Positions 1 through 64,000 of a stretch of DNA of 64,000 nucleotides are shown piece after piece. The translations under genes were made by a program, and so were the position numbers. This stretch comes from Akkermansiaceae bacterium (lineage in GTDB: Bacteria; Verrucomicrobiota; Verrucomicrobiia; Verrucomicrobiales; Akkermansiaceae). Positions within the stretch are counted from its first letter, which is position 1, and each line of letters opens with the position of its first letter. Under the pieces are notes generated by a model. It made no database searches. It saw only the letters and a list, made by a program, of their open reading frames with translations, and was not told where the DNA came from. Location of the stretch: the NCBI GenBank assembly GCA_043716765.1, contig JAYSYA010000274.1:3082-67081 (forward strand). Direction: 5' to 3'.

Positions 1-1
1 G

Positions 2-180
2 CCCGCCACCAGCCCACTCCTGTCCCTTCTGGCTCTCGCCGCCTCTTGCTGCGCGTCTCTCCGAGCCGCCACTCCGAACATCATTCATCCTATGATGAGC
101 ACCTTCGCGCCCGGATGGTCGTGTGGACCGGGCTTGCGGACCGGAACCGGAAGGAAAGACCCCACGGATCGCGTCCGTAG
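2..180 (+). pseudogene. Possible internally deleted sulfatase-like remnant (signal peptide + PNII joined to a C-terminal helix)
   Basis: Frame from nt 2 reads ...LLSLLALAASCCASLRAATPNII, like a signal peptide plus the PNII start of secreted sulfatases. From nt 91 another frame reads YDEHLRARMVVW...* (TAG 178-180). Runs off the window edge. Confidence 0.25.
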
Positions 181-213
181 ATTCCCGGTTCAATCCAACC
201 CATCACCAAACAC

Positions 214-1641
214 ATGAAATTTATCCCCACAGGCTCGCGGTTCGCCGTATCGATGCCCCGCCGCGCGTTCGTCAAGAGCGCCCTCACCGCCGGAACCGCC
301 GCGATCCTGGCACCCCGCCTGGCCCTCGGCGCGAAGGCCGCCGCCGGCGAAAAAGTCAACCTCGCCTGCTGCGGCATCGGCAACCGTGGTGCGGAAATCA
401 TCAAGGAACTGCACCAAACCGGCCTCGCTAACATCGTCGCGCTGTGTGACACCGACATGGGTGCGCCGCACACGCAGGCCATCCTCAAGCTGTTTCCCGA
501 CGTCCCGCGTTTCCAGGATTTCCGCCAGATGTTCGACAAAATGGGCAAGGACATCGAAGCCGTTAGCGTGGGCACGCCGGACTTCTCACATTTCCCCATC
601 ACGATGCTCGCGATGTCGCAAGGCAAGCACGTGTATTGCGAGAAGCCGATGGGCCAGAGCTACCGGGAAATCCAGTTGATGATGGACGCCGAGACCAAAT
701 ACAAGGTCGTCGCGCAAATGGGCAACCAAGGCCACTCGGACGCCAACTATTTCCAGTTCAAGGCATGGGTGGACGCGGGCATCATTAAGGACGTCACCAA
801 AATCACCGCTTTCATGAACAACCCGCGGCGCTGGCACGGCATGAAGGTTTCGGACTTCCTGCCCAAGCAGCCCGTCCCCGACACCCTGGATTGGGACACC
901 TGGTTGGCGACGGCGCAGTTTCACGAATATAACAAGGGATACATTAACGGCGAGTGGCGCTCGTGGTATGACTTCGGCAACGGCGCTTTAGGCGACTGGG
1001 GCGCGCACATCTTCGACACCGCCCATCAGTTTCTCAATCTCGGCATGCCCACAGAGGTGGACCCGGTGATGCTGGAAGGCCACAGCCCGTTCATTTTCCC
1101 GCAGGCATCCACGCTCGCCTTCCGCTTCCCCGCGCGCGGCTCGATGCCGCCGCTGGAACTCACGTGGTATGACGGCACGAAAAACCTGCCGTCTCTGCCC
1201 GAAAACATCGGCGCGGCCGTCGTCGACAGCGACATCCCGCCGCCATCGACCGGCAAGGTGGAAACCAAGGCGCGGCCACCCGGCAAGGTCATCTACGGCG
1301 GAGATCTCACCTTCAAGGGCGGTTCCCACGGCAGCACCCTACAGATCCTCGGCCCCAAGGCCGCTGAAATGAAGTCCAGCCTGCCGGAAGTCCCGCGAAG
1401 CCCGTCCAATCACTTCAAGAATTTCCTGCTCGCCTGCAAGGGCCAGGAAACCTGCCGCTCATCGTTCGCGGTGGCCGGTCCGCTCTGCCAAGCAATGGCG
1501 CTGGGAGTCCTCGCCCAGCGGGTGAATGCCAAGCTGACCTTCGATCCCGTTTCCAAACAGATCACGAACCACAAGGTCGCCAACGAGCTGCTAGCCGGCG
1601 CTCCGCCGCGCAAGGAATGGGAGCAGTTCTTCAGCCTCTAA
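214..1641 (+). CDS. Gfo/Idh/MocA family oxidoreductase with Tat signal
   Basis: RRAFVK Tat motif; VNLACCGIGNRG Rossmann start; VGTPDFSHF; YCEKPM; LGDWGAHIFD. Confidence 0.9.
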   Translation: MKFIPTGSRFAVSMPRRAFVKSALTAGTAAILAPRLALGAKAAAGEKVNLACCGIGNRGAEIIKELHQTGLANIVALCDTDMGAPHTQAILKLFPDVPRFQDFRQMFDKMGKDIEAVSVGTPDFSHFPITMLAMSQGKHVYCEKPMGQSYREIQLMMDAETKYKVVAQMGNQGHSDANYFQFKAWVDAGIIKDVTKITAFMNNPRRWHGMKVSDFLPKQPVPDTLDWDTWLATAQFHEYNKGYINGEWRSWYDFGNGALGDWGAHIFDTAHQFLNLGMPTEVDPVMLEGHSPFIFPQASTLAFRFPARGSMPPLELTWYDGTKNLPSLPENIGAAVVDSDIPPPSTGKVETKARPPGKVIYGGDLTFKGGSHGSTLQILGPKAAEMKSSLPEVPRSPSNHFKNFLLACKGQETCRSSFAVAGPLCQAMALGVLAQRVNAKLTFDPVSKQITNHKVANELLAGAPPRKEWEQFFSL

Positions 1642-1717
1642 TCCGCGCCCCGAGCCTGAGACAATTTCCCGGTAGTTGGCTCTTTCCGCAATGCGGGACA
1701 GCCTGTTAACTCCGCGC

Positions 1718-2398
1718 ATGGCAGCCACTCCCCTCACCCGCACCTGTTCCGCGATCCTCGTGGCGGCGGGAGTGAGCCGACGGATGGGCTTCGACAAGCT
1801 CGCCTCGCCGCTGGCCGGAGTGCCGGTCTTGCGGCGGACGCTTGACGCGTTTCTAGCAGCGGAGTCCATCGCGGAGGTGGTGGTCGTTTGTCCCGCGGAA
1901 CGCTGGGAACTGCTAGACGGTGGTGAATTCTCCAAACCGGTCAGGCGGGTGGACGGCGGCGCGGACCGGCAGGATTCCGTGGTGGCCGGGCTTGCCGCCC
2001 TATCAGATGAAACGGACCTCGTCGCAGTGCATGACGCCGCGCGCCCCTTGGTTTCACCCGCGGACATCGATCGCTGTGTGGCGGCGGCACTTGAATTCCG
2101 CGCGGCCGCCCTCGCACGCCTCGTGACCGAGACCTTGAAGCGCTCCGACGCGGCGGACTTCAGCGCGGGCGCGGTTTCGCGGGAAAATCTCTGGTTCATG
2201 GAAACCCCGCAGGTTTTTGAAATCCCGCTGCTGTTGGAAGCCTACGAGGCGGTGGCGGCGCAAGGCCTGGCGGTGACCGATGAAGTCTCGGCCATGGAAG
2301 CAATCGGCGTTCAGGTCAAATTCATCGAGTCGATCCAGCCGAATTTGAAAATCACCACGCCCGCGGATCTCGCGCTGGCAGAAGCACTTTTACGATGA
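1718..2398 (+). CDS. ispD: 2-C-methyl-D-erythritol 4-phosphate cytidylyltransferase
   Basis: AAGVSRRMGFDK, RQDSV, VHDAARP, ETPQVF, NLKITTPADL motifs. ATG at 1718 chosen over the upstream GTG. Confidence 0.92.
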   Translation: MAATPLTRTCSAILVAAGVSRRMGFDKLASPLAGVPVLRRTLDAFLAAESIAEVVVVCPAERWELLDGGEFSKPVRRVDGGADRQDSVVAGLAALSDETDLVAVHDAARPLVSPADIDRCVAAALEFRAAALARLVTETLKRSDAADFSAGAVSRENLWFMETPQVFEIPLLLEAYEAVAAQGLAVTDEVSAMEAIGVQVKFIESIQPNLKITTPADLALAEALLR

Positions 2399-3639
2399 GC
2401 AAGGCAATCTACGAATGGCAGCAAATCCCCGGCGGCCCGCGTCTAGCAGTCGCGACGGTGACAGACTCCGAGTGCGCGGCGCTCTCGATTTACATCCCCG
2501 CAGGCAGCCGCGATGAATGGAATTTACCGGCCGGTCTCGCGCACTTCGTCGAGCACATGGTTTTCAAGGGCACCGCCCGCCGCAGCGCGCGCGAGCTGAG
2601 TTTTGAAATTGAAAACGCCGGCGGACAACTCAACGCCTGCACCTCCGAAGACCAAACGGTTTACGAAGGCCACGGTGAGGCGGACCTGATGCCGCTATTG
2701 GCCGACGTTCTCTCCGACATGGTCTGGCACGCGACGTTTCCCGAGCCGGAAATCGGCTTGGAGCGCGAGGTCATCAGCGAGGAAATCACGATGTATCGCG
2801 AAGCGCCGGCGGATCACATCGGCGATCTCATTTCGAGCGCCTTGTGGGGCGGCCACCCGCTGGGCAACGCGATTTCCGGCTCGCTGGAATCAATCGCGAT
2901 GATCGACCGGGAAATTCTAATGGATTTCCGCAACCGCCACCATTTCCGCAACGACGTGGTCATCGCCGCAGCCGGCCCGTTTACTCTGGACGAGGTGCTG
3001 GCGATGGTTTCACCGCACTTGCCGAAGGAATTCCACGCGCCGCACAAAGCGGTTCCGTTCGACCGGACAAAGGTGGTCCCGCAGACGATCGCGGAGGCGC
3101 GGGAAACCGACCAGCTCCAGCTCGCCCTCGCCTGGCACACGCCCGGGCGGCTCTCGGAATCCCGCCACGCACTGCGAATGCTGAGTATGATGTTAGGAGA
3201 AACCGCGAGCTCGCGACTGTTTCTCGAACTGCGCGAGGAACGCGGGCTCTGCTACCAGATCAGCAGCGACGTGACGTTCTTCGACGAGACCGGAGCCTTC
3301 GAAATCAGCGCCGGACTCGACCCGGAATCGCGTGAGGAAGCACTCGCCTGCATCCGCCGCGAAATCGACGACCTCGTCGCTAACGGCCCGCGCCCCGGCG
3401 AGCTAGACCGCGCGAAGCGCCTCACCATCGCCCTGAGCAAGCTCGCCTTCGAGACGACCAGTTCCCACGCCGGCTGGGCGGGCGAAGGCCTGCTCGACTT
3501 CGGCCACATCCCCGCGCCCCTGGACTGGCGGGCCAAGGTCATGGCGGTGACGGACGCGGACGTGCAAGCCATCGCCTGCGAAGTTTTTCTCGGCCGCGAA
3601 CCGGCAATGGCCGAGATCGGCGGACTGGAATCCGATTGA
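2395..3639 (+). CDS. M16 family zinc peptidase (pitrilysin-like)
   Basis: Inverted zinc motif HFVEH, GGQLNACT, SSRLFLELREERGLCY. Overlaps the ispD stop (ATGA). Confidence 0.9.
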   Translation: MSKAIYEWQQIPGGPRLAVATVTDSECAALSIYIPAGSRDEWNLPAGLAHFVEHMVFKGTARRSARELSFEIENAGGQLNACTSEDQTVYEGHGEADLMPLLADVLSDMVWHATFPEPEIGLEREVISEEITMYREAPADHIGDLISSALWGGHPLGNAISGSLESIAMIDREILMDFRNRHHFRNDVVIAAAGPFTLDEVLAMVSPHLPKEFHAPHKAVPFDRTKVVPQTIAEARETDQLQLALAWHTPGRLSESRHALRMLSMMLGETASSRLFLELREERGLCYQISSDVTFFDETGAFEISAGLDPESREEALACIRREIDDLVANGPRPGELDRAKRLTIALSKLAFETTSSHAGWAGEGLLDFGHIPAPLDWRAKVMAVTDADVQAIACEVFLGREPAMAEIGGLESD

Positions 3640-3649
3640 TAGAAAAATC

Positions 3650-4336
3650 ATGCCGCATCCCTTCCACCCGTTCACGCAAGAACACTTCGTCGCGCTCGGC
3701 ATCGGCGTGGCCGCGACGGCGGCGTTTCTTATCGCCGGCAAGCGCGGGGGCAACGGCCGTTACCTGGCGACCGCGCTGCTGGCCTTCCTTAACTTGAGCG
3801 CCTATCCGCTCGGCCAGGCAGCGTGGCTTTCATTAGACGCGCCGAAATCGATCGACAACATTCTGCCGCTGCACCTCTGCGACATCGCCGCGATCACGGC
3901 CGGCTTCGCCTTGATCACCAAGCGCCCGCTGCTCTGCGCGCTGACGTATTTCTGGGGGCTTGCAGCGACCTTGCAGGCACTTATCACGCCGGCCATCACC
4001 GTGGGATTCCCGCATCCGCCCTTCGTAATGTTTTTCATCCACCACTTCGCGGTGGTGACCGCCGCGCTCTATCTGCCACTGGTGGAAGGCTGGCGGCCGG
4101 CGCAACCGGTTTGGAAAAGCCCACTTGTCATCTCCGCCTGGTCGCTCGGCTACCTCGGCATGGCCATGGCCGTAAACAGCGTGTTAGGCAGCAATTTCGG
4201 CTTCGCTTGCCGCCCACCGGACAACCCCAGCCTGATCGACCATCTCGGCCCGTGGCCTTGGTATCTGTGCTCGATAATCGGGATCGCGCTGCTGTTCTAT
4301 TTCCTGCTGGCGCTGCCGTTCGCAAAACGGAAGTGA
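3650..4336 (+). CDS. Integral membrane protein, YwaF/TIGR02206-like
   Basis: Multiple TM segments; LPLHLCD, FFIHH, LGPWPWY motifs. Confidence 0.8.
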   Translation: MPHPFHPFTQEHFVALGIGVAATAAFLIAGKRGGNGRYLATALLAFLNLSAYPLGQAAWLSLDAPKSIDNILPLHLCDIAAITAGFALITKRPLLCALTYFWGLAATLQALITPAITVGFPHPPFVMFFIHHFAVVTAALYLPLVEGWRPAQPVWKSPLVISAWSLGYLGMAMAVNSVLGSNFGFACRPPDNPSLIDHLGPWPWYLCSIIGIALLFYFLLALPFAKRK

Positions 4337-4343
4337 GGTTCTG

Positions 4344-5690
4344 TCAGACGGGCCGGTCGTGCATTGAATTACGCCAGAAATCCAAACGCTCCCGGATGCG
4401 TTTCTCCATGCCCTGGTCGCCGGGCTGATAGTAAATTTTCCCCTCCGGCAAATAAGCCTGCGGAATGTAGGCACCCTCGTAATCGTGGGCGTAAAGATAC
4501 CGCATCGACTCCTCGGGCTCGCCGGACGCCGCAGCGATTTTCTTGCGGGTGTTCGTCCGTAAATGCACCGGCACGGCGAGCGTGCGGCCGTTTTCCACGT
4601 CATCCATCGCCCGGCCCAGCGCGGCGTAAGCGGTGTTGGATTTCGGCGCGGTCGCCAGATAGACCGTGGCCTGCGCCAGCGGAATCCGGCCCTCCGGCAT
4701 GCCGATGAATTCGAACGCCGCGTGCGCGTCCATCGCCACCCGCAGGGCGTTGGAATCCGCCAAACCGATGTCCTCCGAGGCGGAAATCACTAACCGCCGC
4801 AAGATGAAGCGCGGATCCTCGCCGGCGTGCAGCATTTTCGCCAGCCAGTAGAGCGCGGCATCCGGATCGGAACCGCGGATCGACTTGATGAAGGCGGAAA
4901 TCGTGTCGTGGTGCGCGTCGCCGTGGGCATCGTAAACCACCGCCTTGCGCTGGATGGATTCCTCCGCCACCGCCAAGGTCAGGTGGACCGAGCCATCGTC
5001 ATCGGGAGTGGTCAAAACCGCCAGCTCCAGCGCGCTCAACGCCTTTCTAACGTCACCATCGGATTTCTCTGACAAGTGCCGCAACGCGGCGGGATCGGCG
5101 ACCACTTGATATCCGCCTAGGCCGCGCTCCACGTCGGATAGAGCCCGCTCAAGGACACCGACCACGTCAGCCACCGGCACCGGCTCGAGCTGGAAAATTT
5201 GCGACCGCGAGACCAACGGCGAGTTCACGTGGAAATACGGATTGTGCGTCGTCGCGCCGATGAATCTAACGATTCCGCGCTCGATGTGCGGCAGCAGCAC
5301 GTCCTGCTGGGCTTTGTTGAAACGGTGGATCTCGTCGATGAAAAGGATGGTGGTCTCGCCACGCAAGTCGCGCCAGGTCCGCGCTTGGTCGATCTTCGCC
5401 CGGATCTCCGCGACGTTAGATTCCACGCCGTTGAGCGATTCAAAACGCGAGCCGGTCGTCCGCGCGATCACGCTGGCAAGCGTGGTTTTACCGGTCCCGG
5501 GCGGCCCGTAGAAAATCAGCGAGGTAAAGCGGTCCGACTCGATCGCCCGCCGCAGCAATTTCCCGGGAGCGAGAATATGTTGCTGCCCGGCCACCTCTTC
5601 CAGCGAGCGCGGCCGCATCCGCGCTGCCAGCGGCTCGGCGGGATTCGGCTTGTCAGTTAGGGCGGCGGGAGTGGTGAAAAGGTCGGACAC
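4344..5690 (-). CDS. rarA: Replication-associated recombination protein A (AAA+ ATPase)
   Basis: PLAARMRPRSL, GPPGTGKT, FIDEIHRFNKAQQD, SAFIKSIRGSDPDA, YAHDY. Start probably GTG at 5690 (VSDLF). Confidence 0.93.
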   Translation of the reverse strand: MSDLFTTPAALTDKPNPAEPLAARMRPRSLEEVAGQQHILAPGKLLRRAIESDRFTSLIFYGPPGTGKTTLASVIARTTGSRFESLNGVESNVAEIRAKIDQARTWRDLRGETTILFIDEIHRFNKAQQDVLLPHIERGIVRFIGATTHNPYFHVNSPLVSRSQIFQLEPVPVADVVGVLERALSDVERGLGGYQVVADPAALRHLSEKSDGDVRKALSALELAVLTTPDDDGSVHLTLAVAEESIQRKAVVYDAHGDAHHDTISAFIKSIRGSDPDAALYWLAKMLHAGEDPRFILRRLVISASEDIGLADSNALRVAMDAHAAFEFIGMPEGRIPLAQATVYLATAPKSNTAYAALGRAMDDVENGRTLAVPVHLRTNTRKKIAAASGEPEESMRYLYAHDYEGAYIPQAYLPEGKIYYQPGDQGMEKRIRERLDFWRNSMHDRPV

Positions 5691-5996
5691 AGCGGATTTC
5701 CCGCACCATCGCCGCAGCACGCCCGCCATTCCAGTCGATATTCCTTGCTGCAATTGCGAGATTTCCAACTTTCCTTAATCTTAAACCCCGATTGCGCCGC
5801 TTATGGCCGATTTTGAGACCAGTTGGCCGATTTAGGGACAATTTAATGCTTTCGTTATCCTGAATTTCAGGCAATTTGAATGCGTTCAGAGGCGCTTCGG
5901 TGCCAAAGAGCTCTCAGCCGAGAAGCCGAGTCCACACAAGTTCGTTTTTGATTTCCGGGGGGACGTCAACCGAGCAGGGCAACGCCGAGTGGCTCT

Positions 5997-6048
5997 GAAA
6001 AAAAGCGCGCGTTGCGAAATCCGGGGGGATATCCAACGCGCGCTTTTC
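5997..6048 (-). terminator. Intrinsic terminator downstream of the S41 peptidase gene
   Basis: Perfect 14-bp inverted repeat AAAAGCGCGCGTTG (6001-6014) / CAACGCGCGCTTTT (6034-6047), with a T-run after the stem on the minus strand, 20 nt past the stop. Confidence 0.7.
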
Positions 6049-6067
6049 TGTTATCCCGTGGCGTCGG

Positions 6068-7294
6068 TCACCGTCCGCCGGCGTGAACCGCAGCCAACGC
6101 CCGGATCGCCGCGACCATCACGGGATCTTCCCAAGCCGCGATTTTCTCCCGTTCGGCGGGTGCGAGCGCGTCGCTCTGGCAGCGCTTGACGAAATTCGCG
6201 CGGCCCGGGTCGTCGATGACCACCGTGACATCAGGCGTGATCCCCAGGCGGTGCGGCGTGTTTCCCGATGGCGTGTGATAAGTGGCGATGGTGAGCCGCA
6301 ACGCCGTGCCGCCGCCCATCGGAATGATGTTCTGCACCGAACCCTTGCCGTAGCTGACCTCGCCGACGACGGTGGCGCGCTTTAAATCCTGAAGTGCGCC
6401 GGCGGTCAGTTCCGAGGCGGAGGCGGACATCCGGTTGAGGAGGACGACCACTGGATAGTCGCGTTTCCGGCGTTGGCGGTCCGGGGTTTTCAGCGGTTCC
6501 GCCGCCTCACCTTCCCGGCCGCGGGTGGTGACCACGGCGGTGTTAGGCGGCAGAAAAAGCCCGAGAATCTTCACGGTTTCGTTCAAATCACCGCCGCCGT
6601 TATCGCGGAGATCGAAGACCAGCGATTTCATGCCGCTGTCTTCGAGCTCGTCGAGGGCAGCTTCCATTTCACGGGCGCAGCCACTGCCGAAAGTCGCCAG
6701 GCGGACGTAGCCGAGCCCGCTTTCCGGGTGCCAGATTTTCGACTCGGCGACCGAGCGCTGTTCCACCACGCGATGAACGAGCGCCACCTCGAACGGTTGC
6801 GGCGCGGCCGGCGACTTGAGCAACAGCCGGCTGGTCTCGCCCGCGGCGCGGCGCAGCGGTCCGAGCAACTCGGAGAAATCCGCGCCCTGGGTTTTCCGCC
6901 CGTCGATTTCCAACAGCCGCGAGCCGGGTAAAACGCCGGCAAGCGCCGCCGCGCCCAACGGGAAAACCGCAGCGATGTAGGGTCCGTCATCGCGCAATCC
7001 CAAGCTGATCCCGAGCGACGGCACCTCCGGATTGAGAGCTTGGTTTTCCTGCATTTGCCGGGCCATCTCCGGGTGGATGAACGACGAATGCGGATCGAGG
7101 CTGGCAAGCAGCCCTTCGAGCGCATGGTTGACGAGCCGGTCGTAAGCCAGACGGTCCGCATCCGGGTGGCGCTTGCGGACCGCCTCCAATACTTCGACGA
7201 AACGCTCGATCGCCGGGTAAGCCGCTTCGTCGGGATCAGGCGGCGCGGCGAAAGCGACCGAACTGATCCCGCAAAGCAAACAAACGAGTTTCAT
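6068..7294 (-). CDS. S41 family carboxyl-terminal processing protease (PDZ + peptidase)
   Basis: Signal peptide MKLVCLL; LDPHS; PDZ; DLRDNGGG; SASASE; GKGSVQ; YHTPSG. Start set at ATG 7294. Confidence 0.9.
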   Translation of the reverse strand: MKLVCLLCGISSVAFAAPPDPDEAAYPAIERFVEVLEAVRKRHPDADRLAYDRLVNHALEGLLASLDPHSSFIHPEMARQMQENQALNPEVPSLGISLGLRDDGPYIAAVFPLGAAALAGVLPGSRLLEIDGRKTQGADFSELLGPLRRAAGETSRLLLKSPAAPQPFEVALVHRVVEQRSVAESKIWHPESGLGYVRLATFGSGCAREMEAALDELEDSGMKSLVFDLRDNGGGDLNETVKILGLFLPPNTAVVTTRGREGEAAEPLKTPDRQRRKRDYPVVVLLNRMSASASELTAGALQDLKRATVVGEVSYGKGSVQNIIPMGGGTALRLTIATYHTPSGNTPHRLGITPDVTVVIDDPGRANFVKRCQSDALAPAEREKIAAWEDPVMVAAIRALAAVHAGGR

Positions 7295-7630
7295 CGCCGC
7301 AGAGGTAACATTTGCGGCTGCGGGCGATAGAGAAAAATGATCGGCCGCCCCCACGGATTTTTAAAATAATTTCGGTTGCGGGGAGGCGGGCGCGGGGTAG
7401 TCTCCCAACGACTGCTGTGTACGACTATTTTGGTAGCTGGCCCGAACCGATATGATTGAACCGGGGTCATCTTCCGATGGACGATGTCACGCCTTTTCAG
7501 GAAGACGGAAACCCATTGGACGACCCCACTTATTGAGTTTACGGAACGTGGCTCACAGCGCCAAGGACGGCACAGCGGTTTTCTTTTTTCATGGCTTGAT
7601 TTTACTCGGCTCTGCATGGTCTCGCGCGTG

Positions 7631-8407
7631 ATGCGATTTGCAGTGCTGGGCAGCGGGAGCGGAGGAAATGCGGCGGTCGTCGAGTGCGGCGGGCTGCGGC
7701 TGATGATCGATGCGGGATTGAGCGCGAAGCAGCTGTCGCTGCGACTCCAACAGGTAGGGATCGACCCCGCGTCGCTGGACGGGATTTTACTGACCCACGA
7801 GCACGGCGACCACGTCCGCGGGCTGAAGGTTTTTCTCAAACAGAACCCGGTGCCAGTGTTCACCACGCCGGCCACGGCGAGAGTGGTTCGGGAGGGCGGG
7901 ATCGAAGGCGGGACGTGGAAATTTTTCGAAGCGGGCCAAGTGTTCGCCATCGGCGGCATCGCGGTGGAGACCTTCGCGATTCAGCATGACGCGGTGGATC
8001 CGGTGGGTTTTGTGATCGGGCATGACACGCGGCGGCTGGGATTTCTATCCGACGCGGGATTCGTCACCCGCAGCATGACCGAACGCCTGCGCGGGCTGGA
8101 CGGGCTTTTCGTGGAGGCCAACTACGACGAAGGCCTGCTAGAAGCAGATATCAAGCGCCCGTGGTCGATCAAACAGCGGATCAGTTCGCGGCACGGCCAT
8201 TTGTCGAACGGCCAAGTCACCGAGTTGATCCGCGACATCGCCCACCCGGCGCTCGGGCGGGTGGTGCTCGGCCATTTGAGCTCGGACTGCAACACGCCGG
8301 ACACCATTCTATCAATGCTCCGGAGTTGTTTGGCGGATCTCGGTCACGGCCACATCGGCTTGCACTGCGCAGGCCAGCATGAGCCGACGGATTGGTTCGG
8401 ATTTTAA
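7631..8407 (+). CDS. MBL-fold metallo-hydrolase, YycJ/WalJ-like
   Basis: LGSGSGGNA, THEHGDH, HDAVDP, EANYD, GHLSN, LGHLS motifs. Confidence 0.88.
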   Translation: MRFAVLGSGSGGNAAVVECGGLRLMIDAGLSAKQLSLRLQQVGIDPASLDGILLTHEHGDHVRGLKVFLKQNPVPVFTTPATARVVREGGIEGGTWKFFEAGQVFAIGGIAVETFAIQHDAVDPVGFVIGHDTRRLGFLSDAGFVTRSMTERLRGLDGLFVEANYDEGLLEADIKRPWSIKQRISSRHGHLSNGQVTELIRDIAHPALGRVVLGHLSSDCNTPDTILSMLRSCLADLGHGHIGLHCAGQHEPTDWFGF

Positions 8408-9390
8408 AAGGGGCACTGGCGATCGCCACCGACTTGAACCGTGAGCGACCTCACCGCGAGGGCGGCGTTAGAAGACGCGTTGATCCGGTTTTGATCGAAC
8501 ATGGTTCCCGGCGGCAGTTTGCCAGAACAGAAAGCGGAACCTAACGGCACGCCTCCCTCGTGCAAAGTCACCTCGCCGGATTTGCGGTCGTAACGGAGCG
8601 TCACCGTCCGCGGACCCACCACGAGATTGCCAGGGAGGATGATCGGAACTCTCTGCTTCACATCCAGCGACCACGTGCGCTCGGGACCATAGGAGTCACC
8701 GAAGAAAATCACCTCGGTGCCTTTGTTGAAGAAGCTCACCCCGGCCCAGCCGTCGGTGTGGAACTCACCGTTCGAAGGTCGCCCGGCTTCAAGAGTCACC
8801 AGCACAACCGGCCGCAATCCATCAGGCAGGGTTGTGGGAAGGGCGAGAAAAACCGAGTAATTCATCCCGTCGATGCGATCACCCGAGATCGAGGGATTTC
8901 CATAATCCGCCCGCCATTCCGCTTTGATGAACGGCCCCGCGACAATCGGTTCGAAATGACCCAAGCCCTTGGAGAAACGACTCCCGTCGGCGGTGAAGGG
9001 CTCGATGCCGTCGGCACCCGAAACACGTCCCGCCTCGCCTGCGGATAGCCAAACCGCATCCGCAGAGCAACTAACCGCCGCAATTAATGGCGCGGGCTTC
9101 GCTCCGCGCCGGTAGAACAAGACGGCCAGCAAAGCCACCGCGGCAGCGGCGGCGGCGGCGAACCAAACGACTGCCGCAGGCAAGTTCCGCCTTGAGACGG
9201 GCACCGGTTTGCCGGTGATTAGACGGCCTTCGAATTCCTCGCACAGCGAGTGGTGCAGCAGCGCGTATTCGCCATAGGATTTCTCCAGTTCCGGCTCTAG
9301 CCGAAGCCGCTGTTGGAAGCCCGCAAAGGCTTCCTGTGAGATCGATCCGTCCAAAACCCGTTAGATGTGTTGGTGGTCGCTGCGTTTCAT
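8404..9390 (-). pseudogene. FecR-type anti-sigma factor pseudogene (in-frame TAA at codon 10, FecR core apparently deleted)
   Basis: ATG 9390 reads MKRSDHQHI*RVLDGSISQEAF, in frame with ORF 9354-8404. Cytoplasmic N-terminus and TM helix, then SADAVW joined directly to LSAGEAGRVS. The ATG overlaps the TGA of an upstream sigma fragment. Confidence 0.7.
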
Positions 9391-9452
9391 CCGGCGTTGT
9401 TGGAAATCGCTTGAAGCTGGCGCTCGATGCAGCGCTTCAGCGCTGCTCGTAG
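9387..9452 (-). pseudogene. 3' end of an ECF sigma factor gene
   Basis: Reads LRAALKRCIERQLQAISNNAG*, a typical ECF region-4 terminus, with ATGA coupling to the anti-sigma gene. The rest of the gene is replaced by helicase sequence. Confidence 0.6.
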
Positions 9453-12400
9453 GTTAAGGTAACTCGATCTCCGACTTCCACAAACAGGTCTGCGCTTCCG
9501 TCGGAGGCGACCGTCACTTCGTCGGCTAGCTCCAAGCTAGATTTTTCCTCCGCTTCGTTTTCAACCATCTCTTCGAAGATATCTTCCGTCTCCCACTGTG
9601 TGGTATCCTCAACCGCGCTCTGAAGACGGCGTTCTTCCAGAAAGTTTCTCAGACGTTCGGTTTCCTGGCGTGGGTTGTAGAACCAGTCTGTAGACCATAT
9701 TCGGTGGATGCGCCCCTTCCACCCAAGCGATTCGAGAATCTCTTGCCGGATGCGGTCGCGGTCCCGCACCGATGATCCACTGTGATACGTCGCCCCGTCG
9801 CACTCGATGCCGACCAGAAACTCACCGGGGCGGTCGGGATTGCGAACGGCCATGTCGATGAAAAATCCGGCCACGCCTAACTGGGGCTTAACTTCGTAGC
9901 CCAAGGCTGTCACCACGTTGGCCACCGAAATCTCGAAGTCGCTGTCGGGCTCCCGCTCGCCCTCGTCGGTAGTCACAAGCACTCCTCGTTTTGCGAAATC
10001 GAGGTAGTCGCGCAAAGCCTTGGTGCCGAGCGGAGTATGCATGTCGGTGACGATGTCCTCCGGCGCCATGGAAGTGAAAAGTTCGATCCGTCTTCTGGAA
10101 CGCGTGAAAAGCACGTTGAGGCGACGCCACCCATCGGGCCTGCTGATGGGACCGAAGTTTTGACGAAGTTTGTCCGTCCCTGGAGCTTTCCCGAATGTGG
10201 TTGAGATGAAGATAACGTCCCGCTCGTCACCCTGCACGTTTTCGAGGTTCTTGACGAAGAATGGCCAGCCTTCAGCTTCCCACCTGCCTATGAAATCGGC
10301 ACCCTCGTCGAAGGTTTTAAGTTTTTTGTCGAGCAGTTCCTCGATCAGTTCCCTTTGGGTTTGGTTAAGTGTTACAACGCCGAGCGATTCGTCGGGATGT
10401 TTGATCATGTGCTCGAGAACAGCGTCCACCAGACGTTGTGCCTCCGGAATGTTCTGCCGGTCTTTATATGAGCCACCTTTTACGTAGCGATACTTTACCC
10501 CGAGGCCTGGGCTCTTGGCATAGGGTGATGGGAAGACAATCAAGTTCTTGTAGAAGTGGTGATTCGAGAATGCGATGAGCGATTCGTGGTGCGACCGGTA
10601 ATGCCAGCGTAGGCTGCGCACCGGCGTGAAAAGCTGCTGGCAAATATCGAGGATACTTTCCATGCCGCTGATGGCGGCCGGAGCCTCGTCTTCGTCCTCG
10701 TCGTCTCCCGCATCTAGCATGCGGTCAAAGAAGTTGGTCGGAGGCAACTGCTTTGGATCTCCAACCACAACTAGCTGATACCCGCGGGCGATAGCACCCA
10801 AGGCATCTTCGGGGCGCAATTGGGACGCCTCGTCCATGACGACAAGATCGAACTTCAGAGCTCCCTGCTCAAGGTATTGGGCTACGGAGTGCGGTCCCAT
10901 CATGAAACAGGGTTTGAGTTCAAGGAGGGCATTGCCAGCCCGTTTCAGGAGTTGGCGGATTGGAATGTGACTGCGCTTTTTGCTGATTTCACGCCGCAGC
11001 AGGTGCATGTCGGTGAAGTCGCCCACGGTCGTACCTCGCTGCCCTTCTGGCACACAGGAACACAGTTCAATCTGGCTGGCGAAGTCTTTCCCGGTCAGTG
11101 AGATGATCTCTGCATCGAGGGCACTGAAATCTGATCGTGTCTTGTCGTGGGCTGCTCCATTGAACCGGGACAGCTCGGGGAATTCTTGATAAATTGATCT
11201 CCCGATGGATTGATAGACCGCAAACTCGAATGCATAGGCAAGGACCGACGAAGGCATTCTGCCGGATTCGAGGGCATCCGTGAAACTACCCAATCTTCTT
11301 TGGCGGGCTTGCTTTCGCAGCAAGAGATACTTCGACCAAGGAAGTATGGATCTCGGTGCGGCTGCCACAGTTTCCAGCCTGCCTGCTATTTCAGAGGGCG
11401 AATCGACCTTCAAGCCGGCCCGTACCTGTTTCTGCCATTCGCCCCACGAGAATGAACCGCGGGTTGCCAGACTCTCCAAGATCTCCCGCGCCTGGCGGCA
11501 CCCTTCGTCAATCTCACCGAAGAGTCTCTTGGCGAAATACAGCGCATCCGTTGCGTCTTCGGACAAAAGGCGTCTGCATACGGATGTCGGGAGTTCGAGT
11601 GCGCAAACGGCTTCGCCCCACTCGTGAGTCTGGGAAAGACGATCCAAATCCGTGGTGGCTCCATCGAACACCAGTCCGAGCAGGCGGCGCACATCTTCCG
11701 ATCCAGAGAAGCGGTCGAGAATGGATTTGGCCTCTGCTTCCTCAGCCGCAGCAGTAAAGACGTCTTTTGCGGAGGTTCCGTTTCGAGCGAAGGGGGAGAT
11801 TCGCTCGAGCACGCCCCTTGCAGCCAAAGCATCCTCGCGAGCGTGGACGACCATAGCGGGCCAGCCATCGAACTGGTTCCACTTTGGAATGGGCGCGAGC
11901 TTTGACCACGCAGCGTCGAATTCCGATTTTGCCGTGGCAAACTCTTGGGCGATGGACAAAGGAACTTGCTCTCCGGCGAACGTGAGCGCCTGTAAAGCCG
12001 TTTCAGCGGCGAGAGACGCATGAGCGGTTACTACGGGCAAAATCTCGGTCCAAGGGTCTCTTGCCAGACTTGCAAGATGGTCAAACTCCTCGCCTCCAGC
12101 TTCTTTGAGTTCTTTCTGCCCCCGCATCAGCAAGGCAAAGTCGGGCGCGGCCTCATCGAGTTCGGCCCTGGCTTCCATGAGGCTCAGCGCAATTATCGGA
12201 GAAAGTGCAATATCGGCTCGGACACCGAAGAACCCTGTTACTAGTCCGAGTCTTTCAACCGCCTCGGCCAGGAATTTTAACGCCATGTCCCACCCGTCCA
12301 CCCTGGCCTCGCGGAGTCCGGCAACCTCGGAGCCAAGGATGTTTCTAACGGACGCCTCAGCTTCTGCCAACCTTTCGGCAGCGGCTTTTACGGAATCTGC

Positions 12401-15400
12401 TTTAGCAGAAAGTTCGAGAAAGATGTTCGCGGGTATGGCTGTCAGATCGACCATGTCAACGAGACCGGGGCATTCGACAAGGAGGGCCTTGGCCGACCGG
12501 TACCAATCGTCAAGGCGGGCCATTTTCTCGGGATCCGTATCAAGTCCGCGAAATAGCCCGCCAAAGCATTCCTTAAATTCAGGATTGGAAACGAAGGCGT
12601 CGCTGGCCTCGATCCACTCGGCCAATCTCGCCAATTCGTCCGCGCGCTGACGTCCGGAAAGCTTGCGTTTGTCCTTTGAAAGTCCGGCATGGAGCTTCCT
12701 TGCCCTGCGGTAATCACTGTCAATGAGCGCGAAGAAGCCGTCCTTGCGGCGAAGGGCCGAAACAGCTGATTTGATTTCGGAGGGTGGTGGCAGAGCGTCC
12801 AAGTAAAGGAACGACTCGAATGACGCTCTGCGCTCCTTTTCGGCTGCTAGGGCTCCGCTGATTTTTTGAATCAGTTCTGTAGTCTGCGCTTGCCCGAAGG
12901 TTGGGCGTCGGTATTCGAGGAGATCGTCCGGAGCCAAAGCTGCGAGATTGGCAAGGACCTTGGCTTGGGCTACCGAACGGTCGGTCAGATCGAAAGTAAG
13001 GCCGAGCCGTTCGCTCACCTGTCGGCAGCAGGCCAGCGCTTCAGAGCAAGTTGCGATTTCGGCTTCCAACTGGGATTTCAGTCGTTCTATTTCTGCGACG
13101 GGTTTTGAGGCAAGGGGGAAGGACGCCAGATTGCGGGCCTCGGTGAGCGCTGCTGTGTCGACCGAGGCGTTTTTTGTAAGTCCGGGAAGCCAGTCCGGAT
13201 CGGCAAGACGGGTGACAGATTCCGGCGTGGTGTCGAACGGAAGACCGCGCCGCGAGGCTATAGCCCCGACACGTGAGACTGCGTCGGATAGGCTCTGGGC
13301 CGTTTTTAGAAGGCTCGCTGCGCGGGCGGATATTGAACGGATGGGCAAGTGGGATAAGCCTGCCGCTGAGACCTTTGCGGAATTCGAAAGAAAAGTGTCC
13401 AGTGCGGTTTTATCGATTGGTCCGTGGGGAGCTGCGGAGACACGAGCCGCAGACTCGAAACACTCCAAGGCCTTTTCTAGCCGATCTACGGTTTCCAAGG
13501 CACCACCGATGTCGGAAGCCATCAGGTTGGATGACAGCATCCGCTTTTCGGCCAACCTGCGCATATCGTCTATTTCGTCTGAGGCAAGTCTTGGGCCATC
13601 AGCTAGAATTCGCGCGGCTGATTCGAAGAGTCTTCGCGTCTTGGTAATGCCCGCAGCAACGTCCGACAACAGCCGCGAACTACGCTGGCCTTTTGGGTCC
13701 GATTCGGCGTCGAACATTCGCGCCAGCAGTGCGGGATCCGCCTTCTCGGGTATCGGGGGAATTCTGTCCAACTTCGTTCGCACCTTGGCAATCGAGGCTG
13801 TGTCTGGCTGCTCCCGGAAACCGAAATAGCTTACGACCTCGCGGGCTGAAATATCGGCACTGCGCGCATGATCCAGAGCCTGCTTGATCGTTCTGGCGAT
13901 GGCTTCATCGTCGGACGGAGCCAGCGGATCGGGCCGAAAACCCCACCACGGATGTCCTGAGTCGAAACGGCCAATCACGTCATGAAGATCGGCAAGGTCG
14001 GCTAACTGCGACCTGCGAGACTCGATGTCGTCTTGAGTCCACTTGGATGCATCAGGAAAGCCAATGGCGTTAACCTCCGCCGAAAGGTCGCCAAGCTCCT
14101 GCCGGCGGCGTTCTGCAGACCAAAATACTTCGTTGACCGTAAAACCCAGAGCATTGCCGACGCTGCTTCCCATTAGCTCGGCATACCGGGCAAGCTCGGA
14201 CTTCTTGCGCTTGAGTGTGGCCAGCTTTGCTTGGAACCTTGCGGGGGCTGGAAATCGTTCATCAATCCGCGCCTGAATATCCTCGAGGAGTTTTTTCTTC
14301 TGCGTCTTATGTGAATGCAGCTCGAGGCAAAAGTGGCCGAGACCAGCATGATTGAGGCGGTGGCGCACCACCTCGAGGGCTGCCAGCTTTTCGGAGACGA
14401 ACAGCACTTTCTTACCCGTCGAAAGGGCTGCGGCGATGATGTTGGTAATGGTCTGCGACTTGCCGGTTCCTGGCGGCCCGTTGATCACGAGGTTTTTGCC
14501 GGAAAGCACGTCTATGATCGCGCTGTGCTGCGACGAGTCGGCATCAAAGATAAGGGGTTGCGTGGCCTCTGGTCGCTGGTCGATGAGGTAGTCCTCGGCG
14601 TACAGCCCTCCGCCACCGCCTCCAGAGCGGCCCGAAAAAACTGACTTAATCAATTCGTGTTCGGTTAGTCCCGGGTTCTTCTTGGTGTCCAGATCAGACC
14701 AGATGGCGAGCTTGCCGAAGGAAAGCATGCCAAGGCTAATCTGTCGGCGCACCTTCCAGCGGCGCTTATTTTTGATCGCCTGCTCGATGCGGCTGAAATA
14801 GGCCTCCGGCTCTTCCTCTTCTTCAAACTCGGGGATGGAGAGTGTGAAATCGCGGCGCAGTTTTTCGCGCAAAGTGTGGTTCTCGGCCAGATCCTCACCG
14901 TTGTGCTGGACTGAATATTGATAGGTCCGCGTCTCCTGATCGATAGCACCCCTGGCGAGTGCCACCGGAAGCGAGAGGAGTGGAGCGAGCATCGCTCTCT
15001 CTGAGTCCTCGCTATCATAAAACTCGAGAAACCCGAACACCAGAAACAGCATGTTTGTACCGGTTTCTTCGATTGCCGTCTTTGCTTCACTGTTGATTTT
15101 ACGCAGCTGCTTCTCCAGCTCAGCCGGGTAAAACAAGGTTTGTAGCCCATGTAGCCTGCGTCCGCTGGCACCTGCCGGGTTCGGTTCGAACTCGAATGAA
15201 GGGGAGATACCCAGACGGGAGGCATGCAGCTTCACTTCAGGACGCTTTCCTTCGTAGGTATCGGGAGACGGCTCAGGAACGTATTTGAAGGGGACTCCCT
15301 TGCCGTCCATATAAAGTCGTGCGAACACTAAATTGATGTTGGGCTCGTCAGCAATCTGCACGCAGCGCCCCTTCGGATGTCGGAAGTTGAGCAAGCGATT

Positions 15401-15538
15401 GCGGGCGGAAAGGTCTAGCAGTCGCGTCCTTAGCCGCTCAATGGCTTCACCGACCGTAATGCCACCCGAGAAAATCTGGCCAACAAGCGTCTCCGCATCA
15501 TTTGCTTGGTAATCGCTGGTTTGAAGTTCGTCATCCAT
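9437..15538 (-). CDS. DUF4011 - SF1 helicase - Vsr/DUF559-like nuclease protein (Hhe-like), C-terminus probably truncated
   Basis: RLLDLSARNRLLNF (DUF4011); GPPGTGKSQT; VVMDEASQ; GDPKQLPPT; NVQGDERD; RRLNVLFTRSR; nuclease IDMAV...GIECDGATYHS...RIWSTDW. Start at ATG 15538 (MDDELQ). Codon usage is less GC-rich than the flanks. Confidence 0.88.
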   Translation of the reverse strand: MDDELQTSDYQANDAETLVGQIFSGGITVGEAIERLRTRLLDLSARNRLLNFRHPKGRCVQIADEPNINLVFARLYMDGKGVPFKYVPEPSPDTYEGKRPEVKLHASRLGISPSFEFEPNPAGASGRRLHGLQTLFYPAELEKQLRKINSEAKTAIEETGTNMLFLVFGFLEFYDSEDSERAMLAPLLSLPVALARGAIDQETRTYQYSVQHNGEDLAENHTLREKLRRDFTLSIPEFEEEEEPEAYFSRIEQAIKNKRRWKVRRQISLGMLSFGKLAIWSDLDTKKNPGLTEHELIKSVFSGRSGGGGGGLYAEDYLIDQRPEATQPLIFDADSSQHSAIIDVLSGKNLVINGPPGTGKSQTITNIIAAALSTGKKVLFVSEKLAALEVVRHRLNHAGLGHFCLELHSHKTQKKKLLEDIQARIDERFPAPARFQAKLATLKRKKSELARYAELMGSSVGNALGFTVNEVFWSAERRRQELGDLSAEVNAIGFPDASKWTQDDIESRRSQLADLADLHDVIGRFDSGHPWWGFRPDPLAPSDDEAIARTIKQALDHARSADISAREVVSYFGFREQPDTASIAKVRTKLDRIPPIPEKADPALLARMFDAESDPKGQRSSRLLSDVAAGITKTRRLFESAARILADGPRLASDEIDDMRRLAEKRMLSSNLMASDIGGALETVDRLEKALECFESAARVSAAPHGPIDKTALDTFLSNSAKVSAAGLSHLPIRSISARAASLLKTAQSLSDAVSRVGAIASRRGLPFDTTPESVTRLADPDWLPGLTKNASVDTAALTEARNLASFPLASKPVAEIERLKSQLEAEIATCSEALACCRQVSERLGLTFDLTDRSVAQAKVLANLAALAPDDLLEYRRPTFGQAQTTELIQKISGALAAEKERRASFESFLYLDALPPPSEIKSAVSALRRKDGFFALIDSDYRRARKLHAGLSKDKRKLSGRQRADELARLAEWIEASDAFVSNPEFKECFGGLFRGLDTDPEKMARLDDWYRSAKALLVECPGLVDMVDLTAIPANIFLELSAKADSVKAAAERLAEAEASVRNILGSEVAGLREARVDGWDMALKFLAEAVERLGLVTGFFGVRADIALSPIIALSLMEARAELDEAAPDFALLMRGQKELKEAGGEEFDHLASLARDPWTEILPVVTAHASLAAETALQALTFAGEQVPLSIAQEFATAKSEFDAAWSKLAPIPKWNQFDGWPAMVVHAREDALAARGVLERISPFARNGTSAKDVFTAAAEEAEAKSILDRFSGSEDVRRLLGLVFDGATTDLDRLSQTHEWGEAVCALELPTSVCRRLLSEDATDALYFAKRLFGEIDEGCRQAREILESLATRGSFSWGEWQKQVRAGLKVDSPSEIAGRLETVAAAPRSILPWSKYLLLRKQARQRRLGSFTDALESGRMPSSVLAYAFEFAVYQSIGRSIYQEFPELSRFNGAAHDKTRSDFSALDAEIISLTGKDFASQIELCSCVPEGQRGTTVGDFTDMHLLRREISKKRSHIPIRQLLKRAGNALLELKPCFMMGPHSVAQYLEQGALKFDLVVMDEASQLRPEDALGAIARGYQLVVVGDPKQLPPTNFFDRMLDAGDDEDEDEAPAAISGMESILDICQQLFTPVRSLRWHYRSHHESLIAFSNHHFYKNLIVFPSPYAKSPGLGVKYRYVKGGSYKDRQNIPEAQRLVDAVLEHMIKHPDESLGVVTLNQTQRELIEELLDKKLKTFDEGADFIGRWEAEGWPFFVKNLENVQGDERDVIFISTTFGKAPGTDKLRQNFGPISRPDGWRRLNVLFTRSRRRIELFTSMAPEDIVTDMHTPLGTKALRDYLDFAKRGVLVTTDEGEREPDSDFEISVANVVTALGYEVKPQLGVAGFFIDMAVRNPDRPGEFLVGIECDGATYHSGSSVRDRDRIRQEILESLGWKGRIHRIWSTDWFYNPRQETERLRNFLEERRLQSAVEDTTQWETEDIFEEMVENEAEEKSSLELADEVTVASDGSADLFVEVGDRVTLTYEQR

Positions 15539-15610
15539 GCTCTTCCGGAAAGTCACCAAATTACCTAGCAAATTCCCAGACTAGACAAGGGGGAATTCGT
15601 TTTCAGGGTA

Positions 15611-15730
15611 TCAATCCAAGAACTTCCCGGGATTCAAGATGCCGTTCGGATCGAACGCGTTCCTGAGCGCGCGGTGGGAAGGAGTCATCGCCGAGCGCAT
15701 GGCGGATCCAGGGCTTTTTGGCGAGGCCCA
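15611..15730 (-). pseudogene. 3' fragment of an FAD-linked oxidase (GlcD/FAD-oxidase_C type), frameshifted
   Basis: [18 protein letters not shown], then in another frame [21 protein letters not shown]. DPxGILNPGK is the family's hallmark C-terminus. Confidence 0.75.
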
Positions 15731-15732
15731 CC

Positions 15733-16117
15733 CTATCAGGTGGCTAAGCCCGGCGCATCAAGCTCGTCTCCGAACTCACTCAAGGCCGCGCTCATCCAGC
15801 CCAATTTCTATCTGATCGAAGAAGCCACCGTCGGCCTCCACCTCGAAGACGTCCAGCGCCTCATCGACGTCCTCCACCACCTCGTCGATGAGGGCCACAC
15901 CGTGGTCGTCATCGAGCACCACATGGCCGTCGCCGCCGAAGCTGACTGGATCCTCGACCTCGGCCCCTAAGCCGGCGACGGCGGCGGCCAGATCATCGCC
16001 CAAGGCCCGCCTGAAAAAATTGTGAAGTCCAAGACCTCCCGCACCGCGCCGTTTCTCAGGAAATCCTTAGGGAATTGGAGTTTCCCGCGATTTCCCAGCT
16101 TCAGCACGCTGAAATAA
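15733..16117 (+). pseudogene. uvrA: 3' fragment of a UvrA-type ABC ATPase with two nonsense codons and a frameshift
   Basis: [15 protein letters not shown] (TAA 15745), frame change, then [38 protein letters not shown]...[33 protein letters not shown] (TAA 15968). Confidence 0.85.
15985..16058 (+). repeat. uvrA 3'-end direct repeat, copy 1
   Basis: 74 bp, 65/74 identical to 17329-17402 by manual alignment. Confidence 0.9.
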
Positions 16118-16125
16118 GAAGGATC

Positions 16126-16177
16126 ATATTTTAAGTTCGGCTTTTAACTTGAAATATAAAAATCCATATTTCAAGTT
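16126..16177. promoter_or_regulatory. Palindromic operator-like site upstream of fic
   Basis: AACTTGAAATAT (16146-16157) N8 ATATTTCAAGTT (16166-16177) is a perfect 12-bp inverted repeat. An extra half-site ATATTTTAAGTT lies at 16126-16137. It ends 6 nt before the start codon. Confidence 0.6.
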
Positions 16178-16183
16178 TCTGCT

Positions 16184-17317
16184 GTGAACATCGAGGCATT
16201 CAAAGCAGGTCATCTGACCAAGCAATTCAAGTATTCCAGTTTTCAGCCGGAGACCATCAATCGGCAGTGGACTTGGCTGGATCCTGAGGTGAATGGACTG
16301 CTTTCCGAAGCAAATCGCTGGCTTGGCGAGCTGAACGCCTTCGGGAAAATCCTTCCTGACGTGGACACTTACATCCGGATGCACGCACTCAAAGAAGCCA
16401 ATGCGTCCAGCCGGATCGAAGGAACCCAGACGCGGATGGAAACCGCTGCCCGACCCATCGAGCAGGTAGAGCCGGAAAAGCGTGACGACTGGCAGGAGGT
16501 TCATCGCTATCTGGAAGCGATGGATCATGCCCTCGAAGGTTTGGGAAAGCTGCCGCTATCGAACCGGCTGCTTTGCCAGACCCACGCCATTCTGCTCGCG
16601 GGTGGACGGGGCGAAACAAAATCCCCCGGCGAGTTCCGCAGGAGCCAAAACTGGATCGGCGGATCCAGCCTCACCGACGCGGTGTTCATCCCTCCCCATC
16701 ACGACGATCTTCCCGCGCTCCTCACGGATCTTGAATCCTTCTGGCACAATGACGACATCCGGGTGCCCCACCTCATCCGGATCGCCATCAGCCACTATCA
16801 ATTCGAAACCATCCACCCGTTCCTTGATGGCAACGGGCGGATTGGCCGGCTGTTGATCACCCTTTATCTGATGGACAAGGAATTGCTGGTGAAGCCCTGC
16901 CTCTATCTATCCGATTTCCTCGAACGCCATCGGGACAGCTACTACGACGCCCTCACCGCCGTCCGCACCCGTAACGATCTGTTACACTGGGTTCGCTTTT
17001 TTCTGAGCGCTGTCCTTGAAACCGCGAAGGGTGCCGTGGCGACTTTCCGAAGCATCATGGAGCTGAAACAAGAGCTGGACGCGAAAATTCTTGGCTTGGG
17101 TCGCAGATCCGAAACCGGGACGCGTTTGCTCCAATACCTTTATATCAATCCTTATGTCGATGTGCCGGAAGTAACCAAGGCTCTCGGTATTTCTCCCGCC
17201 ACCGCCAACGCCTTGCTCGCCGAGTTTCTAAGGCTCGACATTCTAACTGAGCTTACCGGCTACCGGCGCAACCGCATCTTCCATTTCCACGCCTATTTCA
17301 AGCTTTTCCAGTCCTGA
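16184..17317 (+). CDS. Fic family protein (class II-like, C-terminal wHTH)
   Basis: Canonical HPFLDGNGRIGR; N-terminal inhibitory-type SSRIEG motif; PGEFRRSQNWIG; C-terminal HTH-like region ending GYRRNRIF. Confidence 0.92.
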   Translation: MNIEAFKAGHLTKQFKYSSFQPETINRQWTWLDPEVNGLLSEANRWLGELNAFGKILPDVDTYIRMHALKEANASSRIEGTQTRMETAARPIEQVEPEKRDDWQEVHRYLEAMDHALEGLGKLPLSNRLLCQTHAILLAGGRGETKSPGEFRRSQNWIGGSSLTDAVFIPPHHDDLPALLTDLESFWHNDDIRVPHLIRIAISHYQFETIHPFLDGNGRIGRLLITLYLMDKELLVKPCLYLSDFLERHRDSYYDALTAVRTRNDLLHWVRFFLSAVLETAKGAVATFRSIMELKQELDAKILGLGRRSETGTRLLQYLYINPYVDVPEVTKALGISPATANALLAEFLRLDILTELTGYRRNRIFHFHAYFKLFQS

Positions 17318-17328
17318 CCCGAAGACTA

Positions 17329-17402
17329 CGGCCAAATCATCGCCCAAGGCCCACCAGAGAAAATCGCCAGGTCCAAAACCTCCCGCACCGCGCCGTTTCT
17401 CA
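17329..17402 (+). repeat. uvrA 3'-end direct repeat, copy 2
   Basis: Encodes GQIIAQGPPEKIARSKTSRTAPFL, starts 11 nt after the fic stop, and reads on to TGA at 17420-17422. Confidence 0.9.
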
Positions 17403-17583
17403 AGATTGCTTTACGGCTTTGAAAAATGGACCGCGAGATTCTTCTCGCCCGAGGCCAACTGGAAGCGCGAAATTCATTCCGCGCGGAATTCTACGCATGC
17501 CTTTTCCCTCGCCATTCCCAGCCGGCGTTCACAACCTCCCGCAGCCTCCGGATCACCTGAGCCTCGCTAAAGCTTTCCCTGAA

Positions 17584-17775
17584 ATGTCCGTCCACTCGTC
17601 CCTCCAAAGCATCGGGAAACTCGAATCCGATCTCTGGGAAGCCGCGGACAACCTCCGCAGAATCGCTGAATGCAATTTCCTCCAACGCGAAACCCTCGCC
17701 CTCCAAAATCAAAGACTCCGCGCCGCGCGCGACCTGCTGCTGCCGAAGCCGATGAGCGGGGTGATCGAAGTTTGA
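17584..17775 (+). pseudogene. In-frame deletion scar: type I R-M HsdM N-terminus fused to HsdS C-terminus (63 aa)
   Basis: MSVHSSLQSIGKLESDLWEAADNLR (HsdM start motif LW.AAD.LR) joined at about 17659 to ...QNQRLRAARDLLLPKPMSGVIEV* (HsdS end motif RDLLLPKLMSGE). Confidence 0.8.
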
Positions 17776-17796
17776 TTCCAACCCGCCAACCATCCC

Positions 17797-18642
17797 ATGA
17801 TCCGTCCCCAAGATTCCGCCAGCGGCGGCAAGCCAGCATTCGATTCGAAGTCCTTGTTCCTGCAGCTCGAGCGTTCGCTTGGCAAGGTCCGGCCTGACGA
17901 GATCGGCGAGTCCCAGGAATGTTATTATGATGCGATGGAGGCCCGGACGGAGGAGGAGGCGCTTCGGCTTATGTCACGCGCGCTGGAACTCGATCCCGGG
18001 AATACGGACGCGTGGTTGCTGATGATGAGCCACACGCCGCCGCTGTCCGCGGACGAAGAGATCGGGACGCTGCGCAGGATCGTCGCGGGGGCGGAGGAGC
18101 GGATGGGCAAGCAGGCGTTCGAGGAATTCGCCGGTCATTTCTGGGGATTTGATGAAACCCGGCCCTACATGCGGGCGCGGGCCGCGCTGGCGGATGCGCT
18201 GCACCGTGCCGGGCGGATCGAGTCCGCCGCGGCGGAAGTGGAGGGCATGTTGGAGCTGAATCCGGGCGACAACCAAGGGCTGCGCTACCGCTTGCTGGGA
18301 ACCTATCTGGCCCTCGGGCGGATGGACGACGCCAGACGCCTGTTCGGCCAATATCCGGATGAGTTCGATTTCAACACGGTGTTCGCATGGGCGAAGGTGC
18401 TGGAGCGGTTCCTGTCCGGGAAACCGGCGGAGGCGTTGAAAGCGGTAATGGCAGCGGAAAGGCAGAATGGATTTTCAAAGAGCTATCTTCTGGGGCACCG
18501 GAAAATTCCCAAGAGCCTGCCGGATTCTTACGCGTCTGGCAGCAAGGAAGAGGCGGCATGTTTCGCCGGGGATCTGCAGTTGGCTTGGAATGCACATCCT
18601 GCGGCGAAGAAATGGCTGGCGGGCATGAATCCCAAAAAGTGA
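17797..18642 (+). CDS. Alpha-helical TPR-like hypothetical protein
   Basis: ALELDPGNTDAW, ETRPYMRARAALA, LNPGDNQGLRY TPR-like repeats. Intact 281-aa frame. Confidence 0.7.
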   Translation: MIRPQDSASGGKPAFDSKSLFLQLERSLGKVRPDEIGESQECYYDAMEARTEEEALRLMSRALELDPGNTDAWLLMMSHTPPLSADEEIGTLRRIVAGAEERMGKQAFEEFAGHFWGFDETRPYMRARAALADALHRAGRIESAAAEVEGMLELNPGDNQGLRYRLLGTYLALGRMDDARRLFGQYPDEFDFNTVFAWAKVLERFLSGKPAEALKAVMAAERQNGFSKSYLLGHRKIPKSLPDSYASGSKEEAACFAGDLQLAWNAHPAAKKWLAGMNPKK

Positions 18643-18731
18643 CGATTTGATTCACCGCCCCTGCCGCTGGATTGGGGGTGCCCGGCCGCTTCCGTGAGCT
18701 TGCCCTCTCCGGCAGGCTGACTGTGGTGGTA

Positions 18732-18906
18732 TCAGGCGACGGCTCGCTTGGGGAGCAACTTGAACAAATCTTCAAAGCGATCCAGCGTGAACGGCGTGCG
18801 CTTACCGACTTTCAGATCAGTCGCACGCGGCATAGACCTTCGAATCCAGCGAGGTCGCGGTGACGGTCTTTTTCGGGGCGGTTTTCTTGGCGCGTCTGGC
18901 GGGCAT
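18732..18906 (-). pseudogene. hsdM: Second HsdM deletion scar (N-terminus joined to near C-terminus)
   Basis: MPARRAKKTAPKKTVTATSLDSKVYAACD*, then in a shifted frame from about 18820, TDLKVGKRTPFTLDRFEDLFKLLPKRAVA*. Both resemble ends of EcoAI/EcoEI-like HsdM from memory. Confidence 0.6.
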
Positions 18907-18912
18907 GATGAA

Positions 18913-20364
18913 TCAGGAGGAAAGCCAGTAACAGGCGAGCGGAGCGGGGATGGCGAGGATCTTCGCGTTCAGCAACTCGCGTTCGCGGCCTTGCTTGGCC
19001 GAAGGAACATCGAACAGGCCGAAGTCCTCCCAACGCCGGGAAATGATGTAGCCGTGCTCGACCTTTTGGTTTTCGAGAAACAAGCGCAGGCCTTTGAACT
19101 TCCCGAGATCGAGCGGGCTATCCTGGTATTTTACCTCGAAAGGTACCAGGCGGTCGCCGATTTCAGCGATCAAATCCACTTCCAAATCCTTGTTAGCCTT
19201 GTCCCGCCAATAGGTGAAAACCGGTTGGTCCTCGTAGTAGCGGGTGAAGACGTGTTTGAAAAAAGCCGTCTCCACCGCGGCTCCCAGCCGGTCGGGCCGC
19301 TCCAACAGTTTCCGGCCGAGCAACAGCACCGACCCGGGCAGCGCGGCGTCCGCCAGATAGATTTTAGGCTTTCCGCGCAGGATCTCCTTGCCATAGCCGT
19401 GCGGGCGGAGCCGATAGATCAGGTGGGTGGACTCGAATAGATCGAGGAAGTTGTTCACCGAGTTCCGGTTCACGCCGTCCAGCTCGCGGGAAAGCGCGGC
19501 AACGTCGAGGATGCCGCCATCGTGGTAGCACAAATAGAGGAAAATCTTCTCCACCTCCAGCACCCGGCGCACGCCGTAGAGCGCGGTCATGTCGCGCTTC
19601 AACACCTTGTCCACGATGTCCTCGCGCAGCAGCCGCTGGCAGCGCGTTAGATCAGAAACGCTGGCCGGTTCCGGGAATCCGCCGCGCAGGAGGTAGTCAT
19701 GGAAATGCGGAGTCAGCGACTTCGCCTGGGCTGCCGTGCGGGCGAAGTCGCCGGGGCTCCAGTCGAAACACTGTTTCAGTGACTTCACCATCGGCACCGG
19801 GCCGGGATCGATCCCGCGCAGTTTGAGAAACTCCCCGAAGGAAAGCGTAGCCAGCGGCAATGTCTGCCAACGTCCGACCCCGGATTCCGCCTGCGCGGCA
19901 TGAAGCGGGCTGGCCGAGCCCGTCACCACGATCCGCCGCCCGCGCTTGAAATCGACCTGGTGCTTCAGCCACGTCTGCCACTCCGAGACATACTGGATTT
20001 CATCGAGAAACAGCCATTGCGGCTGCCCTGCGGTGGGCGGGAAAAGCTCTTCCCATGCCGCCAAGGTGCGCTCCAGCCCGGCGAGCTTTAGAATGGGATG
20101 GTCGAAAGTGGCGTAGAGGATGTTTCCGGTGGGCGGGCCATTTCCCACCAGATTGCGGATCGCTTGGCGCAGCAAGGTGGTTTTCCCGGTCTGCCGCGCT
20201 CCGCTCAGAACGAGCGCCCGGCGCGATTCCGTGTCGTTGATCCACGCCCGGATCGGCACGCTCGCCGATCGTTCCCAATCCGGCAGGTCGGATACGGGCA
20301 GCCCGGTCCACCAAGGATTGAACTCCTGGAGGACGGCGAAAAGTTCGGCTTTGGGCAGTTCCAT
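18913..20364 (-). CDS. AAA_14 ATPase with DUF4143 / PD-(D/E)XK-like C-terminus
   Basis: GARQTGKTT, LFLDEIQY, VTGSAS, RGGFPE, PKIYLADAAL, GAAVETAFF, EVDL...FEVKY. Confidence 0.9.
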   Translation of the reverse strand: MELPKAELFAVLQEFNPWWTGLPVSDLPDWERSASVPIRAWINDTESRRALVLSGARQTGKTTLLRQAIRNLVGNGPPTGNILYATFDHPILKLAGLERTLAAWEELFPPTAGQPQWLFLDEIQYVSEWQTWLKHQVDFKRGRRIVVTGSASPLHAAQAESGVGRWQTLPLATLSFGEFLKLRGIDPGPVPMVKSLKQCFDWSPGDFARTAAQAKSLTPHFHDYLLRGGFPEPASVSDLTRCQRLLREDIVDKVLKRDMTALYGVRRVLEVEKIFLYLCYHDGGILDVAALSRELDGVNRNSVNNFLDLFESTHLIYRLRPHGYGKEILRGKPKIYLADAALPGSVLLLGRKLLERPDRLGAAVETAFFKHVFTRYYEDQPVFTYWRDKANKDLEVDLIAEIGDRLVPFEVKYQDSPLDLGKFKGLRLFLENQKVEHGYIISRRWEDFGLFDVPSAKQGRERELLNAKILAIPAPLACYWLSS

Positions 20365-20422
20365 GCTTAATTCGCCTGTTTATGCTCTCTATAAAGAGCT
20401 TAATCCAGCCGATTATGCTTTT

Positions 20423-21042
20423 TTACGAAAAAACCCGTCTCAACGCGGCGGCCGGGAGGGACTTGATGGCTTTCAACTCGGCGCGCGCCGCGGTGAGGAT
20501 TTCCGTGGCGGCGGTGAGGCGGGCGTCGAGTTGCATAGTGAGATTGTCCTGCTGCTTGCGGCTCGGAAGGCAGACGTGAAACTCCCGTGCAGCGGGCATG
20601 TAAATGGTTTGATGGATCGCGCCGGACGACTTGGTTTCCATGTAGGCCTTCGATGCGCGCAGGGCCTGCATGAGGAAACGAGGTGCCAGATCGCTGCCGC
20701 AGATCCAGTTGAAGAAATGCTGACGGTGGCCATCGGTCGGCCTGCCCATGATTGTTGTGAAGCCGACTTGAACATCACGGCCGAAGACGACGGTGTCTTT
20801 GGGGAGAATGCGGGCGGACGAATTCTTAATTCCCAGAGGATTGGTGTAGCCTTTGGTCTCCATCGCCACCTTTGCCGTCGATGGCGCGGATGTCGGGGAA
20901 GGAAACCCAGGGAATTTCGCCGCCCCAACCCGGTTGGCGGCGGCTGGGGGTGTGACCGGATTTGAGACCGGCCTGGGTGGCAAGCCGCTGCCACGACCCA
21001 CCCGCCGAGCCGCAATCAATCCATCGTGTTTTTCCCGCTCAT
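20423..21042 (-). pseudogene. hsdS: Type I R-M specificity subunit remnant (single TRD, frameshift near 20870)
   Basis: KSGHTPSRRQPGWGGEIPWVSFPDIRAIDGK, +1 frameshift, then VAMETKGYTNPLGIKNSSARILPKDTV...LPSRKQQ...KSLPAAALRRVFS*. ATG 21042 overlaps the TGA of the duplicated hsdR end; most of the first TRD is missing. Confidence 0.78.
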
Positions 21043-21048
21043 GCGGCT

Positions 21049-21077
21049 AACAACCTCCGTTTGGTTTCCATGACGAG
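21049..21077 (-). repeat. hsdR 3'-end direct repeat, copy A
   Basis: AACAACCTCCGTTTGGTTTCCATGACGAG (29 bp) is identical to 21947-21975; weaker similarity extends about 25 bp further. The minus strand reads LVMETKRRL. Confidence 0.92.
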
Positions 21078-21116
21078 CCAGGCGGGATTGGCGGAGGCTT
21101 TGGCCGGATGGTTTTC

Positions 21117-21551
21117 TCATACCGCTTTAAGGAGTTGGAGGTCGGGGAGTGAATAGGATTTGAAGCCTGCATCGAAGGTAACGAAGGCAAGGTCCGCGGT
21201 TTTCGCCCAAGCGGCGAGATAGGCGTCCATCCAAAGCTTGGGCGAGGCCGTGCGCCCGGCGATGTGTTGCCGCCATGCCCCGTCGAGCCCGGCGGGTTCC
21301 ATGGGCAGGTAGGCGGTGCGGATGTCACCGACGAGTTTTTCCCAAACGTGCCAGGCATCGTCGGGGGTGTGTGTGTCGTCCCCCATGACGCTGCGGTTGA
21401 TGAGCAGGCGGAGGACGGTTTGCTGGAGCGGCCGGCACCAGCAGCAGGTTGCGGCAGGGCGCTCGCTCCACCAGTCAATGGCTGCGGCGTGATGTTGGTG
21501 GCTCTCGACGAGGATGGGCAGCCAGACGTTGGCGTCAACGAGGGCGGGCAT
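21117..21551 (-). CDS. vapC: VapC-type PIN domain toxin (TIGR00028-like)
   Basis: MPALVDANVWL, SHQHHAAA..WW, LWMDAYLAA, FVTFDAGF acidic PIN residues. Confidence 0.88.
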   Translation of the reverse strand: MPALVDANVWLPILVESHQHHAAAIDWWSERPAATCCWCRPLQQTVLRLLINRSVMGDDTHTPDDAWHVWEKLVGDIRTAYLPMEPAGLDGAWRQHIAGRTASPKLWMDAYLAAWAKTADLAFVTFDAGFKSYSLPDLQLLKAV

Positions 21552-21882
21552 GGGCGGCGAGTTCTTCTTGATCCATTTCCTCAAGCGCTTGCTCGACGGC
21601 TGCGGCGGGGATTTGCGGTGCTCCTTTTCTGGCTGGGATCAGCGGACCGCTGAGGCGGTAGCCCTGTGGGTAAGCCATACGCAGGCTCTCGGCGTCCCGA
21701 TGGCGGCTCAGTTGGGCCGGGGTAACGACCGGGATTTCGGCAGTGGTCCGCGAGCTACCACCCTCATCAAGCCATTTCTGAAAAAGATCCGCAGCCACCT
21801 CGCGGATGCGCCGCCCTTCTTCGGCCGTGCGGGCCTTGACCCGCCGGTAAAGGTCGTCCGGAATGTCGATGGTTGCCTTCAT
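21535..21882 (-). CDS. Ribbon-helix-helix antitoxin (VapB-like)
   Basis: MKATIDIPDDLYRRVKARTAEEG RHH start. Lies immediately upstream of the PIN gene and overlaps it. Confidence 0.82.
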   Translation of the reverse strand: MKATIDIPDDLYRRVKARTAEEGRRIREVAADLFQKWLDEGGSSRTTAEIPVVTPAQLSRHRDAESLRMAYPQGYRLSGPLIPARKGAPQIPAAAVEQALEEMDQEELAAHARPR

Positions 21883-21936
21883 GGATGGCAAGTTAGCTGG
21901 TTTCCTGTATCGCGTCAAGGTAGGCGGTGGGTGTCA

Positions 21937-22368
21937 TCAGGCGACGAACAACCTCCGTTTGGTTTCCATGACGAGTTGGGCGGGATGGCCGTGAGCCTGG
22001 AGGGCGGCGAGGCCGCCGGCGCGTTTGACGGCGGGGACGTCGAAGAGATCGGGGAATTCCAGGCCCGACGAGGGCGAGCAGCACGCCTTCGGTGGTGTTT
22101 CCGAAACCGGCGAGCCAGGCGGCATTAGCGGCGGCGAAGGCTTCCACGCGGTGGAGGCGGGCGCGGCGAGCTTTACCTTGTAGTCGGCCACTGAGACGGG
22201 CATCGCCTTGCCATCGACCTCGGCGACGAACGAGATGCCGCCATCGAGGATTTCCACGGTGACGCCACGGGCCTCGACTTTGATCGGGACGGGATTTCCA
22301 CCGCCTTCTTCCTCACTATCAGACGCGGGCGTTTTTCTCCGGGTGGCCATCCTTGACCGCGGCGGCAT
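21937..22368 (-). pseudogene. hsdR: Type I R-M restriction subunit C-terminal remnant with internal deletions and frameshifts
   Basis: IKVEARGV...VDGKAMPVSVADYKVKLAA / RVEAFAAANAAWLAGF / GLEFPDLFDVPAVKRAGGLAALQAHGHPAQLVMETKRRLFVA*, spread over two frames. Matches recalled EcoEI-type HsdR C-termini. Confidence 0.65.
21947..21975 (-). repeat. hsdR 3'-end direct repeat, copy B
   Basis: Exact 29-bp match to 21049-21077. Confidence 0.92.
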
Positions 22369-22414
22369 TCGAGCCGAAGACGGTTACACTGTCGTCGCCG
22401 GCGCGCGGCTTTTT

Positions 22415-23794
22415 TTAGAAGTGAATCGCGTGGCCTTCCGCCGCGAGGGTCGCCTCGTGGATGACTTCCGACATCGTCGGATGGGCGTGGATGGTGGCGT
22501 GGATTTCGGCACTGGTTAGCTCTTGGTCGAGGGCGAGTCCCATTTCGGCGATGAGCTCGGTGGCGTTCTCGCCGATGATGTGCGCGCCTAGCAGTTCGCC
22601 GTGTTTCTTGCCGTAAAGGAGCTTGGCGAATCCGTCCGGCTCACCGGAGGCGATGGCCTTGCCGATGGCGACGAACGGGATTTTCCCGACGGTGTATTCG
22701 ATGCCTTCTGCCTTGAGCGCGCGCTCGGTTTTCCCAACAGAAGCGACTTGCGGGTGGCAATAGGTGCAGCCGGGGAAATTGGTGACTTTGCGCGGCTTGT
22801 GGCCTTCGAGATACAAGCCTTCGACACACTGCACGGCTTCGAACGATGCGACGTGGGCGAGCCATGGCGGGCCGTTGATGTCGCCGGCGGCGTAAACTCC
22901 GGGGATGGAGGTTTCGTAGCGATCGCCGCATTTGATGTAGCCGCGGTCGAGCTCGGGCTCCAAGCCGCCGGGAAGCACGGGCTGGATGCCGATGGCGACC
23001 AGGCAGACTTCGGCGCTGAGCGTGCCGTTTTCCTTGGGACCTTCCACCGTGAGTTCGACGTGGGTGCCCTTGTCCACCGCGGCGGTGATCTTGGTGTTCG
23101 TGAGGCAGCGGATGCCTTGCTTGATGAGGGATTTTTCCAAGGCGTCGCCCACTTCGTCGTCCTCGACGGGGAGGATCCGCGGGGCCATTTCGACGAGCGT
23201 CACCTTGGTGCCGAAGGCATTGTAAATGTAGGCGAATTCGACGCCGATCGCGCCCGCGCCGATGATCAGCATCTCCTTCGGCTGCTGCGGGAGGTTCATC
23301 GCCTCCTTGGAGCCGATGACGGATTTGCCGTTGAACGGCAGGCCGGGAAGGGGGCGGCTTTTGCAACCGGTGGCGACGAGGATGTCCTTGGTTTCAAGGA
23401 GCTGGCGCGAGCCGTCGTTGCCGACCACGCCGACCTTGCCGGTGCCTTCGACCGAGCCGAAGCCGCGGACGTAGGCGATGCCGTTCTTTTTAAGCAGATA
23501 CTCAATGCCGCCGGCGAGGCGGTCGGAAACCTTGCGCGAGCGACCGACCACGGCGGACCAGTCGTAGGAAAGCCCTTCGATTTTCAAACCAAACTCAGCG
23601 GCCTTGTGGGTGAGCATGTGATAGACCTCGGCATTTTTGAGCAAGGCCTTGGTGGGAATGCAGCCCCAGTTGAGACAGGTGCCGCCAGCGCGGTCCGCTT
23701 CGACGCAGGCGACTTTTTTTCCAAGTTGGGCGGCGCGGATGGCGGCGACGTAGCCGGCAGGGCCGCCACCGATGACAATGAGATCGTAGGCCAT
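22415..23794 (-). CDS. lpdA: Dihydrolipoyl dehydrogenase
   Basis: GGGPAGY, GGTCLNWGCIP redox disulfide, GAGAIG, HAHPTMSE. Confidence 0.96.
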   Translation of the reverse strand: MAYDLIVIGGGPAGYVAAIRAAQLGKKVACVEADRAGGTCLNWGCIPTKALLKNAEVYHMLTHKAAEFGLKIEGLSYDWSAVVGRSRKVSDRLAGGIEYLLKKNGIAYVRGFGSVEGTGKVGVVGNDGSRQLLETKDILVATGCKSRPLPGLPFNGKSVIGSKEAMNLPQQPKEMLIIGAGAIGVEFAYIYNAFGTKVTLVEMAPRILPVEDDEVGDALEKSLIKQGIRCLTNTKITAAVDKGTHVELTVEGPKENGTLSAEVCLVAIGIQPVLPGGLEPELDRGYIKCGDRYETSIPGVYAAGDINGPPWLAHVASFEAVQCVEGLYLEGHKPRKVTNFPGCTYCHPQVASVGKTERALKAEGIEYTVGKIPFVAIGKAIASGEPDGFAKLLYGKKHGELLGAHIIGENATELIAEMGLALDQELTSAEIHATIHAHPTMSEVIHEATLAAEGHAIHF

Positions 23795-23932
23795 ATGATT
23801 TGATTTGTGGAGGATTGCTTGGGGAAACTGTCGCGACGACCAGGGATTGTCAAAGATGGAAAGGCGGAAATAGCATCCTCCGAAACTTCATTGTTTCCCA
23901 TTTCCGCAGATCCCGGCAGGCTGCGGCCAACG

Positions 23933-26900
23933 ATGAAAATCCTCCACAAGAACCTGCTCATTCTCGCTTCCGCCGGCTCTGGAAAGACCTTCCAGCTGGC
24001 GAACCGGGTGATCGGGCTGGTGGCGATGGGCGTGGCGCCGGAAAAGATCGTGGCGCTGACATTTACCCGCAAGGCCGCCGGAGAATTCGCGGACTCGGTG
24101 CTGACCAAGCTGGCGGCGGCCGCCAGCGACGAGCCAAAAGCCGCCGCACTACGCAAGGATTTGGCACTGCCGGACGCGGACTTCGCGGAGTCGCTGGAGC
24201 GGGTGGTCCGCGCCTTGCCGCGGCTCACGCTGGGGACGATGGATGGCTTTTTCGCCAAGGTCGTGCGCGGTTTTCAATATGAGCTCGGAATGACCGGCGG
24301 AAAATTTGAGCTGTTGGAAGGACCGCGGGCGGCAGCGGCGGCGGATGAAATTCTCGCCACGATGCTCGGCGAAACGTTGGAAGACGGAACCGGGGACGAT
24401 TTCCTGCACGCGTTCCGCCGGGCGACCATCGGCAAGGAAGACCAGAAAGTATTAGATGGTTTGCGCGACTTCGTGCAGAGCTGGCAGAGCCGCTTCCGCG
24501 CCGCGCACGGCCTGGAGTGGGGACCCGCAAGTCTCGCAGGTGTCGAGCTGGAGGATTGGGAAAAACACAAACACGACCTCGCCGCCAAGATCTCGCGCGG
24601 GCTCGACGGCATTGATTACACCGAAAAGCGCCAGCGTGAGGCCTTGGAGAAGGTGATAGAAAACCTTGTGAATCACACCATTGGCAGCGGCAGTCTCGGC
24701 GGGTCTGTTAGTCTGCTCGCTAACATTCTGGAGGCGGCTGGCAACGGGAACGGGTCGATGTCGGTGAAGTTTTACAAGGAGTTCATCATCGGCGGTCCGG
24801 CGGGCGAGGCACTCCGCAGCATGGTGAAGCTCGCGGCCCATTGCGAAATGGCGGCGGCACTCCACCGGACCCGCGCCGTGCGCGAGGTGGTCTCGGGCTA
24901 TGACGCCCGCTGCGAAAAACAACTTCGCCGCCGCGGCCTGCTCGGCTTTGACGACGTCAAAGTCCTGATGGGCGAGTGGGTCAAAGGCGAGGACGCGAGG
25001 TTGCGGCGCGAGGCCGTGGATTTCCGTCTCGACGCTCGCTACGAGCATTGGCTGCTGGATGAGTTTCAAGATACCAGTCGGTCGGACTGGATGGGACTGC
25101 TCCCACTCATCGACGAAGCGGCGGGCGAAGGCGAGGGCACGATGTTCATCGTGGGTGATCGCAAACAGGCGATTTACGCGTGGCGCGGCGGCGAGGTCGG
25201 ATTGTTTGGCGAGGTGATCGACCGCTATCAAGGCGGTTTGGAAATCGAGCCGATGGCGGAGTCCTGGCGTTCGTGCCCCGAGGTTTTAGCCTTGGTGAAC
25301 CAGGTCTGCGGGGATGCGACGACGCTGCGGGAGCTGTTCGGCGACGCCGCGGCCAAGTGGGAATGGCAGAAGCATGCTTCCGCAGAGCCATTGGCCTGTC
25401 CGACCCAATGCGGAGAGGCACGGGTGGAAGTGGTGGATGGGAAATGGGAGGAACGCTTGGAACGGCTGGGTGCATTACTCGACGAGCTCGGCGTCGGCAA
25501 GCGACCGATGACTTGCGGCGTGCTGGTGCGCAGTAACTCGATGGTGCGGGAGGTGGCGGACCATCTGCGGGCGAGGGGGCTGGATGTCATCGAGGAAGGC
25601 CGCCGCGAGCCGGCGAAGGACAATCCCGTAGGTATCGCGCTCGGGCATTTGCTCAAGTGGTTGGCAAATCCGGCGGACGCCTTCGCCCGCGAAGTTGTGG
25701 AAATGTCACCGCTGGCAGTCACCCTGAGGACCAGGTTTGGCGAACATTGGCAACAGGTCTGGGAGGGTCTGCTAGGACTCGCCTCGGAATCAGGTTTCGC
25801 CGGGATGATCGGAAAAGTGCTGGAAGACAACTGGACGGATTGGTCGGATTTCGGCCGCCGCCGCGCCGGAGATATTATGTCGGCGCTCGCCGGACTCGAC
25901 GCGCAGGGCGGAGCGACTCCGCAACAAGCTGCGGAATGGATCGGGCGACTCGAAGTGTCGCAAAGTCCGGGGATCGCCGCCGTGCAAGTGATGACTATTC
26001 ACAAGGCAAAGGGCCTCGGCTTCGACGTGGTGGTGCTGCCGGAGGTTCCTAACGACGGGCTGCCGTCATCGCAATATTTCGACGTGGCCGAGGCAGGCGG
26101 CTGGATCACCCAAACCCCGCCGAAGTGGGCGCGGGAGCTGATTCCGGAAATGCGCGCGGCGGAAGCGGAGTGGGCTGCGAGCCAGCGCTACGAGGCGTTC
26201 TGCATGCTTTACGTGGCTCTAACCCGCTCGAAACGCGGGCTTTATATCCTGCTGGAGCCCCCTGCCAAATCCCAACTGCCCGACAAACCATCGCTGGCTA
26301 ACTGGCTGGCGAGATCAATCTCCGCAACGGGCGAAGTCGGGGTGGCCTATCAGTCGGGGTCGCCGGGCTGGGTGGAGACCATTTCTCCATCAAGAATCCC
26401 TGAGGATATCGTTGCGGCGCCCCCGCTTGCCGCCGGTGTGATCCGCCGCGAACGAACGACGCCGAGTGGCGCGAAGAAAAAAGCGGCCGCTGCGGTGACA
26501 CATTCCGCGAGCGGAATGAAGTTCGGCAGCGAGGTCCACATCGCCTTCGAACAAGTTGGCTGGGTGGACGAAACGACCCCCGATCTACCCGCGAGCGACG
26601 CCGGGCTACTGGTGGCTGATTTGCTGCAAATCCCGGATTTGAGGAAACTCTTCGAGCGCGACGGACAAGCGGTGGAGCTGTTTCGCGAACAAGCGGTGGA
26701 CGCGGTGCTCGATGGCAAATGGCTCAGCGGGGTGATCGACCGGCTTCACCTCCACCGCGACGCTGCCGGCGTGGTGGACCGCGTGCGGGTGATTGATTTC
26801 AAAACCGATGGGCTGGATAAGATCACGGAACTGGTCGAGAGGTATTCCGGCCAGATGCAAGCCTATCGAGAAGTGATGGAACGGGCCTACCCCGCCGCGC

Positions 26901-26953
26901 GAGTCGAGTGCGTTCTTCTTTCCACACGCTCCCGCGAACACATTTCTATCTGA
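23933..26953 (+). CDS. addA: AddA/RecB-like UvrD helicase-nuclease
   Basis: ASAGSGKT, LTFTRKAAGE, LLDEFQDT, VGDRKQAIY, MTIHKAKGLGF, LYVALTRSK; C-terminal SGVIDRL...IDFKTD nuclease. Confidence 0.88.
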   Translation: MKILHKNLLILASAGSGKTFQLANRVIGLVAMGVAPEKIVALTFTRKAAGEFADSVLTKLAAAASDEPKAAALRKDLALPDADFAESLERVVRALPRLTLGTMDGFFAKVVRGFQYELGMTGGKFELLEGPRAAAAADEILATMLGETLEDGTGDDFLHAFRRATIGKEDQKVLDGLRDFVQSWQSRFRAAHGLEWGPASLAGVELEDWEKHKHDLAAKISRGLDGIDYTEKRQREALEKVIENLVNHTIGSGSLGGSVSLLANILEAAGNGNGSMSVKFYKEFIIGGPAGEALRSMVKLAAHCEMAAALHRTRAVREVVSGYDARCEKQLRRRGLLGFDDVKVLMGEWVKGEDARLRREAVDFRLDARYEHWLLDEFQDTSRSDWMGLLPLIDEAAGEGEGTMFIVGDRKQAIYAWRGGEVGLFGEVIDRYQGGLEIEPMAESWRSCPEVLALVNQVCGDATTLRELFGDAAAKWEWQKHASAEPLACPTQCGEARVEVVDGKWEERLERLGALLDELGVGKRPMTCGVLVRSNSMVREVADHLRARGLDVIEEGRREPAKDNPVGIALGHLLKWLANPADAFAREVVEMSPLAVTLRTRFGEHWQQVWEGLLGLASESGFAGMIGKVLEDNWTDWSDFGRRRAGDIMSALAGLDAQGGATPQQAAEWIGRLEVSQSPGIAAVQVMTIHKAKGLGFDVVVLPEVPNDGLPSSQYFDVAEAGGWITQTPPKWARELIPEMRAAEAEWAASQRYEAFCMLYVALTRSKRGLYILLEPPAKSQLPDKPSLANWLARSISATGEVGVAYQSGSPGWVETISPSRIPEDIVAAPPLAAGVIRRERTTPSGAKKKAAAAVTHSASGMKFGSEVHIAFEQVGWVDETTPDLPASDAGLLVADLLQIPDLRKLFERDGQAVELFREQAVDAVLDGKWLSGVIDRLHLHRDAAGVVDRVRVIDFKTDGLDKITELVERYSGQMQAYREVMERAYPAARVECVLLSTRSREHISI

Positions 26954-27054
26954 TTGATGGAGCGCTGCGCGACCCTGCGGATTTTTGAGAAATTCCGCGC
27001 TATTCTCCGCATGGGATTGCCATTGCCGAGCTTTGCCCTCTTAGTGATATCGCT

Positions 27055-28896
27055 ATGAGTCAATCAATCGAAACCTCTCACCTACCCTTGCAAAAATGGG
27101 TCGCTGCAATGACCGCCCTCTGCACCCCCGAAACGGTCGAGTGGTGCGACGGTTCGCAAGCAGAGTGGGACCGTCTGACGACGCTGATGGTGGACAAGGG
27201 GACCTTCACCCGCCTCAATCCTGCCAAGCGCCCTAACTCGTTCCTCGCCCGCTCGACACCGTCCGACGTCGCCCGCGTGGAAGACCGCACCTATATCTGT
27301 TCGAAACGCCGCGACGAAGCTGGCCCCACCAATCACTGGGCGGACCCCGCCGAGATGCGCACAAAGTTGAACGAAAAATTCAAAAGCGCCATGAAAGGGC
27401 GGACGATGTATGTCATCCCCTTCTGCATGGGTCCGCCCGACTCGCCGCTCGCCAAGATCGGCGTGGAAATTTCCGATAGTCCTTACGTGGTCGTCAACAT
27501 GCGGATCATGTGCCACATGGGTGCCCACGTCCTCAAGCGCCTCGAAGACGAAGCTAACGGCACGCTCGCCATTAAGCGCGACGGACACGGCCAGTTCATT
27601 CCCTGCCTCCACTCCGTCGGCGCGCCGCTTGAGCCCGGCCAAGCCGACTCCACCTGGCCCTGCTGCGATGACAAATACATCGTCCATTTTCCCGAGACCC
27701 GCGAGATCATGTCCTTCGGCTCGGGCTATGGCGGCAATGCCCTGCTAGGAAAAAAATGTCTTGCCCTGCGCATCGCTTCCAACATCGCCCGCGAGCACCA
27801 ATGGATGGCCGAGCACATGCTCATCGTCGGCATCCACGCGCCGAACGGCACCAAGAGCTACCTGACCGCCGCCTTCCCCTCCGCCTGCGGCAAAACCAAT
27901 CTTGCCATGCTCATCCCGCCCAAAGCCTATCTTGATGCGGGATGGAAGACCTCCATCGTCGGCGACGACATCGCCTGGCTGTGGCCTCATGCGGACGGCA
28001 AGCTCCACGCGATCAATCCGGAAACCGGCTTCTTCGGCGTGGCTCCCGGCACCGCTTACGAGACCAATCCCATCGCCATGGAGTCGATGAAGGAAAACAC
28101 CATTTTCACCAACGTCGCGCTAACGGATGACGGCGACGTCTGGTGGGAAGGCATGTCCCCGACCAAACCCGCGCACCTCATCGATTGGACCGGCAAGGAC
28201 TGGACGCCCGACTGCGGCCGCGCCGCCGCCCATGCCAACGCCCGCTTCACCGCGCCCGCCGTGCAGTGCCCGACCATCGACCCGGAGTGGCAAAATCCGG
28301 ACGGCGTGCCCATCGACGGCATCGTCTTCGGCGGCCGCCGCCCCACGACCATGCCGCTTGTCTATCAGGCATTCAACTGGAGCCACGGCGTTTACATCGG
28401 AGCCACCATGGGTTCGGAAATGACCGCCGCCGCCGCCGGCACCATCGGCAAGGTCCGCCGCGACCCGATGGCCATGCTGCCGTTCTGCGGCTATAACATG
28501 GGCGCGTATTTCGGCCATTGGCTGGAAATGCGCCGCTACCTGACCAGCCTGCCGCGCTTCTTCCACGTCAACTGGTTCCGCAAGGACGAAGACGGAAAAT
28601 TCCTGTGGCCCGGCTTCGGCGAGAACATGCGCGTCCTCGAATGGATCGTAAAACGCTGCCACGGTGCCGCCGCCGGCTACGAAACACAGATCGGTTGGAC
28701 TCCGGCGTTCGAGGATTTCAACATCGAAGGTCTCGAGGGCTTCAACCGCGAGAGCTACGACAAAGTCATGGCCTTCAACCGCGCGGAATGGAAGACGGAG
28801 CTCGTCAGCCAGGGAGAACTCTTCATCGACCTCTATGACGACCTGCCGAAGGAACTCATCTTCCAACGCGAGCTGCTAGCAGCGCGTCTGTCCTGA
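27055..28896 (+). CDS. pckG: Phosphoenolpyruvate carboxykinase (GTP)
   Basis: [57 protein letters not shown]. Confidence 0.97.
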
Positions 28897-28900
28897 GATG

Positions 28901-28976
28901 GAGAATGTGTCCCGGCGGTCTCAGCCGGGGGCGGTGGCTTTGAATCCGGCTGAGACAGCCGGAACACTTTGAAGCG
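28901..28976. repeat. 76-bp REP-like palindromic element, copy 1
   Basis: GAGAATGTGTCCCGGCGGTCTCAGCCGG...CCGGCTGAGACAGCCGGAACACTTTGAAGCG; internal stem GTCTCAGCCGG/CCGGCTGAGAC; 74/76 identical to 31683-31758. Confidence 0.93.
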
Positions 28977-28993
28977 GGGGAAGGAGCAGAACC

Positions 28994-29798
28994 TCAATAC
29001 GTCGGCATCGCACCGCAGCGGAAAACCGCATCCAGCACGTTCTTATCCGTCCGCGGATCATAACGAACAGTCATCGCGGTCCGGCGCTTCTCGTCGTGCC
29101 AATCCTTCCAATAAATCATCAGTGCCTTGCCATATTCCTTGTGCTCCACCACCGCTTTGATCTGCGAATCCAGCGACCCAATGGCGTGCTTCGTCTCGAT
29201 GAGTAATATCCCGTCCCGTGCCACCGTCCGGTTTTTCACACCGACGATGAAGTCCGGGAAAAACCGCCCGCCATCAGGGCGGACAATGGCCACCGAGTGC
29301 TTCTTCTTCACGGGATTCCGGTGCCACCACAGAACCGTTCCCTCCGGATCATGATCCAACAGCTTGGCGAACTCGACTTCCCACGGATTCAAATCCGCCG
29401 GGAAAACGCCATAAACATTCTTAAATGATAGATTTAGCTTCACCGGCGAATCCACAAATCCCGGCAACGGCTCCGTTTTCCGCGTGAATGAAAATCGCGC
29501 CGCGCAGGATTTCTCCACCTCGCGCAGCAAGCCGGGATGGCGGACAAGGATCAAGGCCAGCGCCACTTCCAGCCGCTCCTCATCCTCCGCCACCTCGGTC
29601 ATGCCATGATTGCGGAACTCCACCGCCAGCCGCTTTAGCAAGTGATCCTGCAAATCCTTCGGGCTTAAATATTGCTGCCGCAGGAGAAGCCATGCTGGCC
29701 TGTGCTTCCTGCAATTTGGTGAAAACCGTGCGGAGGAGCTCGTTCGTGGAATCCGTCCCGATGCCATGGCGGCGGAGAGAAAGGCGTTTCCGCCCCAT
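28994..29798 (-). pseudogene. Type III restriction (Res) subunit C-terminal remnant
   Basis: NVYGVFPADLNPWEVEFAKLLD...WWHRNP...FFPDFIV...LIETK PD-(D/E)XK nuclease end. Frameshifted near 29700; helicase domains absent. Confidence 0.7.
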
Positions 29799-29861
29799 GA
29801 GCGATCCAGCCGTTTAGTGATGAGGTGGGCGGCATTCAGGACGAGGATCTCGATGTGCCAC

Positions 29862-29984
29862 TTACCGGCGACTGTTATCCTGCTCCCACACCAGCCCGAA
29901 CCTCTTCCGGTCCCGCGCCTCCAGCAGCTCAACCAGCTGTTTCTTCGTCAGATCGCGAAATTTTGTCGGGTCATTGGCGGGCAC
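29862..29984 (-). pseudogene. Type III methyltransferase (Mod) N-terminal stub
   Basis: VPANDPTKFRDLTKKQLVELLEARDRKRFGLVWEQDNSRR*. The L..LLEARDR..FGLVWE pattern resembles Mod N-termini. Confidence 0.55.
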
Positions 29985-30141
29985 AGGCAAATTAATTGCC
30001 CAGCCTGTGGGGTGAGAAAAGAAATTCGGGCATTGGATTTCTCGTCAACGCGCGAGGTTTTGAGCAAAATGTCTGTCACCGACCTGTGATGGGAATGAGA
30101 AGTTCTCTTCCCATGAACTGGTTGTCTACGCCCTCGAGTGA

Positions 30142-30372
30142 CTAATGGGTCTTGCAGATCAGGAACTTCTCGAAATCACCCGTTGTCGGAGCACTGAACT
30201 CTTGGCGCCGGATGAAACCCCTCGATTCCAAGTCATTAATGCGCGTCCGAAGACGTGCAACCCGTGCGACTTGCTCGCTGGACTGAGCCTCAACGGTTTT
30301 GCGCAAGGCACCCGCAACCTTTTCGACGATCTCAGAAGTAACGGCGGTTGTGGAGGAAGAATTGGCGGTCAT
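30142..30372 (-). CDS. Small hypothetical protein (76 aa) downstream of the SDH protease
   Basis: MTANSSSTT...VARLRTRINDLESRGFIRRQEF..., overlapping the protease stop by 41 nt and followed by a hairpin at about 30089-30114. Confidence 0.5.
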   Translation of the reverse strand: MTANSSSTTAVTSEIVEKVAGALRKTVEAQSSEQVARVARLRTRINDLESRGFIRRQEFSAPTTGDFEKFLICKTH

Positions 30373-31204
30373 GACGGTTGATGTAGTCGGTGATGAACTC
30401 GGAATACGCAAGAATTTTAGTCCGCAGTTCAAGATCTGTCGAATAGTCTTCGATCTTGAGTTTGAGGAGGTTTTTAATGGTTCCCACCCCAATCTTTCTT
30501 CCGTGGGAATGCCAGATCTTGTTGTCCGAGAGCCTCATGGCAATTTCCTCGGCCCGCTGCTGCTTTTCGGATTCTGTGACCGGCTGCCCTATTTTGGTAG
30601 GATTCGAATCGTGGATTTTCCAATCCTTGAACTTGTATTCAACCAGCCATTTTTTGAGCAGTGTGATGGTGAGGTTTTTTGCCTGCTCGAACCTGCTGAG
30701 CATGGCCAAGTCCAGATTCTGAAGAATTACCAACTCGGCATCAGTCAGAGTTCCCAAGGCAGATTTCTCGACCATCTTCTCGACTTGATCCAAATATCCA
30801 AGAGCCGGAACCCAATCCTTGCCATTATGAACCTGGGGATCAATCGGCCCCAACGAAGACGTGTAGTCCATATAAATCGCATCACCTGAAAGAGCAAAAA
30901 TGGTGCCTGCGGACATTGCTTCGTCAGGAATGATGAACAAGACTTCAGAGTAGTGATACCGAATAATTTCAACCAGCTTTTCGACAGTCTCGGCGCTTCC
31001 TCCGGGGGTGTTCAGAACGATTGCAACCTTATCTCTTGTGGGCTTTTCCTCTCGTAAATCCTCGATGAACTCTCGAAATAATTTTTCAATCGACGGGAAG
31101 ATAGGGCCATGAAACAGAACCACATCAGCATTCAAATGCTGTTCAAGGGCCATGATCCGCTCCTTCGCGGTTTCTCTAATATGCGCATCAAATACTCTCA
31201 TCAT
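30332..31204 (-). CDS. SDH-family ClpP/crotonase-fold serine protease
   Basis: LNTPGG, AMSAGT (nucleophile Ser), SSLGPIDPQ, WHSHGR motifs. Low-GC codon usage. Confidence 0.88.
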   Translation of the reverse strand: MMRVFDAHIRETAKERIMALEQHLNADVVLFHGPIFPSIEKLFREFIEDLREEKPTRDKVAIVLNTPGGSAETVEKLVEIIRYHYSEVLFIIPDEAMSAGTIFALSGDAIYMDYTSSLGPIDPQVHNGKDWVPALGYLDQVEKMVEKSALGTLTDAELVILQNLDLAMLSRFEQAKNLTITLLKKWLVEYKFKDWKIHDSNPTKIGQPVTESEKQQRAEEIAMRLSDNKIWHSHGRKIGVGTIKNLLKLKIEDYSTDLELRTKILAYSEFITDYINRHDRQFFLHNRRYF

Positions 31205-31682
31205 TGTGGCTGGGTGGGTCGGTGATTGGATTGCGAGAAGATGACTTTTTTTATACTCCGAATAAGGTGCTTAAGGGTTACTCAGGGCGTAGGGTTTGTA
31301 GCAGTGGTGGTGGTGGCAAGTAGTAACGGAATAATGGATTTCTCCAACCGTTACTGGAAACTGGCAGAAGCTGTTTCTTTAGGAAGCTTCAAATGTGAAA
31401 AGCTAATATTTCCCACAAATCGCTCGTATTGAGCCGACTAGGATATTGGGACGGCTGCAATTGGATGAGCCTCGACATGACCTCGCACGGACCTCGGGGG
31501 CGATCTGTATCAACCTTGGCGTCGGCTCTTGCGGACCTCGGAGCGGTCAGTACAAAGCTGCGCACCGGCTGATACGAGCCTTGGGTTGGGCTGGGTTGAA
31601 ACTGGACATTGATCGCGATGACCTTTTTCGCATTCCGCATCAACCTCGGGACGCGCGGCGAGGGCCTTGGCTTGGGCTGAAA

Positions 31683-31758
31683 GAGAATGTGTCCCGGCGG
31701 TCTCAGCCGGGGGCGTTGGCTTTGGATCCGGCTGAGACAGCCGGAACACTTTGAAGCG
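31683..31758. repeat. 76-bp REP-like palindromic element, copy 2
   Basis: Direct repeat of 28901-28976 with 2 mismatches; ends 2 nt before the stop of the convergent PBP gene. Confidence 0.93.
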
Positions 31759-31760
31759 AA

Positions 31761-33476
31761 TCAGTTGTTCCCCAACCGCTTGACGAACTCGTCGAGCAGG
31801 GACTTGAGGCGGGGTTCGCGGGCGATGGCGGCGGGCTTGTCGAAGCCGAGCCAGATGGCGGTCGCGCCGCCGGGGCCGAGGCGGAGGGTCCAGGCGTCGC
31901 GCTCGGAACCGGTGGCTCCAGTGAAACAGCGGGTGCCGCCGGAGCGTTGCAAGACGCTGGTGGCATCGAGCGCGGCGGTGGGGCTGAGGGCGGCGCTCAG
32001 AACGGGCTTGGCTTTGTAAATCACCTCGCCGGTGCTGTCGCGAATTTCCTGAATCAGATAGGGTTTGGCGCGTTTTCCCTGGTTGCCGAGGGTGGCGAGA
32101 CCGATCGACATTTCTCGGGGGGTGGCGGCGACGGAGCCGCGGAACAGGTCCTCGGTTTGGACAAAGGGGCCGGCGATGTGGACGCCGCAACGTTTGGCGA
32201 GGCGTTCCACTTCGGATGGGCCGATCTGGCGGCCGGTTTGCACGGGCTTGCCGGGCAGCACGAGCTTGCCCCGCTCGGCGGCGGCGGCGGCGACGAAGGG
32301 TTCGAAAGCGGACCCGAGATCGCGGCGGGAGCGGCTGCGGTCGACGCGCGAGTCGCTGAAATTTCGCCCGCCGATGAGGGCAAGGGTGGCACCGCTGCGG
32401 ATCTCGGTGGTGACTGCGGCATATTGCAGATAGGCGGGCTCGGTGCCGGAGACGTGGTTGGCTTCGGTGGGGTGCGCCCATGTTTTTTCCCCCTCCAGGT
32501 CCTCGACGGCGCGGGTGAGTTCGGTTTCGAGGCGGTTCTGCCAGGATGCGTCCAAGGTGGTGTGGACCGTGAGACCGCCGAGCTTGATGTCGTCCGCTTC
32601 AAGGATGCGGTCGAGTTCGCCGCGCACGGCTTGCAGGGCATAGGATGTCTGGGTTTCACGCTGCTCCTCACTGACTAGGTTGACGGGCTCGGCGGCAATC
32701 TGATCGCGGCGGGCGGGATCGATGAGCTTCATCACGACCAGTCGGTTGAGCGTTTGGCTGCGCTGTTGGAGGGCGGCATCGAGATTGCGCAGGGGCGAGA
32801 AGGCGTTGGGGCCGCGGATGATGCCGACGATCATTGAGCATTCACCTTCGCTGAGGTTGCGGGCGGGTTTGCCGAAATAGGTGCGCGCCGCTTGCTCGAC
32901 GCCATCGGCACCGGCCCCGAAATAGACGCGGTTAAGGTAGTGGGTGAGGATCTCGTCCTTGGTGTAGCGGGATTCAACTCGGAGTGTCAGCGCGATGGCG
33001 AGGAATTTGGCGTGCAGGGATTTCTGCTTTAGTTTGAAGCTCAGCCGCGAGAGCTGCATGGTGAGCGTCGAAGCGCCCTGGGTAAAATCCCAATCCTTGA
33101 CGTTCCTAACTGTCGCCCGGAGCAAGCCGCGGAAATCGACTCCGCCGTGCTCGAAAAACCGCGCGTCTTCGCGGGCGCGCAGCGATTTCACCAGGAAGTC
33201 CGGGATGTCCTCGCGCTTCACCAGCTTGCCGCTGTTACTGCCGGGGGCGGTGATTTCCTGGCCCTTGCGGTCATAAAAAGTGGTGCCAGCGGGGAGCTTG
33301 GCGACCTCGTCCATGTCAAAGCGCATCGCGAGCATGAAGTAGAAGAACGCGAAGCCGAACAGGGCGATGAATCCCGCGAGCGAGAGTTGGAACAGTAATG
33401 TCACCGGGCCGTGCAGCCACGCGGGGAGCCAGCGCTTCCAAAACGACGGTGGATGGATGGGACGCCAGGTGGACAT
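31761..33476 (-). CDS. Class A PBP-like transglycosylase with degenerate transpeptidase domain
   Basis: TM anchor, EDARFFEHGGVD, GASTLTMQL. Transpeptidase SxxK reads SAFE; no SxN or KTG. Confidence 0.85.
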   Translation of the reverse strand: MSTWRPIHPPSFWKRWLPAWLHGPVTLLFQLSLAGFIALFGFAFFYFMLAMRFDMDEVAKLPAGTTFYDRKGQEITAPGSNSGKLVKREDIPDFLVKSLRAREDARFFEHGGVDFRGLLRATVRNVKDWDFTQGASTLTMQLSRLSFKLKQKSLHAKFLAIALTLRVESRYTKDEILTHYLNRVYFGAGADGVEQAARTYFGKPARNLSEGECSMIVGIIRGPNAFSPLRNLDAALQQRSQTLNRLVVMKLIDPARRDQIAAEPVNLVSEEQRETQTSYALQAVRGELDRILEADDIKLGGLTVHTTLDASWQNRLETELTRAVEDLEGEKTWAHPTEANHVSGTEPAYLQYAAVTTEIRSGATLALIGGRNFSDSRVDRSRSRRDLGSAFEPFVAAAAAERGKLVLPGKPVQTGRQIGPSEVERLAKRCGVHIAGPFVQTEDLFRGSVAATPREMSIGLATLGNQGKRAKPYLIQEIRDSTGEVIYKAKPVLSAALSPTAALDATSVLQRSGGTRCFTGATGSERDAWTLRLGPGGATAIWLGFDKPAAIAREPRLKSLLDEFVKRLGNN

Positions 33477-33515
33477 GGGGAGGAAATTTGAGATTTGAAA
33501 TCTCAGATTTAATTT

Positions 33516-35816
33516 CTAATCGACAGGAATGGCTTTGAGCGGGATGTCGGCGTCTTCTTGGACAGGTTGGGCGCGGAGCGGAACCGGCTCGACAGAGGTG
33601 AGAGCGGACTCGTCCACGGCCAGGGCTCTGGCGGGGTGGAGCGGGCAGAGGTCGTTAGCGGGCAGGGCGATGTCTGCGGGAACGCGGTCCTGATAGGCGG
33701 TGCCGGCGATTTGGCAGCCGTTGGTGGAGCGTTTGCCCGAGTGGCGGCAGAGTTCCATTTCGACGAGGTTGGACTTGCTGTTGAGCTTGCCGGCTTTGTA
33801 GCCGAGGCGGTCGGCGGTTTTCATGATGTCCACCCAGACGGGTAGCGAGAGGGCGGAGCCGTAGCCGCCGTGGATGGTTTTTTGCGGGGTGTCGAAGCCG
33901 ACCCAGACGGCGCAAGTTAGAGTGGAGGTGTATCCCGCGAACCAGGCGTCCTTGAAATCGTTTGTGGTGCCGGTTTTGCCGCCGCAGGGTTTGTCAAAAC
34001 CGAGGCGGGTGACGGAGGCGGCGGTGCCGTGGGTGGCGACTTCGTTGAGGATGCGGGAGACGGACCACGCGGAACCTTCCTTGGCTGCGGGGTAGGGGAG
34101 CGGCGGGGTGGCGTAGAGGATGTTGCCGTCGCGGTCCTTGATTTCCGAGATCAAATAGGGGCGGTAACGGGTGCCGTCGTTAGGGAAAATGGTGTAAGCG
34201 GTGGCGACCTCCCATGGCGAGGCTTCCCATGAGCCGAGAAAGGACGAGGGGTTTTCCGGCATCTGCGTGGTGAAGCCGGCCATCCGCGAAACTTCCTTGA
34301 CGCGGGGGATGCCGGCGTAGTTGCCGACACGGACGGACATGGTGTTGCGGGAGCGGATGAGGCCGTAGGAAACCGGCTGCATGCCGCCGAATTTGCCATC
34401 GGAATTCTGTGGCCGCCAGGTGCCGCCGCCTTTAATCTCGCCGCTTTCTAGCGGGCCGTCGCTGATGCTGGTGTCCGGGCGCAGGCCGCGGTCGAACGCG
34501 GATAGATAGACGAATGGCTTGAACAGCGAGCCGATCTGGCGGCGGGCCTGGGTGGCACGGTTGAATCTCGATTCGTTGGCGTCGCGGCCGCCGATGACGG
34601 CGAGCACGGCTCCGGTGCGGTTTTCGACGACGACAGCGGCACCTTGGATGTAGGCGGGCTCCTTGCGTTTTTCCGTTGGAGCCTCCCGCCAGGCGGTGCG
34701 GGTGGGATGGGAGTATCCTGATAGGCGCTCGACTTCGCGGAGCTTTTTGTCCAGCGCTTCTTCGCCTTTGCGCTGGATGCGGAGGTCGATGGTGGTGGTG
34801 ATATTAAGCCCGCCGAGATCGATGTTTTCCTTTTCGAGAATCACTTCCAAGTCGCGGCGGATGGCGTCCATCGCGTAGGATTCCTGGCTTTCGCGCCGCC
34901 ATTCCGGCCTGACTTCGATGGGTTCCGCCTTGGCGGCGTCGGCCTCGGCTTGGGTGATGACCCCGGCGGTGACCATCCGGTCGAGGGTGGTGCCGCGTTC
35001 GCGGGTGGCGGCTTCCATTGACTTGAAGGGATTGAAGGAATCCGGGCCGCGGACGATGCCGGCGAGGAGGGCGGCTTGCGAAAGCGTTAGTTCGGACGGG
35101 TGTTTTTCGAAATAAATCCGGGAGGCCTCGCCGACGCCTTTGATCTGGCGGCCCCAGTTGATCTGGTTGATGTAGGCTTCGAGGATGTCGTCTTTTTCCA
35201 GCGACGCTTCGAGGCGGAAGGCGATGGCGATTTCGAGCATTTTGCGGTCGAGCTGGCGGACCGTGTCGCCGCGGTTTTCGCCGCGCTTGAGTTGGAAGAT
35301 GTCTGAGACGAGCTGCTGGGTGAGGGTCGAGGCGCCTTCTTTTTTGCCGCCAAGGTTTTTGAGAACCGCGCGGCCGATGCCGATGAGATCGACGGCACCG
35401 TGTTGATAGAACCGCTCGTCCTCGCGGGCGAGGATGGCCTTGCGGAAATCCGCGGCAACTTGGTGGAGCGGGACGAGCGAGCGTTTTTCGCCGTGGATGC
35501 GGCCGATTTCCTCGCCGAGGCGGTCGTGGATGATCGAGCGCTCGGGCATCTCGTGGATTTTCGCGAGATCGTATTTCTGGGCGCGGACGCCGTAAGCGAT
35601 GGCCAGAAAGACGAGGCCGTAAATGCCCGCGACGAGCGGATATCCGGCGAGGCGGAGCAGGAATTTCACCGGCGTGGCAAACGGGCGCGTGACCAGATTG
35701 AAGAGGTGAAAGGGCCACAACAGCAGGATCGATAGGCCGCCGGGACCGCGCGAGGGGGCGCCTTCGGGCGCTTCACTGCGGCGGCGGTTGGTGTCTGGCG
35801 GGTTGCGTTTTGGCAT
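33516..35816 (-). CDS. Class A penicillin-binding protein (PBP1A family)
   Basis: EDERFYQHG, GASTLTQQL, RKMLE; SLFK, SRN, KTG motifs intact. Confidence 0.93.
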   Translation of the reverse strand: MPKRNPPDTNRRRSEAPEGAPSRGPGGLSILLLWPFHLFNLVTRPFATPVKFLLRLAGYPLVAGIYGLVFLAIAYGVRAQKYDLAKIHEMPERSIIHDRLGEEIGRIHGEKRSLVPLHQVAADFRKAILAREDERFYQHGAVDLIGIGRAVLKNLGGKKEGASTLTQQLVSDIFQLKRGENRGDTVRQLDRKMLEIAIAFRLEASLEKDDILEAYINQINWGRQIKGVGEASRIYFEKHPSELTLSQAALLAGIVRGPDSFNPFKSMEAATRERGTTLDRMVTAGVITQAEADAAKAEPIEVRPEWRRESQESYAMDAIRRDLEVILEKENIDLGGLNITTTIDLRIQRKGEEALDKKLREVERLSGYSHPTRTAWREAPTEKRKEPAYIQGAAVVVENRTGAVLAVIGGRDANESRFNRATQARRQIGSLFKPFVYLSAFDRGLRPDTSISDGPLESGEIKGGGTWRPQNSDGKFGGMQPVSYGLIRSRNTMSVRVGNYAGIPRVKEVSRMAGFTTQMPENPSSFLGSWEASPWEVATAYTIFPNDGTRYRPYLISEIKDRDGNILYATPPLPYPAAKEGSAWSVSRILNEVATHGTAASVTRLGFDKPCGGKTGTTNDFKDAWFAGYTSTLTCAVWVGFDTPQKTIHGGYGSALSLPVWVDIMKTADRLGYKAGKLNSKSNLVEMELCRHSGKRSTNGCQIAGTAYQDRVPADIALPANDLCPLHPARALAVDESALTSVEPVPLRAQPVQEDADIPLKAIPVD

Positions 35817-35912
35817 CTGCGTGCGAATCCTAAGCGATCCTCCGCCGACGATCCACCCTTGTTATCAAGACAGACGAAGTGGCGCGGCGGTGGCGCTGTG
35901 GAGCATACAACC

Positions 35913-36908
35913 ATGAAAGCGAATTCGTTTTTTCCCCTCGCCTGCGTTTGTTGGTGGCTGGCTCCCGGAGTTTCGCGGGCGAGTGAGCCGGTGCGTGATT
36001 TGAGAGACCTCGCGAAATTGGAGGGCAAGGTCGAGGCGGTTTCCGCCAAAATGATGCCCGCCACGGTGGCGCTGCTGTCGGAGAAAACCGGCTCTTCGGG
36101 CTCCGGCGTGATCACCACCGCAGACGGCCTGATCCTGACCGCCGCGCACGTCGTCCAAGGCGCGGCAGAAGTGTTGGTGGTTTTCCCAGACGGCGAGCAA
36201 GTCCCGGGAAAAGTCCTCGGCGCGAACTATTCAAAAGACATCGCGATGGTGCAAATCGCCCACAAGGGGCCGTGGCCGTTCGCGGCGATGGGCGCTTCGA
36301 AGCCGCTGGCTGCCGGCGACTGGGTGGTCGCGCTCGGCCACTCGGCGGGCTTCGATGCGGCACGCACGCCGCCGGTTCGCTTCGGCCGGGTGGTCTCGAA
36401 AGGCCCGGGAAATTTCCTGACCACCGACTGCACCCTGATCGGCGGTGACTCGGGCGGGCCGCTGTTTGATCTGGACGGGAAAATCGTTGGCATCAATTCC
36501 TCAATCGGCATTTCCCTAACGAATAACAACCACGCAGGCATCGACGGCTTCAAGGAGGACTGGGACCGCATCCGCGCCGGAGAGGCATGGGGGCGGCTCT
36601 CGATGAATCCGTTCGCCAACCCGGAAATGCCGGTGCTCGGCATCGGCATGGGAATGCGCCGCGCGTTCAAGGGCGTGCCGGTGGAGAGCGTGGTCCCGGA
36701 ATCTCCGGCCGCCGCCGCAGGAGTTCGGGCCGGCGATGTGATTGAATCGCTCGACGGCAGCGCCGTTGGTGATGCGAACAAGCTGCTTCAGGTGCTCGCG
36801 AAAAAACAACCGGGCGAGACGGTGAAGCTCGGCCTGCTGCGGGACCGCAAATCACTGGAGGTGCAGGTCGTTTTGGCCCGCCGGGAAACTCTTTTTGACG
36901 AACGCTAA
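35913..36908 (+). CDS. S1C (HtrA-like) serine protease with PDZ domain
   Basis: Signal peptide; TAAHV, KDIAMV, GGDSGGP catalytic triad; C-terminal PDZ. Confidence 0.9.
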   Translation: MKANSFFPLACVCWWLAPGVSRASEPVRDLRDLAKLEGKVEAVSAKMMPATVALLSEKTGSSGSGVITTADGLILTAAHVVQGAAEVLVVFPDGEQVPGKVLGANYSKDIAMVQIAHKGPWPFAAMGASKPLAAGDWVVALGHSAGFDAARTPPVRFGRVVSKGPGNFLTTDCTLIGGDSGGPLFDLDGKIVGINSSIGISLTNNNHAGIDGFKEDWDRIRAGEAWGRLSMNPFANPEMPVLGIGMGMRRAFKGVPVESVVPESPAAAAGVRAGDVIESLDGSAVGDANKLLQVLAKKQPGETVKLGLLRDRKSLEVQVVLARRETLFDER

Positions 36909-36919
36909 GCAACACCACC

Positions 36920-38107
36920 ATGAAACTGATTGTTTATTTCATCATCGCCCTTGGACTGCCTAACGCCTTGCGTGCGCAGGACGACATTCCCCTGCTTTTG
37001 CCGGAGGAGCGCCAAGCCGTCGATACGCAGGCCGACGAGTTCAACGAAGCGATCAAGCCCGCCATCGCCACTGCGGCGAAGTCCACGGTGCGGGTGTGGT
37101 CCGGCTCGCGGCGGCTGGCCTACGGCACCGTTGTCGGGGACGGCAGCAAGGTTCTAACCAAGTGGAGTGAGGTCGCCCGCGCGCGCGGGGACTTGCGCGT
37201 GGACGCTGGAGACGAGAGCCGCGCCGTCAAGCTTGCGGGCGTCTATCAAGACGAAGATCTGGTGCTGTTGGAAATTGAAGGCAAGCCGCTCACTCCGGTG
37301 AGCTGGTCATTAGAATCTCCCAGACTCGGCCGTTTTCTCGCTGCGCCACAGCCGGACGGGCGGCTCGCCGCGTTCGGCGTGGTGAGCGTGCTCAGCCGGA
37401 ACCTGCGCGATACGGATCTCGCTTATCTTGGCGTGATCGGGGAACCTGGCTTTACCAGTCAAGGCGTCAAGATCAGGCACGTGGACGCAAATTCCGGCGC
37501 GCACGCTGCGGGATTGAAGCCGGGAAATGTGATTTTGAAAGTCGGCGAACGGCCGATCTCTGGGCTGCTGGAGTTGAAAAACGCCATGACTGGAGTCGTT
37601 CCGGGCGCGAAAATTTCCCTGCTCGTCGAGGCCAACGGCGGAGAAAAAGCAGTCGAAGTGACAGTAGGAAACCGCCCCCAGCTGTCGCAGTTTGCCAACG
37701 GCCGGCTTGAGCTGATGGAGCGCATGGGCGGTGCGGTTAGCCAGGTGCGGGATTCGTTCACCCAGGTGATCCAGACCGACATGCGGCCGAAGCCGAACCA
37801 AGTCGGCGGGCCAGTGGTGGATCTGCAAGGGCGGGTGTTAGGTATCACCATGGCGCGCGCGGACCGGACTCGCTCGTTCGTGATGCCAGCCGCAGCGGTG
37901 GTGGATTTGCTCAAGAAAGAGCCCGGCAATCCGGCGCTGGCCCAAGTGAGACAGGAAGAAAAAGAAGTGCCGTCGACCGCGCTCGGAAATGTGCAACGCG
38001 GGCGGGTCATGCCTGGTGGCGAGGACCGGATGCGCCGTCATCTCAGCGACATGCAGCGGCTGATGGACCACCTGCACCAGGAAATGGAAGCGCTGGAAGA
38101 ACGGTGA
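36920..38107 (+). CDS. Secreted PDZ-containing protease homolog, catalytic His/Ser not conserved
   Basis: Split trypsin-like fold: LTKWSE in place of TxxHV and PNQVGGP in place of G(N/D)SGGP; internal PDZ. Confidence 0.72.
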   Translation: MKLIVYFIIALGLPNALRAQDDIPLLLPEERQAVDTQADEFNEAIKPAIATAAKSTVRVWSGSRRLAYGTVVGDGSKVLTKWSEVARARGDLRVDAGDESRAVKLAGVYQDEDLVLLEIEGKPLTPVSWSLESPRLGRFLAAPQPDGRLAAFGVVSVLSRNLRDTDLAYLGVIGEPGFTSQGVKIRHVDANSGAHAAGLKPGNVILKVGERPISGLLELKNAMTGVVPGAKISLLVEANGGEKAVEVTVGNRPQLSQFANGRLELMERMGGAVSQVRDSFTQVIQTDMRPKPNQVGGPVVDLQGRVLGITMARADRTRSFVMPAAAVVDLLKKEPGNPALAQVRQEEKEVPSTALGNVQRGRVMPGGEDRMRRHLSDMQRLMDHLHQEMEALEER

Positions 38108-38202
38108 GGAGGGGTGAGGTTCCGTCGACCCGGGCTGACCAAAGGTCAACCCTCCTTAAAGGCTCGGCTTGCCCACGGACCGGTTTCCCGCCATGCAGCG
38201 GC

Positions 38203-38751
38203 ATGCCCATCGTGCTCGCCTCCTCATCTCCCCGCCGCCGTGAATTGCTGGAGCAGGCGGGGGTGCGTTTCGAGGTGGTGGCTTCCCCGGCGGAGGAGAT
38301 CCACGATGCGGCGATGCAGCCGGATTTGCTGTGCGAGTTGAACGCGACTTTAAAAGCCGCAGCCGTAGCAGTCTCGCGGCCCGACGCGACAGTGATCGGC
38401 TCGGACACGCTGGTATTCATCGACGATCTGCCGCTGGGAAAACCCGTGGATTTGGAGGAGGCGCGCGGGATGTTGCGGCGTCTATCCGGCCGCACGCACC
38501 GGGTCTGCACCGGCGTCTGCATCATCTATCCAGGCGGCGAGAAAAAGGTATTTCACGACACCACGGAGGTCACGTTCCTAACGCTCGACGACGCGGCGAT
38601 CGAGGACTACTTCGCGCTCGTCAACCCGCTGGACAAGGCCGGGGCTTATGGCATCCAGGAGTCCGGCGAGCGGATCATCGCCGGGATTCGCGGGAATTTC
38701 GACAACGTGATGGGCCTGCCAGTGGCCAAGGTGATTGCGGCGCTGGGATGA
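38203..38751 (+). CDS. maf: Maf family nucleoside triphosphate pyrophosphatase
   Basis: LASSSPRRRELL, IGSDT, GKP, DKAGAYGIQ, NVMGLP. Confidence 0.93.
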   Translation: MPIVLASSSPRRRELLEQAGVRFEVVASPAEEIHDAAMQPDLLCELNATLKAAAVAVSRPDATVIGSDTLVFIDDLPLGKPVDLEEARGMLRRLSGRTHRVCTGVCIIYPGGEKKVFHDTTEVTFLTLDDAAIEDYFALVNPLDKAGAYGIQESGERIIAGIRGNFDNVMGLPVAKVIAALG

Positions 38752-39758
38752 ATCGGATTGCGCGGCCGCAGACCATGGGCGAAGAATTCAGCATGCAGTC
38801 GCCGCACCGGTATCCGGTCATTTTCAATCCCAAGGCCCGCAGCCAAAAGGGTGGGCGGGTGCTGCGCTTCATCGAGAGTCACGCGGACCGCCTCGCGTTG
38901 CACCCGACGCATCACGCCGGGGAAGCGCGTGAAATCGCGGCCCGCTTCGCTGCGGCGGGCGAGCCGGTGATCATCGTCGCCGGCGGCGACGGCACGCTGA
39001 ACGAGGTGGTCAACGGGTTGGCCGGATCGCGGACGGTGCTGGGGGTTTTGCCCGCGGGCACGATGAATGTTTTTGCCCGGGAGATGGGCATTCCGTTTGA
39101 TTCGCTGGAGCGGGCGTTCCAGGTGATTGAGCGCGGCTTCATCCAAGAAGTGGATTTGTTCGAGGCTAACGGCGCGCCGTTCGTGCAGATGGCGGGCGTG
39201 GGATTCGACGCGATGGTCATTGAGGAAACGACGTGGGAGGCGAAGAAAATGTTAGGTCCGCTCGCCTATCTGTTGGCGGGGATAAAGGTGCTGGGCGAGA
39301 CCCCGCCGAAGCTGGAGGTGATTCTGCCAGACGGCCGGCGCGAGGAGGGCGTGGCGGTGCTTGCCGGGAACGGCGCGCTATACGGCGGGCCGTTCAAATT
39401 TTTCCGCAACGCGAACAACCACGACTCGAAGCTCGAGGTGCTCGTTTACAAGGAGGCGGGCTATCGGATTGTGCTGGATTCGCTGCGCGGGCTGGCTTTC
39501 GGGGGCATCGATCTGATGGCATCGACGAGTTATTTCCAAGCGCGGGAATTCGTCGTCAAGGCGGAGTGCGGAGTGCCGGTGGAGGTGGATGGCGAGTGGC
39601 TCGGCCGATTTTCCGAGACCCGGTTCGCGGAGTCGGTCAACCGGCTGCGGGTGATCGCGCCGGAGGTACCGCTGGCGGGCGGCTTCGCGGATTCGGTGAA
39701 GTCCTTGCTGCAATGGCCACGCAGGCCGGTGGAACTTCAAACCACGCGCAGCCGATGA
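38748..39758 (+). CDS. Diacylglycerol/lipid kinase family protein (YegS/DagK-like)
   Basis: IFNPKA, AGGDGTLNEV, PAGTMN, AGVGFDA, VEVDGE. Start at ATG 38748 or 38793. Confidence 0.88.
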   Translation: MNRIARPQTMGEEFSMQSPHRYPVIFNPKARSQKGGRVLRFIESHADRLALHPTHHAGEAREIAARFAAAGEPVIIVAGGDGTLNEVVNGLAGSRTVLGVLPAGTMNVFAREMGIPFDSLERAFQVIERGFIQEVDLFEANGAPFVQMAGVGFDAMVIEETTWEAKKMLGPLAYLLAGIKVLGETPPKLEVILPDGRREEGVAVLAGNGALYGGPFKFFRNANNHDSKLEVLVYKEAGYRIVLDSLRGLAFGGIDLMASTSYFQAREFVVKAECGVPVEVDGEWLGRFSETRFAESVNRLRVIAPEVPLAGGFADSVKSLLQWPRRPVELQTTRSR

Positions 39759-40423
39759 AGGCTGAGGGAAAGGGAACTCTCCGGCAGTGGTCGCGGCGCT
39801 TGGCGCTATTTTTGCTGGCGCTGGTCCTGAGTGTTTTCGGGGTGGTGGGCTACGCGAATGTCACGGCGGTGTGGGCGTCCCGCGGCCGGCTTTTCACCGA
39901 GGTCGCGGAACTCCCTGCGGCGAAGGTGGGTTTGGTGTTCGGCACGACCGACCGGGTGAACGGGCGGGAAAACTTGTATTTCCGCTACCGGATCGACGCG
40001 GCGGTGCGGGTTTGGAAATCTGGTAAGCTGGAGACGTTGATCGTCTCGGGCGACAATCGGTCCCGCTATTATAACGAGCCGGAGAAGATGAAGCAGGCGC
40101 TGATTGAGCGCGGGATTCCCGGGGACCGAATCGTGTGTGACTTCGCGGGCTTGCGGACGTTGGATTCGGTGGTGCGGGCGAAGGAAATTTTCGGCGCGGA
40201 TTCGATGTTGTTTATTAGCCAGCGCTTCCAGAACGAGCGGGCGATCTATCTTGCGCAGGCGAACGGCATCAAGGCTTACGGTTTCAACGCCCGCGATGTC
40301 GAAACCCAAGCGGGCTGGAAAACCCGGCTCCGCGAGGTGGGCGCGCGGGTGAAAATGTGGCTGGACGTGAATTTCCTCAACACCCGGCCGAGTCATCTCG
40401 GGGAAAAGATCGAGCTGCCGTGA
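39755..40423 (+). CDS. SanA/YdcF (ElyC-like, DUF218) protein
   Basis: N-terminal TM; VSGDN, YNEP, DFAGLRTLDS, SQRFQNERA. Confidence 0.88.
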   Translation: MKAEGKGTLRQWSRRLALFLLALVLSVFGVVGYANVTAVWASRGRLFTEVAELPAAKVGLVFGTTDRVNGRENLYFRYRIDAAVRVWKSGKLETLIVSGDNRSRYYNEPEKMKQALIERGIPGDRIVCDFAGLRTLDSVVRAKEIFGADSMLFISQRFQNERAIYLAQANGIKAYGFNARDVETQAGWKTRLREVGARVKMWLDVNFLNTRPSHLGEKIELP

Positions 40424-40431
40424 GGGGCTAC

Positions 40432-40588
40432 CCGGAGTGCGGCACGCTCTGCTGCCGCCGGCGGGGGATGGAAGCTCTGCTCCATGGGGTGCGGAGCTCT
40501 TTCTCTTTACGGCGCATGAAGAGGCTCCGCACCGCATTTGGCAGAGCCGGAGCTGCCGTGGGCGCGAGCAGAGCGTCGCGCACTCCGG
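40432..40588. repeat. REP doublet / REPIN-like hairpin (157 bp)
   Basis: Outer inverted repeat CCGGAGTGCGGCACGCTCTGCT (40432-40453) vs AGCAGAGCGTCGCGCACTCCGG (40567-40588), 20/22 complementary; nested inner GTGCGGAGC/GCTCCGCAC pair. Confidence 0.75.
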
Positions 40589-40775
40589 TCACCAATCATC
40601 ACTGGCCAACAAACGGGTTTCCATGAAATTGTGCCAGACTTTCACACCCGGTGTTGCATCCTGCTGGTTCGCCCATTTCGCCGAAATTGAATGCACTTTT
40701 CTCAACATCGCCCTAAATGATTCCGCCCCTTCTTTCGGAGCCTCCGCCATGAAATGATAGTGATTCGAAAAGGGA
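40589..40775 (-). mobile_element. Remnant of a REP-associated tyrosine (Y1/HUH) transposase
   Basis: FSNHYHFMAEAPKEGAESFRAMLRKVHS...NQQDATPGVKVWHNF.ETRL. The HUH motif is present; the catalytic-Tyr region is missing. Confidence 0.7.
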
Positions 40776-40974
40776 TTTTCCCGCGAACAGGGTGTCCGGC
40801 GCTTGTTTTTTCCACACGAGGCGGATGTCTTCAGCTTCGCGGTCGGGCCGTGCCGGGTATTCGGTTTTCCAAACCGGAGGGCTGCGTGGAATCCTCCGCC
40901 TAGGAGAGAGGGGTATGCTGAAGTCGCGCCTCGGGGCGGCGGCTTTGACAAAAAAGGGATGGCGCGGGAGCGGG

Positions 40975-41150
40975 TCATATTGGCCAGGATTGCTCGGTGA
41001 AGCTGAAAATACGGCGCGGCTCGCGGTTGCCGATGAGAGTGGGACGCTTGCGGTAATCATACGCCTCGCGGCGCAGGCGAACCGGCAATGATTGCCGGAC
41101 TGAGGCGCAGTCGCGCTGCTGCGGTGCGGATGTCAGCGGCATAGTGCAGC
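40975..41150 (-). pseudogene. Possible C-terminal fragment of an HTH/ImmA (HigA-like) protein
   Basis: IRTAAARLRLSPAIIAG, then in a shifted frame RLRREAYDYRKRPTLIGNREPRRIF. Resemblance from memory only. Confidence 0.3.
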
Positions 41151-41344
41151 CAATGAATCGTGCGAAGCCATCTCCCCACCGGACGACTCATTTAGCGCCC
41201 TGGGCCATGCGTGTTCCCATCGATTTCCCTCGCCGCCGCTCCTTGGCTAATCCGGCAAAAAGTCACAACGCATTGTAGTTTTTTCTACGTTTACCAACGC
41301 CCCATCCCGCGCCTCACCGCCGCGCACCGCGACTTCCTGCCCCT

Positions 41345-41636
41345 CGCTGAGTTGGAGAAAACCGTCAAACTTGATTCCGGTTACGCCCGCGCCTGGTATA
41401 ACCTCGGCCTCGCCCGCAACGGCATGGGCCAGCAACAAGAAGCTATCACAGCACTGCTCCAAGGCGAAGCCGCCGATCCTAACGACTCCGCGATCCCTTG
41501 CGCCCGCGCCACCATCCACGCGCGGCTCGGCCAGCGAAATGAAGCCCTCGCCGCCGCCACCCTCGCCCTCCAGCTCCGCTCGGATTTCACCGAGGCGATG
41601 CAACTCATCCAAGCGCTTTCCCGCCCATCGCGCTGA
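41345..41636 (+). pseudogene. C-terminal TPR fragment
   Basis: LEKTVKLDSGYARAWYNLGLA...ADPND..ARATIHARLGQ..EA TPR repeats, with no plausible native start. Confidence 0.6.
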
Positions 41637-41673
41637 GCGTGATCCGACTGTTTCAGTCAGGTGACAGCGCTGC

Positions 41674-41940
41674 TCACTCTTCCTCGAACTTACGGCTGAT
41701 GAGGTCGCCGAGCGCTTCGAGCGCGGCGTCGGCATCGGAACCATCCGCGCTGATCGAAATGACCGAGCCGTTGCCGGCGGCAAGCATCATAAGGCCCATG
41801 ATGCTCTTGCCATCGACTTCCTCGCCATCTTTTTCAACGAAAATGTCGGACTGGAAGCGGTTGGCCGTTTTGACGAATTGCGCGGCGGGGCGAGCGTGGA
41901 TGCCGAGCTTGTTGAGAATGGTGTAGTCTTTTTGGGCCAT
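41674..41940 (-). CDS. ptsH: HPr phosphocarrier protein
   Basis: GIHARPAA (His15), VDGKSIMGLM (Ser46). Confidence 0.95.
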   Translation of the reverse strand: MAQKDYTILNKLGIHARPAAQFVKTANRFQSDIFVEKDGEEVDGKSIMGLMMLAAGNGSVISISADGSDADAALEALGDLISRKFEEE

Positions 41941-42098
41941 GGGAAAAGGCTTGCGCCGGGCGGAATGTAGAAAGGGAACCGGGCGGCTCCAAGGTAAAAG
42001 TTACGGAACAATTTGCTGCCATCCGAGCCCGGAAAAACAAAGAGCCAGCCCGCGTTTTCACGGACTGGCTCTTTCAGAAAACGGATCTTTGCGGCGCT

Positions 42099-42341
42099 TT
42101 ACGGCAGCAGGTTGATCGCGCGGGATTGCTTGATCGCGTTGTTAATCTTGCGATGCAGCTTGGCGGAAACTCCGGTGACGCGGCGCGGAAGAATTTTCCC
42201 GGTTTCGGTCGTGAATTTGGTAAGAAGCTCCGGGTTGGTGGCGACGACTTGATCGGCCGGAATGTCATGACGGCGACGCGTCATCCGACGGTTCGCCTTA
42301 CGGAAGTTGATACGGCGCTGAATTGTTTTTGGCTCGGACAT
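42099..42341 (-). CDS. rpsR: 30S ribosomal protein S18
   Basis: [19 protein letters not shown]...[12 protein letters not shown]. Confidence 0.93.
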
Positions 42342-42364
42342 GGGAAATGGGGCGGAGTGCGCGG

Positions 42365-42538
42365 TTAGCGGAGTTCGCGGTGGAGAGTGCGGCGCTTGAG
42401 GAAGTGATTGAATTTCACTTTCTCGAGGCGACCTGGCGTGCGGAGGCTCTTCTTGTTACGCGTGGTGACGTAACGTGAGGTCGGCTTGCCCTCGGCTTTC
42501 GCTTCGGTGCATTCTAGGATGATAATCTCGCGTGGCAT
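42365..42538 (-). CDS. rpmG: 50S ribosomal protein L33 (57 aa, not in the ORF track)
   Basis: [57 protein letters not shown]. Confidence 0.95.
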
Positions 42539-42562
42539 GACTGGTGGGGCGCGGACTTTGCT

Positions 42563-43585
42563 TTAATCGTCGTCCTCGTCAAGAGAAACCGTTTCAGAAT
42601 CTTCATCTTCGGCATATTTGCCTCCGCTGAAGCCGACTTCGTTGGATGGACGGAAGCGGCGGTTGCCATATTCCTTCTCCCACTGGCCTTGGCATTCGAC
42701 CGTCAGACGGGCGAACGGGATGGCTTCGAGGCGGGCTTGGGGAATCTTGCGGGCGGACATTTCGCAAATGCCGTAGGATCCCTGCTTGATCCGATAAAGC
42801 GCCTGCTCGATTTCATAGAGCGCGTCCTGCTCCTTCGCGAGCACGGAGAGGGCAAAGTCGCGGTCGTAGGCATCGCTGCCGGCATCGCCTTGATGCTGGC
42901 CGCTGCCGGATGCTTCGGACCCTTCCGGCGCATTGCGGATGGTATCGCGGGCCATGCCGGAAACAGCGTCCACGAGGTCGTCGCGGAGATCGAGGAGACG
43001 CTGGCGTTGCTTCTGGACGAAGGCAACGCTGTGAGTGCCGTTGCTGCCGGGAGTGACCGGACCGTCTGAATGAGTCGGCGCTGCCTTGGGTGGCACGAAG
43101 GGCGGTCTAACCGGCGCGGGTGGCGCGGGGAAATCAACGACGGAAGAGCGGGGTTTGGTGACAGGCACTTTTTTCGCGGGGGACGCCTTGACCTGAGCCT
43201 CGACCTTGACCGGCTCAACCGTCACGGCTTTTGGAGTTTTCGCTGGCTTGGCGATCTCCTTCGCAGGCGGGGAAACTTTGTTGACCAGCTTTTCGACAAC
43301 CTTTTTTTCCACAGACGCCGCTTTTTCCACAGGCAACGCTTTTTGAGCAGCCACTGTTTTCTTCACAAACACCGCTTTTTTAACAGGCATCGCTTTCTTA
43401 ACAGTTGGAGCCGTAGCTCCTTTTTTCACGGTCTTCGGAGCAGCTTTCTTCACCGCAGGCGCAGGTTTCTGGGCCGCTTTAGCCAGAGGCTTTTTAGCCG
43501 CCGGTAGCGGCTTCGAGGGCTTGACTGCGGGCTTCGCTTTCCCCTTATGGGGAGCAGGTTTGGGAGTGGTTTTCTTCGCGGCCAT
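42563..43585 (-). CDS. DksA/TraR family transcription factor with long Lys/Ala/Pro-rich N-terminus
   Basis: Coiled coil with DAGSDAYD tip; YGICEMSARKIPQARLEAIPFARLTVECQ. Confidence 0.88.
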   Translation of the reverse strand: MAAKKTTPKPAPHKGKAKPAVKPSKPLPAAKKPLAKAAQKPAPAVKKAAPKTVKKGATAPTVKKAMPVKKAVFVKKTVAAQKALPVEKAASVEKKVVEKLVNKVSPPAKEIAKPAKTPKAVTVEPVKVEAQVKASPAKKVPVTKPRSSVVDFPAPPAPVRPPFVPPKAAPTHSDGPVTPGSNGTHSVAFVQKQRQRLLDLRDDLVDAVSGMARDTIRNAPEGSEASGSGQHQGDAGSDAYDRDFALSVLAKEQDALYEIEQALYRIKQGSYGICEMSARKIPQARLEAIPFARLTVECQGQWEKEYGNRRFRPSNEVGFSGGKYAEDEDSETVSLDEDDD

Positions 43586-43790
43586 GGCGCAGAGATGAGG
43601 ATGCGGGTGATAGAAAAATTCGCCGCACTACCCGAAATGGAATTTCGGTGACGTGACGAGCGCGGTGGGTTAGCCCGTGATCTACACTCCAGCAAGCGGA
43701 AACTTCATGCCCTGCCAAAATAAGTGATTCGTCAGGTTTTAGGCGGGAGACTTGAAATGCCTGCGCGGGTCACTAAGGTGCGGCCCCGCC

Positions 43791-44513
43791 ATGCAGCTCA
43801 GCGCCATCGTCGAAGCCCTTCTCATCGCCTCTCAAAATCCGCTCCCCTCCGAGGAAATTGCCCGGTTGGTGCGCGCCCGCGCGGCGGAGGCGGAAGACGT
43901 CAAAATTCGCGAGACCGAGGAGGGCAAAGAATCCCCTGCCCTGCCGGATTGGCTAGTCGTCCTCACCGTGACGTCCGCGGAAAAAGTCACCGAAGCCATC
44001 GCCGAGCTGAACCAAGCCTATCAGGAAGGCCAGCGCGCCTTCACCATCATCGAGCGCCCAAAGGGCTGGAAAGTCTTCACCCGTATCGAATACGGCGAAT
44101 TCGTCCGCCAGCTTTTCCCCGGCCGCAAACCCGAGCGGATGAGCGGCCCGGCGATGGAGACCCTCGCCATCATCGCCTATCGCCAGCCTATCACCAAGGC
44201 CGCCATCGAAGCCGTCCGCGGCGTGGCTTGCGACGGAATGATCCAAAAACTCCTCGACCGCGACCTGATCCGCATCGGCGGCCGCGCCGAGCTGCCGGGC
44301 CGCCCGCTGCTTTATGAAACGACCGATCTCTTCTTTGAGCACTTCGGCATCCGCTCCATCGACGACCTCCCGAACGCCTCGGAACTCCGCAAGGTGAAAC
44401 TGCCCGAGCCCGAACAAGCGCCGGCACCTGCTGACTCCGAGCAACAACTCGCTTTCGGCGCGGTCGGCGTCCCGGCTGCCGCAGCGGGCGACGAATCCTT
44501 CTCCGAGTCCTAA
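43791..44513 (+). CDS. scpB: SMC-Scp complex subunit ScpB
   Basis: VEALLIAS, AMETLAIIAYRQPITKAAIEAVRGV, GRPLLYETT..FFEHFG...DDLP. Confidence 0.95.
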   Translation: MQLSAIVEALLIASQNPLPSEEIARLVRARAAEAEDVKIRETEEGKESPALPDWLVVLTVTSAEKVTEAIAELNQAYQEGQRAFTIIERPKGWKVFTRIEYGEFVRQLFPGRKPERMSGPAMETLAIIAYRQPITKAAIEAVRGVACDGMIQKLLDRDLIRIGGRAELPGRPLLYETTDLFFEHFGIRSIDDLPNASELRKVKLPEPEQAPAPADSEQQLAFGAVGVPAAAAGDESFSES

Positions 44514-44530
44514 CTTTCCCACTTTTTGCC

Positions 44531-45601
44531 GTGAATCTCGACGACATCCGCAGCCAGATCGATAACATCGATCACGACCTTCTCAACCTTCTCTCCCGCC
44601 GCGCCGACCTCGTCCATGAAGTGGGCGTGGTCAAAAAGCGCGACAACCTGCAAATATACGCGCCCGAGCGTGAGGAAGCACTCCTCCGCCGGCTCATCGA
44701 GATGAACCAAGGCCGCCTGCCGGAGAAATCGATCCGGGCGATTTACCGGGAAATCATGTCCGCCGCGCTCGCGTTGGAAGACAATCTCACCATCGCCTAC
44801 CTCGGCCCGGAAGGGACTTGGACCCACCAGGCCGCGATCAAAAAGTTCGGCCACTCGGTGAACTACTCCGCGCAGCCGAATTTCTCCGACGTCTTCGACC
44901 AAGTCGCCCGCCGCGCCGCAAGCTACGGCGTGGTGCCCATCGAAAATTCCACCGAAGGCGCGGTCTCGCACACGCTCGACTTGTTCGTCGACTCGCCGTT
45001 GCACATTTGCTCGCAGATTTTATTGCGCATCGAAAACGGCTTGATGGCGGCGATTCCACGCTCGGAAATCAAGACGCTCTATTCGCACCCGCAGGTGTTC
45101 GGCCAATGCCGCGCCTGGATTTTGAGAAATTTCCCGGAGGCGGATCTCGTCGAGGTTTCCTCCACCACCAAGGCCGCACAAATCGCTCGCGACCAGTCCG
45201 CCCACGGAGCCGCCGCCCTCGGTGGACCGCTCGCTGCGGAAATGTACGGACTCACGCTGCTTGAAGAATCCATCCAAGACCGCGCCACCAACACGACACG
45301 CTTCCTCGTCATCGGCGAAAAACCCTGCCCAGCCACCGGCAACGACCGCACCTCCATCCTTTTCGCCATCCACGATCGCCCCGGCTCGCTGGTCAAAGCG
45401 CTTCAAGCCTTCGATCAATTCCACATCAACATGTCGAAAATCGAGTCCCGCCCGTCCAAGCGCAAGGACTGGGAATACATCTTCTATGTCGATCTCGCCG
45501 GCCACTGTGACGACGCAAAAGTCGCCGAAGCCCTCGAAGAACTCAGCAAGCACTGCTCGCTCGTCAAACTCCTCGGCTCCTATCCGGACGCCGGGGAATA
45601 A
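44531..45601 (+). CDS. pheA: Chorismate mutase / prephenate dehydratase (P-protein)
   Basis: IRSQIDNID CM domain; YLGPEGT, VPIENSTEG, NTTRFLVIG, DRPGSL ACT, ESRP. Confidence 0.96.
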   Translation: MNLDDIRSQIDNIDHDLLNLLSRRADLVHEVGVVKKRDNLQIYAPEREEALLRRLIEMNQGRLPEKSIRAIYREIMSAALALEDNLTIAYLGPEGTWTHQAAIKKFGHSVNYSAQPNFSDVFDQVARRAASYGVVPIENSTEGAVSHTLDLFVDSPLHICSQILLRIENGLMAAIPRSEIKTLYSHPQVFGQCRAWILRNFPEADLVEVSSTTKAAQIARDQSAHGAAALGGPLAAEMYGLTLLEESIQDRATNTTRFLVIGEKPCPATGNDRTSILFAIHDRPGSLVKALQAFDQFHINMSKIESRPSKRKDWEYIFYVDLAGHCDDAKVAEALEELSKHCSLVKLLGSYPDAGE

Positions 45602-45667
45602 ACTCGCTAAAAATCGATGCATTGCAAGCTAGCCTTCCCGAAATAAAGCTGAGTAGCATCCCGCCGC

Positions 45668-46954
45668 ATGAATGGAACAGTGGAATTGATCATCGATGGC
45701 AAGCCTCTAACGCTGCCGACAATCGTAGGAACTGAGGGGGAAGTCGGCATCGACATCGGCACCCTTCGCAGCAAAACCGGCGCGATCACGCTCGATCCCG
45801 CCTACGGCAACACTGGTGCCTGCAAAAGCGCGATCACCTTTATCGACGGCGAAAAAGGCATTCTCCAATATCGCGGCTACGACATCGCCGAGCTCGCCCA
45901 GAAAAGCACCTTCGTCGAGACCGCCTACCTTCTCATCTACGGCGAACTCCCCACCGCCGCTCAGCTCAGCGAGTTTTCCGGCCTGCTCACGGACAACGAA
46001 ATGCTCCATGAAGGCATGCGCCACCATTTCGAGGGATTCCCGCCCAGCGCCCATCCGATGGCCATCCTTTCCTCAATGATCAACGCGGCGTCCTCCTATC
46101 ACCCGAACCTGATCCACGCCCGGGAAGAGCGCTTCCCTTACCACGCCGCGCGCCTGATTTCGCAGGTCCGCACCATCGCTGCCTTCTCCTACCGCAAGGC
46201 CCAAGGACTGCCTTCCATCTATCCGAAAACCACTCTTAAATACACCGCGAACTTCCTCCACATGATGTTCTCGTATCCGGGTGAAGACTGCGAACTGAAG
46301 CCGGAAATCGTCAAGGCGCTCGACCTCATTTTCCTGCTCCACGCCGACCACGAGCAAAATTGCTCCACCTCCACCGTGCGGATGGTCGCTTCCAGCCGCG
46401 CCAATCTTTTCGCCTCCGCCTCCGCCGGCGTCTGCGCCCTCTGGGGCCCGCTCCACGGCGGTGCCAACCAAGCCGTCCTCGAAATGCTCGAGGAAATTCA
46501 CAAGGAAGGCGACGACGGCACGAAATTCCTCACTGCCGTGAAAAATAAAACTGGCAACCGCAAGTTAATGGGCTTCGGCCACCGCGTTTACAAAAATTTC
46601 GATCCGCGCGCCGTCATCATCAAGGAGCAATGTGACAAGGTGCTCGCCCAACTCCACGTCTCCGATCCGCTGCTCGACATCGCCAAAAAGCTCGAGGAAA
46701 TCGCCCTGCACGACGAATACTTCATCTCCCGGCGACTCTACCCGAACGTCGATTTCTACAGCGGCATCATCATGCGCGCCATCGGCATCCCGATGGACAT
46801 GTTCACCGTGCTGTTTGCCATCGGCCGGATGCCCGGCTGGGTCGCCAATTTCAAGGAAGTCATGGACGACCCGGACAGCCGCATCTCGCGCCCGCGCCAG
46901 ATCTACACGGGAGCAACTCTCCGCTCTTACAAGCCGCTCGCCGAACGCGCCTGA
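45668..46954 (+). CDS. gltA: Citrate synthase
   Basis: [41 protein letters not shown]. Confidence 0.97.
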
Positions 46955-47584
46955 CAGCGCCCTCCTTTTAAAAGACGACGTTTGCGGTGCCCAGCGTAGC
47001 TGGCGCTTCCCGCCGCGATGGAATCTTCTGGGCCACCCCCGCCAGCAGACCCGCTCGATGTTCGACTACATCGAAACTTTGACGCATCTAACGGAATCCA
47101 ATAAATTCGTTGTCGAGGCGTCTCACCCGCCGTCTTTCTGACCGAGAGATGCGACTTTAACAAGTCGGAGGTCGGGCTCCGCTTGGCTTCGGCCCAGCTG
47201 TCGCTTTACCTCGGTATTGCCTCACCACTGCAAGCCGAGTGAATATTCACGCTCCGAAATATCATTGTCTGCTTACCATAAATAGACCTAAATATTAGTA
47301 TGAATTTAAGCTAAATATTCCAGCCCGGCATCGTAATAAATGTTTATTTTGAAGGATAAGTTAAGGATTACGCATTGCGAAAATCGAACCCCATTAATAA
47401 CGTTAGTCGCTGCATTTTATTTATTTATAGCAAAAGGAAAGCCATAAGCGAACAAATTTCTTGAAGTTGTCTGCTAGTGATCGGATAGCTTTTTCGTTGA
47501 ACGTTGAAATATCAATATTCAGCTCCCCCTTAGCGCTTATTAAACCCCTCGGTTATTGCCTTAACTGCTCGTATTATCAATCCG

Positions 47585-48055
47585 ATGAAACCTTTATCAT
47601 TATTCCCCTTGATCAGTGCCACCGTCGTCCTCTGTGCGACTCCGTCCTTTGCCAAATCCCGGCCAACCCCCGGTAAGGATCCAGCTCCCGGAAAGTCGCA
47701 AAAGTGCACCCGCGTTGATTTCGACCACAATAACAACGGTTGGGGCAACGGCGACCAAGATGCCCCGGGTAATAGCGGTAACCACAACAACGCGGAGAAT
47801 GGCTCTGGCAACAGTAACCCCGGAGGCCCGGGTAAGAACGAAGCGGCCAACAACGGCTGGGGCAACGGTGACCAAAAACCACCCGGCAACAGTGGCAATA
47901 ACAACAACGCCGAAAACGCCAAGGAGGCAGCCACTCAAAAGGAATTGCAGCGACTCGAAGCCGAAGCTCTCGCCAAAATCGGTGTGAAAAATCAAACAGC
48001 CAAATCCAACGCAACCCCTCAAGCGAGCGCCATCGTCGCACGGCGCGCGAAGTAA
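47585..48055 (+). CDS. Small secreted Asn/Gly-rich protein with a duplicated 23-aa motif
   Basis: Signal peptide ending PSFA; NNGWGNGDQDAPGNSGNHNNAEN (47732-47800) and NNGWGNGDQKPPGNSGNNNNAEN (47849-47917), 20/23 identical with synonymous third-position changes. Confidence 0.75.
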   Translation: MKPLSLFPLISATVVLCATPSFAKSRPTPGKDPAPGKSQKCTRVDFDHNNNGWGNGDQDAPGNSGNHNNAENGSGNSNPGGPGKNEAANNGWGNGDQKPPGNSGNNNNAENAKEAATQKELQRLEAEALAKIGVKNQTAKSNATPQASAIVARRAK

Positions 48056-48202
48056 TCATTCCAGTCGGAACCCGTATCGCTGGCGGTCTTCGTTTCTTGC
48101 CTGATCTCAGGCGCATTCTATGGCTTTGCTCACTCGCCGGTGGGTGAAACCATGGCATGTACGAGGATCGTTTAAGGAGGAAAGAAGACAAACCTCCGGG
48201 CG

Positions 48203-50455
48203 ATGTATGGATTACCTTTCCTGCTTGCTGTAACTACTGCAAATCCAGTCCCTGCATTTTTCATGGTCTTCTCACTACCTGATTCGGCACGCGCGGCGCT
48301 TTTAGGAATCGTCGGCAAGGGCGTGCCCATCCTGGGGCTTCTTACGTTCGGCCTGCTCTTCCCCGCGCTGGTTACGTGGGGCGGCTCGACCAATCTCATC
48401 AATTGGGGTCCTGGACTCCTGCTAGCGGGCGCAACCTGCCTGCTGCTACTCGACAAAGACCGTCTCGCAATGCGTGGCGGCGCGCTTCACACCGATTTTT
48501 TCCTGTTACTTCTCGCGCTCTTATTTGTCCGGGCGCGAAATTCACCGGACGTCTCCGCCGCGGCAAACAACTCCGCGCTAATTGCTTTGGTGGCGGCCGG
48601 CTTTCTCATCGGCAAATTGGCCGGCATCACCAAATCCCGCGCGCTGTTCATCGGCCTCGCGCTGGTGTCCATGCTCAATTTGTTCTGCTCGGTGACACAA
48701 ATGGGCGATCCGGAATGGAATCTCATCTATCCTTGGCGTTCGGGAGGATTTCCCTCCGGTCTGTTCGCCCATTACAGCTACTCGGCGGCTTTTTGTCTGG
48801 GCACGATCGGCCTGCTCCTGTCCCGCTGTTATAAAGAAGGGGTCTGGCTGAAAGCCGTTTTCATCGGCGGAGCGGTGTCCTCGCTCATCACAATTCCGCT
48901 GAGCCTCTCGCGGGGCGCGAATCTGGCGCTTGCCTTCATGGTAGCCGCCGCCTGCGCGCTCCTGCTCGCGCGGGCGTTCTCGAAATCCAAATCGGTCGTC
49001 AGCACTTGGCTGCCCGCCGTCGCGCTGCTTGGCTTGGTCCTGATTTTCGCAACCTCCCTCGTCCCATTAATTAACCGCGGCAGGGGACCTGCCGGATTCT
49101 ACGCCGATGACGGGAGAATGGGCTTTTGGAATGCCGCGATACAGATTTCAGCGAACCACCCATGGCTGGGAGGTGGACCGGGCAGCTTCGCGAGAGACGT
49201 CTTTCACGTGTTGGACAACCTGACGCTTGAACCCGGCATGGTCCACAACGAAGCATTACAGCTGGCGGTTGATTTCGGTTACCCCGCGCTGATCGCCATG
49301 GCCGCCCTCATTCTCGTGCCCGTGATCCTTTGTTTCTGGCGCTACGTGAACAGGACTGATGCGGCCAATACCTCGTGGGCGGCGATCGGGCTGCTTGCGA
49401 TGCTGTTCCAATCCAACTTTGAGAGTATTTTGCACGCCGCTCCCGGAGCATTTGTCGCAGCGCTCACTCTGGGACAAATCTGCCGCGGCTTATGGAACGT
49501 GGGACCGAGCCCAACCTTTGAAACTGCCGAAGGGGCAAACGCCAAAATCCGTCCCGAGCTCCATTTTTTGACCGCAATCAAAGCCCACGTCGCCGATTAC
49601 GCCGCAGGACACCCGGAGGCCACCTCCAAGCTGGTGGTCTTGCTGTCCCAGTCAAAGGACGAGCAGTGGCGAAAAGGATCGTATCGCCTAAGCTACTGGG
49701 CAAAAGTCCACAATCAAGACGCGCTTGCCAGAGCGGTGACAGATTTGGGAGTCCAAGCATCGGAGGAGCTCAACCGCCTTTCGCCAAGGAAAAACCCGCT
49801 CGCCGAGGAGCGCTTCGGCAGCCGCGCCCTCGGAAATCTCGCCATCGCCGGATGCGCGCTTCCCACCGCCCTCGCCGGAGCGACCCTCACCCAAGCCCTC
49901 ATCGACGCATGGGTCCCGGTTTACCTCCCGGGGCAGCTGTCGGTTTCCAAGTGCTTCAATCAACTCCTTAGCGTGGTCGAGAAAAAACCCGGCTTGGGCA
50001 TCGACCGCAAAGTCCTGTCCGCCGCCCGAGATTGCATCTATTCATTTGAGAGCCAGGAAGCCCGCGAATACTGGGCCACCGCCTATCGCGCCCGGATTGT
50101 CCGCGCCATCCCCGGGTGGCGAACCGACCCCGGCGCGGCGCTCCAACTTGCGGAAATCACCGGCTGGGCAAGCGATTCGGAATCCGCGCTGAACTTTTAC
50201 AACCACGCCATCGCCATTCAAGGCGGCAACGAATCGCTGTTCATGGCCCACGCGTTCAAGGGCCAGTATTTGTACGAACTCAGCATCTCTGCGGGCGCAG
50301 CCGGCCAGATGACCCAGCAGAAATTCTACGGGCAACAGGCGATCGAGTGCTTCCAAAACGCCAATGCCGCATTGGAAAACCACCGGCGCAGTCTTTCTCC
50401 CTACTTCGACAAAATGTTGCGCGAATGCGAAACGTTCAAAAAGCAGGACATGTGA
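48203..50455 (+). CDS. O-antigen ligase (Wzy_C)-like membrane protein with helical/TPR-like C-terminus
   Basis: About 12 TM segments; FPSGLFAHYS, SLSRGA, RMGFW, PWLGGGPGSF, HNEALQ. The true start may be downstream. Confidence 0.8.
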   Translation: MYGLPFLLAVTTANPVPAFFMVFSLPDSARAALLGIVGKGVPILGLLTFGLLFPALVTWGGSTNLINWGPGLLLAGATCLLLLDKDRLAMRGGALHTDFFLLLLALLFVRARNSPDVSAAANNSALIALVAAGFLIGKLAGITKSRALFIGLALVSMLNLFCSVTQMGDPEWNLIYPWRSGGFPSGLFAHYSYSAAFCLGTIGLLLSRCYKEGVWLKAVFIGGAVSSLITIPLSLSRGANLALAFMVAAACALLLARAFSKSKSVVSTWLPAVALLGLVLIFATSLVPLINRGRGPAGFYADDGRMGFWNAAIQISANHPWLGGGPGSFARDVFHVLDNLTLEPGMVHNEALQLAVDFGYPALIAMAALILVPVILCFWRYVNRTDAANTSWAAIGLLAMLFQSNFESILHAAPGAFVAALTLGQICRGLWNVGPSPTFETAEGANAKIRPELHFLTAIKAHVADYAAGHPEATSKLVVLLSQSKDEQWRKGSYRLSYWAKVHNQDALARAVTDLGVQASEELNRLSPRKNPLAEERFGSRALGNLAIAGCALPTALAGATLTQALIDAWVPVYLPGQLSVSKCFNQLLSVVEKKPGLGIDRKVLSAARDCIYSFESQEAREYWATAYRARIVRAIPGWRTDPGAALQLAEITGWASDSESALNFYNHAIAIQGGNESLFMAHAFKGQYLYELSISAGAAGQMTQQKFYGQQAIECFQNANAALENHRRSLSPYFDKMLRECETFKKQDM

Positions 50456-50475
50456 TCCCTGCAATTCCTTACTCC

Positions 50476-51285
50476 CTAGCCATTTCTCCGCGGCCGGAAT
50501 CCCAGCGCGAAACGCAGCACCGCAAGCGGCAAAGCACATAGAACGAGTGCCGCCGCCGCCGTCTTCAGCCCCGGATAGACCCGCGCGGCCTTGCGATCCA
50601 CCGCCGCCAACGACTCGGCGACAACCTGCTCTTTCGGCACGTAAAACGACTTCCTCGCCGGGATCTCGGCCGCATTCCCCCCGCGCCGGGCGACTTGCCC
50701 GAACTCCGTCCGCACCGGCCCAGGGCACACCGCGAGCACGGAAATTCGATGCTCCCGCAACTCAATCCGCAGCGCCTCCGAAAAACTCGTCACATACGCC
50801 TTAGTCGCCGCGTACACCGCGAAATCCGGAATCGGAATCACGCTGGCCAGCGAGCTCACGTTGACGATCGCCCCGCCGCCGCGCCGGATCATTTCCGGGA
50901 TCAGCGCATGGGTGAGATGGGTGAGCGCCTCGATGTTCACGCTGAGCATTGACTGAAGCTTTCCCCAGTCCGAGGAAATGAACTCGCCATAATCCCCCAG
51001 ACCCGCGTTATTGACTAACAAATCAGGCAGCAACCCCCTCGCCGCCAAGGTCGCCACCATCTCGTCACGCTCGGCCGCGCGGTTCAAATCGACCGCGAAA
51101 ACTGCCACTGAGACATGCGGAAACCCGGCGCGGATGCGATCTGCAAGTTGTTGCAACAAGGACTCGCGACGCGCCACCAACACCAGCGTGCGAACCCGCG
51201 GCGCGATCTGAAAGGCGAACTCCTCGCCCAAGCCGGACGAAGCGCCGGTGACGAGGGCACTAGAAAAGGAAGCGGCTGCAGGCAT
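50476..51285 (-). CDS. Short-chain dehydrogenase/reductase
   Basis: TGASSGLG, NNAG, YAATK, CPGPVRT. Confidence 0.92.
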   Translation of the reverse strand: MPAAASFSSALVTGASSGLGEEFAFQIAPRVRTLVLVARRESLLQQLADRIRAGFPHVSVAVFAVDLNRAAERDEMVATLAARGLLPDLLVNNAGLGDYGEFISSDWGKLQSMLSVNIEALTHLTHALIPEMIRRGGGAIVNVSSLASVIPIPDFAVYAATKAYVTSFSEALRIELREHRISVLAVCPGPVRTEFGQVARRGGNAAEIPARKSFYVPKEQVVAESLAAVDRKAARVYPGLKTAAAALVLCALPLAVLRFALGFRPRRNG

Positions 51286-51608
51286 GGGCCGTCACTACAC
51301 TGGGCTGGCGTTGAGCGCAAGATGCATCCCCGAGCCACGTATGAGAAACCTCATTCGCCACGGGAAAAACTGAGTTTCCACCCACAACTCAAAGCCGACG
51401 TGACCACCCCGCGCCACGCCCAACGAATCGGGCTGAAATTGCAAGCACCCGTCCACAAAGCCACCGTCACCATGACCTTCACACCGCTGCCTGCCAAGCA
51501 AACGGTGAAGTGGAAAAACCTCCGATTCGGGACCAAAACGAATCGATTGCCAGCGCGGCGGATCTCGGTATGCTCCGCGCTCCGGCGAAAAATACCGGCT
51601 TTTATCCC

Positions 51609-52607
51609 ATGAATCATCCCCATGTAGCGATCGTAGGTGCGACGGGTGCCGTCGGCGTAGAAATGCTCCTTTGCCTCGAACAGCGAAATTTCCCGCTTAG
51701 CAAATTGACCTTGCTCGCATCGGTGAGATCCGTCGGCAAAAAGATGATCTTCCGCGGCGAGGAAATTACCGTGCAGGAACTCACCCACGATTCGTTCGTC
51801 GGCATCGACATCGCGCTCTTCAGCGCGGGCGGCGGGATTTCCCAGGAGTTCGCCCCGTCCGCCGCAGCCGCCGGCGCGGTCGTGATCGACAACTCCTCCG
51901 CCTTCCGGATGGAAGCGGACGTGCCGCTCGTCGTGCCGGAAATCAATCCGGAGGCCGCGAAAAACCACCCGCGCAACATCATCGCCAATCCGAACTGCAC
52001 GACGATCATTTCGCTGATGGCACTCGCGCCCCTGCACCAGGCGTTCGGCCTGCGCTCGGTCATCGCCTCGACCTATCAGGCTGTCTCGGGCTCGGGCGCG
52101 CAAGGCATCGTCGAGCTGGAAGAGCAGATGAAAGCGATCACCGCCGGTGAGCCGGTAACCTTGAAGGTCTACCCGCGCCAGATCGCCTTCAACGTGATCC
52201 CGCAGGTGGACGCCTTCACCGAAAACGGCTACACCAAGGAAGAGCTCAAAATGCTCCACGAAGGCCGGAAAATCATGAATCTTCCCGAGCTGCGAGTGTC
52301 CTGCACCTGCGTGCGGGTGCCGGTCTATCGGTCGCACTCGGTTTCCATCACCGCGCAGTTCGAGCGCCCGGTCGATGTCGCCGCAGCCCGCGCCGCCTAC
52401 GCGGGCAAGCCCGGCGTGCAAGTCATCGATGACCCGGCGAACAAAGTCTTCCCGGTGCCGCTCGACACCACCGGCAAGGACGACTGCCTCGTCGGCCGCA
52501 TCCGCAAGAACCTGGTATTCGACAACGCGCTCGACCTCTGGGTGGTGGGCGACCAGGTCCGCAAGGGTGCCGCGCTCAACGCCGTGCAGATCGCGGAGAT
52601 CTTTTGA
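51609..52607 (+). CDS. asd: Aspartate-semialdehyde dehydrogenase
   Basis: GATGAVG, DNSSAFR, ANPNCTT, STYQAVSGSG, CVRVPV..SHS, KGAALNAVQIAE. ATG at 51609. Confidence 0.96.
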   Translation: MNHPHVAIVGATGAVGVEMLLCLEQRNFPLSKLTLLASVRSVGKKMIFRGEEITVQELTHDSFVGIDIALFSAGGGISQEFAPSAAAAGAVVIDNSSAFRMEADVPLVVPEINPEAAKNHPRNIIANPNCTTIISLMALAPLHQAFGLRSVIASTYQAVSGSGAQGIVELEEQMKAITAGEPVTLKVYPRQIAFNVIPQVDAFTENGYTKEELKMLHEGRKIMNLPELRVSCTCVRVPVYRSHSVSITAQFERPVDVAAARAAYAGKPGVQVIDDPANKVFPVPLDTTGKDDCLVGRIRKNLVFDNALDLWVVGDQVRKGAALNAVQIAEIF

Positions 52608-52615
52608 AGAGATGG

Positions 52616-52705
52616 AGAGTTGAAAGTTGAGGGTTGAGAGCAAGAAAATGAACGGCTCCTGATCTTCCTCTTCCCTATCAACCCTCAACCTCCAACTCTC
52701 AACTT
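52616..52705. repeat. Intergenic inverted array of heptamer-like units
   Basis: AGTTGAA/AGTTGAG/GGTTGAG units followed by complementary TCAACC/CTCAACC/CTCAACT units, able to form a long hairpin. Confidence 0.5.
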
Positions 52706-52711
52706 CTGCCG

Positions 52712-53593
52712 ATGGACTTGAAAACCTACCTCGCCACCCGCGCTGCGGAAGTGGATGCGGCGATGGATGCCTTTTTGCCGAAGGCAAAGGAGCGCCCGGC
52801 CACGATCCACGCCGCGATGCGTTACAGCGTTTTCGCTGGCGGCAAGCGCTTGCGGCCCGTGCTTTGCCTAGCAGCCGCGGAAGCCTGCGGCGGGGAAATT
52901 TCCAACGCCCTCGCCCCGGCCTGCGCGGTGGAGCTGATGCACACCTATTCGTTAGTCCATGATGATTTGCCAGCGATGGATGACGACGACCTGCGCCGCG
53001 GCCGCCCCACCTGCCACAAGGTTTATGGCGAAGGCATGGCCGTGCTTTGCGGCGACGCGCTGCTAACAGAATCATTCATCGTCCTCGCACAAGCACCGAC
53101 GACGAAGCGCTACGGCACCCGCCACTACATCGCCGAGCTGGCGGAAACCGGCGGCAGTAGAAAACTCATCGGCGGGCAAGTGATGGACTTGGAAGGCGAA
53201 GGCCAAAAACTCACCAAACGCGACCTCGTCCGCATCCACGAAGCGAAGACCGCCGCCCTCCTAACGACTTCCTTGCGGCTCGGCGCAATGACCGCCAACG
53301 CGACTCCGGCGAAGCTCAAAGCACTCACCCTTTTCGGTCACGCGCTCGGCCTCGCCTTCCAAGTCATCGACGACATCCTCGACGTGACCCAAAGCACCGA
53401 TACGTTAGGCAAAACTGCGGGCAAGGACCAAGCCGTGGACAAGTCCACCTACCCCGCCATCCTCGGACTCGACGCGTCCCGCAAAGAAGCCGCGCGGCTA
53501 ACGAAAACCGCGATGGATGCGCTCACGCCGTTCGGCCCCAAAGCCGCGCGCCTGGAGGAAATCGCCACCCACTTGCTGAAGCGGGAATATTGA
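52712..53593 (+). CDS. ispA: Polyprenyl diphosphate synthase (FPP/GGPP synthase)
   Basis: GGKRLRP, HDDLPAMDDDDLRRG, KT, FQVIDDILD, GKTAGKD. Confidence 0.92.
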   Translation: MDLKTYLATRAAEVDAAMDAFLPKAKERPATIHAAMRYSVFAGGKRLRPVLCLAAAEACGGEISNALAPACAVELMHTYSLVHDDLPAMDDDDLRRGRPTCHKVYGEGMAVLCGDALLTESFIVLAQAPTTKRYGTRHYIAELAETGGSRKLIGGQVMDLEGEGQKLTKRDLVRIHEAKTAALLTTSLRLGAMTANATPAKLKALTLFGHALGLAFQVIDDILDVTQSTDTLGKTAGKDQAVDKSTYPAILGLDASRKEAARLTKTAMDALTPFGPKAARLEEIATHLLKREY

Positions 53594-53637
53594 GCCGTCG
53601 AAAAGTAGCGGCGACCGGTGACCGCCGCCGCATACAA

Positions 53638-54789
53638 TCACTCGGTCTCCGGCGGCATGAGCGCGCCCCACGGGGTGTCTCCCATTTTCGCGATCACCAC
53701 CGCCTTCGGCCAAGACGACAACGCCGGGAAATCCAAATTTTGCCAACCCTTCGGAGAGTCGCTGCTGCACAGCCAGTTGGCATCGGAGACGATGTGCAGT
53801 TTTTTGCCGTCTTTAAGGGTAGCGCGGAAGCGCAGGGCCATCCCGGCGGCTCCCTCTCTGTTGCGGCCCTCAACGGCGATGACATTGCCGCTGCCCGGCC
53901 TGAGCTGGGCCAGCACGTCGTAACTGCTGGGAGTTTTCCAATCACCGCCCATCCCGAGATGGACGCCGTTGATGAGCAGGCGGTGCTCGTCGTCGCAAAT
54001 CACGGTGACGGCGGCGCTGTCAACGTCAGCCGGAAGCTGAAATTCCCGCCGGAAAAACACCTTTTCATTCTTAGCGGGCTGGTTGGTTTTCCAGATCCAG
54101 GCTGCGGTCGGCGTGCCTCCCGGCGCGGCCTTGCCGCCCTGCTGGATTCGCAAGTGCTTAAACTCCGTCTTCATCGCCTGTCCCGCATGGACCTGCAACG
54201 CGATTACGCCTTTGGCGGAGCGCTTTTCCCGCTGCACGTCTTGGATTTCCGCCGCTAACTTGCCGTTGACGAAATGGCGGAGCATTTGCCCTTGAGCCAC
54301 GATCCGGTAGGAATTCCAAACTGCCAGATCCACGGTCGGCACCTCGAGCAGACCGGTTACTTCCGGAGTGTCGCCGAGTTTGACCCGCTGGCCGCGCTCG
54401 CAGGCGATTCCCCGACCCTTTTCCTCGTAGAGCATCCCGAGGTAGGATGGCTGTGGATGCAGATCCAGCTGATAGCCGCCGACCACCCACTTGGTGGGAT
54501 CGATCAAGCGGCTGCGGTATTGCACACCGGAGTTGTTGCCGCTGACGCGGGCTTGGAATTCGAGTTCGAAATCTCCCGGCTCGCCGCCCTGCCAGATTAG
54601 AAAGGAGTTGGCGTCGATTTTGCGGCCGACATCGTCGGTTTCGCCGATCAGCACGCCATCCTCCACCCGCCACAGTCGGGAATCACCGGACCAACCGGCG
54701 AGATCCGTGCCGTTGAAAAGCGCTTGCCAGCCAGCACGGCACGGCAAGACCGCCATCAGAAGGCAGAGCGGAATTAAAATTCGAGTCAT
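53638..54789 (-). CDS. Secreted DUF1080 (3-keto-disaccharide hydrolase) protein with C-terminal beta-sandwich
   Basis: Signal peptide; LFNGTDLAGW, NNSGVQYRS, GYQLD, GVIALQVH; C-terminal WIW...FFRREF...GSGNVIAVEG module. Confidence 0.82.
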   Translation of the reverse strand: MTRILIPLCLLMAVLPCRAGWQALFNGTDLAGWSGDSRLWRVEDGVLIGETDDVGRKIDANSFLIWQGGEPGDFELEFQARVSGNNSGVQYRSRLIDPTKWVVGGYQLDLHPQPSYLGMLYEEKGRGIACERGQRVKLGDTPEVTGLLEVPTVDLAVWNSYRIVAQGQMLRHFVNGKLAAEIQDVQREKRSAKGVIALQVHAGQAMKTEFKHLRIQQGGKAAPGGTPTAAWIWKTNQPAKNEKVFFRREFQLPADVDSAAVTVICDDEHRLLINGVHLGMGGDWKTPSSYDVLAQLRPGSGNVIAVEGRNREGAAGMALRFRATLKDGKKLHIVSDANWLCSSDSPKGWQNLDFPALSSWPKAVVIAKMGDTPWGALMPPETE

Positions 54790-54869
54790 CCGGCCTTGGA
54801 TACGGGCCACGGATTCCCGGGTTTTCACAAATAATCCCTGACCCGCGACTTCCCCTCTCGCGATCCATT

Positions 54870-55805
54870 TCAAGCTTCCGCCAAGAGGTTGCGGAAATAG
54901 GCGATGGTGGCGTCGAGACCTTGGTCCAGCGAGATCGTCGGCTCCCAGCCGAGCTCGGCTTTAGCCAGCGTGATGTCTGGCTGGCGCTGCTTCGGGTCAT
55001 CGCTAGGAAGCGGGAGAAAAGTGATTTCCGAGGCTCCACCGACTTTTTTCAAAACCAACTGCGCCAGCTGCAGCATCGTGAACTCGCCCGGATTGCCGAT
55101 GTTGACTGGGCCGGTAAGCGTCGGGTGGTTCATCAGCCGGATGAAGCCCTCGATCAAATCGTCCACATAACAGAACGAGCGGGTCTGGCTGCCGTCACCG
55201 TAAATGGTGAGGTCGCGCCCTTGGAGCGCCTGCACGATGAAATTCGAAACCACGCGGCCGTCGTCCGGCAACATCCGCGGACCGTAGGTGTTGAAAATTC
55301 GGACCACCCGGATATCGACCTGGTTCTGGCGGTGATAGTCGAAAAACAAGGTTTCGGCGCAGCGCTTGCCCTCGTCATAACAGGCGCGGATGCCGATGGG
55401 ATTGACGTTTCCGTGATACGATTCCGGCTGCGGATGGACGTCGGGATCGCCGTAAACTTCCGAAGTGGATGCTTGGAAAACCCGTGCGCCGGTGCGCTTC
55501 GCTAGACCGAGGCAATGGATCGCGCCCATGACCGAGGTTTTCGTGGTCTTGATCGGGTTGTGTTGGTAGTGCGGCGGCGACGCGGGGCAGGCGAGGTTGT
55601 AAATTTGATCGACCTCGTATTTAAAAGGCTCGGTCACGTCGTGGCGGACGAGCTCGAAGTAAGGATTGCCCATCAGGTGGGCGATGTTGCGCTTCCGGCC
55701 GGTGAAAAAGTTGTCCAAGCAGATGATTTCATTTCCCTCGCCGAGTAGCCGTTCACAGAGATGGGAGCCAAGGAAGCCTGCTCCACCGGTAATTAAAATG
55801 CGCAT
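54870..55805 (-). CDS. UDP-glucuronate decarboxylase (UDP-xylose synthase)
   Basis: [52 protein letters not shown] at 55805. Confidence 0.93.
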
Positions 55806-55926
55806 GCCCGCGAAATCAGCAGCATCCGCCAAGCAAATCAAGAATCGATCCGGCAAACTCCGCGACGGCCGCAGACTTTGTTCAAATTGGTTTGAACTCT
55901 CAGGACAGATCGCTAAGTTTCGGCCC

Positions 55927-56430
55927 ATGGGCGACCTGCTGGACGGAGACCAACACGAAATGGACCCCTTGGAACTCCAAGTGGTGGCCATGTTCGTGGA
56001 TGGCGTCCGCGTTTTGGGCCTGCCCCGTTCGATCGGAGAAATTTACGGGCTGCTTTTCATTTCACAATCCGCCCTCTCCTTGGACGATCTGGTTTGCCGC
56101 CTCCGCATCAGCAAAGGCTCTGCCAGCCAAGGGCTGCGGATGCTCAAAAGCCTCGGTGCGGTCCGCGAAACGGACGGCGGAGCCGATCGCCGCACGTATT
56201 ACGAACCCGCGATCGAGCTCAAGCGCCTCGCCGGCGGCTTCATCCGCGAGCAAATCCGACCGCATCTGGAGAATGGAAAAACCAAGATCGACCGGCTGGC
56301 GGAAAGCGCGCGCGTAATCGACGACCCCGAGCGCAGGAAATTTTTTGGCGAGCGCGTCGAACGGCTGGAAACATGGATGCGCAGCGGCGGCAGAGTGCTT
56401 CCCGTACTTCAAAAACTTCTCGGCCAATGA
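55927..56430 (+). CDS. GbsR/MarR-like winged-helix regulator
   Basis: [40 protein letters not shown]. Overlaps the next gene (ATGA). Confidence 0.82.
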
Positions 56431-56978
56431 ACACCACTGACCCACAGCTTCCCGAATGGTTCTGCCTCCGCTGCCAAACGAAACGCGAGCACATCGCCGC
56501 CGGACATTTGCGCCAACTCGAAGGCGTTGAGGTTTTCTGCCCCCGCCTCCGCTACCGCAAAGCCACCCGCCGCGGCAAAATCTGGTGGGTCGAGCCGATG
56601 TTTCCCGGCTACCTGCTGGCGAAATTCAACGTGGGCGAAATGGAGCGCGCCGTCACTTTCTGCCAAGGCGTCCGCGGTCTGGTGCGCTTCGGCTCGGAAA
56701 TCCCGCCCGTCCCCGAGTCATTCGTGGAGGCGATCAAACACGAAATCCTCAACCGCAAGGGAGCCGAGCATGATGAGCTCGTCACGCTCAGCCCGGTCAT
56801 TCAAATCGGCGATGAAGTGGAAGTCGCCTTCGGCCCGCTCCAAGGGATGCAGGGAACCGTCGTCGCGGTTCCATCCGCCACCGAGCGGGTAAAAATTCTC
56901 ATCGAATTTCTCGGAAACCCACAGGCGGTCGATATGGACCTCTTCTCCCTTCTTCTTCCGAGACGTCCAGCTCCCTGA
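56427..56978 (+). CDS. RfaH-like NusG paralog (transcription antiterminator)
   Basis: WFCLRC, EPMFPGYL, GVRGLVRFG NGN domain; GDEVEVAFGPLQGMQG KOW domain. Confidence 0.88.
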   Translation: MNTTDPQLPEWFCLRCQTKREHIAAGHLRQLEGVEVFCPRLRYRKATRRGKIWWVEPMFPGYLLAKFNVGEMERAVTFCQGVRGLVRFGSEIPPVPESFVEAIKHEILNRKGAEHDELVTLSPVIQIGDEVEVAFGPLQGMQGTVVAVPSATERVKILIEFLGNPQAVDMDLFSLLLPRRPAP

Positions 56979-57136
56979 AATTAAGAACGTTTCCTACGTG
57001 ATCTCGTTACTCATTTTTTGAATTTCCCATTCCATACTCGCCGCAGTCACCGGCAAAAACTTCCCCGCCGATGACCGCTCACCCCAGCCGCCCGCTTAAC
57101 CCAGGTTTCTCTCCAACTCGGATGAGATCGACCAAG

Positions 57137-57148
57137 GGCGGTAGCGTG
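57137..57148 (+). promoter_or_regulatory. ops (operon polarity suppressor) element
   Basis: Exact GGCGGTAGCGTG, preceded by ACCAAG (JUMPStart-like), in the leader between the NusG paralog and the polysaccharide genes. Confidence 0.8.
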
Positions 57149-57176
57149 GAAGCCGCCGCTCCCGACTTTTCCGACC

Positions 57177-58349
57177 TTGGAAGCTGACAAATCCACCGAC
57201 TTCCTAATCATCGGTGCCGGCTTTTCCGGACTTGTGATCGCTGAGCGCCTGTCCGCGGCCGGCTGGAAATGCGTCATCGTGGACCGCCGCGAGCACCTCG
57301 GCGGCAACGCCCGTGACGGCATCAACGCCGCCGGCGTCCTCACCCATCATTACGGCCCGCACTACTTCCGCTCCAACTCACCGCGAATCGTCGATTATCT
57401 ATCCAGTTTCACCGCGTGGCACAAGGTCAGCTACACCATCAAAAGCCACGCCCGCGGCCGCTACTGGAGTTTCCCGATCAATCTCAACACCTTCGAGGAA
57501 TACCTCGGCCAGCCTTCAACCACGGAAGAATTCACCGCCTGGCTGGAGCAAAAAAGAATCCACGTCACAGACCCGCAAAACTCCGAGGAAGTCATCATTT
57601 CCCAAGTCGGCCGCGAACTCTACGAACTGTTTTTCGAAGGCTACACGCTCAAACAATGGAAGCGCCACCCGCGCGAACTCGACGCCTCGGTCTGCGGCCG
57701 CATCCCCGTCCGCACGAACCGCGACGACCGCTATCTATCCGAATCCTTCCAGGCTCTGCCCAAACACGGCTACACCGCGCTTTTTGAAACGATGCTCAAC
57801 GCCTCTCCCGGCGTCGAACTCCACCTCGGCGTGGATTACGAAGAAGCCCGCGCTCGCTGGAACTACAAGCACCTCGTCTTCACCGGTGCCATCGATGAAT
57901 TCTACGGCCGCCGCTTCGGCGCACTGCCCTACCGCTCACTCCGCTTCGAGCACGAATCGTTCTCCGCCGAACAACTGCGCGCCCGCGAGCCCGTTTCAGG
58001 CAAACCCGGCTTCTGGCAGCCTGCAATGCAGGTCAACTATCCGGAACCCGACGTGCCATTCACTCGCATCGTCGAGATCAAGCACGCCACTGGCCAACAG
58101 ATCGACGCCACCACCACCGTCCGCGAGTTTCCCAAAGACTGGACACCTGACGACGAGCCGTTCTATCCGGTCCCCGCGCCGGAGGCCCGCGCCGCGTTCC
58201 TCCGCTACTCCGAGCTCGCCACCGCCGAGCCGCACACCAGCTTCATCGGCCGCCTCGCCACCTACCGTTATTATAACATGGACCAGGTCACCGCCATGGC
58301 CATCGCCGAGGCGGACAAACTCATTTCCACATACGGATCCAATCTATGA
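57177..58349 (+). CDS. glf: UDP-galactopyranose mutase
   Basis: [44 protein letters not shown] start. Confidence 0.93.
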
Positions 58350-59284
58350 CCAAACTATTCATCGCGGGACACCGCGGCATGGTCGGTTCGGCGCTCGTGA
58401 GCCAAGCCGAAAAACTCGGCGGCTATCAGCTCCTCTCCGCCACCCGCGACCAGCTCGATCTCTGCGACCAACACGCCGTCTTTGATTTCCTCGCCGCAGA
58501 AAAACCGGACGTCGTCATCATCGCCGCCGCCAAAGTCGGTGGCATTCACGCGAATTCCACCTACCCGGCGGACTTCATTTACGAAAATCTCAACATCGCC
58601 TCAAACCTCGTCGAAGGCAGCCGCCGCGCCGGAGTGCCGCGCGCGTTGTTCCTTGGTTCGTCCTGCATCTATCCAAAAATGGCACCTCAACCGATGCCGG
58701 AAGACTGCCTGCTCACCGGGCCGCTGGAAATCACTAACGAAGCTTACGCCATCGCCAAAATCGCCGGACTCAAGCTTTGCCAGCACTACCGCGCCCAGCA
58801 CGGACTGCTGTATCACAGCGCCATGCCCACCAACCTCTACGGCCCCGGCGACAACTACCACCCGGAGAACTCCCACGTCATCCCCGCCCTGATCCGCCGC
58901 TTCCACGAAGCCAAGGAACGAGGCGACGCCGCCGTCACGATCTGGGGCACCGGCACCCCGCGCCGCGAGTTCCTCCACGTCCACGACCTCGCCGCCGCCT
59001 GCTTCCACCTCTTGGCGTTAGAATCGCCGCCGGACTGGGTGAACGTCGGCGTCGGTGATGACGTCACGATTCTCGAACTCGCCACGCTTGTCGCCAAAAC
59101 CACCGGCTTCACCGGCGAGATCCTAACCGACGCCACCAAGCCCGACGGCACCCCGCGCAAGCTGCTGGATATTTCAAAGATCAAGGACACTGGCTGGCAG
59201 CCCCAAGTCCCCTTCGCAGATGGGCTCGCCGCGGCCTATCAGGATTTCCTCTCCACCCTTGCAACCGGTGAGGCTCGTCTCTAA
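58346..59284 (+). CDS. fcl: GDP-L-fucose synthase
   Basis: [53 protein letters not shown]. Confidence 0.95.
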
Positions 59285-59302
59285 AAAAATCACCTTCAAC
59301 AC

Positions 59303-60418
59303 ATGAAAAAAGCACTCATCACCGGCATCACCGGGCAAGACGGTTCCTACCTCGCTGAATTCCTGCTCGAAAAAGGCTATGAAGTCCACGGCATCAAGCG
59401 CCGCGCCTCGCTCTTCAACACTCAGCGGATCGACCACATTTATGAGGACCCACACGTCGAGAATTCCCGCTTCCGCTTGCACTACGGCGACCTCGCTGAC
59501 AGCTCGAACCTCACCCGCATCATCAGCGAGGTCCAACCGGACGAAGTTTACAACCTCGGCGCGCAATCCCACGTGGCCGTCTCTTTCGAAGCTCCCGAAT
59601 ACACTGCGGACGTCGATGCCATCGGCACGCTGCGGCTGTTGGAAGCGATCCGTTTCCTCGGACTCGAAAGGAAAACCCGGTTCTATCAGGCGTCCACCTC
59701 CGAGCTCTACGGCTTGGTCCAGGAAATTCCGCAGAAGGAAACCACTCCTTTCCACCCGCGTTCTCCATACGCCGTCGCCAAGATGTATGCCTACTGGATC
59801 ACGGTGAATTACCGCGAAGCCTACGGCATGTATGCGTGCAACGGCATCCTCTTCAACCACGAATCCCCGCGCCGCGGCGAGACCTTCGTCACCCGCAAGA
59901 TCACCCGCGCCATTGCTAACATCGCCCAAGGCCTCGAAGCCTGCCTGTTCCTCGGCAACATCGATTCCCTCCGCGACTGGGGCCACGCCAAGGACTACGT
60001 CCGCATGCAATGGATGATGCTCCAACAGGAAACCGCCGACGATTTCGTCATCGCCACCGGCAAACAGATTTCCGTCCGCGAGTTCGTCCGCATGGCCGCT
60101 CGCGAGGCCGGCATCCACCTGGCATTCTCCGGCGAGGGCGAAAAGGAAATCGCCACCGTCACCGCCGTCGATCCCCACCTCGCCCCGGCGGTGTCCGTGG
60201 GGGCCGTCGTCGTCAAGGTCGATCCCCGCTACTACCGCCCCGCCGAAGTGGAAACCCTGCTAGGCGACCCGACCAAGGCGAAGGATAAACTTGGCTGGGT
60301 TCCGGAAATCACCGTCGAGCAAATGTGCGCCGAGATGGTCGCCCACGACCTCGACATCGCCCGCCGCCACTCGCTGCTTAAATCCCACGGCCATCACGTT
60401 TCCGTCTCCAAAGAGTAG
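59303..60418 (+). CDS. gmd: GDP-mannose 4,6-dehydratase
   Basis: [40 protein letters not shown]. Confidence 0.97.
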
Positions 60419-60477
60419 CCGAAAAGCGAAAGGCAAGATTGCATCCGGTCGAACACTTGCACTCAACTCCATCCATC

Positions 60478-61560
60478 ATGCAAAAAGTCTTTGTCTCAGG
60501 CTGTTATGACATCCTCCACGCCGGCCACCTCCAGTTCTTCGAGGAGGCCCGCGCGCTGGGAGACTATCTGATCGTGTCATTCGCTTCCGCCGAGGTGCTT
60601 TGGCATCACAAGCGGCGCAAGCCATCCATTCCGGACGACCACAAGCGCGCTTTGCTCCAAGGCTTGCGGATGATCGACGAAGTCATCGTCACCCAAGGCC
60701 ACAAAGAGGGACTCGACTTTGAGCAAGACTTCCTCCGCATCCGCCCCGACTTTCTCATCGTCACCGAGGACGACAAATACGGCGACGTGAAGCGCGAACT
60801 CTGCGCCGCGGTCGGCGCGGAATACACTGTTCTCGCCAAAACCCCGCCGCGCTTCGAACCGGTCTCTACCAGCTCGATCGTCCGCTGGGTCCAAGCACCT
60901 ACCGAAGCGCCCTTGCGGATCGATTTCGCCGGGGGCTGGCTCGACGTCCCGCGCTTCTCCCGCCCCGGTGAGTTCGTGGTAAATTGCGCGATTTCCCCGC
61001 TCGTCTCCCTCCGCGAGTGGCCCTACGAAAAGCAAGCCGGCCTCGGCGGCAGTGGCGCGTGGGCCCTGCTCAATGGCCGCGACGGCGTGGACTCGGAAAT
61101 CGACCTCGGCGTCGGTTGGCAAGACCCCGCCGTGATTCGCGAGACAGGGCTTTGCGTCTGGCGCTCCGGGAAAAAACCGGCGCTCGATTTCAAACAGAAC
61201 GGCGATTTTCTAACCGGCCGCATGGCGGTTTACTGGACTGGCAGCCCGCACGACACACCCGGCGTCGCCAATCATCCGCGCGACTATGATGGCATCGCCC
61301 GCAGCGCCCGGGTCGCCCGCGAAGGCGCGCTCCAAGCCGATATCCGCTGCCTGGCTGACGGCGTCCATCTCTATCACATGACCCAGCTCGCGGAAGGCAT
61401 GGACCCCCTGCCGGAAATCCCCGGTGCCATCGCCCGCAAATACTGCGGCGGCGGTCACGGCGGCTACGCGCTCTATCTGTTTGACGAGCCCGCCCTCCGC
61501 GACACCGCCATCGCCACCACTCCGGAGCTTCGCGCTGTCGAACCGTTCTGCCGCGTCTGA
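60478..61560 (+). CDS. Fusion of a HIGH-type nucleotidyltransferase and a GHMP-like sugar kinase
   Basis: GCYDILHAGH (HxGH) N-domain; PLRIDFAGGWLD, GLGGSGA, GWQD, KYCGGGHGG in the C-domain. Confidence 0.75.
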   Translation: MQKVFVSGCYDILHAGHLQFFEEARALGDYLIVSFASAEVLWHHKRRKPSIPDDHKRALLQGLRMIDEVIVTQGHKEGLDFEQDFLRIRPDFLIVTEDDKYGDVKRELCAAVGAEYTVLAKTPPRFEPVSTSSIVRWVQAPTEAPLRIDFAGGWLDVPRFSRPGEFVVNCAISPLVSLREWPYEKQAGLGGSGAWALLNGRDGVDSEIDLGVGWQDPAVIRETGLCVWRSGKKPALDFKQNGDFLTGRMAVYWTGSPHDTPGVANHPRDYDGIARSARVAREGALQADIRCLADGVHLYHMTQLAEGMDPLPEIPGAIARKYCGGGHGGYALYLFDEPALRDTAIATTPELRAVEPFCRV

Positions 61561-61582
61561 AGAAATCAGTTAGCCTGTTAAT

Positions 61583-62347
61583 TTGAAGACCGTCTGCATC
61601 ATCGGCCTGCCCGTCGCGGCGACCACTTACGCCGGAGCCGTGGAATGGATCCTGGAGCACGCCCGGAGAAACGACCGCGCCTACGCCGTGGAGGCCGCCA
61701 ACACCCACGTCGCCGCCTTGGCCCGCAGCGATGAGGACTTCGGCGAGTCCATGCGGCGCTTCGACTTGATCTGCCCCGACGGCATGCCGCTCGTCTGGGC
61801 GCTCAACTCCCGGCTCGCCGCGGACGAAAAACTTCGCGCCCGGGTTTACGGGCCGACCCTGATGTTGGAAACGCTCAAGGCGACTAACGGACTCTCGGAA
61901 TTCAAACATTTCCTGCTTGGCGGCATGCAAAGCACGCTGGACGAGTTGACGCGCAACTTCGCCACCCGCTTCCCTAACGTCGCCATCGCCGCCTCCCACT
62001 CGCCACCGTTCGGAGAGTGGCCGGAAAGCGAATTCGAGCTCATCGCGGAGAAAATCCGGAGCTCGGGAGCCAACCTCGTGTGGGTCGGCCTCGGCTGCCC
62101 GAAGCAGGAGCATTGGATCGCCCACAACAGGCACCGCCTGCCGCCGGGCGTCTATTTCGGCATCGGCGCGGCCTTCGCCTTCCACGCGGGCGAAGTCAGA
62201 CAATCGCCGCCCGTCCTCCAGCGCCTCGGCTTGGAATGGGCCTATCGCGTGGCGATGGAGCCCCGCCGACTCTTCAAACGTTACTTTGTTTACAACTCCC
62301 TTTTTATCTACCACCTCCTGCGCGAGCGCATTTTCCCGAACCACTGA
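61583..62347 (+). CDS. WecB/TagA/CpsF family glycosyltransferase
   Basis: [36 protein letters not shown]...EPRRLFKRY. Confidence 0.93.
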
Positions 62348-62364
62348 AAAACCCTAACTTTCTT

Positions 62365-63753
62365 ATGCCTATCAAATCCATCTGCTGCCTCGGTGCCGGT
62401 TACGTCGGCGGCCCCACCATGGCCATGATCGCCGCCAAGTGCCCTCACATCAAGGTGACCGTCGCGGACATGAATGAACAGCGCATCGCCGCTTGGAACT
62501 CGGACACCCTGCCCGTTTACGAGCCCGGTCTCGACGCCATCGTCGCCTCCGCCCTCCACCGGAACCTCCATTTCACCACCGACATCCGCTCCGCCATCGC
62601 CGGCGCGGATCTGATCTTCGTTTCGGTCGGCACGCCCACCAAGTCCTACGGCATCGGTGCCGGTCGCGCTGCGGACCTCCGGTATATCGAGTCCGCCGCC
62701 CGCCTGATCGCGGAAGTTTCAGAGGGCCATAAAATCATTGTCGAAAAAAGCACGATCCCGGTCAAAACCGCCACCGCGATCAAGTCGATCCTCGCCGCGA
62801 ACTCTCCTAACGGCGCAACCTTCCAAGTCCTATCCAACCCCGAGTTCCTCGCAGAAGGCACCGCCATCGAAGACCTCCAATGCCCGGACCGGATTCTAAT
62901 TGGTGGTGAAATCACCCCTGAAGGCAACGCCGCCGTCGAAGCCCTTGTGTCGATCTATGCCCATTGGATCCCCCGCGAGCGCATCCTCACCACCAACCTC
63001 TGGTCGGCGGAACTTTCCAAGCTCGTCGCCAACGCTTTCCTCGCCCAACGGATTTCCTCCATCAACTCCATCTCCGCTCTCTGCGAGGCCACCGGTGCCG
63101 ATGTCAACGAGGTCGCCCGCGCCATCGGCATGGACTCACGGATCGGCCCAAAATTCCTCAAAGCCTCCGTCGGCTTCGGCGGGTCCTGCTTCCAAAAAGA
63201 CCTCCTCAACCTCGTCTATCTCTGCGAGTCCTTCAACCTCCCGGAGGTCGCGGAATACTGGCGTCAAGTCGTGCAGCTCAACAACTGGCAGAAGTCGCGC
63301 TTCGTCGAGAAAATCGTCCGCACCCTGTATAACACCGTCAACGGCAAGCGGATCGCCATCCTCGGCTTCGCTTTCAAAAAGGACACCAACGACACCCGCG
63401 AATCCCCCGCCATCCAGGTCTGCCGCGACCTTCTCCACGAACGCGCCCACCTCGCCATTTACGACCCGCGAGTCAGCGCGGAAAATATCCATCAGGATCT
63501 AATCGCCGCCGGTGTGCCAGCGGAGCTCATCGCCACCAACGTGGAGATTTGCAGCGACCCCTACACTGCGGCCGCCGGGGCGCACGCCCTCGCCACCCTC
63601 ACCGAATGGGACGAATTCCGCACCCTCGACCTGCCGCGCGTTTATGACCTCATGCTCAAGCCCGCCTTCGTTTTCGACGGCCGCGCCGTCCTTTCCCTGG
63701 AAGCGCTCGTCGCCCACGGCTTCGAGGCCTTTGTCATCGGCAAAGGGCTGTGA
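62365..63753 (+). CDS. ugd: UDP-glucose 6-dehydrogenase
   Basis: [55 protein letters not shown] at 62365. Confidence 0.95.
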
Positions 63754-63863
63754 GATAAAACCCCGAGTCCGCTGAAATTAACGCTGCGCTGCGAGATTTT
63801 TGAGATTTTCCGTCGCTCCTCGTTGATCTTCGTTTCAGATCTCTCCCTTTCAGCATTCACCCC

Positions 63864-64000
63864 ATGAACATCCACCCCGAGTTCCACCGCTTTTTGCAGC
63901 GCCACGACAAGGAAAGCCTTCTCGGCCAACGCGGCCTCGTCGTCTGGCTTTGCGGGTTGTCCGGCTCGGGGAAATCCACCATCGCCAACGCCGCCGAGCG
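63864..64000 (+). CDS. cysC: Adenylyl-sulfate kinase, partial (runs off the window)
   Basis: MNIHPEFHRFLQRHDKESLLGQRGLVVWLCGLSGSGKSTIANAAER; typical CysC P-loop context. Confidence 0.82.
   Translation, partial: MNIHPEFHRFLQRHDKESLLGQRGLVVWLCGLSGSGKSTIANAAE

Follow-up and report, generated by a model that had tools for sequence, protein, structure and literature searches.

Insertion with long target duplication is known from restriction-modification (R-M) units (Nobusato et al. 2000, Gene 259:99; Furuta, Abe & Kobayashi 2010, NAR 38:2428, PMC2853133), of which types I-IV have been found inserted with target duplications of more than 30 bp, without mobile-element genes and often with the duplication spanning a stop codon (PMC2853133). 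REPINs, the repeats of REP/REPIN-RAYT systems (Bertels & Rainey 2011, PMC3116915; PMC3337134), are inverted doublets of a palindromic core of ~22 nt with a variable spacer, are intergenic, occur alongside singlets, and have not been reported to carry cargo or to be duplicated around genes.

The locus described here lies in a window of 64 kb (the whole stretch of DNA that was analysed) from a MAG of 336 contigs (3.43 Mb, 91.5% complete), and appears to add another case of insertion with long target duplication. Like the published cases, it comprises a short selfish-gene unit with an R-M remnant between host direct repeats of more than 30 bp that abut stop codons, transposase and integrase are absent, and repeat length differs between events; the repeats measure 76 bp and the insert 2706 bp, within the limit of 20 kb used by Furuta et al. 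Unlike those cases, the target is a dispersed REPIN family, a type excluded by their copy-number screen, no empty site was found among the congeners examined here, and the intact cargo is a protease/partner pair rather than an R-M system, with the same footprint in several phyla. The repeat resembles described REPINs in its architecture, in compensatory changes of its arms and in being inherited at orthologous sites in relatives, but its family is of low copy number (29 loci) and no REP-flanked RAYT was found in the 91.5%-complete MAG.

Organization of the Locus

The features of the locus, by window position, are as follows.

27055..28896, plus strand: pckG, GTP-dependent PEP carboxykinase, left flank (PF00821 E 9.5e-164, PF17297 E 3e-95)
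28901..28976, plus strand: REPIN copy 1, with the REP core GTGTCCCGGC(G/T)GTCTCAGCCGG as an inverted doublet around a 17-nt loop
28994..29932, minus strand: ORF312, a fused pseudogene with C-terminal similarity to ResIII/DEAD helicases
29691..30044, minus strand: gene fragments, possibly of a Mod N-terminus (blastn and tblastx)
30142..30372, minus strand: 76-aa partner ORF, overlapping the 3' end of the protease gene by 41 nt
30332..31204, minus strand: SDH-type ClpP-fold serine protease, 290 aa, intact (PF01972 E 1.5e-15)
31300..31682, no strand assigned: non-coding leader in front of the protease gene, containing (A/G)ACCT(C/T)GG motifs at irregular spacing
31683..31758, plus strand: REPIN copy 2, the positional orthologue of the REPIN on the PBP side in G069 and of a shortened one in G001
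31761..33476, minus strand: class A PBP-like peptidoglycan glycosyltransferase, right flank (PF00912 E 2.8e-51, TIGR02074 E 3.2e-90)

The two 76-bp direct repeats are 74/76 identical (97.4%) at a spacing of 2782 bp, and each forms a hairpin with arms of 25 nt (88% complementary) and a loop of 17 nt. Both mismatches fall at loop positions, so the longest exact stretch in common is 33 nt, and identity between the copies ends exactly at the element ends. Copy 1 starts 4 nt past the end of the pckG ORF (28896), and the stop codon of the PBP gene (31761-31763) begins 2 nt beyond copy 2. A 39-nt core pattern occurs at these two sites only within the 64-kb window, where shuffled sequences lead one to expect none, and an Rfam search with the hairpin returned sub-threshold miRNA noise only.

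GC content is 0.60-0.69 in the flanks but 0.57-0.59 between 28977 and 29900 and 0.46-0.54 between 29900 and 31400, and all cassette genes are on the minus strand. Pfam and NCBIfam profile searches detected no integrase, transposase or resolvase domain in the cassette ORFs. The palindromic repeats, their period and placement, the lower-GC, minus-strand DNA between them and the lack of an integrase had all been described in an earlier note on this DNA, and each was reproduced by computation. Promoter and terminator scans gave signals not above those of shuffled sequences, the cassette occurs only once in the genome, and no tight repeats surround the protease pair alone inside the cassette.

The Flanking Repeats Are REPINs

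The same note had called the repeats REP-like hairpins, and they can be assigned more closely: the 76-bp repeat is a REPIN, made of two REP cores in inverted orientation. The family to which it belongs comprises 29 nhmmer loci dispersed singly over 25 contigs, and the genome holds 46 matches to the short palindromic core (at most 4 mismatches in 22), intergenic, as singlets and as 12 inverted doublets whose alignment reveals compensatory arm changes. Among 66 REPIN pairs compared, the pair at this locus is an outlier in identity, with a runner-up of 78.4% and a median of 68%.

Copy 1 has the CGG variant in its left arm and ACACTTTGAAGCG as its right end, which otherwise mark the PBP-side REPIN lineage in the closest relatives (G069 and G001). 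Common to both copies are CGGTCTCAG and the right end CTTTGAAGCG, which G069 and/or G001 have on the PBP side; on the pckG side, the REPs of these genomes read CTGTCTCAG and have different right ends. Since both copies bear PBP-side lineage markers, sequence comparison identifies one of them as a recent local copy of the other.

Gene Content of the Cassette

The intact protease belongs to the PF01972 family (57.4 bits against a cut-off of 31.3) but is not the NCBIfam equivalog NF047768, given that its score there (E 5.5e-18) is 65 bits against a cut-off of 250; it also matches phrog_11747 (E 4.5e-59). Its gene has the lowest GC within the cassette and no close homologue among 100 congeners, and homologues occur in many phyla at 48-86% amino acid identity, features that identify the protease/partner pair, on composition and homology, as foreign and horizontally spread. 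Nucleotide homology to other loci of this module is restricted to 30150-31201. An ORF of 63-80 aa follows or overlaps the protease gene in at least 57 of 71 loci, many of these partners with an FYxEMKxxGxxKKxEYxLPPxDTIGR-like motif, and nine partners resemble the 76-aa protein directly, their offset being constant at about -37 nt. The protease and its ~70-aa partner are probably an addiction or phage-exclusion pair. The leader upstream resembles a second element of this genome (C328:~350-680; blastn identity of 75-85% over three blocks, and alignment) and has no Rfam match and no tandem-repeat call.

Adjacent to copy 1, the last ~240 residues of ORF312 (~73-312) match the C-terminus of ResIII/DEAD (type III Res-like) helicases of ~815 aa, and its N-terminal part consists of unrelated fragments. 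The stub is 76% identical in amino acids to its homologue in G103 and 36-38% identical to frames of 834-872 aa in G022, G057 and G014. PF04851 and PF00270 are found on the full-length relatives, some of which are named type III restriction enzyme, and the stub itself matches nothing in Pfam, NCBIfam or PADLOC. ORF312 is, judging from this comparison, a remnant and not a functional PF04851 Res member, in line with the Res part of the collapsed type III mod/res system that had been read from the sequence earlier. The Mod part is less secure than the Res stub: by blastn and tblastx, 29691-29871 resembles G023:C6 and G048, and 29882-29980 resembles a segment of G080 that lies 1.3 kb away from a different Res stub, and a 60-aa peptide ...KKQLVELLEARDRKRFGLVWEQD suggests that 29691..30044 possibly derives from a methyltransferase (Mod). 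The label of "defence" cassette given in the earlier note finds no backing in PADLOC, which matched none of the four cassette ORFs.

Near-native GC and the presence of congeneric homologues mean that the Res stub is not obviously foreign, and on account of that GC the cassette may be a composite of two events. The proposal that foreign DNA entered and duplicated the hairpin is supported as to the recent local duplication and the foreign protease pair, but not evidently as to the Res stub.

The pckG-PBP Junction among Congeners

Orthologues of pckG in congeners (77-91% identity) always have different downstream neighbours, and those of the PBP gene (57-88%) have varied ones. A gene-by-gene check found the two genes adjacent in 0 of 24 congeners, and an artificial empty-site query in a scan of 208 genomes of the genus gave no pckG-PBP site among the matches listed. 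The ancestral order pckG-hairpin-PBP that had been supposed thus has no counterpart there, and with no empty site in the 24 congeners or among those matches, insertion is inferred rather than shown.

In the closest relatives, G069 and G001, pckG and the PBP gene occupy separate loci, each with its own REP or REPIN; a single one stands behind the PBP gene, with neighbours that differ from those in the window. The closer relatives G069, G112, G164 and G218 have other neighbours at these positions and no homology to the cassette. Compared with G069, both synteny breakpoints lie at the distal edge of a REP, and REPs are enriched at other synteny breakpoints (3/47 against ~0.9% expected, p = 0.009).

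The Same Module and Footprint in Other Phyla

Tight direct repeats of at least 30 nt flank the protease/partner module at 6 of 105 loci, compared with 2 of 316 shifted controls (Fisher p = 0.004); ~94% of module loci have no flanking repeat. In other phyla the flanking duplications are 33-125 bp of unique local sequence, 79-97% identical. The flanking hairpins of L123 and L112 occur in two copies only per genome, so that the repeat is unique to the locus there. What is duplicated in L101 (Ignavibacteria) is the terminal 103 nt of the gene upstream, and the copy that was displaced retains its ATGA overlap with the next gene; 40 relatives offer no clean empty site for this locus because its right flank is itself variable. 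The slot of L101 is occupied in G137 by a DUF433/PIN-like pair, again with a duplicated gene end, and different cargo has made use of the 3' end of the aconitase-like gene in G119 and in G137. The repeats that flank the Prosthecobacter locus L079 are just two ordinary representatives of a dispersed family.

No neighbour is conserved as dominant over 150 loci; R-M or BREX-type methylases adjoin the module at ~9 of them and IS1595-like genes at ~7, as named by eye on BLAST clusters with a Pfam check for L168 only. The 64-kb window itself contains, besides the protease cassette, a Fic gene flanked by repeats of 102 nt and a PIN toxin pair flanked by repeats of 55 nt.

Origin of the Repeat Pair

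We give about even credence to the view that the 76-bp pair was made by insertion with long target duplication at the resident PBP-side REPIN, the insert comprising R-M and protease/partner genes and the chemistry being host recombination. Insertion with hairpin duplication is the best reading because in other phyla, too, duplicated local sequence brackets this module. The REPIN behind the PBP gene would have been the target, and the incoming DNA would have left the hairpin duplicated. The insert would be a selfish-gene unit in two parts, a type III-like R-M system since collapsed to the Res C-terminal stub and an imported module of SDH-type ClpP-fold protease and ~70-aa partner. Host recombination rather than a dedicated enzyme is the most likely chemistry, and could have taken either of two routes, each placing a hairpin on both sides of the insert: recombination between the resident hairpin and a circular or linear donor that carried a copy of it (homology-facilitated illegitimate or Campbell-type), or breakage at the palindrome followed by repair with fill-in of both ends. 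The pckG junction would then be a separate, lineage-specific rearrangement with breakpoints at REP edges.

Gene conversion between two pre-existing REPINs would yield the same identity. On this alternative, which we regard as rather unlikely, pckG and the PBP gene each kept their own REP or REPIN, rearrangements brought in the accessory genes, and conversion overwrote the pckG-side copy with PBP-side sequence, without any duplication linked to insertion. It accords with the REP or REPIN that the closest relatives have directly behind both genes at the same offsets, with the PBP-lineage markers that span the whole of copy 1 like a conversion tract, and with the heavy rearrangement of the genus at these gene ends. 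The exact coincidence of identity with the element ends speaks against it, as do two further REP pairs ~3.1 kb apart around ordinary genes (C241 and C211), which are not homogenised, and the unique flanking duplications around the module and other addiction genes elsewhere, to which conversion is inapplicable.

CIMEs and similar integrase-less att-flanked islets (Pavlovic et al. 2004; Bellanger et al. 2011) likewise hold cargo between direct repeats with no recombination genes. The REPIN could by analogy be the att site of a CIME- or satellite-like element moved by a tyrosine or serine recombinase encoded elsewhere. Two module loci (L136 and L159) fit this well, in that they lie at the 3' ends of tRNA-Met and tRNA-Pro and have repeats of 17-20 nt together with arm-like internal repeats, which indicates integrases and not host recombination at these two; a resolvase fragment inside the L168 bracket and the reuse of the aconitase-like gene end by different cargo are in line with it too. 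In the window, by contrast, the repeat is a 76-bp REPIN instead of the end of a gene or tRNA, the cassette neither contains nor adjoins a recombinase, and no resident cognate integrase or tandem accretion is seen; four other loci have no third repeat copy within ~17 kb, and lengths of 33-125 bp at identities of 79-97% are atypical of att cores. Site-specific recombination is clearly improbable as the origin of this pair.

Accessory genes might simply have ended up between two copies of an intergenic repeat that is abundant, with no causal link between repeats and cargo. The proximity of the two copies is not significant by itself, because 29 loci in 3.43 Mb would by chance give ~0.7 pairs within 3 kb, and both the REP pairs around ordinary genes and the ordinary family members flanking L079 exemplify such an arrangement. 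The multi-copy repeat would fall, in the scheme of Furuta et al. (PMC2853133), into the class of possible "chance insertion between repeats". Coincidence is nevertheless very unlikely in view of an identity of 97.4% against at most 78.4% for the other 65 pairs, of the same orientation of both copies and of the lineage-specific variants that they have in common. The earlier note had allowed that the repeat might prove so abundant that two neighbouring copies mean little; this is so for their proximity, but their identity is unmatched.

IS608-type elements and PATEs are bounded by similar hairpins in direct orientation, as the cassette is. Such subterminal hairpins, in IS200/IS605 elements and PATE derivatives, could move without the usual target duplication, and the REPINs might accordingly be the left and right ends of an IS200/IS605-type element moved in trans as single-stranded DNA by a RAYT/HUH (Y1) transposase, mobilisation of this kind having been suggested earlier together with a RAYT remnant at 40.6 kb. 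The genome has eight matches to Y1_Tnp (PF01797), yet none lies on this contig, the ORFs at 40.2-41.1 kb are blank even at E<=1, and TnpA is absent in or near the cassette. None of the eight has a REP core within 1.5 kb in this 91.5%-complete genome, so that no cognate RAYT can be identified. The hairpins are the host's own repeat family, pre-existing at the flanks in relatives, the cassette is single-copy, and the same cargo is elsewhere flanked by non-hairpin sequence, including coding 3' ends and tRNA ends, which would not be expected of a hairpin-specific HUH enzyme. Transposition by such an enzyme is thus as doubtful as coincidence, and the remnant at 40.6 kb has to be given up.

A contig mis-joined at the repeats is a natural concern in a MAG of 336 contigs. 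Logan contigs of the same samples, retrieved by exact-protein look-up (in which pckG and ORF312 had no record), break 30 nt inside both REPIN copies, so linkage across the repeats rests on the MAG contig, and a k=31 graph contains a path of the type "empty site plus circle". The two loop differences leave an exact common stretch of 33 nt, an ancestral-type pckG REP would have only ~14 nt in common with copy 1, and the G069-type partners of pckG and the PBP gene (C290 and C170) run into other sequence without a REP in this genome, all of which makes an artefact highly improbable.

Identity of the repeats as attC sites, and of the cassette as part of an integrase-less integron-like array (CALIN), which hairpin-forming direct repeats of ~76 bp around small, promoter-proximal genes without an integrase might recall, is refuted by the lack of the defining R'' (RYYYAAC) and R' (GTTRRRY) cores on both strands of both copies, by a family dispersed singly over 25 contigs and not arrayed, and by copies directly behind housekeeping genes in relatives too.

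Implications

Insertion at the resident REPIN, as preferred here, may belong to a wider pattern. We tentatively suggest, as a possibility rather than an expectation, that small addiction-type units (SDH-protease/partner, Fic and PIN pairs, and R-M) spread by one recombinase-free pathway that duplicates 30-125 bp of host sequence, with a preference for hairpins (REPINs, terminators) and gene 3' ends. If so, dispersed REPIN families would be multi-copy docking sites for cassettes as well as breakpoints of chromosome rearrangement, and in the compact, pan-phylum protease cassette the mechanism of long target duplication would have its first tractable model.

Insertion with long target duplication was reportedly described 25 years ago for R-M genes. 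On the preferred reading, the present locus shows that this footprint can form on a REPIN hairpin, and a two-gene module that is not an R-M system bears it in several phyla. Three such events lie in one 16-kb stretch of a single genome, differing in cargo and in the age of their repeats. The outcome is a comparative data set and a small cassette (~1.2 kb) suited to tests of mechanism. REPINs have been studied mostly in proteobacteria; in the present lineage of Verrucomicrobiota, which lies outside that group, REP-type repeats are tied to gene gain and to the breakage of synteny.

The Repeat Pair and Its Cargo

A repeat search of the window recovered a single family of 76-nt direct repeats, whose two members (copies 1 and 2) are 74/76 identical and lie 2782 bp apart. 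Each folds into an imperfect hairpin in which a 17-nt loop separates 25-nt arms that are 88% complementary, and because both mismatches fall in the loop, the longest exact stretches common to the copies are 33 nt. The pair brackets a 2706-bp cassette between two convergent genes:

27055–28896, plus strand: pckG (PEPCK_GTP, E 9.5e-164), ending 4 nt before copy 1
28901–28976: copy 1
28994–29932, minus strand: ORF312, with no family match of its own
30332–31204, minus strand: SDH-type ClpP-fold protease, intact
31683–31758: copy 2
31761–33476, convergent to pckG: PBP-like gene (Transgly, E 2.8e-51), ending 2 nt after copy 2

The 76-aa partner ORF and the protease gene overlap by 41 nt. GC content is 0.46–0.54 at 29900–31400 and 0.57–0.59 at 28977–29900, with flanks at 0.60–0.69. 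The repeats, positions, GC content and minus-strand genes that an earlier note had described are all present in the sequence, so that its observation is confirmed; its interpretation is partly supported.

Over its last ∼240 residues, ORF312 shares 76% identity with the C-terminal end of a protein from a related genome (G103). Its full-length relatives, several being named type III restriction enzyme, are ∼815 aa long and contain ResIII and DEAD domains. In congeners, the fragments upstream of ORF312 have matches in pieces close to other Res stubs. Because of these matches to Res proteins and stub neighborhoods, “collapsed R-M system” is a fair label for the remnant, although of the type III mod/res pair originally proposed, only Res has this C-terminal homology and Mod is presumed. 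None of the cassette proteins matched a PADLOC model. Upstream of the protease gene lies a ∼380-nt noncoding element (31300–31682) with irregularly spaced (A/G)ACCT(C/T)GG motifs, which recurs once in the window's own genome (G000:C328:∼350–680, 75–85% identity), has no match in Rfam and may represent an operator or iteron-like array.

A Dispersed REPIN Family

BLAST and nhmmer searches of the whole genome (a MAG of 336 contigs, 3.43 Mb, 91.5% complete) place the 76-nt repeat in a family dispersed over 29 loci on 25 contigs. The repeated element is a palindromic core of ∼22 nt, GTGTCCCGGCTGTCTCAGCCGG, with 46 matches at ≤4 mismatches. The matches form singlets as well as 12 inverted doublets, which have spacers that vary and arms with compensatory changes. 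REP/REPIN elements have this anatomy (PMC3116915), and the window repeat is a REPIN. Identity with attC sites was excluded, the core sites being missing and the family dispersed.

A genome-wide count had been proposed as a check on the pair. A family of 29 loci is expected to yield ∼0.7 pairs spaced within 3 kb, and two further such pairs flank ordinary genes; the closeness of copies 1 and 2 is therefore uninformative. Their identity, unlike their closeness, is informative: at 97.4% it is an outlier, the next best of 66 doublet pairs reaching 78.4% and the median 68%. Involvement of a RAYT, of which a remnant had been suggested at 40.6 kb, is not supported: no Y1_Tnp signal was found on the contig or at 40.2–41.1 kb, and the genome's eight Y1_Tnp matches all lack a REP nearby.

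A Horizontally Moving Protease Module

Relatives of the protease (48–86% identity) occur in Verrucomicrobiota, Planctomycetota, Acidobacteriota, Gemmatimonadota, Bacteroidota, Proteobacteria and others, and 100 congeners yielded no close homolog, just three weak partial matches (30–33% identity). At least 57 of 71 loci have an ORF of 63–80 aa after the protease, one motif being common to many, and nucleotide homology of other loci to the window is confined to 30150–31201. The spread across phyla, conserved partner and confined homology argue that protease and partner form a discrete two-gene unit moving horizontally. The earlier proposal of a hairpin duplicated around foreign cargo is borne out.

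Across loci L079–L229, which carry the module in other organisms, no single neighbor is conserved. In BLAST clusters read by eye, R-M or BREX-type methylase genes neighbor it in ∼9 of ∼105 loci and IS1595-like transposase genes adjoin it in ∼7 of ∼105; the Pfam check of neighbor names covered the L168 methylase only. On a Latescibacteria chromosome (L114, 3904–7470) the module lies between repeats of ∼1.1 kb, 97% identical and in both direct and inverted orientation, which are probably IS copies in what looks like a composite-transposon arrangement.

Flanking Duplications

Tight direct repeats of ≥30 nt bracket the module in 6 of 105 evaluable loci versus 2 of 316 shifted controls (Fisher p = 0.004). 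The repeat in L123 is a perfect 39-nt hairpin; the one in L112, a hairpin of terminator-like form, matches at 97% over 33 nt and at 83% over 64 nt. Each of the two is present just twice in its own genome. In L101 an aconitase-like gene has its final 103 nt repeated, with the gene completed by the proximal copy and the ATGA overlap with the next gene kept by the distal one; in L173 the repeat is a duplicated gene end of 41 nt; and in L168 (4516–6296), where an Eco57I/PglX-type methylase gene carries the inserted protease cassette at its 3′ end, a 125-nt duplication encloses a 102-aa resolvase C-terminal fragment as well. No third repeat copy lies within ∼17 kb in the four loci checked. In a relative of the L101 genome (L238, G137:C1, 9236–10048) a putative DUF433-like and PIN/Mut7-C-like pair, named by eye from the peptides, occupies the same slot as the L101 protease cassette (genome G119), between aconitase-like and PrpD-like genes and bracketed by a duplicated 52–95-nt gene end.

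Module islets of 1.4–1.8 kb are found at the 3′ ends of tRNA-Met (L136, 4367–6229) and tRNA-Pro (L159, 4838–6317), with flanking repeats of 17–20 nt and the motifs TGTTGGTATCG and TTGTGCCACAT repeated near both ends; these motifs resemble integrase arm sites, and the islets are without integrase. A Prosthecobacter locus (L079) is a counter-example, its flanking 140-nt repeats being ordinary members of a 32-hit family and not each other's nearest relatives.

The window also contains a Fic/DOC gene (16184–17317; PF02661, PF13784) between 102-nt direct repeats (15976–16077 and 17320–17421; 79% identity, spacing 1344 bp) that bracket no recombinase. A PIN-domain toxin gene (21117–21584) with a small upstream ORF lies between 55-nt direct repeats (21039–21093 and 21937–21991; 85% identity, spacing 898 bp) and is another long-duplication insert. 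Counting the cassette, 16 kb of the window contain three units of the addiction type, each flanked by a duplication of local sequence and all without a recombinase.

Origin of the Repeat Pair

The ancestral pckG-hairpin-PBP site envisaged in the earlier note is not supported. pckG is next to the PBP ortholog in 0 of 24 congeners (0.3–2 Mb away in complete genomes G002, G008 and G015), and an artificial empty-site query (pckG end, REPIN, PBP end), used on 208 congeners, matched at two separate places per genome among the best ∼150 matches listed, the nearest same-contig pairs among these being 21, 72 and 203 kb apart. Local synteny at both genes is unusually fluid. In this genus of >200 species, the genes downstream of pckG and of PBP differ in nearly every species.

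In the closest relatives both genes are followed, at an unchanged offset, by a REP or REPIN. G069 has a singlet after pckG and, after PBP, a full doublet; G001 has a degenerate doublet after pckG and, after PBP, a form from which the 34-nt stretch separating two CAGCCGG direct repeats is missing. Copies 1 and 2 both have CGGTCTCAG, where nearly all other family members have CTGTCTCAG, and the right end ACACTTTGAAGCG. Because the CGGTCTCAG and ACACTTTGAAGCG states each occur PBP-side in G069 and/or G001, and the pckG-side REPs there differ, copy 1 was copied from the PBP-side element and does not descend from the old pckG-side REP.

Both breakpoints relative to G069 fall at the distal REP edge, and a family member lies within 400 nt of 3 of 47 other synteny-breakpoint ends in this genome versus ∼0.9% expected (p = 0.009). 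REP copies at G000:C39:28747, C291:16383 and C124:2761 sit exactly where gene order departs from that of two relatives (G014 and G001), and thus mark synteny breakpoints. Two tandem REPINs behind PBP in a further relative (G164) coincide with a contig end.

Duplication is the element common to every history that fits these data. We think that the cassette entered at the PBP-side REPIN, leaving one copy on either side, and that the pckG junction would have formed by recombination at a REP edge, before or after this entry. In diverged pairs elsewhere (79–90% identity), the gene is completed by one member and the native junction persists at the other, implying that one copy is often donor-derived; this would speak for recombination of the Campbell type, or for homology-facilitated illegitimate recombination, rather than for a staggered cut. 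Where the hairpins are perfect, breakage at the palindrome followed by filling of both ends would be an equally possible route.

Logan contigs from the same samples, 100% identical to the window, end 30 nt inside each repeat; integrated and excised forms may coexist in a mixed population. That the MAG contig was mis-joined at the repeats is unlikely: the loops of the two copies are not identical, and copy 1 would have only ∼14 nt in common with a pckG REP of ancestral type.

For type I–IV R-M systems, a second insertion class has been documented, with repeats >30 bp, often across stop codons, and mobile-element genes absent; its mechanism was left open (PMC2853133). The window cassette has the structure of this second class of Furuta et al. 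but departs from it in two respects, as no empty site was found in the congeners searched and the repeat is multi-copy. The cassette is a variation on an already known yet obscure kind of insertion.

What the first reader, a model, noticed from the sequence alone, without database searches (positions are those of the whole stretch)
30089..31204. Intact ClpP-fold (SDH) protease plus an overlapping 76-aa ORF as a candidate two-gene defence or toxin module
Seen: a 290-aa protease with intact LNTPGG / AMSAGT / LGPIDPQ motifs, directly followed by a small ORF predicted to be helical, then a hairpin. Both frames are undamaged while the type III R-M downstream in the same cassette is destroyed. Inference: the pair is still under selection, and its position in front of an R-M system suggests an anti-phage or addiction role, e.g. 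the protease cleaving or activating the small protein or sensing a phage protein. I do not recall this pair as a named system.
Basis: partly seen in the sequence, partly recalled or inferred. Interest (0 to 1): 0.7.

Follow-up and report, generated by a model that had tools for sequence, protein, structure and literature searches.

The report
Mobile Clp-fold protease with mini-partner
An intact serine-protease gene and the tiny gene overlapping its end form a two-gene unit that travels together through at least 14 bacterial phyla, plasmids and E. coli prophages. It often sits where anti-phage genes sit, so it is most likely a protease-based phage-exclusion or addiction module, and its mechanism is unknown.

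Summary
Window 30332-31204(-) encodes a 290-aa SDH-type ClpP-fold serine protease (PF01972) with invariant S98, D122 and H234. Window 30142-30372(-) encodes a real 76-aa partner that overlaps it by 41 nt.

The partner was found beside 76 of 76 intact protease homologues from at least 14 phyla. It shows purifying selection (dN/dS about 0.2-0.4) and co-diverges with the protease. Its conserved core is an extended segment, G52..Y/F59..P62..R/K69.

The pair is a self-contained, horizontally mobile cassette:
- It is absent from 36 genomes of the same genus.
- Its GC is 0.46-0.49 against 0.60.
- A copy about 91% identical, covering exactly 30088-31214, lies in other flanks in another metagenome.

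Contexts include the cI-N (rexAB) slot of E. coli lambdoid prophages, the inside of or the edge of type I and type III R-M operons, and plasmids. Many other contexts are housekeeping.

The downstream type III R-M in the window is indeed reduced to a Mod stub plus the Res C-terminus.

Best reading: a protease-effector conflict module whose small partner gates the protease. A system of this architecture is already named in DefenseFinder (FS_HP_SDH_sah). So this is a new member, or a new sub-architecture, of a known but mechanistically unexplored kind.

The parts
31683..31758 (.). REP-like 76-nt palindromic hairpin, the copy that bounds the islet on the PBP side
   Evidence: It is a 97% direct repeat of 28901-28976, and each copy is an inverted repeat. 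It belongs to a dispersed family with at least 17 further copies in this genome and 19-28 copies in some genomes of the same genus.
31205..31682 (-). Upstream leader of the module. The proximal ~250 nt (31205-31450) are low-GC like the genes. No convincing sigma-70 promoter was found.
   Evidence: Composition profile and promoter scan. Homology with the ~91% relative in metagenome X5 ends at 31214.
30332..31204 (-). SDH-type ClpP-fold serine protease, 290 aa, cytoplasmic. Candidate triad is S98 / D122 / H234.
   Evidence: families. (invariant residues). (AF2 pLDDT 92.3, pTM 0.89). (fold matches: NfeD 1510-N, SppA and ClpP for the N-domain; giant-virus SDH proteinases over the full length).
30142..30372 (-). 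Conserved 76-aa partner gene whose ATG lies inside the protease's R-H-D codons (41-nt overlap). It has two variable helices, a conserved extended segment (G52, F59, P62, K69) and a short C-terminal helix.
   Evidence: present in 76/76 loci. (dN/dS). (co-divergence and per-column conservation). (fold). (CAT-G or AAT-G kept in nearly all overlap-type loci).
30088..30141 (-). 3' trailer with a weak hairpin (30089-30114). It is the end of the stretch shared with the ~91% relative.
   Evidence: fold, z = -1.2. (X5 contig aligns to exactly 30088-31214). No Rfam family was found.
29862..29990 (-). Stub of a type III-like mod gene (N-terminal ~35 residues, then a stop)
   Evidence: It matches residues 3-35 of the Azospirillum site-specific DNA methyltransferase, pairwise E = 7e-6. 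That gene heads an intact mod-res pair.
28994..29716 (-). C-terminal remnant of the type III-like res gene (PD-(D/E)xK nuclease end). It is not part of the protease module.
   Evidence: 40% identity to residues 620-828 of the 860-aa Azospirillum Res, E = 1e-40. No Pfam helicase domain is left.
28901..28976 (.). REP-like hairpin, the copy that bounds the islet on the PEPCK side

Best explanation
The protease and the 76-aa protein are one horizontally mobile, two-gene conflict module for phage exclusion, abortive infection or addiction.

Shown:
- The two genes are translationally coupled and always inherited together.
- The protease keeps a complete Ser98-Asp122-His234 set and is very strongly conserved (55-87% identity across phyla).
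- The partner evolves about twice as fast, except for one extended segment (G52, aromatic 59, P62, basic 55/56/69).
- In E. coli the pair sits directly behind the prophage repressor gene, where lambda keeps rexAB.

Inferred:
- The soluble, ATP-independent Clp-fold protease is the effector.
- The partner's conserved extended segment binds the protease, in or near the substrate groove, and keeps it latent or directs it.
- The partner's variable helical hairpin is the part exposed to selection by phages.
- Infection disturbs the complex, and the protease then cleaves a host or phage target, which stops phage growth.

In this window the module is an intact, recently acquired passenger lying next to a decayed type III R-M.
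For: Unit character:
- The partner ORF was found next to 75/80 loci by HMM. Four of the five misses are contig ends or disrupted proteases. The fifth (L048) has the ORF on inspection, giving 76/76 intact loci.
- The same holds on E. coli, Methylosinus and Rhizobium replicons at 40-48% protease identity.
- The 41-nt overlap is identical in the relatives examined.
- The His/Asn codon that supplies the overlapping ATG is CAT or AAT in all but one overlap-type locus.
- dN/dS is 0.23 against L004, with a median of 0.37.
- Distance matrices correlate at r = 0.59; 0 of 2000 Mantel permutations reached this.

No third partner: clustering of 2,756 flanking ORFs gives no other recurrent neighbour.

Mobility:
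- The protease is absent from 36 genomes of the same genus.
- GC is low.
- The 97%-identical relative has different flanks.
- A ~91% copy of exactly 30088-31214 lies in other flanks.

Conflict context:
- The pair sits in the cI-N slot in 17 of 5426 E. coli genomes.
- It is embedded in hsdR-[pair-DUF5131]-hsdS-hsdM.
- It abuts type I or type III R-M in three Gemmatimonadota loci.
- R-M families top the neighbour tally.
- Fic, multiubiquitin-ThiF, PIN and an Hhe-like helicase lie nearby.

Polarity: five E. coli copies have the protease deleted, frameshifted or hit by an IS while the partner stays intact behind cI. The partner alone is therefore tolerated.

Active site: S98 and D122 are invariant and H234 is nearly invariant.

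Against: - There is no functional data here, and no co-fold or interaction evidence.
- Catalytic geometry was not measured in the model.
- PADLOC 2023 has no model that hits either protein.
- Most neighbours are housekeeping genes. Defence-island enrichment is moderate and was not tested against a proper background.
- The 5-to-0 asymmetry of decay (protease lost, partner kept) is what the fivefold larger target size of the protease predicts, so it is weak evidence.
- The partner has no recognisable domain.
- In this window no promoter was identified and no RNA data exist.
Confidence: 0.55

Rival explanations
1. Pure addiction (toxin-antitoxin-like) module. The protease is a toxin and the labile small protein is its antidote. 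The role is to stabilise mobile DNA such as plasmids, R-M islands and prophages, with no phage sensing.
For: - It is a compact, translationally coupled two-gene cassette scattered singly among unrelated genes, on plasmids, next to other TA pairs (PIN, HicAB) and inside decaying R-M operons.
- Losses seen in E. coli hit the protease and never the partner alone.
Against: - The partner has no DNA-binding domain or other antitoxin hallmark.
- Placement behind cI in lysogens, and the existence of a DefenseFinder system of the same architecture, point to phage exclusion.
- The asymmetry of losses is explained by target size.
Confidence: 0.2
2. Reverse polarity or 'guard' model. The small protein is the harmful or signalling component. 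The protease removes it continuously, and a phage-encoded protease inhibitor lets it accumulate.
For: - Phages are known to inhibit host proteases (established knowledge: T4 PinA, lambda cIII).
- The partner's conserved extended segment could be a degron or cleavage site.
Against: - Five E. coli genomes keep the small ORF directly behind cI with the protease deleted, frameshifted or interrupted. This should be lethal or costly if the undegraded partner were toxic.
- The partner has no membrane or nuclease features.
Confidence: 0.08
3. A non-conflict function. Either it is a housekeeping or stress protease with a dedicated small substrate or chaperone, by analogy with the NfeD protease and stomatin, or it is a relic of a phage head-maturation protease with a scaffold.
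For: - The closest solved folds are NfeD 1510-N, SppA and ClpP.
- There are weak hits to head-maturation protease families.
- Many neighbours are housekeeping genes.
Against: - Distribution is patchy and strain-specific: 1 of 37 genomes of the genus.
- Identity is very high across phyla, which implies frequent transfer.
- There is no stomatin, portal or capsid neighbour.
- In E. coli the pair lies in the immunity region, not in the head module, where a separate S49 prohead protease exists.
Confidence: 0.1
4. The 76-aa ORF is a chance open frame over the protease 3' end and is not a gene.
For: Gene callers missed it in several metagenome records. No family matches it.
Against: It is present in 76/76 loci, shares a motif across three subtypes, has dN/dS below 1, keeps a conserved start, and co-diverges with the protease.
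Confidence: 0.01

Closest known systems
DefenseFinder system FS_HP_SDH_sah (PICI-borne anti-phage system of Fillol-Salom et al., Cell 2022; the paper is not held, so its content is recalled from memory)
   Same: The architecture is the same: a small hypothetical protein plus a PF01972 (formerly 'SDH_sah') protease, carried by phage-related mobile elements. The mechanism is unknown. The existence of the name was checked in PMC13532340.
   Different: - Whether the validated pair is this sub-family could not be tested.
- E. coli has two distinct sub-architectures. In one the partner is downstream, sits in the cI-N slot, and the protease is 48% identical to the window's. In the other the partner is upstream, sits between Q or the lysis genes and the terminase genes, and the protease is only 24% identical with an unrelated partner.
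- The name order 'HP_SDH' hints at the second type.
- The window copy is not on a recognisable PICI or prophage.
Pfam PF01972 / MEROPS S49-related SDH-type ClpP-fold serine proteinases
   Same: It scores above the gathering threshold, has the Ser-Asp-His order, and has a ClpP/crotonase N-domain.
   Different: It scores only 65 bits against NCBIfam NF047768, whose cut-off is 250. The family has no solved structure and no known substrate. This subfamily is defined by its obligatory small partner.
NfeD (1510-N) protease and stomatin operon
   Same: This is the best solved fold match for the N-domain (6m4b and 3bpp). A ClpP-fold protease is encoded next to its own protein partner or substrate.
   Different: NfeD uses a Ser-Lys dyad, is membrane-bound and has an SPFH partner. 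Here there is no TM segment, a Ser-Asp-His set and a 76-aa soluble partner. The NfeD1b_N score is below its cut-off (38.1 against 40).
Lambda RexAB and e14 Lit (prophage-encoded exclusion systems)
   Same: In E. coli the pair occupies the rexAB position between cI and N. Lit is the precedent for a prophage protease that aborts infection once a phage peptide activates it (established knowledge).
   Different: There is no sequence or fold relationship. Lit is a zinc metalloprotease, and RexAB is an ion-channel and sensor pair.
Type II toxin-antitoxin modules
   Same: Size, translational coupling, scattered mobile distribution and association with R-M remnants are all alike.
   Different: Neither protein belongs to a known toxin or antitoxin family, and the partner has no DNA-binding fold.

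Membership tests
SDH-type ClpP-fold serine proteinase (Pfam PF01972) | Match to the family HMM above the gathering score | tested here: met
   57.4 bits against a cut-off of 31.3, residues 26-193.
SDH-type ClpP-fold serine proteinase (Pfam PF01972) | Catalytic residues in the order Ser, Asp, His | tested here: met
   S98 and D122 are invariant and H234 is at least 90% conserved in 63-66 sequences. D122 lies about 24 residues after S98, roughly where ClpP has its His (my reading of the motifs, not an alignment to ClpP). Spatial proximity in the model was not measured.
SDH-type ClpP-fold serine proteinase (Pfam PF01972) | ClpP/crotonase-like fold | tested here: met
   The AF2 model has pLDDT 92.3. 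Foldseek matches 1510-N, SppA and ClpP at E of about 1e-6. Giant-virus SDH proteinases match at TM of about 0.6.
NCBIfam NF047768 'SDH family Clp fold serine proteinase' (equivalog) | Score above the curated cut-off of 250 bits | tested here: not met
   65.4 bits.
DefenseFinder FS_HP_SDH_sah | Two adjacent co-directional genes: a small hypothetical protein and a PF01972 protease | tested here: met
DefenseFinder FS_HP_SDH_sah | Both proteins hit the system's own HMMs | not testable with these tools
   The DefenseFinder models are not available. PADLOC-DB 2.0.0 has no hit.
DefenseFinder FS_HP_SDH_sah | Carried by a PICI or prophage | tested here: inconclusive
   The window islet has no phage genes. 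Relatives at 48% identity lie in E. coli lambdoid prophages. EDL933, which I had recalled as the source strain, has no SDH protease.
DefenseFinder FS_HP_SDH_sah | Anti-phage phenotype on expression | not testable with these tools
   This needs an experiment.
Type II toxin-antitoxin module | Antitoxin with a DNA-binding or otherwise known antitoxin fold, and a toxin of a known family | tested here: not met
   There is no Pfam, NCBIfam, PADLOC or PDB family for the partner. The protease is not a known toxin family.
NfeD-stomatin pair | SPFH/stomatin partner gene and a membrane-anchored protease | tested here: not met
   The partner is a 76-aa soluble helical protein. No SPFH neighbour was found.
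ClpP (S14) | CLP_protease HMM above its cut-off, and the Ser-His-Asp order | tested here: not met
   19.3 bits against a cut-off of 20.2. Asp replaces the His in the IDPQ motif.
Phage prohead (head-maturation) protease | Located in the head module next to portal and capsid genes | tested here: not met
   No such neighbours were found. E. coli prophages that carry SDH pairs have a separate S49 prohead protease in the head module.

The most novel reading that the evidence does not exclude
The SDH protease and mini-partner pair is a pan-bacterial immune module of a kind not yet understood. An ATP-independent, self-contained Clp-fold protease is locked by a fast-evolving pseudo-substrate partner. 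The partner's helical hairpin senses a phage product, and release of the lock triggers proteolysis that aborts infection. The window's sub-family (partner downstream, overlapping) would be a separate, unvalidated branch beside the PICI system listed in DefenseFinder.
Probability: 0.3. Interest if true: 0.75.

Novelty: new member of a known kind. Interest (0 to 1): 0.55.

Why it matters
If the reading is right, a very large family has an unexplored proteolytic mechanism and an obligatory partner of about 70 aa that gene callers often miss. The family has more than 6,800 protein clusters at 90% identity, spans at least 14 phyla, and occurs on plasmids and in E. coli prophages.

The E. coli copies sit in the rexAB slot of lambdoid prophages. 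The question is therefore directly testable in K-12 with standard phage panels.

The conserved extended motif of the partner and Ser98 of the protease give precise mutational targets.

For genome annotation, the overlapping small gene should be called whenever this protease is found.

Tried and rejected
- Literature. The Fillol-Salom 2022 paper is not held. No paper in the library describes SDH or PF01972 proteases in defence. The Tai paper is unrelated.
- Source strain. I recalled EDL933 as the source of the named system. That genome has no SDH protease, so that memory was dropped.
- Natural protease-partner fusions, to use as a stand-in for a co-fold. The longer homologues are only N-terminal extensions.
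- Empty site. The joined flanks do not occur contiguously in any of 40 genomes of the same genus. PEPCK and the PBP gene are not neighbours there. The 'duplicated' hairpin is a dispersed REP-like element, so a simple integration with target duplication is not shown.
- The R-M remnant and the upstream leader have no counterpart next to the pair in other loci.
- RNA families and an attC-like site around the 3' hairpin: nothing found.
- Promoter and terminator scans are at chance level.
- PDB profile hits of the partner are repeat artefacts (PPR designs).
- The asymmetry of gene decay as proof of toxin polarity was rejected as non-significant once target size is considered.

Full report
**What is there**

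On the minus strand, 30332-31204 is an uninterrupted 290-aa ORF and 30142-30372 is a 76-aa ORF. The 76-aa ORF's ATG lies 41 nt before the protease stop.

The protease matches Pfam SDH_protease PF01972 at 57.4 bits (cut-off 31.3). It falls below threshold on NfeD1b_N and CLP_protease. It scores 65 bits on NCBIfam NF047768, far below that model's cut-off of 250. It matches the function-unknown phage family phrog_11747 at 4.5e-59. Neither protein hits PADLOC-DB 2.0.0.

In alignments of 12, 66 and 63 relatives, S98 and D122 are invariant and H234 (WHSHGR) is at least 90% conserved. This is the Ser-Asp-His order that defines the family.

An AlphaFold2 model is confident (pLDDT 92.3, pTM 0.89). Its N-domain matches the NfeD 1510-N protease, SppA and ClpP. 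Only giant-virus 'serine dehydrogenase proteinases' match over the full length (TM about 0.6). No member of this family has a solved structure.

**The small ORF is a real, obligatory partner**

Three distant annotated homologues each carry a small gene directly after the protease: 56, 76 and 68 aa. They are an E. coli plasmid-borne lambdoid prophage, a Methylosinus plasmid and a Rhizobium plasmid, at 40-48% protease identity.

A scan of one genome per species gave 577 relatives. The best 80 loci come from at least 14 phyla at 55-78% identity.

An HMM of the partner finds it downstream in 75 of the 80. Of the five misses:
- two are contig ends;
- two have disrupted proteases, one by an IS;
- one (L048) has the ORF on inspection.

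That gives 76 of 76 intact loci.

There are three sub-types:
- overlapping by 41 nt, '...DLESRGFIRRQxFxAPTTxDFER';
- starting 3-28 nt after the stop, '...GIxKKxEYxLPPxDTIGR';
- a Desulfobacca-type variant.

All three align on G52, basic 55/56, aromatic 59, P62 and basic 69.

In the overlap type, the protease codon that supplies the ATG is CAT or AAT followed by G in all but one locus, even in GC-rich genomes.

dN/dS of the non-overlapping part is 0.23 against L004, with a median of 0.37 over 23 informative pairs.

Protease and partner distances correlate (r = 0.59; 0 of 2000 permutations reached this). The partner diverges about twice as fast (0.77 against 0.37).

AF2 gives the partner helices at 8-29, 32-50 and 64-75. 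The conserved segment 51-63 is extended. The pTM is low (0.38), as expected for a protein that takes shape on a partner.

The partner has no Pfam, PDB or named relatives. Gene callers missed it in several records.

**It is a self-contained mobile unit**

All-against-all clustering of 2,756 flanking ORFs shows no third recurrent gene.

The protease occurs once in this 3.4-Mb, 336-contig assembly. It is absent from 36 genomes of the same genus and, at this level of similarity, from the 24 genomes searched in other families of the order; one of those has only a distant 33%-identical hit.

GC is 0.46-0.49 over about 30140-31450, against about 0.60 around it. The R-M remnant is at 0.55-0.60.

The 97%-identical relative has other neighbours.

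A contig from a different study's sediment metagenome aligns at about 91% to exactly 30088-31214 and to nothing else in the region.

More distant relatives share DNA similarity only across the two coding regions.

**The islet**

The 2.7-kb islet is bounded by two 76-nt hairpins that are 97% alike. These belong to a dispersed REP-like family.

PEPCK and the PBP gene are not neighbours in related genomes. The islet therefore lies at a synteny break, and no target duplication is demonstrated.

Downstream of the pair, a mod stub matches residues 3-35 and a res remnant matches residues 620-828 of 860. The reference is an intact Azospirillum type III-like mod-res pair. The R-M is indeed destroyed.

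**Context**

In E. coli the pair is rare: 17 of 5426 complete genomes hold a full copy. In the loci inspected it lies between the LexA-family cI repressor and N, the position of rexAB in lambda.

Elsewhere it appears:
- inside a type I operon, as hsdR-[pair-DUF5131]-hsdS-hsdM;
- directly after type I or type III-like R-M genes in three Gemmatimonadota loci;
- near Fic, multiubiquitin-ThiF-DUF6527, PIN pairs, DUF1643 and an Hhe-like helicase.

Among 133 nearest-neighbour ORFs, R-M families head the tally (ResIII 5; type I, II and III methylases and specificity subunits). Most neighbours are ordinary metabolic genes. The defence association is real but moderate, and I did not compute a formal background.

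**Polarity**

Five of the 20 matching E. coli genomes have lost protease function while the partner gene stays intact behind cI. Three have a clean deletion, one has a frameshift and one has an IS3 insertion. None shows the reverse.

This argues against the partner being toxic when left undegraded. It fits, weakly, with the protease as the dangerous component. The protease is a fivefold larger target, so the asymmetry alone is not significant.

**Known relatives of the idea**

From memory, DefenseFinder lists FS_HP_SDH_sah, a two-gene anti-phage system from a phage-inducible chromosomal island (Fillol-Salom et al. 2022). [quoted passage not shown] The original paper is not held.

E. coli has a second SDH pair with the small gene upstream. 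It lies between Q or the lysis genes and the terminase genes. Its protease is only 24% identical to the window's and its partner is unrelated. The named system may be that type. Membership of the window's pair therefore could not be tested.

Earlier notes of this scan describe the same kind of pair in many genomes as uncharacterised. I treated them as leads. They prompted the Nissle check.

**Verdict**

The pair is a genuine, intact, horizontally acquired two-gene module.

Its most likely role is protease-based phage exclusion or addiction, with the small protein gating the protease through its conserved extended segment. That mechanism is inferred, not shown.

It belongs to a kind already listed among defence systems. 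The mechanism of that kind is unknown, and this sub-architecture may be unvalidated.

Noticed in passing
28901-28976 and 31683-31758; also G000 contigs C235, C291, C39, C241, C220, C231 and others: The 76-nt palindromic hairpin is a dispersed REP-like family. It has at least 17 more copies in this genome and 19-28 copies in some genomes of the same genus, but only 1-3 matches in most others. The two copies flanking the islet are far more alike (97%) than any other pair.
   Followed up: partly
27055-28896 (PEPCK) and 31761-33476 (PBP): These two convergent genes are not neighbours in any of 40 genomes of the same genus. They lie on different contigs or 18 kb to Mb apart. The islet therefore marks a rearrangement point rather than a simple insertion.
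   Followed up: partly
28994-29990: A type III-like mod-res operon has collapsed to a 35-residue Mod stub joined to the last ~210 residues of Res, a loss of about 3.4 kb. In another sediment metagenome (X7) the res part occurs at about 92% identity without the protease pair.
   Followed up: partly
L121:8096-9214 (E. coli Nissle 1917), L122, L123: A second, unrelated-partner architecture exists: a 66-68-aa ORF upstream of an SDH protease that is 24% identical to the window's. It occupies two other moron slots of lambdoid prophages, Q-lysis and lysis-terminase. About 80 of 5426 E. coli genomes have it.
   Followed up: partly
L012:5014-5184, L115, L116: Some E. coli prophages keep only the small partner gene behind cI. 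The protease is deleted, frameshifted or split by ISEc52.
   Followed up: yes
L004-L006, L016-L018: The overlapping small ORF is not called in the public gene predictions of these contigs, although it is intact. This looks like a systematic annotation gap for this family.
   Followed up: yes
L117:3258-4220 (Gordonia phage BeeGee gp31), L118:3249-4157 (Shewanella Mu-like phage p15): Distant SDH-type proteases (28-34% identity) sit in accessory regions of temperate phages. Each is followed by a larger unknown ORF rather than the mini-partner.
   Followed up: no
L073:~3869-4300: An IS3-family transposase ORF begins right where the protease homologue is truncated, at residue ~271 of 290. This is an example of the module being inactivated by an IS.
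   Followed up: no

Follow-up and report, generated by a model that had tools for sequence, protein, structure and literature searches.

The question raised by this locus is whether an ops-type signal can serve, outside Proteobacteria, to load a specialised NusG paralog onto RNA polymerase at the head of a long polysaccharide operon. RfaH is held to have arisen within Proteobacteria, gaining ops recognition and autoinhibition late (PMC7593976), and only for a minority of the other phyla is it known which signals recruit NusG paralogs. The window, that is, the whole stretch of 64,000 nucleotides analysed here, belongs to contig JAYSYA010000274.1 of an Akkermansiaceae bacterium (Verrucomicrobiota). 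A first-pass annotation of this DNA had proposed that an RfaH/ops circuit with the 12-mer identical to that of E. coli operates in this distant phylum, acting in cis and coupled to the gene of a GbsR-like repressor.

The glf operon and its ops-type 12-mer

The features of the window that bear on this question are the following:
55880..55897, + strand: palindrome GTTCAAATTGGTTTGAAC of the form GTTCA-N8-TGAAC, a putative operator for the wHTH protein; the right half gives a -35-like TTGAAC
55914..55919, + strand: -10-like TAAGTT, a candidate promoter element between TTGAAC (16 nt away) and the wHTH ATG (7 nt away)
55927..56430, + strand: gene of a wHTH regulator (167 aa; GbsR/MJ223-type, MarR superfamily), its stop overlapping the paralog start (ATGA)
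56427..56978, + strand: gene of the specialised NusG paralog (NusG-SP, P0001; 183 aa; NGN and KOW domains; Pfam NusG 48.5 bits)
56989..57012, + strand: conserved block GTTTCCTACGTGATCTCGTTACTC with near-palindrome ACGnGATCnCGT, directly after the paralog stop; candidate operator or RNA hairpin
57040..57103, + strand: C-rich, G-poor, rut-like tract (GC skew -0.3 to -0.6) on which Rho might load
57104..57127, + strand: GGTTTC and hairpin (5' arm ~57108-57114, loop 57115-57119, 3' arm 57120-57127), putative nascent-RNA pause hairpin
57126..57136, + strand: invariant upstream block GATCGACCAAG, putatively upstream fork/duplex DNA with polymerase at ops
57137..57148, + strand: ops-type 12-mer GGCGGTAGCGTG, exact match, with a putative pause at T11 and a putative non-template-strand hairpin (C3:G8, loop GGTA)
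57177..58349, + strand: glf (UDP-galactopyranose mutase; Pfam GLF 219 bits), first gene after ops, TTG start
58346..64000, + strand: rest of the operon, with fcl, gmd, a nucleotidyltransferase-like gene, a WecG-family glycosyltransferase gene, ugd and the start of cysC

The exact 12-mer is present on the + strand between the NusG paralog and the glf cluster, just where the first-pass annotation had placed it. It starts 158 nt after the paralog stop and ends 28 nt before the TTG at 57177, which is the only in-frame start of glf; relatives share this TTG start, in most cases 28-29 nt beyond ops. As had also been remarked, no Shine-Dalgarno-like purine run precedes this TTG. The same is true of the wHTH gene, the NusG paralog, fcl and gmd, and the absence is therefore not special to the glf start; help with ribosome loading at this weak start is conceivable. 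The gene cluster is the one described; cysD and cysN extend it beyond the window, to ~66884 in window numbering, in the order glf-fcl-gmd-NTase-wecG-ugd-cysC-cysD-cysN. Between the paralog and ops, a scan for sigma-70 promoters and terminators gave nothing usable.

Dinucleotide-preserving shuffles of the window contained the exact 12-mer in one case out of 100 (mean 0.01). With one mismatch allowed, the expected number of matches rises to 0.43, and 35 of the 100 shuffles had at least one, so that the 12-mer by itself is just moderately improbable. Its loose consensus GGCGGTAGNNTG is not enriched genome-wide (8 matches versus 25 for the reversed control). The site stands out from chance through the extended 20-mer CGACCAAGGGCGGTAGCGTG, found twice in the 3.4-Mb genome and each time in the leader of a polysaccharide operon, together with its conservation in relatives. 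The second copy (contig C173, 595-614) is unlinked and lies ~480 nt before a one-directional operon of more than 14 kb, which contains two MBOAT genes, a flippase-like gene, a methyltransferase, glycosyltransferases and an acyltransferase. In both leaders GGCGGTAGnnTG is exact on the sense strand (57137-57148 and C173:603-614), and a covariance model of the element, R1, hits exactly these two sites of the genome, with 65.6 and 38.4 bits. The cis arrangement proposed at first is thus only part of the picture: the site does stand in the leader after the factor gene, but a second copy is unlinked to it, and some other genomes have ops-type sites distant from the paralog gene.

Conservation and distribution of the leader element

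The 12-mer forms the 3' end of a ~45-nt element (57104-57148) composed of GGTTTC, a covarying hairpin and GATCGACCAnGGGCGGYAGCGTG. Over 68 aligned copies, 88.7% of the hairpin cells are paired, compared with 78.4% in shuffles, and 60 cells are changed on both sides, compared with 21.6; this pairing level was matched by none of 500 shuffles, and slid controls reached 39-64%. The covariation is of the RNA type, G:U pairs included. RNAalifold alone predicts the C3:G8 pair of ops and not the upstream hairpin, which is based on the pair counts over the 68 copies. Within the upstream block (57126-57136), A5, C6, C7 and A8 are invariant (68/68). Further upstream, positions -50 to -22 of the aligned copies are C-rich with few G, and the genome encodes a Rho homologue. 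The block GTTTCCTACGTGATCTCGTTACTC after the paralog stop is kept across 36 aligned leaders, and in one group of relatives (rows L088-L096) the palindrome ACGnGATCnCGT stands directly before ops, replacing the hairpin.

The conservation of the ops bases can be compared with what is known from E. coli. In this bacterium, the C3:G8 pair and the loop bases G4, G5 and A7 are needed for RfaH recruitment, which is abolished by changes at G4, G5, A7 or G8; ops is one example of the consensus pause, and its central bases G4, G5, A7 and G8 are dispensable for pausing (PMC5995543). Among the 68 verrucomicrobial copies, C3, G4, G5, A7 and G8 are found in all 68, and G1-G5, A7 and G8 in 67-68. The consensus-pause flanks (G at -11/-10, T at -1, G at +1) are likewise kept as sequence, with G1 and G2 in 67-68, T11 in 67 and G12 in 53 copies. 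On the other hand, the flipped-out base T6, which in E. coli enters the pocket of RfaH, is not invariant: position 6 is C in 52 copies and T in 16, the T occurring in several separate clades. The claim of an identical 12-mer is hence correct for this site and of local value only, the exact E. coli form being a minority variant within a family whose consensus has C at position 6 (52/68) and which has switched between T and C in several clades. A paralog residue covarying with this switch was looked for and none was found, the largest frequency difference (0.4) falling on a variable linker site.

The scan of orthologous leaders suggested by the first-pass annotation covered 80 loci, defined by paralogs of 70-95% protein identity, and the element was found in 66 of them, 58-168 nt after the paralog stop. 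The motif is conserved upstream of orthologous operons. Among culturable relatives, Luteolibacter yonseiensis has a paralog (P0108) of ~81% identity. In about eight relatives the leader has been lost, with no element within 3 kb. At a larger scale, the core motif GACCANGGGCGGYAGC occurs in 37 genomes of a 401-genome sample of the phylum, of which 34 carry the paralog, against a base rate of 96/401 (24%) and against 7 of 26 genomes for the reversed-pattern control. Neither motif nor paralog was found in 28 genomes of a sister genus. Phylum-wide, the raw 16-mer exceeds its reversed control only ~2-fold. In other verrucomicrobial classes the element lies beside homologues of the paralog and/or of the wHTH protein (36-45% identity), and at several of these phylum-level loci the wHTH gene is the closest one and the paralog gene is not adjacent. 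Which of the two proteins reads the element cannot be told from co-occurrence, as their genes go together from genome to genome. The earlier proposal of an RfaH/ops-type pair in a distant phylum stands as a conserved pairing of an ops-type element with a specialised NusG paralog (66/80 loci, 34/37 genomes, joint absence in 28), the latter not demonstrable as RfaH. Two genomes with many copies of the core motif, G267 (seven) and G363 (six), were considered as possible large regulons and rejected; these copies belong to unrelated ~90-nt repeats, with a terminator-like hairpin and placed before small unknown ORFs, or to contig ends, and none of them is included among the ops sites.

The NusG paralog and its wHTH partner gene

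The paralog is the only one in the genome besides the housekeeping NusG (contig C246). Like RfaH, it has an NGN and a single KOW domain and is distinct from housekeeping NusG, as judged by Pfam, AlphaFold and the tree. E. coli RfaH is its best PDB match, and RfaH is also the best HMM match of all 89 family members, always below threshold. In fact, the paralog misses the NCBIfam cut-offs for RfaH (TIGR01955, 67.0 versus 144.5 bits; NF006534, 59.4 versus 124), LoaP (NF033641, 56.8 versus 125) and UpxY (54.8 versus 100), and it is below the cut-off of the NusG model too (40 bits). In the tree, RfaH and the paralogs split from housekeeping NusGs at 100/100, a grouping that carries a long-branch caveat and that, with RfaH and housekeeping NusG as references, contrasts these two only. 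The contact residues, whose check had been advised together with this tree, mostly differ. The residues with which RfaH reads ops, K10, H20, R23, (Q24) and R73 (PMC5995543), correspond to Q17, H27, Q30, E32 and Q80 in the paralog, so that only the histidine (H20) is kept out of five; the alignment (phmmer, to 2OUG/5OND) is at ~22% identity and may be shifted by one residue. The beta2-beta3 hairpin of the NGN domain has many basic residues. AlphaFold2 (89 sequences, pLDDT 86) predicts a C-terminal domain that is a beta-barrel KOW (strands 118-171, pLDDT 74-90) and no alpha-helical domain of the RfaH type; this is one predicted state, with which fold switching is still compatible. Autoinhibited RfaH structures match the paralog model by its NGN part only, and among the residues involved in autoinhibition, E48 is retained and K104 and V146 align with I93 and F130. 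The protein cannot accordingly be called RfaH: its score is less than half of the cut-off, four of the five ops-contact residues differ and the predicted C-terminal domain is a beta-barrel. From its sequence and predicted model it is RfaH-like, but not demonstrable as RfaH.

The coupling to a GbsR-like gene has been borne out. The wHTH protein matches PDB 1KU9 (MJ223) with an E-value of 1.9e-12 over residues 17-161 of 167, and remains below the cut-offs of NCBIfam CudC (33 versus 218 bits) and Pfam MarR_2 (20.8 versus 27), which makes it a member of the fold class and no named equivalog. Its gene overlaps the paralog start with its stop and lies directly upstream of the paralog in ~80 loci; the coupling is found in ~80 species and across the phylum, where the wHTH gene also adjoins ops. 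Another conserved feature is the palindrome GTTCA-N8-TGAAC, which is exact and equally placed in 74 of the 76 orthologous loci compared. The genome contains just four copies of it, among them 55880-55897, C244:5687 and C173:485-502, the last of which precedes the second ops site by 110 nt; the composite pattern of palindrome, N80-110 and ops was found in nine genomes versus none in the controls. Palindrome and wHTH gene thus travel with the element-paralog system, and their distribution suggests that the wHTH protein binds the palindrome, perhaps as a repressor. TAAGTT (55914-55919), conserved as TAnnnT in the alignment of orthologous upstream regions, might be the -10 box of the promoter, in which case the mRNA would be nearly leaderless; a sigma-70 scan did not call this promoter.

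Reading of the element and comparison with known systems

We regard it as likely, on sequence grounds, that the ~45-nt element is a pause and loading site for the specialised NusG paralog encoded just upstream. Transcription would start at the GTTCA-N8-TGAAC promoter before the wHTH gene, possibly with a second promoter inside the leader, and the transcript would pass through the C-rich, G-poor stretch on which Rho could load. The polymerase would then transcribe the hairpin and pause at T11 of GGCGGYAGCGTG, a consensus-pause sequence; in the open bubble, the non-template strand would fold into the C3:G8 hairpin, exposing G4-G5-Y6-A7. The NGN domain of the paralog may read both this hairpin and, at the upstream fork, the invariant GATCGACCA block, replace housekeeping NusG on the polymerase and remain bound. 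Because the paralog is proposed to stay on the polymerase, both the ~10-kb nucleotide-sugar/sulphate-activation operon and, in trans, the >14-kb operon on C173 would be read without Rho-dependent polarity. Initiation at the palindromic promoters common to both operons is probably governed by the GbsR-type wHTH protein, so that control would have two tiers. Given that the arrangement is conserved across a distant phylum, the same reading of long operons to their end probably works there. Against this reading count the different contact residues, the C/T variation at position 6, the AlphaFold model without an autoinhibited domain, the roughly eight relatives without the leader, the small excess of the raw 16-mer over its control and the joint occurrence of paralog and wHTH gene.

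Other explanations can be weighed against this one. The element might work as RNA, its hairpin and conserved 3' tail being bound by the KOW domain of the paralog, as has been proposed for LoaP, or else by the wHTH protein or some further factor, with the likeness to ops being secondary. LoaP has been proposed to need a nascent RNA hairpin, that is, an RNA read-out (PMC11685472); the paralog scores nearly as high for LoaP (57 bits) as for RfaH (67), does not retain the ops-contact residues of the latter, and the hairpin covaries as RNA does, with G:U pairs. However, the best-conserved part of the element is single-stranded and follows the E. coli DNA signal base for base, including G1, G2, T11 and G12, which serve pausing only, and the hairpin is no argument against DNA read-out, since the hairpins of Bacteroides are pause hairpins beside a DNA-read site (PMC11685472). 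We consider this RNA reading unlikely. The paralog might also act elsewhere or unspecifically, the consensus pause and hairpin being a factor-independent regulatory pause or attenuator that times transcription with translation of the SD-less TTG. This pause-only reading is unlikely in view of the invariance of G4, G5, A7 and G8, unneeded for pausing in E. coli (PMC5995543), and of the near confinement of the motif to paralog-carrying genomes, even if ops is a consensus-pause example (PMC5995543), the TTG keeps its distance of 28-29 nt and the relatives without leader retain the paralog.

It is very improbable that the element is a DNA operator of the co-encoded wHTH regulator, a view that draws on the phylum-level loci where the wHTH gene is the nearest neighbour without an adjacent paralog gene. 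The element is not palindromic and lies at least 100 nt downstream of the palindromic promoters, inside transcribed leaders, and GTTCA-N8-TGAAC at these promoters (74/76 loci) is a much better operator candidate. Finally, a chance match to a GC-rich 12-mer, as the one-mismatch shuffles and the genome-wide counts of the loose consensus would allow, has a practically negligible probability: the exact match appeared in only one of 100 shuffles, the 20-mer is duplicated at a second leader, and the conservation of the element with covariation in 66 loci refutes it.

With the loading-site reading preferred, a broader one can be advanced tentatively, with somewhat less than an even chance of being right. 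The ops/JUMPstart-type signal (hairpin, CCAnG, GGCGGYAGnnTG) may be an ancient, cross-phylum loading site for NusG paralogs and not a late proteobacterial invention of RfaH, the Verrucomicrobiota having a paralog with other contact residues that accepts either C or T as the flipped-out base; with a GbsR-type regulator acting on GTTCA-N8-TGAAC promoters, this paralog would make up a two-tier (initiation and elongation) regulon for surface glycans. A nearly identical DNA signal, accompanied by a paralog with different reading residues in a phylum far from Proteobacteria, means either that the signal is much older than RfaH or that polymerase pause and non-template hairpin force the same solution repeatedly; both possibilities have consequences for understanding how elongation factors locate their targets. 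Within the literature collection searched, no published account of this verrucomicrobial paralog/ops-type system was found. The system yields a sequence rule by which the glycan regulon of Verrucomicrobiota, environmental Luteolibacter among them, can be predicted, a natural series of C/T variants in which to study how a flipped-out base is recognised, and a candidate two-tier circuit of wHTH promoter palindrome and ops.

With E. coli RfaH/ops, the locus shares the 12 bases and, in the JUMPstart leader of waaQ (taken by coordinates), 17 of 18 bases, CCAnGGGCGGTAGCGTG. CCAnG stands directly before ops in both, both sites belong to leaders of long polysaccharide operons and have a hairpin immediately 5' of ops, and C3, G4, G5, A7, G8 and the pause bases are retained; as with RfaH, a single paralog per genome would act, putatively, on more than one operon. 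On the other hand, position 6 is mostly C here, there is an extra invariant block GATCGA and the inner hairpin is longer; the paralog differs from RfaH in its ops-contact residues, in lacking a predicted alpha-helical C-terminal domain and in its phylum. The E. coli ops site reaches just 11.7 bits under model R1, and Rfam JUMPstart (RF01707, gathering score 35 bits) gave no match in 56900-57300 up to E 10, whereas the waaQ leader of E. coli scored 55.2 bits in the same search. With permissive settings, Rfam gave a lone sRNA match for the verrucomicrobial leader (E 9.3), rejected as chance. No match of the leader was found by blastn against 5,426 E. coli genomes, the shared stretch being too short for that database.

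Another comparable system is LoaP of Bacillus velezensis, also a NusG paralog beside a long biosynthetic operon with a conserved leader hairpin. To our knowledge, no ops-type 12-mer has been reported for LoaP targets. The cis layout recalls plasmid-borne RfaH-like activators such as PrfaH of IncX plasmids, whose gene is transcribed as one unit with an ops-like site that follows its promoter; these activators occur on proteobacterial plasmids and control conjugation genes, and the likeness noted here is one of layout (PMC11880322). More extensive is the comparison with Bacteroides, whose opsX sites have been experimentally shown to recruit UpxY and combine a pause hairpin, an upstream DNA block and a non-template hairpin YGCGNAGCR, with UpxZ as partner (PMC11685472). 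The resemblance covers the multipartite site of ~40 nt, in which a region coding for a (here putative) pause hairpin is combined with an upstream DNA block and a non-template hairpin of the form GCG..AGC; it extends to the linkage of the factor gene with the polysaccharide operon, to the short distance from site to start codon and to the many basic residues of the NGN beta2-beta3 hairpin. In contrast to Bacteroides with its YGCGNAGCR, the non-template hairpin has the E. coli form GCGGYAGC; each genome has a single paralog and not eight or more, the partner gene seen encodes a wHTH regulator and no UpxZ-like inhibitor was noticed, and in the window the site follows the factor gene instead of preceding it. 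In its layout of hairpin, upstream block and ops, as read from the aligned copies, the verrucomicrobial element appears to resemble Bacteroides opsX and JUMPstart more than an isolated 12-mer.

The ops-type leader element

The exact ops 12-mer GGCGGTAGCGTG, which the first-pass annotation had placed between a NusG paralog and the glf cluster, is confirmed at positions 57137-57148 of the window (+ strand), 158 nt after the stop of the paralog gene (56427-56978; 183 aa; Pfam NusG, 48.5 bits). It is followed by glf, fcl, gmd, a nucleotidyltransferase-like gene, a WecG-family glycosyltransferase gene, ugd, cysC, cysD, and cysN, co-directional over about 9.7 kb. The sole possible in-frame start of glf is a TTG (57177), 28 nt past the end of the 12-mer and, as described earlier, without a Shine-Dalgarno sequence, although this lack is not special, being shared by the neighbouring genes. 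The proposed GbsR-like gene is also borne out. Its open frame from the conserved ATG at 55927 codes for a 167-aa winged-helix protein (wHTH), the closest solved relative of which is MJ223 (1KU9, E 1.9e-12), the GbsR-type MarR prototype, and its stop overlaps the paralog start (ATGA). Divergent from the wHTH promoter lies a UDP-glucuronate decarboxylase-like SDR gene (54870-55805, - strand), kept there in relatives; in another family, the gene that comes first after an ops site is an orthologue of it (79% identical). The product of the gene behind the SDR gene (53638-54873, - strand) has a 3-keto-disaccharide hydrolase domain.

Taken alone, the 12-mer is weak evidence: it occurred exactly in 1 of 100 dinucleotide-preserving shuffles, with 0.43 matches expected when one mismatch was allowed, and the loose consensus GGCGGTAGNNTG has 8 matches in the 3.43-Mb genome versus 25 for the reversed control. 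Judged from the sequence, it is the extended element that carries the evidence. The 20-mer CGACCAAGGGCGGTAGCGTG has two genomic copies, and a covariance model built from relatives' copies finds exactly two genomic sites (65.6 and 38.4 bits; next match E 0.1). The genome has two NusG-N genes, the housekeeping NusG and the paralog. The second 20-mer copy is located as follows:

C173:595-614 (another contig of this genome): non-coding leader; a co-directional cluster of >14 kb follows about 480 nt further on

This cluster contains genes for two MBOAT acyltransferases, a flippase-like protein, a methyltransferase, glycosyltransferases, and an acyltransferase. Directly 5' of the promoter palindrome and second ops copy, a ~120-nt unit with many CAAAATCC repeats occurs at least three times in tandem (C173:1-460, locus L019/L004).

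The order wHTH, paralog, leader, (glf), fcl, gmd is maintained in 80 orthologous loci of Akkermansiaceae and Luteolibacter, at 70-95% protein identity, and a scan of the leaders, as the first reading had proposed, recovered the element in 66, 58-168 nt past the paralog stop. Its consensus comprises GGTTTC, a hairpin (yyTCC, loop, GGArr), GATCGACCA, n, and GGGCGGYAGCGTG. The predicted hairpin is supported by covariation, with 88.7% of cells pairing versus 78.4% in shuffles and 60 cells changed on both sides versus 21.6; these pair counts were reached by none of 500 shuffles, and slid controls gave 39-64%. Among the 68 aligned copies, G1-G5, A7, and G8 of the 12-mer are present in 67-68, T11 in 67, and G12 in 53. 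C stands at position 6 in 52 and T in 16, the latter in several separate clades, so that perfect identity to E. coli is a minority variant. The claim of an identical 12-mer in a distant phylum thus holds for the window but not for the family consensus, which is one base off. The TTG start is conserved, in most cases 28-29 nt past ops.

The block after the paralog stop is conserved and contains a near-palindrome (ACGnGATCnCGT, 56989-57012, present in most relatives) and an AATACTC motif. About eight relatives (L025, L026, L051, L057, L059, L061, L063, L097) lack the leader, the paralog abutting glf at 15-45 nt, and have no element within 3 kb. In one clade with short leaders (L088-L096), the same palindrome CTACGCGATCGCGTAG lies directly 5' of ops and replaces the usual hairpin, which points to duplication or to deletion between two GTTTCC-hairpin modules.

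Distribution in the phylum and the wHTH promoter palindrome

In an evenly drawn phylum sample of 401 genomes, related ones not being independent of each other, the 16-mer GACCANGGGCGGYAGC has 62 matches in 37 genomes versus 27 matches for the reversed control; 13 of the 62 belong to unrelated ~90-nt repeats in two genomes, and the raw enrichment is therefore modest. These multi-copy repeats (G267, seven core GACCAAGGGCGGCAGC sites at L137-L143; G363, six sites, several at contig ends) carry a terminator-like hairpin (AAGGGC...GCCCTTTTT) before small hypothetical ORFs, and were rejected as part of the ops system, being a different repeat family with no sugar genes next to them. The co-occurrence of motif and paralog is clear. 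With a profile of alignment A3 (cut-off E <= 1e-20), the paralog family was called in 96 of the 401 genomes, in 34 of the 37 motif-positive ones, and in 7 of the 26 with control matches, which is the base rate. Neither motif nor paralog was found in the 28 genomes (1.7-3.3 Mb) of a sister genus in the same family. In ten genomes (G017, G038, G057, G126, G165, G066, G258, G108, G168, and G370) the paralog homologue has a single in-frame stop within the match, and may be a pseudogene, a sequencing error, or a split gene.

In other families and classes, the motif adjoins a homologue of the paralog (36-45% identity), one of the wHTH protein, or both, in the layouts wHTH-paralog-ops, wHTH-ops, and ops-wHTH. 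Genes after ops elsewhere in the phylum include gmd, glmS, those for DegT-type aminotransferases and ABC exporters, a UDP-glucuronate decarboxylase-like gene, and cysD. A shared promoter motif is the palindrome GTTCA-N8-TGAAC, with four copies in the whole genome, one of them coding-looking. The others, with the adjoining promoter-like hexamer, are:

55880-55897, + strand: palindrome GTTCAAATTGGTTTGAAC, thirty nt before the wHTH start; right half is the -35-like TTGAAC
55914-55929 region, + strand: -10-like TAAGTT, 16 nt after TTGAAC, ending 7 nt before the wHTH ATG
C173: palindrome copy, with the second ops copy 110 nt further downstream
C244:5687-5704: palindrome copy, intergenic, without an ops element; glmM (phosphoglucosamine mutase) follows after about 40 nt

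The exact palindrome is found at the wHTH promoter in 74 of 76 orthologous loci, and it also precedes wHTH homologues of other classes. The spacing between TAAGTT and ATG is conserved in relatives, and is so short that the wHTH mRNA would have hardly any leader or none. Nine genomes, from three families, have the composite of palindrome, 80-110 nt, and ops core; the reversed pattern is in none of the 401. Read most simply, the wHTH protein would bind the palindrome and set initiation at the units whose elongation the paralog would secure; the C244 copy may be a further target.

The NusG paralog and its proposed action

All 89 members of a diverse family alignment match the NCBIfam RfaH model best, then UpxY, LoaP, and NusG (67, 55, 57, and 40 bits for the window paralog), and none comes near a curated cut-off. 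Among solved structures, E. coli RfaH comes closest (35 bits, E 1e-7), with NusG behind it at <=27 bits. In a small tree built without LoaP, UpxY, and TaA references, E. coli RfaH, on a very long branch, groups with nine verrucomicrobial paralogs apart from the E. coli and verrucomicrobial housekeeping NusG (100/100 support). The RfaH likeness suggested earlier agrees with this tree but not with the ops contacts: the ops-reading residues K10, H20, R23, Q24, and R73 of RfaH (PMC5995543) align to Q17, H27, Q30, E32, and Q80, only the histidine of the five being retained. The alpha-hairpin C-terminal domain of autoinhibited RfaH was not recovered by AlphaFold2 (pLDDT 86), which gives a beta-barrel KOW domain, as one predicted state of a domain that could switch folds. 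Because of the sub-cut-off scores, the changed residues, and the beta-barrel model, the protein is called an RfaH-like specialised NusG paralog and not RfaH. No paralog residue covaries with C/T at ops position 6. The beta2-beta3 hairpin of the paralog has many basic residues (PRLRYRKATRRGK, P0001) and would suit contacts with upstream DNA.

On sequence grounds, the element is a real, conserved regulatory element, and most likely a pause and loading site for this paralog. The leader is C-rich and G-poor (GC skew down to -0.6; C-rich across 68 copies), and a Rho homologue is encoded in the genome:

C201:17358-18581: Rho-like match within a 663-aa open frame; would carry a long N-terminal extension
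C331:6-1022: Rho-like match, cut by the contig end

The polymerase, with the wHTH promoter as its sole start or with a further one belonging to the leader, would enter this leader, where Rho could load; the hairpin would form, and the polymerase would pause at T11 with a small hairpin displayed on the non-template strand. The paralog would bind this hairpin, replace NusG, and suppress polarity in both operons (~10 kb and >14 kb). RfaH also aids ribosome recruitment, and the conserved TTG start would fit such factor-aided recruitment; this part is given little weight, since the genome seems to use few Shine-Dalgarno sequences.

Comparison with known systems

A full-text literature search returned no relevant paper on RfaH, ops, or JUMPstart in Verrucomicrobia. 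Matches to the RfaH model have been reported for 23 of 117 phyla, with Proteobacteria contributing 95% of these matches, and the origin of RfaH has been placed in Proteobacteria (Wang et al., 2020; PMC7593976). The E. coli waaQ leader (MG1655; CAGUAUUCAGGUAGCUGUUGAGCCUGGGGCGGUAGCGUG) shares 17 of 18 bases with the window (CCAnGGGCGGTAGCGTG), the hairpin being directly 5' of ops in both. It scores 55 bits with the Rfam JUMPstart model and only 11.7 bits with the covariance model of the present element, which itself has no JUMPstart match even at E 10. In E. coli, changing G4, G5, A7, or G8 abolishes RfaH recruitment, and T6A reduces it about threefold (PMC5995543); here those four bases are invariant and position 6 is the varying one. 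Across the phylum, position 10 is variable and T11 and G12 are retained, likewise in the enterobacterial consensus GGCGGTAGnnTG. Of the RfaH/ops circuit proposed for this distant phylum, the conserved pairing of element and paralog stands; the system most likely resembles RfaH/ops in working, but several tests of membership in RfaH and in JUMPstart were negative. The overall layout is similar to that of the Bacteroides opsX sites (~40 bp), namely a region coding for a hairpin, an invariant block, and a GCG..AGC hairpin in the non-template strand. In Bacteroides, the pause hairpin and upstream duplex DNA are needed for UpxY recruitment (PMC11685472), and the invariant upstream block described here would lie at the upstream fork.

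Follow-up and report, generated by a model that had tools for sequence, protein, structure and literature searches.

Fucose is known to be activated by two routes, the gmd-fcl route and salvage of the Fkp/FUK-GFPP type. HldE joins a HIGH domain to a PfkB kinase, and Fkp, which salvages L-fucose, joins a kinase to a pyrophosphorylase of a different fold. The 64,000-nt stretch of Akkermansiaceae DNA analyzed here (the window) contains a gene that fits neither description, an HxGH nucleotidyltransferase fused to a compact fucokinase-like GHMP domain, which lies in a sugar-precursor operon. The operon comprises the following genes.

56094-56978, + strand: NusG-family antiterminator of the RfaH/UpxY/LoaP type, first gene of the operon (residues 121-214 match Pfam NusG; RfaH, LoaP and UpxY models of NCBIfam below cut-off)
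57177-58349, + strand: glf, UDP-galactopyranose mutase (PF03275, E 7e-65; TIGR00031, 287 bits)
58346-59284, + strand: fcl, GDP-L-fucose synthase (NF047922, 465 bits, E 1e-139, just below the 500-bit cut-off)
59303-60418, + strand: gmd, GDP-mannose 4,6-dehydratase (TIGR01472, 585 bits, above the 415-bit cut-off)
60478-61560, + strand: the fusion gene, hereafter X (360 aa plus stop; an HxGH nucleotidyltransferase followed by a compact GHMP domain resembling fucokinase; from the ORF, its homologues and an AlphaFold2 model)
61583-62347, + strand: WecG/TagA/CpsF (EpsA-like) glycosyltransferase (PF03808, E 1e-53; TIGR00696 above cut-off)
62365-63753, + strand: UDP-glucose 6-dehydrogenase, ugd/TuaD-like (three UDPG_MGDP_dh domains; TIGR03026, 341 bits, above cut-off; the Met at 62365 was used as the start)

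The operon is a precursor supply for UDP-Galf, GDP-Fuc and UDP-GlcA, and perhaps also for PAPS, since the plus-strand run continues past the end of the window with cysC, cysD and cysN; it is no full glycan assembly locus. The genes upstream of it are unrelated, except for those of a divergent UXS/RmlB-like SDR and of a Wzy_C protein, and none of the ORFs that we annotated in the operon or the window was a heptose pathway gene or of the TagB/TagF type. The true start of the antiterminator may lie later in the ORF at 56094-56978. An earlier reading of the sequence alone had placed X right after gmd-fcl; X does lie directly downstream of this pair, but the true order is fcl and then gmd. The order glf-fcl-gmd-X-wecG-ugd recurs in relatives, in which the antiterminator is also syntenic. 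In one complete relative genome, the antiterminator-X-wecG-ugd arrangement was kept and glf, fcl and gmd were gone.

The ORF of X extends from a TTG codon at 60439 to 61560. When translation is started at the ATG at 60478, the protein has 360 aa, and its length and N-terminus match those of essentially all homologues, so that 60478-61560, the coordinates proposed in the sequence-only reading, are exact; all of the motifs quoted in that reading also lie at the coordinates that we checked. A sequence search returned more than 2,700 clusters of homologous proteins, mostly of 360 aa and mostly from Verrucomicrobiota labeled Akkermansiaceae, Luteolibacter or Verrucomicrobiaceae, with the best matches at 83-96% identity. 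X is a real, conserved gene. The AlphaFold2 model of the 360-aa protein (pLDDT 95.8, pTM 0.85), together with profile and Pfam searches, divided it into two domains with the following features, in agreement with the initial description of an RfaE/TagD-like HxGH domain followed by a compact GHMP domain.

60478-60894, + strand: N-terminal nucleotidyltransferase domain, residues 1-139 (Pfam PF01467, PDB sequence matches, TagD superposition)
60517-60528, + strand: HAGH (HxGH motif), coordinates checked
60610-60621, + strand: KRRK stretch, coordinates checked
60850-60876, + strand: RFEPVSTSS, coordinates checked
60895-61557, + strand: C-terminal compact GHMP kinase domain, residues 140-360 (profile matches, structural superposition, conserved columns)
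60916-60945, + strand: motif I RIDFAGGWLD, coordinates checked
61039-61059, + strand: motif II GLGGSGA, coordinates checked
61096-61098, + strand: E207, coordinates checked
61114-61125, + strand: GWQD (fucokinase-type), coordinates checked
61438-61464, + strand: motif III KYCGGGHGG, coordinates checked

Residues 6-135 matched CTP_transf_like (PF01467, E 8e-12) in Pfam. Among the NCBIfam models, the best match of the N-terminal domain was rfaE_dom_II (TIGR02199, 57 bits against a cut-off of 181.5), and the HldE model PRK11316 (49 bits against 521) and the TagD model TIGR01518 (43.5 bits against 165.4) were likewise below their thresholds; the generic cyt_tran_rel was the sole model to exceed its own. 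The nearest solved proteins by sequence in the PDB were human phosphoethanolamine cytidylyltransferase (ECT) and TagD. Superposition of residues 1-138 of the model on TagD gave a Z score of 18.3 and an rmsd of 2.0 A over all 126 of the 126 TagD residues, with Fom1 CyTase and HldC (Z 16.5) close behind. TagD, ECT and CCT, to which residues 1-139 are closest in both structure and sequence, share with this domain the HxGH motif, a KxxK-type run of basic residues, a motif resembling R(M/Y)(I/V)DEV and the R...STS motif; they are, however, single-function enzymes acting on phospho-alcohols, whereas X adds a kinase domain. The N-terminal domain looks intact. By NCBIfam, PDB sequence search and superposition alike it is closest to CTP- and ATP-using enzymes, and no reliable sequence determinant of nucleotide specificity was found in it.

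The C-terminal domain matched neither GHMP_kinases_N nor GHMP_kinases_C of Pfam at the gathering score, and these models detected only one or two of 19 family members, at E values of about 0.1; its GHMP membership thus rests on fold and motifs. A profile built from the 19 members and searched against the PDB retrieved the fucokinase of Fkp first (E 2e-5), followed by the heptokinases HddA and WcbL and by mevalonate kinase. Structure prediction of the shortened kinase, a check that the sequence-only reading had proposed, returned a whole GHMP fold: residues 142-359 superposed on GHMP kinases with Z scores of 19-22 and rmsd values of 2.2-3.0 A, and the 204-217 aligned residues spanned the whole length of the 300-390-residue targets (MVK, GalK, WcbL and the C-terminal domain of Fkp). 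Although the kinase core is about 40% shorter than usual, the domain is, as modeled, a complete but pared-down GHMP core and no fragment.

The sugar pocket of Fkp has been described by crystallography (PMC11982464). Arg592 and Asp762 form the catalytic pair, Glu751 is essential, Trp599 stacks on C4-C5-C6 of fucose, Asp601, Thr602, Gly759 and Gln761 bond the fucose hydroxyls, the Gly-rich loop at 712-720 binds phosphate, and Asp644, Met645, Pro666 and Ile669 are the proposed adenine contacts (PMC11982464). Our profile alignment placed motif I on Fkp residues 589-619, GWQD on 755-763 and motif III on 890-912, and seven of the eight fucose-contact and catalytic residues were identical: R592, W599, D601, G759, Q761, D762 and E751 of Fkp correspond to R147, W154, D156, G213, Q215, D216 and E207, respectively, with GLGGSGA as the phosphate loop. 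The one changed residue is T602, which is replaced by V157. In the family alignment, the pocket and catalytic columns were invariant or at least 90% conserved in both fused and stand-alone members, and motifs I, II and III and the catalytic D216 were conserved. HddA of Bacteroides thetaiotaomicron has GGGSD at the position where X and Fkp have GGW.D. The initial impression that the motifs resemble those of fucokinase more than those of galactokinase is therefore borne out by the Fkp pocket residues and GWQD, and the kinase catalytic residues are kept, contrary to the degenerate active site that the sequence-only reading had allowed for. About 100 of the approximately 140 residues missing relative to Fkp lie between the motif I strand and GWQD, and in the profile alignment the Fkp adenine contacts fall inside this stretch. 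The usual adenine pocket of the kinase thus appears, from the alignment, to be deleted, and canonical binding of the ATP base is not assured.

Fkp of Bacteroides fragilis (PDB 9IIP, 9IIT and 5YYS) and X both combine a kinase and a nucleotidyltransferase in a single chain, and the Fkp kinase is also of the GHMP type and shares its fucose-contact and catalytic residues with X (Z 19.8 over 211 residues). However, Fkp is 949 aa long and carries an N-terminal alpha/beta plus beta-helix pyrophosphorylase (PF07959) that is absent from X, whereas the kinase of X lacks about 140 residues by comparison, and X as a whole scores 16 bits against the 721-bit cut-off of PRK13412. X is like Fkp in its logic and is no member of the Fkp family. 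HldE/RfaE likewise links a sugar kinase to an HxGH nucleotidyltransferase with the fold found in X, but this kinase is N-terminal and of the PfkB type, a domain for which Pfam found no match in X, and the HldE pathway needs a phosphatase between its two steps. HddA and WcbL belong to the same GHMP subgroup of sugar anomeric kinase fold (WcbL, Z 21.4 over 217 aligned residues), but at about 340 aa they are full-size and carry no fused nucleotidyltransferase, and in the profile alignment the motif I Trp is missing from HddA of B. thetaiotaomicron. The architecture therefore differs from those of both Fkp and HldE, as had been suggested from the sequence. It was not new as a third architecture, because a protein of this kind, Amuc_1591 of Akkermansia muciniphila, was reported in June 2026 in Gut Microbes from suppressor genetics and modeling (PMC13313206). 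A literature search aimed at cytidylyltransferase-GHMP fusions gave nothing relevant.

In that study, all 12 D-arabinose-resistant suppressors from two A. muciniphila strains mapped to Amuc_1591 (V176G, G326E or a frameshift), and D-arabinose toxicity was relieved by L-fucose or mucin (PMC13313206). The protein was modeled as a cytidylyl/adenylyl-transferase domain with a fucokinase-like 'sugar-binding' domain and named fucose-nucleotidyltransferase, and its gene lies in one transcription unit with murJ (PMC13313206). A homologue in A. glycaniphila is 67% identical to X over 359 residues with no gap, and its next gene is MurJ; a 2.65-Mb single-contig genome of the same Akkermansia-like genus carries a gapless copy with 66% identity, again beside MurJ. 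Two-domain architecture and length are in common, and V176 and G326, the published suppressor sites, occur at the same numbers in the window protein. From the architecture, the murJ neighbor and the residue numbering, we infer that these murJ-adjacent loci correspond to Amuc_1591, and the sequence comparison identifies the window gene as an orthologue within the Amuc_1591-type family. It differs from Amuc_1591 in lying in a gmd-fcl sugar-precursor operon and not beside murJ, and X was present in about half of the sampled genomes of the window's genus as compared with 19 of 19 in the Akkermansia-like genus. The window gene is accordingly one more member of a recently described family known from genetics and modeling; what is new from our analysis is the adjacency to gmd and the association with GT11 across genomes of the family Akkermansiaceae.

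These associations were examined in 151 genomes of the same family, taken in one draw and searched with three queries (X, gmd and GT11); 149 of them passed the quality threshold (at least 90% complete and at most 5% contaminated). GT11 is a GDP-fucose-dependent family. X was found in 81 genomes, gmd in 103 and GT11 in 48. The 57 genomes with both X and gmd included 31 with GT11, the 24 with X only included seven, the 46 with gmd only included 10, and the 24 with neither included none. Thus, all 48 GT11-bearing genomes carried gmd or X (Fisher's test for neither versus the rest, p about 6e-5, a significance that is overstated because the genomes are related); counts from related genomes overstate independence, and each absence rests on a single query. 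Five of the X-only genomes that carry GT11, each 96-99% complete, had no gmd above the cut-off (best score 73 bits versus 415) and no Fkp-type pyrophosphorylase. Smaller genome checks agreed with this pattern. Strict complementarity between X and gmd was not seen, since 57 of the 151 genomes carry both, and the profile argument therefore rests on GT11 and not on mutual exclusion. By hand count, gmd lies within about 3 kb of X in roughly 29 of these 57 genomes, and this closeness spans several genera, with the exception of the Akkermansia-like genus. The GT11 pattern points to an activated-fucose product, probably GDP-fucose, and the genome context as a whole likewise favors GDP-fucose.

The source genome of the window contains three ordinary GHMP kinases and one GT11 gene. 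Neither X nor any other protein of this genome matched PF07959, the Fkp-type pyrophosphorylase, and no second Fkp-like kinase was found in it. A GH29 fucosidase was also not found in this genome, which is 91.5% complete, so that we can name no source of free fucose there.

An exhaustive HMMER search of 1.84 billion representative sequences with the C-terminal domain returned only 260 proteins at E ≤ 0.001, which indicates a small, distinct family. Its members take two forms, a fused form of about 360 aa with the nucleotidyltransferase in front and a stand-alone form of about 215-245 aa. Relatives detected by a pattern scan are spread over 568 species genomes; nearly all of the best 80 belong to Verrucomicrobiales. 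Family members also occur at 47 viral loci of IMG/VR, and tblastn searches of the GenBank phage collection gave no match to the C-terminal domain. Phages carry the same module beside a glycosyltransferase and within replication gene blocks; the copies adjoin a GT-A enzyme of their own and a second small nucleotidyltransferase, and no gmd or fcl was found in the flanks that were scanned. The stand-alone mini-kinase copies in viral contigs had no nucleotidyltransferase neighbor recognizable by Pfam. A link to a phage arabinosyl-DNA pathway was considered and dropped, as the fusion in the paper on glycosylated 5-hydroxycytosine is another one, of a MurU-like nucleotidyltransferase and a kinase.

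Taken together, these data suggest that X probably encodes a bifunctional enzyme for the salvage and activation of L-fucose, converting free L-fucose to NDP-L-fucose. Both catalytic activities, the sugar and the nucleotide are what we infer from the fold of each domain, the conservation of catalytic and fucose-contact residues, the Amuc_1591-type orthology and the association with gmd and GT11. In the proposed mechanism, the C-terminal mini-GHMP domain would transfer a phosphate to the anomeric hydroxyl of free L-fucose, with D216 as the general base, R147 and the GLGGSGA loop stabilizing the transferred phosphate, and W154, D156 and Q215 holding the L-galacto-configured ring; the look-alikes D-arabinose and L-galactose would probably be phosphorylated as well. 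In the second step, fucose-1-phosphate and an NTP would react at the N-terminal HxGH domain to yield NDP-L-fucose and pyrophosphate. The NDP-L-fucose may feed the same fucosyltransferases as the neighboring de novo gmd-fcl route, and in some genomes the fusion enzyme would be the only recognizable supply of fucose donor. The destination of this donor is most likely the cell-surface glycans. Where the sequence-only reading had left fucose and heptose salvage side by side, the Fkp pocket residues, the conserved gmd adjacency and the GT11 pattern support fucose, and heptose gains no support.

The same two-step chemistry might instead act on another L-galacto sugar, such as D-arabinopyranose, L-galactose or another 6-deoxy-L-hexose, and yield a CDP- or ADP-type sugar for a dedicated transferase. 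The exchange of T602 for V157, the resemblance of the N-terminal domain to CTP- and ATP-dependent enzymes, and the phage copies with their own GT-A enzyme and second nucleotidyltransferase and without gmd or fcl in the scanned flanks are consistent with such an activity, and in Akkermansia, D-arabinose clearly serves as a substrate in vivo (PMC13313206). We nevertheless regard this as unlikely: W154, whose Fkp counterpart contacts the C4-C5-C6 face of fucose, is kept, the adjacency to gmd is conserved, no sampled genome carries GT11 without gmd or X, and L-fucose competes with D-arabinose (PMC13313206).

The main rival to two-step salvage is that X is a nucleotidyltransferase only, whose C-terminal domain is a non-catalytic module presenting fucose or fucose-1-phosphate to the HxGH domain. 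Such a role would accommodate the apparent loss of the segment with the adenine contacts, and the P-loop and motif III backbone of Fkp also bind the phosphate of fucose-1-phosphate (PMC11982464); the Akkermansia paper, too, treats the domain as a substrate binder (PMC13313206). However, D216, R147 and E207, like the Ser in the Gly-rich loop, vary little or not at all, even in stand-alone copies without a nucleotidyltransferase, the source genome has no other fucokinase-like gene to supply fucose-1-phosphate, and it is free D-arabinose and L-fucose that act through Amuc_1591 in vivo (PMC13313206), and this explanation is in our judgment improbable. Activation of a heptose in the manner of HddA or HldE, or formation of a CDP-alcohol of the glycerol or ethanolamine type for a teichoic-acid-like polymer with the WecG/TagA transferase, was rejected as very improbable: rfaE_dom_II and then TagD are the best NCBIfam matches, the nearest kinase structures include HddA and WcbL, and the WecG/TagA-family gene is a conserved downstream neighbor, but the rfaE_dom_II, HldE and TagD scores are all far below their cut-offs, the motif I Trp and the GWQD residues match Fkp, HddA of B. 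thetaiotaomicron has GGGSD in place of GGW.D, pathway genes for either product were not seen among the annotated ORFs, and Akkermansia genetics point to fucose and arabinose (PMC13313206).

Two-step salvage of L-fucose leaves the nucleotide to be considered. A GDP-fucose product would imply the use of GTP by a fold known with CTP and ATP. To our knowledge, no member of the HxGH (TagD/HldC) fold uses GTP, and only CTP and ATP are known as substrates. The kin of the N-terminal domain use CTP or ATP, whereas the known fucosyltransferases use GDP-fucose, an observation that counts against our main explanation. If the enzyme makes a fucosyl donor, either GTP use or a non-GDP fucose nucleotide must be involved, and each is unprecedented. 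We consider the chance somewhat better than even that one of these two departures is real: X would either be the first enzyme of the HxGH fold to use GTP, a third and minimal architecture for salvage to GDP-L-fucose, or make CDP- or ADP-L-fucose accepted by the fucosyltransferases of gmd-less genomes. Its kinase may in addition be the smallest working GHMP kinase, with non-canonical nucleotide binding.

For the window orthologue itself the gain is modest; its position inside the gmd-fcl operon provides independent genomic support for the assignment to fucose. An enzyme that converts fucose to NDP-fucose in one chain of 360 aa could serve chemoenzymatic fucosylation. If our interpretation is true, the fusion family represents a third route of fucose activation, compact and widespread, and for quite a few Verrucomicrobia, Akkermansia-like genomes among them, it may be the only such route.

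In the Akkermansia-like genus g15, 19 genomes were sampled (e.g., G092, G110, G119, G143, G168, and G186), and every one of them contained the gene encoding the fusion of a nucleotidyltransferase with a mini-GHMP kinase; several complete g15 genomes contained two copies located far apart. In three genome-contig loci (L069, L070, and L092) from MAGs titled 'Akkermansia muciniphila', the C-terminal GHMP domain was 80-94% identical to that of the window, whereas genuine Akkermansia copies showed approximately 66% identity. These records look mislabelled, and the MAGs are probably Luteolibacter-like Akkermansiaceae.

The fusion was also found on the viral contigs L022 and L023-L067 (IMG/VR), with a C-terminal domain identity of 43-59%. 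The L022 copy lies in a block of overlapping genes. One flank of this block carries genes for RecA-like, QueC, amidotransferase, and GNAT proteins, and the opposite flank carries DnaB:

L022:7522-9681, fusion gene, GT-A gene, and second nucleotidyltransferase gene (IMG/VR contig IMGVR_UViG_3300027791_000013)
L022:8615-9271, GT-A gene, its start overlapped by the fusion gene
L022:9259-9681, second CTP_transf_like gene (140 aa), overlapping the GT-A gene

It seems possible that this block is a phage glycosylation cassette for DNA or a surface glycan. Mini-kinase genes lacking the fused nucleotidyltransferase (approximately 215-270 aa) were located near position 8000 or 5400 on the viral contigs L044, L060, L065, and L066; Pfam recognised no nucleotidyltransferase in their adjoining genes. 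On viral contig L054, the longest ORF covering the mini-kinase domain was 378 aa from its putative start, and its N-terminal part matched no Pfam family.

At least 11 genomes of three genera had a gene for a GT11-family fucosyltransferase on the contig of the fusion gene, at a distance of 32-47 kb (G120:C1, G193:C4, G085:C15, G158:C3, G176:C32, G187:C4, G094:C1, G103:C69, G121:C39, G136:C18, and G124:C2), which suggests a single large conserved envelope-glycan region. The GT11 gene of the window's own genome was mapped to C12:43385-43747, outside the window contig.

Three further features of the window and its continuation (L021) were as follows:

51351-53075, minus strand, ORF of 574 aa, its two neighbours being an SDR gene and a gene resembling 3-keto-disaccharide hydrolase
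56094-56978, plus strand, RfaH/UpxY-like antiterminator ORF of 294 aa, its NusG domain confined to residues 121-214
63921-64000 into L021:3-2966, operon continuation after ugd: APS kinase (cysC), CysD-like PAPS_reduct-family protein, and CysN-like GTPase

The 574-aa ORF had no Pfam match, and the antiterminator ORF has either an N-terminal extension of 120 aa or a later true start. Since the operon extends from ugd through the cysC, CysD-like, and CysN-like genes, sulfate activation is co-transcribed with sugar-nucleotide supply, hinting at a sulfated glycan that contains fucose or uronate.
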